Shown here: in pieces, positions 1 to 64,000 of the stretch
How positions within the stretch are numbered: the stretch's first letter is position 1
Layout of the letters: every line of letters starts with the position of its first letter
DNA from: Anolis carolinensis
Taxonomy: Eukaryota
Direction: 5' to 3'
DNA length: 64,000 nucleotides
NCBI RefSeq assembly: GCF_035594765.1
Contig: NW_026943819.1
Span: 1,178,001-1,242,000, forward strand
Notes under the pieces: generated by a model
The model's database searches: none
Told to the model about the DNA's origin: nothing
Seen by the model: the letters and a program-made list of their open reading frames with translations, nothing else
Position numbers and translations under genes: made by a program

Positions 1-59
1 ACTATGGACAGGATTATTGTAGATCCACAGAGTAGAGGAAGATCCAAAATAATCCCCCC

Positions 60-472
60 TGTCCCTTTAAATTGATGACCCCACCCACAACAGGCGCGCC
101 TCGACCAGCCAATCGGGAGCGAGGTGACGTATACAGAAACTGGCTGGAGCCGCGGTCACGTGGGAGCTTCCGGCGCCATCTTTAGTCCGGGCAGCGTTGA
201 CGCCTCCAGACGCCGCTATTACCGTGAAAACGTACCGAATCCTCGACAAGATTCGCGCTATTGCGTTGTTTATTCTCTGAAGCGGAACTCTTCGGGAGGG
301 AAGAACGGGCGCTTGGGGGAAGAAAGCAAGTTGCCAGGAACAAAGATGGCGTTCGGAGCGCGCCTCCCATGATGCTCCGGGACAGGGTGTCACAGCGTAA
401 GGCGTCCGGGCGGAAACGCGGAAGTGAAAGCGGTGAGAGAAAGAGAGGTCGGGGCACCTCTTTGTCGGAGCG
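60..472 (+). promoter_or_regulatory. DPAGT1: CpG-island promoter and probable non-coding first exon of DPAGT1
   Basis: CpG-dense; CCAAT near 110, TGACGT near 125, GTCACGTGG E-box near 155, CTTCCGG ETS motif abutting CGCCATCTT YY1 motif near 167-181, AAGATGGCG near 343. Donor CG|GTGAGT at 472/473 and acceptor CTCCAG| at 1150 upstream of the DPAGT1 ATG. Confidence 0.7.
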
Positions 473-499
473 GTGAGTGGAAGAGGGGCCGAGGCCTAA

Positions 500-1080
500 T
501 GCTGTGGGATGCTGGGAGCTGTAGTTAGTCGTGCTATGGGATTCTGGGTTAGCCATGCTATGGGATGATGGGAGTGGGAGTTGGAGTAGGTCCTGCAGTG
601 GGATGCTGGGTGTTGTAGTTGGTTCTGCAATGGGGCACTGGGTTAGTTGTGCAATGGGGTGCTGGGAGTTGTAGTTAGCTGTGCTATGGGATTCTGGGTT
701 AGCCAAGCTATGGGATGATAGGAGTTGGAGTAGGTCCTGCATTGGGATGCTGGGTTAGTTATGCTATGGGATGCTGGGAGTTGTAGTTGGTTCTGCAATG
801 GAGCACTGGGTTAGTCGTGCAATTGGGTGCTGGGAGTTGTAGTTAGTCATGCTATGGGATTCTGGGTTAGCCATGCAATGGGATGATGGGAGTTGGCGTA
901 GGTCCTGCATTGGGATGCTGGGTTAGTTGCTATGGGATGCTAGGAGTTGTAGTTGGTTCTGTAATGGGGCACTGGGTTAGTTGTACAATGGGGTTCTAGG
1001 AGTTGTAGTTAGTCGTGCTATGGGATTCTGGGAGTTGGAGTAGGTCCTTCAGTGAGATGCTGGGGATGCTGGGAGTGCCC
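500..1080. repeat. Degenerate tandem array (~150-170 bp higher-order period) built from GGGATGCTGGGAGTTGTAGTT and GCTATGGGATTCTGGGTTAG modules
   Basis: GCTGGGAGTTGTAGTT-like motif recurs near 511, 605, 661, 773, 829, 939 and 995. Confidence 0.85.
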
Positions 1081-1335
1081 ATGGGGAAATAGGGCGGGAT
1101 ATAAATAGTTATTATTATTGTTATTATTATTAGTCTCCCTCTGGCTCCAGGTCTCCGGAATCCCACCATGAAGGCGGGCACTGCACCCTGCTGTTCCTGT
1201 TTGTGGCCTGGAAAATCTGTCAGTGACACTGTGTTGCCAAAAGGAACCTGCGGCGGCCACCCCGTCTAGGCTTCGCCAATCCGCAGCCGGCCACTCCGCC
1301 CCACCCCTTCGGGTTGGGTGTCGCCCGCCTTGGAG

Positions 1336-6343
<5,008 letters not shown>

Positions 6344-7129
6344 GCTTTGCTTCTGGAGCCGCCTCTCCTTCTCTGACGTAATGGGGAGCGGGAAGGGGCT
6401 GGGTTTGCGCAGAAGCTCACGGATGCAGGACGGAGCCTTTCCTGTCGCAGCGCGGCCCCTTCCCCTCCCCTGCACTTTGCCAACCACTGCCTTGAATGCA
6501 GCCGGGCAGCAACGTCCTCTCACAAGGAACTGGAATCAATTCCTCGTCCGAAATGAGTGGATGCGAAGCTTGAAAGGACGATGGGAAGCGTGGAGAAGGA
6601 TGTCCCGTGTTGTTCCCGATCTGCTCTTTCCTTCTGAAGGAGTGTTTTGGTTAAAATGGGGCTCCTGCTCTGGACTGAGGCCTTCCTTGGAGCCCCCCTT
6701 GAGTCTCCCTTCATACAGTGCTTCTCTTCACCATCCTTTCGTGGGAGGGAACGAGGAGACCAAGCGGTCACTGCACCTTGAGGGTGGAAGCCGGCCTCTG
6801 TTGCCTTTGGGGGATGTGTTGTGCGGGGATGGGGAGGAGCGCGGACCGCAAAGAGGGAGCGCAGGGCAAGAGACTATAATAAAGTCATGAACGGAAAGAG
6901 AAGATGTCCTTATTCCAGGGAATCTGAGTTCCGTGCCTCCTGTTTGATGTGATGTGTTGGGAGAGGCAACAGTGCTGGGCGGTCCATGCAGCCATGGCCT
7001 TGGAGGCGTCTATGGACAACGCCGGCTCTTCAGCTTAGAAATGTAGGTGAGCGTCACCCCACAGTGTGGGACACCACTGGACTTAACATCAGAGAAAAAC
7101 CTTTACCTGGAAAAGGTTTTAATATTGGT

Positions 7130-7522
7130 AGCCTTTATCTGGCTACCAGTATTAAAAAACTCAAAAATCAAAACAGTAGAAGGGAAGCAACACTCTGAGG
7201 GCAGAGGAGCCCCAAGGACGGCTAATGACTCTGCACAAAGGATGCCCCCAGGCAAGAGAAACCTTTCCAATGCTAATTAGGGTGATTAACTGCAACATTC
7301 ACGCTGGCCTCCAACTGACAAAGAGTTCTTCTCTCACCCTGGACTTCCCACAGATATATATAAACCTTCCTTGCTTAGTTTTTCCATACCTCACAACCTC
7401 TGAGGATGCCTGCCATAGATGTGGGCGAAACGTCAGGAGAGAATACTTCTGGAACATGGCCACACAGCCCGAAAGACATACAACAACCCTGTGATCCCGG
7501 CTATGAAAGCCTTCGACAACAC
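7130..7522 (+). mobile_element. Penelope-like element 3' fragment (related pieces near 1520-1600, 11720-11910, 26200-26440, 49880-50140, 50400-50650)
   Basis: Shared block CTCTGAGGATGCCTGCCATAGATGTGGGCGAAACGTCAGGAGAGAAT...CTGGAACATGGCC recurs across the window. The 50.4 kb copy encodes HREAIERHKH, resembling the C-terminus of Penelope GIY-YIG endonucleases. Family assignment is from memory. Confidence 0.55.
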
Positions 7523-7555
7523 CTTTCCCTTGCTTTGGTTCCACATGCCTGCCTT

Positions 7556-8046
7556 TTGAATTTGGCGCGGTGCTTCTCCATTGGCTGCAGGTGCCAGGGG
7601 AGTGCCGGCAGAGCCAATGGGAGCTCGGGGGTGGGGTCTGCGCCATCCAATAGGGAGCCAGAGCGCTGTCTGCTATTGAAAGCAGCTGGAGTGGCGGTCA
7701 CGAATTTGAGGAACGCCGGCAGGGCCATTAGGAGAGTGGGGCGTGGCCTGCGCTGTCCAATGGGAAGGCAGCGCGGGCTGATACAATTTGGTGCTCTGCT
7801 TCCTCATTGAGGAGGGAGGGAGTACCGGCAGGGCCAATGGGAGTGGGGTGCCCAGTCCGCACCGTCCAATGGAGAGCCACAGCGTGGCGTGCTATTAAAT
7901 GCAGCCGCGTGGGCTTTGGCGTTGACGAATTTGGCGCGCTGCTCACCCATTGGAAGCAGCCGAGTGGGGAACGCTGGCAGGGCCAATGGGAGCGCGGGGC
8001 GGAATCTACGGTGCCCAATGGGGAAGCGGCGCGGGCTGGTATAAAA
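7556..8046 (+). promoter_or_regulatory. Histone promoter made of four tandem E2F/CCAAT/CCAAT/TATA-like modules
   Basis: Proximal module: TTTGGCGCG near 7930, ATTGG 7949, CCAAT 7983 and 8015, TATAAAA 8040-8046. Homologous modules begin near 7559, 7703 and 7785. Confidence 0.85.
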
Positions 8047-8085
8047 GCGGTTTGCGCGGGCTTTGGCTCTCACTTGTCTGAGGCG

Positions 8086-8499
8086 ATGGCGAGCGTGCGC
8101 GGGAGGTCGAGAGGCAAGTCGGGCTCGTCCCGGGCGGGGCTGCAGTTCCCGGTGGGGCGCGTGGGGCGGCTGCTGCGGCGCGGGCGGTACGCGGAGCGCG
8201 TGGGTCGCGGGGCGGCGGTGTACCTGGCGGCGGTGCTGGAGTACCTGGCGGCGGAGCTGCTGGAGCTGGCCGGGGAGGCGGCGCGCGCCCACCGCAAGGC
8301 CCGCATCGCCCCGCGGCACCTGGCCCTGGCCGCCCGCAACGACGAGGAGCTCTCCCGCCTCCTCCGCACCGTCACCTTCGCCCAGGGCGGCGTCCTGCCC
8401 CACCTCCACGCCGCCCTCCTCCCGCGCGGGAAGGAGAACAAGGAGGAGAAGAAGGCCAAGGCCCCGCTCAAGGCCAGCCAGGCCTCGCAGGAGTACTAG
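8086..8499 (+). CDS. H2AX: Intronless histone H2A variant with SQEY C-terminus; divergent H2AX orthologue (137 aa)
   Basis: H2A fold ([36 protein letters not shown]), terminal [12 protein letters not shown] box 46 nt upstream, and syntenic position between DPAGT1 and HMBS. ATTAAA at 8763 is followed by a U/GU-rich tract. Confidence 0.9.
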
Positions 8500-9126
8500 G
8501 CCCGGCCCGGCACACCCGCCAAAGGACTCGGAGGCGTCTCTTCTTCCCTTCTGACCATCTGGAGTCGAGTCGTGGAGTGCGAGGCCCCAACACTTCCGGC
8601 TTGAAGGGACTGGACTTACTTTTGGGACTGGAGGCGCCGCTTGCAACTTCCGCTCCTTCATTCAAGGCTTTGTGGAAGACCAGGCCCCCAACACTTCCGG
8701 GAAACTTGCTGTGGACACTTCCAAGGGACTGCACTGTCTTTGGGGACTTCACTCTCTCACTCATTAAAGGTTTCTTTTTAGTTTTTTGAACATCTCGTGT
8801 TTTGTCTTGAGTGGGGGGGGTCGCTTCCGGTTCCGTTGACCACATTCTCATCGTACTTCCGGTTGCAGATTGTACGGGGAGAGTCTTTCCTTGGGAAGAA
8901 GGACCTCCTTCCCAAACGCTGGTCTAACCGCTTTTGTGGGCTTTTTGGAATTCCTGGCCACTGGGAGTTCAAAATTTCCCTTCCAAGTCTAGAATGTAAA
9001 TTTATATGCCACTTTATCTCCATGCCACTTAAATTAAAATTTACAAGTTTGTACAATCACATATATACAGGTATATTATACACTATATTACAATATTTTT
9101 ATAAATTATATATTGTATTGCTATTA

Positions 9127-9449
9127 CAGTAGAGTCTCACTTATCCAAGCTAAACGGGCCGGCAGAAGCTTGGATAAGCGAATATCTTGGATAACAAGGA
9201 GAGATTAAGAAAAAGCCTATTAAACATCAAATTAGGTTATGATTTTACAAATTAAGCACCAAAACTTCATGTTATACAACAAATTTGACAGAAAAAGCAG
9301 TTCAATACGCAGTAATGCTACGTAGTAATTACTGTATTTACGAATTTAGCACCAAAATATCATGATATATTGAAAACATTGACTACAAAAATGGCTTGGA
9401 TTATCCAGAGGCTTGGATAAGCGAGGCTTGGATTAGTGAGACTCTACAG
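9127..9449. mobile_element. Tc1/mariner-type MITE (~320 bp, TIR CAGTAGAGTCTCACTTATCC, TA flanks); further copies at 12915-13237, 19191-19513, 21032-21354, 23033-23320 (truncated), 28987-29307, 35182-35495, 45190-45480, 48889-49843, 52975-53285, 59937-60419
   Basis: Terminal inverted repeats flanked by TA, and near-identical internal sequence in 11 copies. Confidence 0.9.
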
Positions 9450-10269
9450 TATATTGTATTAAATTATAATATCAATATTGTATGTATATGTTACACCATT
9501 AGCATAGAACACTTATTATTTCATGTCTGAAACAACTTGAGAAACAGCAAGTTGCTTCTGGTGTGAGAGAATTGGCCATCTGCAAGGACGTTCCCTGGAT
9601 GTTTTGACGTTTTATCATCTTTGTGGGAGAACTCTTGTGCCCCCGCAATGGGGAGCTGGAACTGATCTGTACTCATTGGATTCGAAACAAAGACCTCCAG
9701 GTTTGGCCCCTTGCACCACCAGGGGGAAAGGAACCTGAGGCTGTTAAGAATTGTGGGAGTTGAAGTCCAAAACACCTGGAGGACTGAAGTTTGCCCATGC
9801 CTGCTTTAGGATAATCTTACGGAGGTAAATTTGATAAAAATAGGGTTGATTAATAAAATAAATCCTTAAAATCTGCAATTCTCAAGAGCTCCCTTCCATA
9901 TGTCTGCTCCTCAGCTCCAAGGAGCATACAAGAGTTTGCTTTGGCTCCATTTGGGCATCCAATACAAACCTCAACCACCGCTCTCTATCGTAAATCTCTT
10001 TAATCGTTTATATATATTATGCAGCTGCATACATTAAGACACTTGATTCTATGCAATAAACCCCCCTTCGTTGCCTGCATTTAAAAAACTTCAAATGGAG
10101 GCCTGCGAAAGGATCTTCCGACGGCACCAACTAGTTAAATGCTGGACTACAACACCCAGCATTCCTCCTCAGCCTTGACCCTGGCGGGCGCTGCAGTCCC
10201 ACCCCAGGGGTGTCGTGATGCCTTGGGATCCAGAGGCAATGGAGATGCATTGCCAAGTCCTGAAGGGCC

Positions 10270-13200
10270 TCAGGCGGCGTTGAGTTGTCGGGCGGCATCC
10301 AGGATGGGCCGGGCCCCTTGGCTCAGCAGCAGTGCGGCCAGATCCAGGCCCAGCTTCTCGGCCGCCGCTTGTGCCGCGCGAGGCTCCGTCCGGGCCATGA
10401 TGCCCAAGTGCTGGATGTTGTCGTCGGGACCCTCCTCGTCCTGACCACGATACAAGACCGCCGTTGGCACATATATTATGAGGCACAGATGACAACACAT
10501 GCACGCAAGATTAAAACCCATACTAAAATCCTTACTAATAAAATGTCGACTTAACATTGATAGTGATTTGGATGGCATTGGCCAAGTCACGCTCTCTCAG
10601 CCTCAAGGGGAAGCCAACCCCAACCAACCTTTACCATGGTTTTCTTTTCTGAAGTTCGTTCCCAGGAGGTTTACCAACTGCCTTTCTCTGAGGCTGAGTG
10701 TTAGTTGGCCAAGCTGTTTCCTTTTTTGGGCGAGTAGAACTCACCTCCATTGGGAATTTCACGTTTGTCTGCATGGTCTCGCACAAGCTCTCCGATCCGT
10801 CGAGGCTGTAGACGGCTCCGGTCAAATATAACTGGGGAAAGCCAAGCAGAGGGAGGCTGATGCAGGGAAAGGCAAGGGTCACACACTGGGGGTCCCAGAG
10901 AGTGGCTAAAGCCTGGCAAAAGGCCTCACCACCTACTGCAGCCACTGACCAGGCTGCCCCATTATTATTATTATTTTATTATGACAGCAAACAAGATAGA
11001 TATGCTGGATTTCATATCACAAATCACAAGTCAAACACTTCCCAAGTGTCTAGGACTGTGTGATGTATTTTCGGATGATGCGTGCAGATCCCAGCAGGGT
11101 GGCCTTTTGCAGTTGGCAGATCGTTATTATTATTATTATTATTACTACTACTATGTTGTTGTTGTTGGAAGGCTTTCATGGCTGGGATCACAGGGTTGTT
11201 GTATGTCTTTCGGGCTGTGTGGCCATGTTCCAGAAGTATTCTCTCCTGCTCGGGGGTCGCATTATTATTATATTTATTCTACATTACTATTTACCACTAG
11301 CTGCAACTACTGAACAGACTGCCCTATTATTAATACATATTATTATTATTGTTATAGATTATTATAAATTATTAGCATTATTTATTATCATCTTTGTTTC
11401 TAGCCTTACCTGGGAGTCCTTCAGCGTGGTGCTCACTGCCACAGGGACACTGCAGCCGCCCTCCTGCAAAGGAAAGTGAAGGGAGATCACTCAATGCTCC
11501 TTCCTTCCTCCCTTCTTTCCTTCCAGCCCTGGACTCACCAAGTGCTTCATGAAGGCCCGCTCCGCAATGCAGCGCAGCACGGTTTCCCCGTCATGCAGGA
11601 CGGACACCATCTCTAGGATCTCCTGGTCCCTGGCTCTCACTTCCACGGCTAATGCGCCCTGGAGAGAGAAAGGGGAAAAAGATTTGACATAAACATTAGG
11701 AATAATAATAGTAATGTGTTGTCAAAGGCTTTCATGGCTGGAATCACTGGGATGCTGTGAATTTTCCGGGCTGTATGGCTATTTTCCATAAGTATTTCCT
11801 CCTGACACTTCGCCCACAACCTCTGAGGATGACTGCCATAGATGTGGACAAAGCATCAGGAGAAAATGCTTCTGGAACATGGCCATACAGCCCGGAAAAC
11901 TCACAGCAACCCAATAATAATACTTTATTTTTAACCTGCCCTCTCTCCCTGAAGGGACTCAGGGCAGCTTCCAAAAACAATGATGGCAAACATCCAATGC
12001 CATATGCAATGACAGCAATAATGCCAGTGCCCCCCATTTCGTAATGACTTTTGAACCATTTTTTAAAATGGATTGCGCATCGCTACCACACAAACCTGTC
12101 CAACAGCATAGAGGCACTCCATGGGAGTCAGAATCTGGAAGGAAGGAAGCGAAGGGAGGTCAGTCTGGACGGGGAACGAGAGCCCAGTTGCAGACAGGCG
12201 GATGGACAAATCCCTTCTCCCCGCTCACCTGGCCAATGCGGTCCTCCCAGCCCATGCGCCGCAGGCCGGCCGTGGCCAGAACGATGGCGCTGAAGTCGTC
12301 CTTCTCGTCCAGCTTCTTCAAGCGGGTGTTCAGGTTGCCCCTCTGTGCAGGCGGCCCGTTAGGGAAAATGAGCCTTTCCAGGGCAGACCATGCTCTAATC
12401 TATTTATTTCTATCCTGCTTTTCTCCCAGATCGGGACTCAAAGCAAAATGTGCAATGGCAGGATGTTCCTCCTTACAGTTTAACAAACTTTTCCCAGGTT
12501 TTTATGATAGAACCAATTAGGAAATGATATTTATAACCCAGGAACAAAAACCGTGTTACATAGTACAACAACAATAATAATAATAAGCATAGTATTAGTA
12601 ATGTCCTCTTGCCTAAGAAGGTAATTCTCCACCACCTATAATGTGCTTCAAAGCAGCGTCTTTGAGCAAAAGAAAAGATACGATGTCCTTGAACTGCAGC
12701 TGCGGGAAGGCCCTCTTCAGCTGAGCCGCCCGGCGAAGGGAGCTGGTCCCAATCACACTGCGGAAGAGACCAAAGAAAGAAGGCGGGCAGATATCAGCTT
12801 GGCTCTGTGTTTGTGGAGGAATACTCCACCTGCAAGGCTCCTCTCTTTTTTAAAAATACATTGCATTTGGGATACAAAATATAAAAAGGAGAAACATCTA
12901 GAGATAAACAAATACAGTAGAGTCTCACTTATCCAAGCTAAATGGGCCGGCAGAAGCTTGGATAAGCGAATAACTTGGATAATAAGGAGGGATTAAGGAA
13001 AAGCCTATTAAACATCAAATTAGGTTATGATTTTACAAATTAAGAACCAAAATATCATGTTATACAACAAATTTGACAGAAAAAGTAGTTCAATCCGCAG
13101 TAATGTTATGTTGTAATTACTCTATCTACGAATTTAGCACCAAAATATCACGATGTATTGAAAACATTGACTACAAAAATGGCTTGGATTATCCAGAGGC

Positions 13201-16200
13201 TTGGATAAGCGAGGTTTGGATAAGAGAGACTCTACTGTATATCTAATCCAAAAACGTTGTTTCCCCAAACAAATACATTGCAATATCCTATCCAATCTTT
13301 CCCTTCCCGTGAACGTATCCATCCATGACTTCCAACACTGCTCACTGTGAGTCCCATGTCTCATAAACTCTACCCAAAATTCAAATTCAATAGCTTGGCC
13401 ATTTGAACATATTCAAATAACTTTTCACTCCAATTCTTTTTAGATGGATCTGCTTCACCTTTCCATGCTGCTGTTATTGTCGGTCTAGCTGCAACAAAGC
13501 CATATTGATACATGTCCTCGTCTCCTTTGATAATTCTCTCTCTATAACCCTAAAAGGCTCACCTTTTATCTGGGAGGCTGCTGAGCGTTTTGCCGACGTG
13601 CTTCGGGTGAAAGACAACAGCGTCGTGCGGGTTTTCCCTCCTGCGAAGGAAGGACAACAAAGACGGGCAGTTTCAAGGGCAAAGGCCATGTTTTTCTCAG
13701 GCTACAGTCCCCAGAAATGCTGGGAGTTGCAGTTCTCACAAGGAGCAGAACCAAGTCTTATCTGGAGGGAAAAGGGAAATCGGGAGGCCCAGGAGATGGA
13801 CACGGAACAAAAGACCCTCCCCGACATATTTGGTGTAGTTGGCAGTGAAGACAGAGTCTGTCCAGGGCACTCACTTGCAGACGGCTCCGATGGTGAATCC
13901 AGGCGGGAGAGAGGTGGGCAGGTCCTTCAGGGAGTGGACCACCAAGTCAACCCTGCAATCGGAGGAGGAAGACATTGCAGATGGACAATATGGAGACGGA
14001 AGGCAGCACCACATAGAGCCCAATGGGGCCAAAGGAAGAGGAGGAGGCAGGTGCCAATCTCAAAGGTGTGGCCGGGATCGAATCCAGCTCAGTTTCCCAA
14101 TCTGCCCAGGTCAGCCGTGCAGGAAAGTAGCCCATGTCCCTCCGGGAAAAGCATGACCTACATTCATTGTGTCAGTGAATTATAATCCCCGGTGTGTATC
14201 TGTGATAGGGATTTTAATAGGGCTTGTTTTTATCTCGCTGTTTGGACTATGCTGTGAGGCTGCAAGGAGAGATGGTCAAGTCCATATTATTCCTGGAGCT
14301 GCGTGAAATCTTGGGCCGATGTCAATCCTAGTAAAGAAATTCAGTCTCCAAGATAACAGCTTCTATATCCAAAGAAATTCTTCGTATGATATGCAATGCC
14401 AAGACTGGTACAAAACAAGGTCTCCAAAAGAATTTCTTTGAAAATAGAAGCTGTTATCTTGGAGACTGAATTTCTTCACTACGATTGACATCAGCCCAAG
14501 ATTTCACACAGCTCCAGGAATAATATGGACTTGGTTGTCTCTTTATGTCTGTTATTTACTCCTTGAACATTATATCCTTTGTTGGATTATGACATGGAAA
14601 CTGTAACTTTACTTTTGATATTCTGAAAGTAATTTCTTTATATGTAATATAGTTTGAAGTAACTTACTCTCATGTAAAGTTGTAGAAACCAGGTTTGTGT
14701 TACACTCCTTGTGAGTATATACACATACATTATTGTTTTGTGTTGTTATAGATATGTGTGCATTACCCGCAAGGAGAGGTGGGTCATCTACATCTATATC
14801 TATCTATATCTATAATAAAAAGTCAGTGTTTCTTGGTATGTTTGTTTGTATGTATGTATGCAGGTGCTGGTGTATTTTTTTGGCCAGGGCTCCGACTTCC
14901 AGAGACGACGGAAATCCCCACAAATGAGGGACCTGGATGAAATTTGGCAAATGGACCAGCCTCCCCCCGGTGACCCACTTTACGTCTTGGTGCAATTTGG
15001 GGGAGGATGGACCATGGACGATGGGATTTGCAGTACCTTCACCAGCCTGTAATGGGTCCATTCATAACATCCAAAAACAAACAAGCAATGCCTTTTTCAA
15101 ATAACCTAGGAACCCAAGCTAGTAAATAAATAAATACATGATGGTGATGATGATTAAAGGGGAGGGGACTTTGGATCCCAGGTGCAGATCACTCACTCGT
15201 TCCTTTCCAAGGCGTTTTCCAGCTCTTTGGTGAAGAGGCTTTTCTCTCCGATCTGGGACGGGAAAGAGGAGACTACGGTCAGGGCTGCGTTTGCCCAAAT
15301 GAAAAGGGAGGGAGGGAGTTGCAAAGGGAACGTGGCTCACCTTGGACAGTGCGGTGTCCAGGATCTTGTCTCCCGTGGTTGTCATGCCGACTGCGGACGG
15401 GGAAGGAAAAGCAAAGCATCATTAGGTCAAGAGGCCAAGGCGGTCAAAGGCTACGAGGAAAGGGCCAAAGGGGAAAAGCAAAGGCACACTCACTGATCTC
15501 GAAGTGCAGCTGAGGATGGTGCTTCTGCAGCATCTCCACCACGCTGTCCGTCTGGATACGGGCCAGCTGCAAAAAAGGCCCAGATCAATATATATCATTT
15601 AGAGTCCTTCCCGTATCCGATGCAATCGGTAACAACATTAACTGCATATTTGGAGTCAATTGGGGTAAACTGTAGGGATATTGGATCTGGATCTTGATAA
15701 CAGCTTGTTAACACCTTGATTACTTTAACTTGGGTTGTAATGTGGGTTGTATGCTGTGTGAGTGTGTGTCAAGTGTATTGATATGGCTAATGTGGTAATA
15801 AATAAAATGAATTGTCTATTGTATTGTCTGTAATAAAATAATAACACTATTTAACATGTTCTTGGCTGCCCATACACACCATAAATAATAATAATAATAG
15901 TAATAATAATATGCAACATACTGAATATACTCGAGTATAAGCCTAGTTTTTCAGCCCTTTTTAGGGCTGAAAAAGCTCCCCTCGGCTTATACTCGAGTGA
16001 GAGTCCTGGCCGGCTTCTATTCAGGTCGGCTTATACTTGAGTATATAGGTATTCAGAGTTGGACAGTCTTATCTTATTAAAGTCTTATTATTATCTTAAA
16101 TTACAGTTTTATATAAATATTCAAAAACATTTAACCTACTGATGCCTCAAATCATGCAATTTTATTAATATCTATTTTTATTTTTGAATTTGACCTGTAG

Positions 16201-28500: not shown

Positions 28501-31500
28501 GCAGGGTCTCAAGCACCTACTGACCTATGATGATGTGCTATTCACCATGTTGTGCCCGCCTCGAGCAACAAGAGTGGTGGGAAAGAAGTATTATTATCAT
28601 CATCATTACTAATACTAATAGTAGTCCTCTTTGCACAGCCACCTGGCACCCAGAATGCCCCTGAACACCTTCTGCCCTGAATAGAACAGAATAACTATAT
28701 TGTCATTGCTGTTAATCTGATGTTCATCATCTCCCCTCCAACAATTTAGTCAAATTTTAGAGATTTTTAATGCATTTTTATTTATTTATTTTTATTTATT
28801 TCCAACATTTGTATCCCGCCCTTCTCACCTGAAGGGACTCAGGGTGGCTTACAATAATGGCAGCAATTCGATGCCCACACAAAAACAATATCAAACAATA
28901 CATAAAATCAATTAAAACTATTAAATACAATAAAAATTACAATATATAAATTTAAAAATTTTAAGGACTCCATATGTTTGTAAGTACAGTAGTCTCACTT
29001 ATCCAACATAAATGGGCCGGCAGAATGTTGGATAAGCGAATATGTTGGATAATAAGGAGGGATTAAGGAAAAGCCTATTAAACATCAAATTAGGTTATGA
29101 TTTTACAAATTAAGCACCAAAACATCATGTTATACAACAAATTTGACAGAAAAAGTAGTTCAATACGCAGTAAGGCTATGTAGTAATTACTGTATTTACG
29201 AATTTAGCGCCAAAATATCACGATGTATTGAAAACATTGACTACAAAAATGCGTTGGATAATCCAGAACGTTGGATACGCAAGTGTTGGATAAGTGAGAC
29301 TCTACTGTATGTGGATTATGTTATGTCTAGTTTATTAAGTTGTTAATAATTTTGTTGAGTTTTATGATTTGTTTATATATTTTACTGTTGGCATTTAATG
29401 TTTGCCATTGTGTATATTTTGTTGTAAGCCATCCTGAATCCCCTTGGGGAGATAGGACAGGCTATAAATAAAGTTTCAAAATAAATCGTTTCATTGTACG
29501 TCGTACAATATTAAATGCCATCCCCAATCACATTATATATGTAGAAATTACAAAACAAAGCACCCATCCTTCCATATTCTAATCACAACTGCACGACCCT
29601 TAATGCCACATTACTGTGAAACCACAGAGGCTGCACCTACCTTCCGCCCTTCCATCCCTCCAGGGCCCTCTCGGTCTCCCGCCGGCCGGTAGTCGGTGCA
29701 CAGGACTTTGAGCAGCTCCGTGGTCTCATGCGGGACGTGGTGCATAAGGATCTTGCCATAGCGCTTCATGTTGCTCTCGGCCTGCTCAAAGGGCAGCCTG
29801 CCGATGTAGCGCAGGGCCTCCTGGTAGTTCTGCCGGGCAGAGAAGGAGGAGAAACCCTCATTTATGACAAAACAGGATGAGCAAACATCAGAAGCCCCTA
29901 ATCTGGGGTCCAAGTAGATTTAGAACAGAACAAGGCAGCCCCAGCTTCCCTCCAAGACAGGAAGAAGCATAAAGAGGGGGGCTGCCTGAACAGCTAGAGG
30001 CACAAGAAGGCCTCACCTTGATATCCTCCAGCTGGATCTTGAGGTACCACTCGTGGTGTGAATGCTTCTCGGCTAAGTAAACCGCATGGGAGTAGCAGCC
30101 GGCCTGGCGCAGGACCTTGATGGCCGTCTCCACGTCAAAGTGCACCTCACTCTCACTCGTCTGCGTGAGAAATGTGTTGCGCAAGGCCCTGAATTATGCA
30201 CCCAGCCCTGGAATGGGAAGACTCTCTGCAAAGCAGGCTAACCCAGACCTACACATGGCCCTCCTCTGCTTGCATGACTGGAGGAGAATGAGAACAAGAC
30301 CCAAACAATATAGGGAAAGGGGAGCACATCTGCCTCTCCTGACACAACGCTCCCGTTGGAAGATAAGGCTAAGTATTTCTGCATTCCTTCCTCTGAAAAA
30401 GAGTCTGCAGTGCCTGGTACCCATTGGTGTCTCCCATTCAAATACAGAATAGGGTTATCTTTGCTTAATTCCCAAGTTCAGATGACATATAATGCATTTA
30501 TACCTCCTCTAATTGGTTTTTATTAGTATCAATATTTACTATATTTCTACCTCACCTTTCTCCCCAGAGACTCAAGGAAGCTAACAAACATAACACACTA
30601 AAAATTAAAATATTTGTGAGTGGATACAAAAATTAAAATACAGTGAAAATGTAAGAAATGCCATTAAATTTACATTCAAAGCCTACCTCCCCTTCCCAAA
30701 CGTACAGCAGGGCATTCAATTAATTCTGTCTCTAAATCAAAATTGTCACAGGGGACCACCTCCCTGACCCATTGCCCTTTCGGCGGCACCTTGATGAACT
30801 CCTCCAGCTTGGAGATGTCCTTCAGCTTGGTGTAGCAGTTCAGCAGCAGCGTGGTGTGGTCAGCGTTGGCTAGAGCCTGGAGGTGCAGCGTCTGCAAGTA
30901 GGCCGTCAGGTTGTGGATCCGCTGCGCGTCCAGGAACTTGCGGATCACATAGGATGGCTCTAGCTTCCCAATGGTGCTGAAGAGGAAAGGGGCTGGTCAG
31001 GGCTCTCTTTACAGCCATGCAAGAGGACGACACAGGGGGAAAGTATACACAATCCCCCCATCTCATCTATAAATCACACATCCTGGCAAAATATAGTATC
31101 CTGAGATACCTAAAACTGATGTGCAACGAGAGCCTAAGTATTAAAGTTCTGACTTGTTTTTACCTCATGAAATATGGCAGTAAGAAGAAGACCTGCAAAT
31201 CTGGACTTTTCTAGACAAGTTTAACTATTTATTTAATTTATTTCTTTATTTACTACATTGATATCCCACTCTTCTCACCCTGAAAGGGACTCAGAGCGGC
31301 TTACAAATAATACGTACATACAATGTATTATATTATTAGCATAGCACAATATTAGCATTATATATCACTATATTGTACTATACCACTATACTGTAGCATT
31401 ATTAGTAACATTACATGTAATATAAGATACACAATTAATATTATTATATTGTATTATTAGTGTCATATTGTATCACAGTATAACATCAATATGCGTATAT

Positions 31501-34500
31501 ACAATATATTATTTATTATTGTATATTACATTGCACACAATATAAAATATTCTACTATCCTGGCATATCAAAAATAGCAAAAACACCATCCAAATGAACA
31601 TTCTACTGTGTTCAGAATTGTTAGCGACTGCATTGTTGTTTCTTTGGACAGCAGTCTGTTTCCTATAGGCAAGGGACTAAAGGTATAGAATATAACAATA
31701 TTAAGATGTTGGTCTTTGAAAACCAAACTGATGTGAGAAGAGAATTAAAGTGCAAAGTCTACCACCACCGCCCCTCCAAATTATGTTGTTGTGCCTACCG
31801 GATGTACTGCTGAATGGCGCCATCGTGGTTGCCCTTGTTGTACAGGTGGTCTCCATACTGGCGGAAGATCTCGGACAAGCCGTCACTGTCCAGGTGGTGA
31901 CTCCTGGCCAAGTTAATGGCCATTTCAAAGAGGTTCTTCTTGAAGAGCATCTGTTAGGAAAGAGGCAATAGATTGTGATGAGGTTAATGTAAGGATCCAG
32001 TATCCTTGGACCACCACCAGGTCATGCTAAGCATTAACCAAATCAGGCTCCCTCGCAAACCAAGCAGGCAACGCACTCTCCCCCATCTCTACCACAGAGC
32101 CCTTCACTTCCCTGGCCCCAACCAACCACCCGCAGCAGAGTAAACGGGGCTCCCTTGCCTCCAGCTTGGTCTGGGTGTCTTTCTCCTGCAGCACATGGAG
32201 TTTCCCATCCCTGGTCAGCACATACAGGCAGCCCCATTCCGCCAGGACATCCACCACATCATCGAAGACGGAGCTGTACGCAATGAACTTGTTGCCCAAG
32301 TCATAGATGTTCAGGATTTGTTTGTCGGAATTTTGTGCGTCGCTCCCAGCAAAATCAGACCTGGAACACGGAACAGCAAGAGGGATTTGTACAAACTCTA
32401 CCAGGCATTGAGCTCTGAAAGGAACCTGCAAAACTAAGCTGGAACTGATGCTACTAATGCATGTAACCTTCAACTGCTATGGTTCCAAATGACAATCCTG
32501 GATTGGTAATTTGGGGAGGCAGATAAAACAGTCTACTAGAGAGCTTTAGTAATATAGTTCTGTTCTATACAATCCTAAGTACTTCACCAGCTACAAATTC
32601 CAGCATTCCACTGGATGGAGCAAGGGCAGTTAAAGTGCTATCAACTTAGGATCAAGTCAGGAGATGCTATTAATACAAATAGCTACTAATTCGAAAAACT
32701 AAGAATACATTTTCACTGGTTTTAAGAGTATTGCTGTTAATGTTTAATTCCACTGTGATGCTTGTATATTTTTAGGTTTTAAATTGTATTGTATTGGTTT
32801 TGAAAGAGTTATAGCTTTCACATGAGAATGAGGATGAAAGTGTGACTGTGCCTTACTTCGGAGAGGTCTTCCGGTCCTTGGACACGATGACAAGGAAGCC
32901 TCGATACCAGTGGGCAATCAGCTTCTGGCCCTCGAAGGCAAAGCAGGGCCCCCGCTCATCCGGCTGGTACAAGTATACGCATTCATCTCCGGCCACAATG
33001 AACTGGAGGTCCTGGGAGAGGTCGCTGAGTGTGGAGCAGCGCAGGCCACAGCCACGCGTGTCCAGCTCCAGCTGCGGGTAGTCCTTCACGGAGAGGGTGT
33101 AACACTGCAAAGCCACAAGGGAGGGAAAGGCAGCAGTGAAGCTCCGGAGCTGGTCGACCTGCTCCATTCCCCTCTCCATGCTCCACCAAACGCCTCACCT
33201 GGATGTTCTCGGTGGTGGCGACAAACAGGTGGGTTGTTTTGCCAGACTGGCGAAAGGCGAGGCCTGTCACTGGGAAACTCCCCTCGTGAAGTATCTGAGT
33301 CTTGCTGTGCCGGTCTCTCGTGATGTCGCCTTTTGTGAGCACAACGCTGCCATCAGCAAAGCCTAAGGCAGAGAAGAATAAGAATGCTATGCTTCACGTA
33401 ACATTTCGAGACAAGAGAGTAAACCGACCCAGCTGAGAGTTAAACTACATCAACACATCAAATATAAATTGGAGCCCAGATTATATTTTATTGGGAATGA
33501 CCAATAAACAAACAAAATATTTAAAATATAAAGTATTGCGCTACATCAGGCCTCGGCAAACTTGGGCCCTCCAGTGTTTTGGACCTCAACTCCCACAATT
33601 ATTAACAGCTGGCATTTTGCCTCCACTTACCGATAGCCATGAAGTTGAGATTCTCATGGACAGTGAGGCAGGACACAACCGTGGGCTTGTTGCCAGGAAT
33701 AGCGGGGAAAATCCGAGTGCAGAGAGGATTCCCGCCATCACGTTTCTCAAGGTTCCAGACTTTGACCTAGAAATCACGACAGTCTGATGATCAGGGAAGC
33801 CACACTAGGGAGAAATATCTGGTTTTACCTAGAGATTTAAATGCGACGGTGCACAAAATATATATCTTTTCACTCTTTCAAGGGATATCTAGACTTTGGA
33901 TCGCAAGGGCTGCAGATACATGCTTGAGGTTACCTTCAGATGAAAAAACCACGGCAAGGCAAAATGCTCAGTTAATAAAGTGAAAGCGAATAAGGAAAAT
34001 GAAAGGCTTCGGCAGGCCAACTGAGTCAGGTTGGCCTTCTCTTGGTTGATCACAATGAAGCCTACTACACACGTGTTTTTCCATATTCTTAGACATCTTA
34101 TTAGCTTGTTAAATACAATATAATCAGGCATGGGCAAACTTGGGCCCTCCGGGTGTTTTGGACTTCAACTCCCACCATTCCTAGCAGCCTACCGGCTGCT
34201 AGGAATGGTGGGAGTTGAAGTCCAAAACACCCGGAGGGCCCAAGTTTGCCCATGCCTGCCATAAGAGGTCTCTTTCCCTGTCCCTAAACACATAAAGCTT
34301 TTCAAGTTAGACGCCTCCCCTCCAACTCACCAAAGGGTTGATGCCTTCCTCGTCCTCCCCCACAGAAGCCAGGATGCTGTGCTGCTTCAGCTGGAAGAGG
34401 TGCGTCACCCGCAGTTTATAGGCCTGGAAGCTGCTGAGCTCCAGGGAGCGGGGCAGGAACCAGATCACCCCTTCCATATGTGGGAGATCTCCGTTAAGGA

Positions 34501-36219
34501 CACAACATAATAATAATATAATATTAATTTTATTTTTATACCCCGCCCCATCTCCCTGAAGGCACTCGGGGTGGCTTACATGGGGCCAAGCCCAGGTCAC
34601 AAACAATATAAAAACATAACAATAAAACAATCAATCAACAATAAAACAAGCCATACGTCAAGATACAATAAATATACTATGATAAAATCCTGGGTCGGCT
34701 CTAAAAAAAGAACTGGGCCAAAAAAGTGCAATTAGTGTCAGATTCAATCAGGGTGAGGTAGATCCCAGAACTATTGTCCCGTTAAAGTGCTGGCAAAGGC
34801 ATACACTATGGCCTGCTAAAGGAACAAGGTATAATAAATAAGATAGGCAACAGGTCAATCCGTTACTATGGAGATCAGTCACCAAAGGCCTGTTGGAAGA
34901 GCCAAGTTTTCAGGCTCTTCAGGCCAAGTATTCAGGCTCTTTTCAGTCTCCAAATAGGCCAAAAAGCCCTGCTTGTGCTTTTTTATCAAAACAAATCTAC
35001 GTTTTTTAGAGTTATTACATCAAGCTGAACAAGTTAAGGTAGTAGGGATGCAGGACACATGCATTATTCTATTTATTTATTTATTTCCAATATTTATATC
35101 CTGCCCTTCTCACCCGAAGGGGCTCAGGGCGGATTACAACACTGGCACAATTAGATGCCTATACAAAATCAATCAACAATACAGTAGAGTCTCACTTATC
35201 CAACATAAACGGGCCAGCAGAAGCTTGGATAAGCGAATATCTTGTATAATAAGGAGGGATTAAGGAAATGCCTATTAAACATCAAATTAGGTTATGATTT
35301 TACAAATTAAGCACCAAAACATCATGTTATACAACAAATTTGACAGAAAAAGTAGTTCAATACGCAGTAATGTTATGTTGTAATTACTGTGTTTATGAAT
35401 TTAGCACCAAAATGTCACGATACATTGACTACAAAAATGGCTTGGATAATCCAGAGGCTTGGATAAGCGAGGCTTGGATTAGTGAGACTCTACTGTATTT
35501 ATTTCCAATATTTATATCCTGCCCTTTTCACCCGAAGGGACTCAGGGTGGCTTACAACCCTGGCATAATTAGATGCCTATACAAAATCAATCAACAATAC
35601 ATAAAATCTGTTCAAACAATTAAAATACAATATAAAATTACAGTATATAATTTTTAAAAATACATATGCTCAGATCCATTCATCCGAAAACCTCGTGCCC
35701 TATCCATAGGTCAGTCTGTGTCATTCTTATCGTTTATTCGTTAAAAGCCTTTGGGAAGAACATATCTGATGTCATCATACTTCTAGACTACTTCACCATA
35801 TACAAAAGATAACTAGAGCAGTGCTCATCTCACTCAGGCCTGAAATCTTTATTCTGCAGTACTCCCATGCCATTAGTTTTAATAATAATAGCATTTTAAA
35901 GAAAACCAAGCAACCTGTGGTGCTTAGAAAATTAAATCATGGATGAGCGCAGTTTTAAAACTTTAACCAGATTTCAATGGCTTCTCTGTTGAGTCTGACA
36001 AGGGCCAGCTAACACCTCCCAACAGAGGATTTCCCCAGGCAGGAAGCAGCCAGGCCTTGAAACTGCCGGGCTAAGGATATCCCCGAAGACGAGGCTCCCC
36101 CTCCCGGCGTCGCAGGCGGAGATGCCCGGCGGGAGGAGGAGCGGCCTTCCCTCGGCGTCGGCGGCCAGCGTCTCCCGGTCGAAGAAGGCGAAGCGCCGCC
36201 ACTGCAGGTACGCCGCCAT
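25520..36219 (-). CDS. VPS11: Vacuolar protein sorting 11 (HOPS/CORVET core subunit; 16 exons, 924 aa)
   Basis: Exons (minus strand) 36081-36219, 34331-34479, 33631-33766, 33199-33362, 32857-33104, 32159-32360, 31799-31950, 30790-30976, 30017-30160, 29641-29829, 28315-28476, 27989-28128, 27187-27389, 26686-26857, 25794-26016, 25520-25684. MAAYLQWRRF start, [51 protein letters not shown]...CPTC. Confidence 0.97.
31951..32158 (-). other. VPS11: GC-AG intron in VPS11
   Basis: Junction TKLE|MLFKK requires the donor GAG|GCAAGG; acceptor TTCCTAACAG|ATG. Confidence 0.85.
34125..34258. mobile_element. Palindromic hAT-like MITE (TIR CAGGCATGGGCAAAC); related copies ~23370-23552, 25200-25395, 50989-51121, half copies ~9735-9803, 33547-33610, 44997-45090, 46755-46830, 48262-48506
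   Basis: Almost perfect 134-bp hairpin CAGGCATGGG...CCCATGCCTG. Confidence 0.85.
34480..36080 (-). other. VPS11: U12-type AT-AC intron 1 of VPS11
   Basis: Donor ATATCCTTAG, branch site TCCTTAAC (34493-34500), acceptor CCCAC|; splicing restores the reading VFG-D-MEG. Confidence 0.93.
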
Positions 36220-36568
36220 CTTGGCCGGAGAGAAACAAAACACAGCCACTTCCGGCCCGGCGGCGCGTCACTTCCGCTCAAGACGAAGCGTTGTAGTTCG
36301 CTCTGACACGCCCCCTTTCCTCGTGCGGAGACGGGAGAGAAGATCCCGCCCACTGCTTGCGGCCAGCCAATGGCGTGCCCGCAGCTGCCGGCAACCTGGG
36401 ACGTGGCCCAATGGCGGGTAAGGGAAGGCGGGGCTTTCTCCGGGCGGGCCAATGAGCGGGCGCCGCGTCCTTGAGGCTTTTCCGCCGGTCGGGAGAACAT
36501 AGGGGAGCTTCTCTGTGGATCCGAGCGGGAAGAAGGAGGCCGAGGAAGGGAAGAAGGAAGGCTCCGGG
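36220..36568. promoter_or_regulatory. Bidirectional VPS11/HYOU1 promoter with ER-stress elements
   Basis: CGTGG-C-CCAAT at 36402-36412 (reverse ERSE-II), CCAAT-N9-CCGCG at 36449-36467 (ERSE with one mismatch), extra CCAAT at 36367, ETS motifs CACTTCCGG and CGTCACTTCCG near the VPS11 start, GC boxes. Confidence 0.85.
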
Positions 36569-39500
36569 ATGAGGCTCCTACTGCTGCTGCTGGCCCTGCT
36601 GCTTCTAGCGGGCCTTTCCGGTCAGTCTGGGGGGTCCCCGGCCTGGAGGGAGCGCTTCCGGGTTAAAATCCCACATTCTCTGCTTTGAACCGGATTATAT
36701 GGCAGTGTGGACTCAGATAACCCGGTTCAAAGCAGATCTCGTGAATGGTCTGCCTTGATATTCGTGATTATATAGCTGTGTAGAAGGGCCCTGAATGAAT
36801 CCCCTTTGACACTTGCCATTTCAAGTCCAGATTATCTGCTTTGAACCAGATTATATCTCTGTGTGGACTCATGCAATCTGGTTCAAAGCAAATAATGTGG
36901 ATTATCGCCCTTGATATTCTGGGTTATATGGCTGTGTGGAAAGGCCCTCATAGAATCCATTTCAAAGCACATAATGTGGATGATCTGCCTTGATAATCTG
37001 GATTATATGGCAGTGTGGACTCAGATAACCAGGTTCAAAGCAGATCTTGTGAATAGTCTACCTTGATATTCGGGATTATATAGCTGTGTAGAAGGGCCCT
37101 GAATGAATCCCCTTTGACACTTGCCATTTAAAATCGAGATTATCTGTTTTGAACCAGATTATATCACTGTGTGGACTCATATAATCCATTTCAAAGCACA
37201 TAATGTGGATGATCTGCCTTGATAATCTGGATTATATGGCAGTGTAGAAGGGGCCCATCTCTAAAAGCCACATTATTTGTAGCATAGAATCACATTGGCC
37301 TTATTCGCCGTCACATCACACTCCTGAGGCTGGATCCTCACTGCTTTATATCCCAGGATCTGATTGCAGATTATCTGGCAGTGTAGACTCCTACAACCTG
37401 TTCCCATGCTGATGTGGCCTGGCCTCCCGACACGTGTGGCCTTGTGGAGCTCTTATCTTTCATATCTATTGCTGCGCATGTTGAGGAAGTGTCACTGCAT
37501 TGTGCAAGGAATGCTCTACCCGCTGTTGTCATGGAGCGGCACAATGATTTTAACTTTGCATTTGAAAGAACCTTGAAGGCATTTTCCACCTTTTGAGAAG
37601 CCACATGTTCAGAAGCAAGAGCACCAAGGCTTTCCCTTAACAGTGCAAGGCCCTTCTGGAATGCTTAATGTCTGGAACGTGACATATTGTATATTCTCAA
37701 TTGGTTGTCCGTCTTTTTCTGAGTTCTTGAAACCCATTATTGGAATGAGAGGGTTGCTCCGTGACGTCACGTAATGCCGAGATGCTTCTGACACATTTAA
37801 CTCCGTGCTTCTGTCCTACAGATTCCCTGGCGGTGATGTCAGTGGACTTGGGCAGTGAATCTATGAAGATCGCCATCGTCAAGCCTGGGGTGCCCATGGA
37901 GATTGTCTTAAACAAGTGAGTGGGCCTGCAGCAACGCTGTCTTGGAACCTGGTGCATCTTAATTAATTGTACCAGGGAATGCACTTAATTGAGATGGGAA
38001 AAATGGAAGAGATTCGAGACATGAACGAATTAACTTTTTTATTAAAAGTACATAGGGGTCAGTCAATAAAAAAGACAGACTGGACTTTATATAGAGAATA
38101 TGTGAACAATCAGTAAGAAACAAGCCTTAAAATTGAAGACTCAGATAGACAATAATAGAGCAACCAGGACTATAAAAATTAAAAATAAATAAATTCAAGG
38201 TCCCGCGAAGGAAGGATGAAAGACTAAATAGTGTCTATCCCCGCATTTTGTGTGAGTGTGGGGGTGTTTTTTTCTTCTCTTTTCTCTTTTTGTTTCCTTT
38301 CCCCTTCACCTCCATTTACCCTGGATCCGATTTTGCCCCTCCCCCATTTTATGTATAATATATTATGTATAATGTCTTGTTTGTGGAAAACTTCAATAAA
38401 AATTACTTTAAAAAATTGAGATGGGAATTCACAGCAGAGTGGTAGAGATAGGGCTTTTAACACCGATGGAGCAACCAAGCACCAATTGCACCATCTGATT
38501 CCTAACCATCTCAATTCCTAATTCACTGCGCTGCCAGAGACAACATCAGCTTGCCGTCCTGAAGCTTCATCCATCTCCTCAGACTCTGTAGTCTCACTCA
38601 AGACGAAGTGGGGATGGCGCAGAGACGGGGATCCCTGCCCAGCCTGGAAGATGTGGGTTGCAAATGTGAAAGGAAGGCTTTTCAGTGCCCTTTCCTTTTC
38701 CCTTCAGGGAATCTCGGAGGAAAACCCCGGTGGCTGTGACGCTGAAGGAGAACGAGCGCCTCTTTGGAGACAGCGCTGTGGGAATGGTAAGCCCCAGGAG
38801 TCGCCCACAGTTCAGGCTTTGTGTTATTGTTGTTATTATTGTCGTGTTTATTTATACTCTCCACAAGGAGATGCAAAGTTGGGGTGATTCTAGGGAAGGG
38901 GCTATGCAGTAAGGTTTTTATTTTTCCATAGGGCATCAAGAACCCAAAGGTGGCCTTCCGGTACTTCCAGGACTTGCTGGGCAAACGCATGGATAACCCC
39001 CAGGTGGTCCTTTTCCAGTCACGGTTCCCAGAGCATGAGCTGGTAAAGGATGCGAGGAGGGAGACTGTCACCTTTCACCTGTCAAAGTGAGTGGCCAGTT
39101 TGGGGCTGACCAGGTGTTTTCCCAGAGATAGATACTTTAAGGTGCCTTAAGCATAGGGAACCAGAAAAGGCTTGTTTCGTTTCAATAAATTCCGGTCAGT
39201 AGCACTTAACCGAGCTCTAGCTTTTTATATGATTAGTGTTATAGTTCTCTATTGTTTTAACCTTGTGTCTGGTAAAGAACGGTATACAGTTTAAAAAAGT
39301 GTAGGAATGTATTGTTGAAGGCTGTCAGGGCCAGAATAACTGGGGCGTGGTGTGGTTTCTGGGCTGTATGGCTGTGTTCTAGCAGCATTTTCTCCTGTGA
39401 CTGGCAACTTTAGATCCTCAGATTCCCACACCAGTATAGGAATGCATGAAATGTTGCTCTCAAGAACGTTCTTGGGGCTTTCACAACACACACACAGGCT

Positions 39501-42500
39501 GTCACTAAAGCATTTCCAGTTTACTTAATGGTGCCTTTCACAGGATGTTTTCCCTCTGTGTCCTCCTTGTAGAACAATGCAGTATTCTCCAGAAGAGATC
39601 CTGGGCATGGTCCTGAACTACTCTCGGGCACTGGCTGAAGAGTTTGCAGGTTGGAAGTGGCTCTGCCTGTGTGTCAAAGGGCAGCCATTGCTTTTGTCTC
39701 CTGGGTGTGGGCATTAGCAAGAGGGTGACTGAGGGAGTGGGTCACAAATGTGCTGAGCCCTCCTCCCCCCCCCCCCCAAAAGACACGCGAAAGACCTCAA
39801 GCGCTAACGGACTCCCCTCCCCATTATGCAGAGCAGCCCATCAAGGACGCCGTCATCACCGTCCCGGCCTTCTTCAACCAGGCCGAGAGGAGAGCCGTCC
39901 TCCATGCTGCAAAGATGGCCAACCTCAAGGTCTTGCAGCTCATCAATGACAACACTGCAGTGGCCCTGAACTATGGCGTCTTCCGGAGGAAGGACATCAA
40001 TGCAACCGCTCAGGTGGAAACAGGGCGCTGTGATGTGAGGGATGTTGAAGGCTTTGCCTGGAATTCAGGCTCATTTTGCTTTGGGAATCTGGCTTTTTGC
40101 AAAGCCAGGGGAATTTGGCGTTGTTGCCCTTTGCTGACCAAGTGAGACGAGGCTAGGTCTGATTCAGAGCAAAGCAGCTACGTGAGGACCCATAGATTCA
40201 CTAAGCACTTTACATGACTGAGATTGATTATTGTTTTATACCTGTAGCTATTCCTGTATTTTACAGATTTTAGCCAGGGGGTTTTGTGGAGATATTTATT
40301 GCTCTATGTTATTGTTTCTATAATTTTTGTATTTGGTGTGTGCACCTTTGAGTGCCTTGTAAACCACCCCGAGTTGGTGGCAGGGTATAAATAAATATTT
40401 ATTATTATATTATTCTATTATTTTTAAACCTGAAGTGAAGATGGAGCTGATCTAAAAAAAAATCCCAATGCAACTCCATCCCTGCTTTATTTAATAAGTG
40501 GTTCTTTGTTGATTTGCAGAACATAATGTTCTATGACATGGGAGCAAGCAGCACGGTGTCCACCATTGTGACCTACCAAACTGTGAAGAGCAAGGAATCG
40601 GGGACCCAGCCTCAGTTGCAGATCCGAGGGGTTGGGTAAGAGTTCTCTGCCTCCGTCCTGGGCTTACAGTTAGACTTCCATTGTCCGTTGTGTGAAGCAT
40701 AATGTGCATTGAAACAGGGTTTGGGCTAAAAGGGAAACGCCACCAAGCCAGAGGTCGCTGCTGGGCTTCCTTGCCTTAACTCCAGCTTCTGTGACCTGTC
40801 TTTTTGTTTACCGCAGATTTGATCGCACACTGGGAGGCCTGGAGATGGAGCTGCGCCTTCGGGACCATCTGGCCAAACTCTTCAACGAACAGCATCCGTC
40901 GAAGGATGTCCGGAAAAACCTCAGAGCCATGGCCAAACTTCTGAAGGAAGCCAACCGCGTGAAAACGGTGCTAAGCGCCAATGCAGACCATATGGCCCAG
41001 GTCAGCTGGGCACACGGGAATGGGTTCGATGCATTGCAGCACATGGTTCTGAAGAGTCTGGAGAGGGGTGGAAGCCGTCTGCGATGGTTTTGTGATGGGG
41101 AAGGTTGTATGGGAAACTCTGTGAGACGGGATCCTTTTGGCTTCTCTCCCAGATCGAGGGCTTGTTAGACGACATTGACTTCAAGGCCAAGGTGACACGG
41201 CAGGAATTTGAGGATCTGTGCTCCGACTTGTTCCTGCGGGTGTCTGGGCCCGTGCAGCAGGCGCTAAGCAGCGCTGAGATGAGTCTGGTGAGTGCGGGAT
41301 AGATGATGATGATGGTTCTAAGTTAAGGAAGTATGGCTGAGCCTCACCTTCTGATGCTCACACTGTGCATCGTTCTCCACTTCTCAGAGTGAAATTGACC
41401 AGGTGATCCTCGTTGGCGGTGCCACCCGTGTGCCCAAGGTGCAGGAGTTCCTGCTCAAAGCCGTCGGCAAGTAAGTCCCCGCCGCCTGGGCTCCACAGCC
41501 CTCCTCATGCCACTGCTGCAGCCCTTTTTTTCTGTCCAGAGCAAGAAGGTGCTTAAGCTCTCTTTCCAAACTCAGGGAGGAGCTGGGCAAGAACATCAAT
41601 GCGGACGAAGCGGCTGCCATGGGCGCCGTCTACCAAGCAGCTGCCCTGAGCAAAGCCTTCAGGGTGAAGCCCTTCATTGTCCGGGACGCAGCGGTCTTCC
41701 CAATCCAGGTGAGTCTCTGTCAAGCGTGAGGGGAGCAGGATGTGATAAGGGCAGGGGTGGAGGTGACGCATCCCACCTTGGAGTTTCGTTGGAGCACCCA
41801 GACCTAACTGCCCAGCACGGCAACAAGGACCCTTTGCTTTCTGCTCCTCTGCCAAACCCTCAGGTTGAGTTCACTCGTGAGGTGGAAGAGGAGGACAAGC
41901 CCAAGAGCCTGAAGCACAACCGCCGGATCCTCTTCCAGCGCATGGCCCCTTACCCCCAGCGCAAGGTCATCACCTTCAACCGCTACACGGACGACTTTGA
42001 GTTCCACGTCAACTACGCAGACATGGGCTTCCTGAGTGAGCCCGACTTGCAGTGAGTGCCTTTGTGGGGTGCCCACACCCCCAAGACTTTTGGGGCGCCC
42101 TTTTTCTTCCCCTGCTCTGCATATAGCTCAGGTGAAGTGGCCTGCATAGACCGTAGGCAGGCATTTGGCTCATCCACCTTTCCTTTGGCCTTGCCAGGAT
42201 CTTTGGCTCCTTGAACCTCACCCGGGTGAAACTGCGTGGCGTGGGCGAGAGCTTCAAGAAGCACGTGGATTACGAGTCCAAAGGCATCAAGGCCCATTTC
42301 AATATGGACGAGAGCGGCGTGCTGAGCCTCGATCGGGTGCGTGTTGCCTCCCTGCTTCACAGATCCTGTGGCGCGACTGGGCCTTTCCGGATGGGTCTCA
42401 CTGTTTGCTTGCCTGTCATTTTCCAGGTGGAATCCGTCTTTGAGACCGTGGTGGAGGACAAGCCAGAGGAGGAATCCACATTGACAAGTAAGCCTTCCCA

Positions 42501-64000: not shown

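What the first reader, a model, noticed from the sequence alone, without database searches (positions are those of the whole stretch)
7556..8046. H2AX promoter is a dimer-of-dimers: four tandem copies of the E2F-CCAAT-CCAAT-TATA module
Seen: four homologous units beginning AATTTG near 7559, 7703, 7785 and 7928, each with CGGCAG(G/A)GCCA(A/T)T-like sequence, a second CCAAT about 32 bp later, and a TATA-position word (TATTGAAA, GATACAA, TATTAAAT, TATAAAA). Units 1 and 3 share ends (AGCCAGAGCG...TGCTATTGAAAGCAGC vs AGCCACAGCG...TGCTATTAAATGCAGC), as do units 2 and 4 (GGGAAGGCAGCGCGGGCTGATACAA vs GGGAAGCGGCGCGGGCTGGTATAAA). This implies two successive duplications. CCAAT boxes are mostly preserved while spacers diverged, and only the proximal TATA is perfect. 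Roughly 32-bp NF-Y spacing is typical of cell-cycle promoters. Inference: selected amplification of NF-Y/E2F input or alternative start sites, co-evolving with the divergent histone.
Basis: partly seen in the sequence, partly recalled or inferred. Interest (0 to 1): 0.72.

Follow-up and report, generated by a model that had tools for sequence, protein, structure and literature searches.

The report
Fourfold-copied H2AX promoter in anole lizard
The whole core promoter of this lizard's DNA-damage histone gene H2AX sits in four worn tandem copies; the last copy is likely the working promoter, the upstream copies likely add NF-Y binding sites, and the only canonical CHR (a late-cell-cycle control motif) is on the farthest copy.

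Summary
The repeat is real. Four homologous units (7558, 7702, 7784, 7927) lie directly upstream of the syntenic H2AX gene of an anole lizard, and they stay alike when the motifs are masked. The unit is larger than reported: E2F site, reverse CCAAT, two forward CCAAT, TATA and initiator. Only unit 4 is complete. Unit 2 lost 33 bp and is cut inside its TATA; unit 3 lost its E2F site and reverse CCAAT. Dimer-of-dimers is the best history (periods 226/225 bp, RELL 86%) but is not proven. CCAAT cores in units 1-3 changed less than spacers (Poisson p 0.01-0.07), a modest sign of selection. New here: the only canonical CHR, in CHR-4 nt-CDE geometry unique in 64 kb, straddles unit 1's left edge, about 517 bp from the predicted start; human H2AFX is a conserved CHR gene. 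Against anything special: local duplications are common in this genome, 2 of 14 other H2A promoters have them, and units 1-3 are polymorphic. Co-evolution with the histone is unsupported; its 20 core changes are GC-ward, as biased gene conversion would give. No expression or cross-species DNA data were obtained.

The parts
7385..7526 (.). High-copy interspersed repeat end (SINE-like, name recalled), about 30 nt from the array's left edge; more repeat fragments back to about 7000
   Evidence: many copies in the window; very high laid depth over 7000-7522
7555..7570 (+). Canonical CHR TTTGAA (7555-7560), 4-nt spacer, G/C hexamer (CDE on the minus strand), overlapping the E2F site of unit 1
   Evidence: only TTYRAA-N4-CDE composite in 64 kb; only canonical CHR in 7300-8400
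7558..7701 (+). Unit 1 (A type): E2F 7561, reverse CCAAT 7580, CCAAT 7614 and 7647, worn TATA 7674-7681, initiator-like end 7698-7701
7702..7784 (+). Unit 2 (B type): 33-nt deletion removes E2F and reverse CCAAT (the junction makes TTTGAG, a weak CHR variant, at 7705); CCATT 7725, CCAAT 7757; cut inside the TATA position by the second duplication
7784..7926 (+). Unit 3 (A type): broken E2F 7787 and broken reverse CCAAT 7806; CCAAT 7834 and 7866; TATTAAAT 7893 (TATAAAT in another allele); TATA-to-initiator spacing of 32 kept
7927..8075 (+). Unit 4 (B type), the complete proximal promoter: E2F 7930, reverse CCAAT 7949, CCAAT 7983 and 8015, TATAAAA 8040, initiator-like TCACTT with predicted start at 8072
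   Evidence: CpG o/e 0.97 against 0.52-0.79 in units 1-3; one contig without differences over 7967-8100 in run X17
8086..8499 (+). Intronless H2AX coding sequence, 137 aa, ending SQEY, with a divergent core
   Evidence: Pfam, PDB sequences, genome search, alignment and tree
7837..8085 (+). In-frame upstream extension (83 codons) from the ATG inside unit 3's first CCAATGG; likely a chance open frame
   Evidence: held as 220-aa P0003 in the protein collection; chance about 0.06
8763..8768 (+). Candidate poly(A) signal ATTAAA; no histone stem-loop match after the stop

Best explanation
The complete H2AX core promoter is present as four diverged tandem copies, likely made by two successive duplications; unit 4 is predicted to start transcription, and units 1-3 likely act as an upstream NF-Y array, with unit 1 alone keeping the CHR. 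SHOWN: homology beyond motifs; motif state per unit; single copy in the genome; CHR only at unit 1's left edge. INFERRED history: duplication 1 copied from inside the CHR through the initiator (about 144-147 bp), so the proximal copy arose without a CHR. Duplication 2 copied the pair (259 bp, ending inside the proximal TATA at a 2-nt AA microhomology). A 33-nt deletion and point changes then wore down units 2 and 3. INFERRED function: TATA/initiator and E2F input stay with unit 4; extra CCAAT boxes at helical spacing are kept by weak purifying selection and raise or buffer output.
For: Masked-motif similarity beats shuffles in 6 of 6 pairs. The dimer alignment has 169 of 220 identical; U1-U3 76% and U2-U4 77% against 68-73% for cross pairs. 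Topology 13|24 has a positive internal branch, RELL 86%. CCAAT cores on the U1-U3 branches show 2 substitutions where 5.9-8.3 are expected from spacers, p 0.011-0.069. Six of 8 CCAAT copies are intact against 30 of 225 spacer 5-mer comparisons. None of the 15 listed X17 substitutions in the array hits a CCAAT core (p 0.23, not significant). Nine CCAAT per 500 bp is the densest spot of the window. Unit 4 alone has all motifs and no CpG loss. Spacings of 34/32-33 match the published NF-Y preference (PMC3692095, PMC3287175, passages). Mouse H2AX is regulated by E2F and a CCAAT-binding protein (title only, in the reference list of PMC2880410). Human H2AFX has a conserved CHR at -163 and binds DREAM, MMB and FOXM1 (PMC4176359, Table 1 and Table S3 row).
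Against: No expression, start-site, binding or cross-species DNA evidence was obtained. The selection signal is borderline once CpG columns are removed (p 0.045-0.069). The LRT (p 0.001-0.01) overstates it, because the alignment put a gap at U3's broken reverse box; one search counts related copies as independent. U2 lost two boxes and U3 one. U1's E2F/CDE carries a C>T variant at 42% of laid depth in X17. Private changes run S-to-W 31 against W-to-S 8 over the four units, i.e. decay. Local duplications are common: 19 of 128 500-bp windows score 48 or more, 6 of 128 score 90 or more. U1-U4 distance (JC 0.35) is not larger than U1-U3 (0.385) over the 83 shared columns. The human CHR appears to lie in reverse orientation, so positional homology with the lizard CHR is not shown.
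Confidence: 0.55

Rival explanations
1. Units 1-3 are neutral relics: chance tandem duplications in a duplication-prone genome, slowly decaying, with no effect on H2AX; CCAAT retention reflects small numbers and the low mutability of non-CpG words.
For: High base rate of local duplications (19 of 128 windows). TATA, E2F and 3 CCAAT lost upstream. CpG loss and S-to-W drift. All 15 listed X17 substitutions and 2 indels in the array fall upstream of 7967 (p about 0.02). CCAAT test p up to 0.069.
Against: CCAAT cores changed about 3-4 times less than expected. U1, the farthest copy, keeps E2F, all 3 CCAAT and the CHR. 0 of 12 other CpG-rich stretches in the window show such a duplication (best score 38), while 2 of 14 other H2A promoters do.
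Confidence: 0.25
2. Units 1 or 3 are alternative promoters. Their long transcripts carry uORFs (every CCAATGG makes an ATG) and are poorly translated, tuning unit 4 by read-through, or they encode an H2AX with 83 extra N-terminal residues.
For: U3 keeps the 32-nt TATA-to-initiator spacing and has a perfect TATA in X17 alleles. A 220-aa product starting at 7837 is held by NCBI and UniRef, so some gene model starts upstream of unit 4. The two indels of one X17 depth class add up to 3 nt and keep that frame open (worked by hand). uORF layout.
Against: The open frame has about a 6% chance by composition. The A. sagrei protein is annotated without an extension. A second X17 contig shows the 2-nt insertion with no listed compensating change. 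Reference TATA boxes in U1 and U3 are imperfect.
Confidence: 0.13
3. The array was selected to amplify H2AX output in step with the remodelled histone.
For: Both features sit at one gene. The H2AX core has 20 changes in 100 against the consensus of 13 other squamate proteins, 19 identical in A. sagrei.
Against: The amino-acid changes are 13 W-to-S against 2 S-to-W (p 0.004; ancestral codons inferred). The green anole lacks PRDM9 (bioRxiv 2021.06.08.447603, passages), so GC-biased conversion at a CpG island explains the histone without adaptation. Promoter-module duplications also occur at unchanged canonical H2A genes (L006, L008). The two events cannot be dated to one branch here.
Confidence: 0.07

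Closest known systems
Mammalian H2AX (H2AFX) promoter: E2F, CCAAT, CHR
   Same: Same parts: E2F site and CCAAT boxes (Yagi 1995, title only); conserved CHR at -163 with an E2F-type site at -176 in human (PMC4176359 Table S3 row). The lizard CHR would stand at about -148 in single-unit coordinates.
   Different: Here the promoter is fourfold and the CHR is about 517 bp from the predicted start. The human CHR seems reversed relative to the gene (read from the one-letter offset of the two listed words). The human promoter sequence could not be aligned.
NF-Y multi-CCAAT cell-cycle promoters (cyclin B2 type: three CCAAT about 33 bp apart plus CHR)
   Same: Three CCAAT boxes 32-34 bp apart per unit, with a CHR/CDE geometry (PMC3287175, passages).
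   Different: These are usually TATA-less with the CHR within 200 bp of the start (PMC4176359, passages). Here there is a TATA box, no listed CHR within 200 bp, and 9 boxes produced by whole-promoter duplication.
rDNA spacer promoters and promoter-derived enhancer repeats (Xenopus, Drosophila); viral enhancer repeats such as SV40 72-bp (recalled; one search found no passage)
   Same: Upstream, worn copies of the gene promoter that may act as enhancers or secondary starts.
   Different: Those are Pol I or viral, homogenised and variable in number. This is a single-copy Pol II gene with copies about 25-30% diverged.
Promoter-module duplications at other H2A genes of this genome (L006, L008)
   Same: Tandem copies of 120-145 bp CCAAT-bearing modules at 75-79% identity.
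   Different: Two copies only, and the significant repeats there do not include TATA and initiator.

Membership tests
H2AX ortholog (downstream gene) | H2A fold with C-terminal SQ(E/D)Y | tested here: met
   Pfam Histone and Histone_H2A_C; ends ASQEY like PDB H2AX; the only SQEY tail among the H2A frames read from 24 genome matches
H2AX ortholog (downstream gene) | Synteny DPAGT1 -> H2AX <- HMBS (human order recalled) | tested here: met
   PF00953 exon on + at about 2621-3097; PF01379 exons on - at 12223-13954; last exons read
Mammal-type H2AX with dual 3' ends | Histone stem-loop after the stop as well as poly(A) (PMC1198228, passages) | tested here: not met
   no Rfam histone stem-loop match up to E 5 in 6800-9500; ATTAAA at 8763
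Tandem duplication of a whole promoter | Homology extends through spacers, not only motifs | tested here: met
   masked alignments, 6 of 6 pairs above shuffles
Tandem duplication of a whole promoter | Local origin, not a transposon or dispersed repeat | tested here: met
   1 match in the genome, itself (that search can miss diverged copies); no excess laid depth over 7555-8100
Higher-order repeat (dimer of dimers) | Alternate units form clades and share a period | tested here: inconclusive
   periods 226/225, shared indel, 4 vs 1 vs 0-1 sites (p 0.045-0.10), RELL 86%; but U1-U4 distance is no larger than U1-U3
Minisatellite / VNTR | High-identity periodic units | tested here: not met
   not found by TRF at score 30; identities 68-77%
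Minisatellite / VNTR | Copy-number variation between individuals | tested here: inconclusive
   no joint inside the array among the rows shown; 27 joint rows hidden and no contig spans the array
NF-Y multi-CCAAT cell-cycle promoter | Two or more CCAAT boxes about 33 bp apart near the start | tested here: met
   U4 34 and 32; U1 34 and 33; U3 32
NF-Y multi-CCAAT cell-cycle promoter | NF-Y binds and is needed for activity | not testable with these tools
   no binding data
CHR (DREAM/MMB) promoter | One of the ten validated CHR hexamers within about 200 bp of the start | tested here: not met
   only TTTGAA 7555 and TTTGAG 7705 in 7300-8400, 517 and 367 bp from the predicted start 8072; it would be met for a start at the end of unit 1
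CHR (DREAM/MMB) promoter | DREAM/MMB binding and G2/M peak | not testable with these tools
   no ChIP or cell-cycle data for this species
Promoter-derived enhancer repeats (rDNA spacer type; works-like only) | Upstream copies stimulate the gene promoter | not testable with these tools
   needs reporter assays

The most novel reading that the evidence does not exclude
A duplication breakpoint cut the CHR off the working H2AX promoter and split one cell-cycle promoter into two specialised copies: a proximal E2F/NF-Y/TATA copy free of MuvB control, and a distal CHR/E2F/NF-Y copy that acts from 500 bp away or through a long uORF-laden transcript. Anoles would then time H2AX differently from other amniotes, in a PRDM9-less lineage where recombination at this CpG island also drove the histone core 20% away from other lizards. 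This would be subfunctionalisation inside a single promoter, and one case of repeated module duplication in this lizard's histone promoters.
Probability: 0.18. Interest if true: 0.7.

Novelty: new variant of a known kind. Interest (0 to 1): 0.45.

Why it matters
It is a readable fossil of how a vertebrate Pol II promoter gains binding sites: whole-promoter duplication, then uneven loss of TATA, E2F and CCAAT. The four copies are a natural mutagenesis series for asking which motifs are kept when a promoter copy no longer has to start transcription. If the displaced CHR matters, it would test whether CHR elements work beyond 200 bp and whether H2AX cell-cycle control differs in anoles. The linked observation, an H2AX core further from other lizards than fish H2AX is, may matter more for DNA-damage work in this model reptile. 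If units 1-3 are neutral, the finding is an ordinary local duplication.

Tried and rejected
TRF missed the array. A DNA search of the own genome found no other copy. Unit 4 has no significant match upstream of 14 other H2A-like loci (best E 0.89). A scan of metagenome contigs for an H2AX tail motif, meant to fetch another vertebrate's promoter, gave 1 match in an unrelated prokaryote-like contig, L026. The run search listed no RNA holder; this is no evidence on expression. Run X21 (organism B) laid only on the repeat part and X20 had no cover of the array; holes prove nothing. Only 4 of 24 listed runs were laid, only over 7000-8100, as contigs, with 61 difference rows hidden; variation in the coding region stays unknown. 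Convergent clustering of motifs without common descent is rejected. A transposon origin of the units is rejected. Ongoing GC-biased conversion on the array itself is not supported (S-to-W 31, W-to-S 8; this count is biased toward S-to-W in GC-rich DNA). The 155-bp array at 36663-37255 is downstream of a first exon, not a promoter copy. An SSXRD search found no PRDM9 (0 of 40 candidates); there was no positive control, so it is weak. Yagi 1995 and Mantovani 1998 are not held. Paper searches found no report of this array or of anole H2AX (listings and abstract starts only; most subscription journals are not covered). Earlier scan notes held nothing relevant.

Full report
CONTEXT. The gene after the array (8086-8499) encodes a 137-aa intronless H2A ending ASQEY. 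It is the only SQEY-tailed H2A among the frames read from 24 matches in the genome (37 candidates scored). It lies between DPAGT1 (+) and HMBS (-), the human H2AX order (recalled). A G000 histone (L003) is identical to a protein named Anolis carolinensis, so the genome is taken as the green anole. A high-copy repeat ends about 30 nt before the array.

THE OBSERVATION. Four units start at 7558, 7702, 7784 and 7927. Three unit pairs give blastn E values of 1.5e-13 to 2.2e-11 within the window. Pairwise identities are 68-77%. With motif words masked, all 6 pairs still beat shuffles (0-2 of 2000), so the units share descent and are not just a motif cluster. The array matches nothing else in the genome. 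The full unit is E2F (TTTGGCGC), reverse CCAAT 19 nt on, CCAAT 34 nt on, CCAAT 32-33 nt on, TATA 25-27 nt on, and an initiator-like word 32 nt on in U3 and U4 (26 in U1) (the U1 and U2 TATA offsets were re-read, as one search had them 2 nt off). U4 is complete. U1 has all but a good TATA. U2 lacks 33 nt and ends inside TATA. U3 has lost its E2F site and reverse box. Nine of 12 CCAAT pentamers and 2 of 4 E2F sites are intact.

HISTORY (inferred). U1+U2 span 226 bp, and U3+U4 up to TATA span 259 bp, which is 226 plus the 33-nt deletion. The two dimers align at 169 of 220. Informative sites favour (U1,U3)(U2,U4) by 4 to 1 to 0-1 (p 0.045-0.10). A 2-nt indel before TATA agrees. Likelihood gives this tree an internal branch of 0.086 and RELL 86%. 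Against it: over the 83 four-way columns U1-U4 (JC 0.35) is no farther than U1-U3 (0.385), because U3 has the longest branch. The short internal branch suggests that the two duplications were close in time relative to their age. The first junction joins the initiator to the GAA half of the CHR. The second joins the TATA box to the unit start at an AA microhomology.

SELECTION. On the terminal branches of U1-U3, spacers predict 7.5 substitutions in the 40 CCAAT-core sites (5.9 without CpG columns); 2 are seen (p 0.021 and 0.069; 0.011 and 0.045 with half the internal branch). The LRT in the same call (rate ratio 0.11-0.15, p 0.001-0.01) overstates this, since the alignment gapped U3's broken base. 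Six of 8 CCAAT copies match U4, against 30 of 225 spacer 5-mer comparisons (not independent). E2F sites show no significant retention (p 0.15-0.33). One spacer word, GGCAG at 7976, is intact in all four units and may be an unrecognised site. CpG o/e is 0.97 in U4 and 0.52-0.79 upstream.

VARIATION. Four of 24 listed runs were laid on 7000-8100, all as contigs. Run X17 shows 15 substitutions and 2 indels in the array among the rows shown (61 rows hidden). All lie upstream of 7967, and one contig covers 7967-8100 without a difference (p about 0.02). None hits a CCAAT core (p 0.23). One breaks U1's E2F/CDE (42% of depth). A 2-nt insertion gives U3 a perfect TATAAAT in both contigs there; X18 carries the reference allele. 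So the proximal end looks constrained and the upstream part labile.

THE CHR. TTTGAA at 7555-7560 is followed by 4 nt and a G/C hexamer. It is the only TTYRAA-N4-CDE composite in 64 kb, although TTYRAA occurs 96 times. At the same position U2, U3 and U4 read CACGAA, ATACAA and GACGAA. Of the ten validated CHR hexamers (PMC4176359, passages), only 7555 and a TTTGAG made by U2's deletion occur in 7300-8400. [quoted passage not shown] CHRs normally lie within 200 bp of the start, one case at 400 bp. So the lizard's proximal promoter likely lost its CHR at the first duplication. The human element appears reversed, so homology is not shown, and a chance hexamer is possible.

HOW UNUSUAL. Local duplications are common here: 19 of 128 non-overlapping 500-bp windows score 48 or more, 6 score 90 or more; the array scores 102. 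None of 12 other CpG-rich stretches reaches 40. Two of 14 other H2A-like loci have CCAAT-module duplications (L006 score 96, L008 score 48; shuffle maxima 24). The event type is thus recurrent at histone promoters, which lowers the uniqueness of this case.

THE HISTONE. Against the consensus of 13 squamate H2AX-type proteins picked from the 120 listed of 945 hits, the core has 20 changes in 100; 19 are identical in A. sagrei. Other squamates have 0-9 and three fishes 10-11. The stem branch is 0.18 (support 100/100), with near stasis after it. Inferred base changes are 13 W-to-S against 2 S-to-W (p 0.004), and GC3 is 0.986. The green anole lacks PRDM9 while Pogona (0 changes) has it (bioRxiv 2021.06.08.447603, passages; supplements not seen). 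Without PRDM9, recombination targets promoters and CpG islands, and hotspots bring GC-biased conversion and indels (PMC5519329, passages). This offers a non-adaptive common cause for the histone drift and perhaps the duplications (inferred). The array's own drift is toward A/T, so any such hotspot is not evident there now.

COMPARISON. Each unit works like a cyclin-B2-type NF-Y promoter with a TATA box (spacing: PMC3692095 and PMC3287175, passages). The array works like promoter-derived enhancer repeats (recalled) but is not a VNTR. It fails the CHR-promoter test at the predicted start. No paper on this array or on anole H2AX turned up (listings only).

VERDICT. It is a real whole-promoter quadruplication with modest evidence that the upstream CCAAT boxes are still used (0.55), and a testable displaced-CHR hypothesis (0.18). 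New variant of a known kind; interest 0.45.

Noticed in passing
window 8086-8499: Anolis-specific burst in the H2AX core: 20 of 100 positions differ from the squamate consensus, 19 shared with A. sagrei, mostly GC-ward (13:2). The usual SGRGK start is lost. Geckos and Lerista show some of the same changes (N73H, T76A, N110H).
   Followed up: partly
L013 (G000:C3:113412916-113413236, minus strand): A second SQ-tailed H2A, 137 aa ending WSQEF, AT-richer (GC3 0.50), reminiscent of the oocyte H2A.X-F type (name recalled).
   Followed up: no
L006 and L008, 100-420 bp upstream of the ATG; weaker in L005: Tandem duplications of CCAAT or octamer-CCAAT modules in canonical H2A promoters (periods about 141-145 and 122-128 bp). 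L005 looks by eye like an older duplication including its TATA-like box, but is not significant when masked.
   Followed up: partly
window 8580-8770 and to 8870: The H2AX 3' UTR holds a roughly 100-bp degenerate duplication (score 46, shuffle maximum 41) and five ACTTCC words resembling ETS sites; no histone stem-loop was found.
   Followed up: partly
window 7837-8499: A 220-aa N-terminally extended H2AX starting inside unit 3 is held by public protein sources (P0003); probably a gene-model artefact.
   Followed up: partly
window 7824-7828: Run X17 carries CC>TT at 7825-7826, which creates a new reverse CCAAT 10 nt before U3's first forward box: possible site turnover.
   Followed up: no
L002 and L003 (G000:C2 near 29.62-29.63 Mb): Two near-identical 169-aa H2A genes on opposite strands with long Ala/Gly/Pro/Lys C-terminal tails and stem-loops.
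   Followed up: no
window 36200-37255: Bidirectional CpG-island promoter with three CCAAT boxes, the last two 35 nt apart with 9 nt to a CCACG-less GC flank not examined, before a signal-peptide exon; followed by a roughly 155-bp four-copy intronic repeat.
   Followed up: no
window 499-1064, 1760-2552, 20303-23032: Several other local tandem arrays (periods about 110-170 bp), showing that this region duplicates readily.
   Followed up: no

Follow-up and report, generated by a model that had tools for sequence, protein, structure and literature searches.

About a sixth of the core of H2AX, which is among the most conserved vertebrate proteins, has been rebuilt in anoles, a lizard genus with established genetics, and has then been conserved. 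The gene lies in a stretch of 64,000 nucleotides from Anolis carolinensis, referred to here as the window (Table 1), which contains one run of N of 131 bases at 24745-24875. It is the syntenic orthologue of H2AX, and its fold, its motif, and its locus all identify it as H2A.X. The H2A histone fold is evident from a match to H2AX in the PDB (E = 1.8e-47), and the Pfam domains Histone and Histone_H2A_C were both found on the orthologue from Anolis sagrei, which is also the nearest protein (85% identity; alignment A1). The stop codon directly follows SQEY, so that the protein ends in the SQ[E/D]-hydrophobic motif. A preliminary description of this DNA had placed the gene at the H2AX locus between DPAGT1 and HMBS, and had reported an intact 137-aa open reading frame, a TATA box, and an SQEY end; all of these were recovered. 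The order DPAGT1-H2A-HMBS was conserved in all squamate loci examined, namely those of A. sagrei, Sceloporus, Phrynosoma, Pogona, Phrynocephalus, Varanus, Elgaria, Thamnophis, Podarcis, and Gekko. At the bird locus, only the HMBS side of the H2AX synteny was seen, and HMBS stands on the same side. A literature search found no paper on anole or squamate H2AX divergence, and the gene is apparently an undescribed lineage variant of H2AX.

Table 1. Features of the H2AX locus in the A. carolinensis window (positions are those of the window).
Feature	Position	Strand	Remarks
DPAGT1, 9 exons, 406 aa	1336..6343	+	Synteny marker and rate control
Promoter module (E2F-like site, CCAAT boxes, TATA or TATA-like box), four tandem copies	7556..8046	+	
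Proximal TATA box	8040..8046	+	Conserved with A. sagrei, Sceloporus, and Pogona
H2AX coding sequence, single exon, 137 aa, GC3 0.985	8086..8499	+	
K15 and R17G	8116..8124	+	K15 is Arg in A. sagrei (K13 instead); R17G in both anoles only
N68E, D72A, N73H, end of helix 2	8275..8292	+	
K118R (squamate-wide) and K119G	8425..8430	+	K119 lost in both anoles only; K120 next in this species
C-terminal SQEY (S139 equivalent)	8485..8496	+	No variation across all squamate H2AX tabulated
Poly(A) signal ATTAAA	8763..8768	+	
HMBS exons, partly mapped	10267..18557	-	Synteny marker and rate control

A 220-aa database product (P0003) was rejected as a true N-terminal extension of the gene: its ATG lies inside the CCAAT box of an upstream promoter copy, and stop codons block the extension in A. 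sagrei. P0003 is probably a gene-calling artefact, and the 186-aa product of Sceloporus was rejected as the same artefact. Databases label squamate H2AX as "H2A-beta, sperm" or "late H2A.2.2". Protein searches and the member lists of squamate clusters yielded no second squamate-type SQEY protein from Anolis, although they could miss a copy of bird or mammal type if it sits in a very large cluster; to judge from these searches, anoles probably have no H2AX other than this locus. The usual lysines are present in an anole H2A (P0053). Both anoles carry duplicated H2A genes outside the window (P0053, P0082), whose products are about 170 aa long and have an extended C-tail rich in Ala, Gly, and Pro, and P0303 from the gecko Heteronotia resembles them.

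Within the core residues S18-P117, the preliminary description had estimated about 24 substitutions, and the count is exactly 24 of 100 against rat H2AX (P0131). Its residue calls (Arg at 9, 13, 36, 74, 95, and 118; G17; A48; G119; K15) proved correct, and the acidic patch is complete, with E56, E61, E64, D90, E91, and E92 all kept. Compared with Pogona H2AX, 20 of the 100 core residues differ. An older layer of change is found in all squamate H2AX and comprises K74R, K95R, K118R, V114A, Q112P, I79V, and L83V, while K36R is common to squamate H2AX and birds. Core differences number only 0-2 of 100 among agamids, a lacertid, a snake, and two anguimorphs, compared to 6-9 core changes in geckos and phrynosomatids (8-9 of their own in Sceloporus and Phrynosoma) and 19-22 in anoles. 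Seventeen core changes are common to both anoles sampled (n = 2, the window species and A. sagrei): H31G, P48A, T59A, I62L, N68E, D72A, N73H, T76A, V79A, Q84A, V87A, G98R, R99T, I102F, N110H, I111L, and P112H. V83L is alike in anoles and phrynosomatids, and the two anoles alone have R17G, the loss of K119, and an N-tail about 5 residues shorter. N68 and D72 are invariant in 132 distinct non-squamate H2A cores (animals, fungi, and plants) and 33 squamate H2AX rows, and A48, L62, A79, A84, A87, and F102 occur in none of these. The view that the divergence is lineage-specific stands for the 17 core changes, R17G, and the loss of K119, all anole-only, but not for the Lys-to-Arg changes of the fold, which are squamate-wide. 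Geckos (Gekko, L009) gained N73H, T76A, and N110H independently by AT-to-GC changes, as in anoles, and the skink Lerista (P0036) has N73H and T76A, likewise AT-to-GC changes also found in anoles.

A loss of most lysines is not an anole trait, as the total of 8 equals that of Pogona, Varanus, and Thamnophis; the C-tail has 6 lysines here and 9 in A. sagrei, compared to usually 3 elsewhere. The N-terminal SGRGK had been called missing. The N-tail is indeed shorter, but it still starts with S-V-R-G-R, making loss of the motif itself dependent on alignment. Given this start and a start-codon context in A. sagrei similar to that of Sceloporus, an internal deletion with substitutions explains the N-tail as well as a loss of SGRGK does. 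Retention of K15 holds in the window species but not as a conserved site: A. sagrei has Arg there, and the lysine is missing from Elgaria, Lerista, and five geckos, and thus K15 is not specially kept on squamate H2AX. Lerista H2AX lacks both K13 and K15. The argument that a kept K15 preserves the RNF168/53BP1 axis on H2AX is not supported, since K15 is variable in squamates and R17 is lost in both anoles; together with R11, R17 orders the tail so that 53BP1 can bind ubiquitin on K15 (PMC9464978). Nor is the second SQ a novelty, as H2AX of rat and many squamates likewise ends in SQASQEY. While the tails turn over, SQEY and the core acidic patch are kept without exception in the squamate H2AX tabulated, and the preliminary description had rightly noted both in the window gene. 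The acidic patch is the docking site used by RNF168, and the SQEY flag is read by MDC1 (PMC11854596, PMC6465349). No gamma-H2AX antibody stained spermatocytes of the bearded dragon, two geckos, and a turtle (PMC9597255), which may reflect tail epitope differences. Commercial H2AX antibodies may miss anole H2AX.

The promoter module is present in four copies here, six in A. sagrei (L001 9090-9950), and one in the other squamates examined. The A. sagrei copies, 120-161 bases long and 67-97% alike, suggest repeated unequal crossing-over. Only the proximal copy in the window has a perfect TATA box. Downstream of the stop codon, no match to the histone stem-loop was found in 10 of 10 squamates (window 8500-8800, loci L001-L012), whereas the bird has one, and squamate H2AX appears to be poly(A)-only. 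Mammalian H2AX mRNA has both stem-loop and poly(A) forms (PMC9526256); absence of the dual 3' end is a squamate-wide loss with no bearing on orthology. Repeat units in the 3' UTR measure about 100-110 bases and contain an ETS-like core, with 4 cores here (8585-8748), 7 in A. sagrei (L001 10446-10770), and 0-1 in other squamates.

An assembly or sequencing artefact can practically be dismissed as the source of these differences: A. sagrei, from an independent assembly, has 17-18 of the same changes, and sampled words of 7950-8850 were present at 84-100% in 20 sequencing runs, putatively of RNA, from 9 studies, so the differences are not assembly errors. It is also very unlikely that the gene is a decaying or dispensable copy, with another H2AX elsewhere doing its job, even though the anole stem is compatible with such a reading. 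We used a self-written, stationary MG94-type codon model (F3x4, branch classes) on the 100 core codons. On the anole stem, dN was 0.116 and omega exceeded 0.2 (p = 0.0055), with a point estimate of 1 or more that did not differ significantly from 1 (p = 0.39-0.72). In contrast, omega was 0.035 in the background and 0.04 on both the phrynosomatid branches and the two anole terminal branches, the last differing from 1 (p = 2.5e-11) and from 0.15 (p = 0.01). Core codons of A. carolinensis and A. sagrei differ by 3 non-synonymous and 17 synonymous changes, compared to a ratio of 18:12 on the stem (p = 0.003). Third positions of H2AX are 90-99% GC in every squamate, and this saturation makes its own dS a poor clock. 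With the neighbours as a yardstick (DPAGT1 and HMBS stem dS, 0.36 and 0.52; tip dS, 0.13 and 0.17), omega was about 0.3 on the stem and about 0.13 at the tips, and a yardstick of DPAGT1 introns (16-27% different) gave a tip omega of about 0.08. Purifying selection has thus held the core since the two anoles split, at an omega of 0.04-0.13, and not at the dN/dS of about 1 that had been suggested as a sign of decay. Furthermore, the reading frame and SQEY are intact in both anoles, the promoter is kept, and the protein searches and cluster lists returned no other squamate-type SQEY protein from Anolis that might have taken over.

What caused the burst on the anole stem is less certain. The excess is firmly particular to H2AX, with 17 amino acid changes in 100 residues compared to 3 in 193 for DPAGT1 (p = 2e-6), although the HMBS pieces are faster than DPAGT1 (stem dN 0.085). 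A caution about GC-biased gene conversion, already raised in the preliminary description, was borne out: at codon positions 1 and 2, stem changes comprised 12 AT-to-GC and 2 GC-to-AT (Fisher p = 1e-4 given the available sites). The neighbours follow the same trend, with 18 AT-to-GC and 3 reverse synonymous changes in DPAGT1 and HMBS on the anole stem (window 1336-6343 and 10267-11667) and a DPAGT1 GC3 of 0.83 in anoles compared to 0.63-0.71 in other squamates. Because H2AX and both neighbours all show the bias on this one branch, the anole stem is likely to have gone through an episode of GC-biased gene conversion that affected the whole locus. Gene conversion is not the whole story, since DPAGT1 kept a stable protein under the same GC pressure (omega stays 0.02), and changes in H2AX that are not AT-to-GC or span two or three bases include H31G, P48A, Q84A, R99T, P112H, and I102F, at positions invariant from fungi to mammals. 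We lean, by a little, towards relaxed constraint combined with GC-biased gene conversion and followed by purifying selection. A loosening of constraint on the fold in pleurodont iguanians would have come first. Locus-wide gene conversion acting on a CpG-island gene could then, along the anole stem, have helped to fix about 17 changes of neutral or mildly deleterious effect, and purifying selection would have held the new sequence from then on. Relaxed constraint and gene conversion are sufficient for the stem burst, and positive selection is not demonstrated. PRDM9 is reported to be absent from Anolis and Sceloporus, having been lost in their ancestor, and complete in Pogona, and species lacking PRDM9 recombine at CpG islands (10.1101/2021.06.08.447603). 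Its loss fits the faster H2AX change in both pleurodont lines, yet only as a hypothesis, since H2AX has stayed conservative in birds, which lack PRDM9 too. Sceloporus DPAGT1 lost GC, which counts against the favoured explanation; the Sceloporus locus is on a 170-Mb chromosome. In this PRDM9-less lineage, GC-biased gene conversion may have rewritten a core chromatin protein.

Adaptive remodelling on the anole stem is possible but considerably less probable. The outcome would have been escape from PRC1 or a nucleosome of lower stability, and promoter amplification would have altered the dose. The raised omega on the stem compared to elsewhere and afterwards, the shift in the ratio of non-synonymous to synonymous changes, the joint change of two separate PRC1-related sites (K119 and D72) with charge moved to E68, and a promoter repeated four and six times in the two anoles only would all fit. 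However, stem omega does not differ from 1, and it drops to about 0.3 when the neighbours serve as yardstick, because GC had already saturated the third positions of H2AX; measured in this way, the later slowdown is not significant either (p = 0.21), and nearby lysines (K120 here, K121-125 in A. sagrei) might still be modified. We consider it improbable that the gene has specialised for the germline or for a particular stage, as have the short H2As of mammals and the egg H2A.X-F of Xenopus and fish, with somatic damage signalling relying little on anole H2AX. A shorter N-tail, missing tail lysines, and a changed docking domain also characterise the short H2As of testis (PMC5880237), but anole H2AX keeps SQEY, the whole acidic patch, and a C-tail of full length, and the E2F/CCAAT/TATA promoter is of the ancestral proliferative type, amplified rather than replaced.

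Anole H2AX is most likely a working gene pared to a signalling flag, from which most lysine-mark duties have been stripped. The SQEY tail, to judge from its invariance, would still be phosphorylated by ATM/ATR/DNA-PK and read by MDC1, and the core acidic patch would still dock chromatin factors. Lysine marks (K13/K15, K119, and K5) would be left to neighbouring canonical H2A, which retains these lysines. Since RNF168 modifies K13/K15 of H2A-type histones generally and P0053 keeps the usual lysines, we infer that ubiquitin marks can sit on neighbouring H2A. H2AX itself may need no more than its SQEY tail and its core acidic patch.

PRC1 modifies H2A at K118/K119. RING1B R81, one driver of the binding of PRC1 to nucleosomes, touches H2A D72, and RNF168 takes another orientation (PMC6465349). 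The escape from PRC1 that the preliminary description had proposed from K119 thus gains D72A as a second feature. As K119 and D72 are both lost, and only in anoles, nucleosomes with anole H2AX are probably poor PRC1 substrates, although PRC1 might still reach K120 here or the lysine run from 121 in A. sagrei. Through N68E, an acidic charge is shifted by about one helical turn from D72, at the rim of the acidic patch, and positions 68 and 72 both belong to the patch mutated in PMC7515726. A bolder proposal, which we hold to be rather unlikely, is that selection rebuilt the sole anole H2AX so that breaks are signalled via SQEY while PRC1 docking and ubiquitylation are made impossible by the loss of D72 and K119. 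If true, damage signalling would be uncoupled from Polycomb silencing in a living vertebrate. P48, N68, D72, and K119 are usually treated as fixed, and anole H2AX, which lacks them, is a natural mutant that lets one ask whether H2AX K119 ubiquitylation matters for repair or for silencing near breaks.

Like vertebrate H2A.X, the anole gene occupies the DPAGT1-HMBS locus as a single exon with an E2F/CCAAT/TATA promoter, an SQEY end, and the acidic patch. It differs from it at 24 of 100 core residues (rat), in the absence of K5, K119, and R17, in N68E and D72A, and in lacking the stem-loop and having its promoter in tandem copies. With the H2AX of other squamates (Pogona, Varanus, Podarcis, snakes, and geckos), it shares K36R, K74R, K95R, K118R, V114A, a poly(A)-only 3' end, and 8 lysines; these other squamates retain SGRGK (mostly), R17, H31, P48, N68, D72, Q84, I102, and K119, and anoles do not. 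H2A.Z has Ala at the position of P48 and two His at the docking-domain positions N110 and Q112, but it is a different gene and clade. The mammalian short H2As (H2A.B, L, P, Q, and R) resemble anole H2AX in that their fold evolves fast, N-tail lysines have been lost, and the docking domain is changed. In contrast to these extra testis genes, with their truncated C-terminus and weakened acidic patch (PMC5880237), the anole gene is an H2AX orthologue in which both are intact, with a full tail and six acidic residues.
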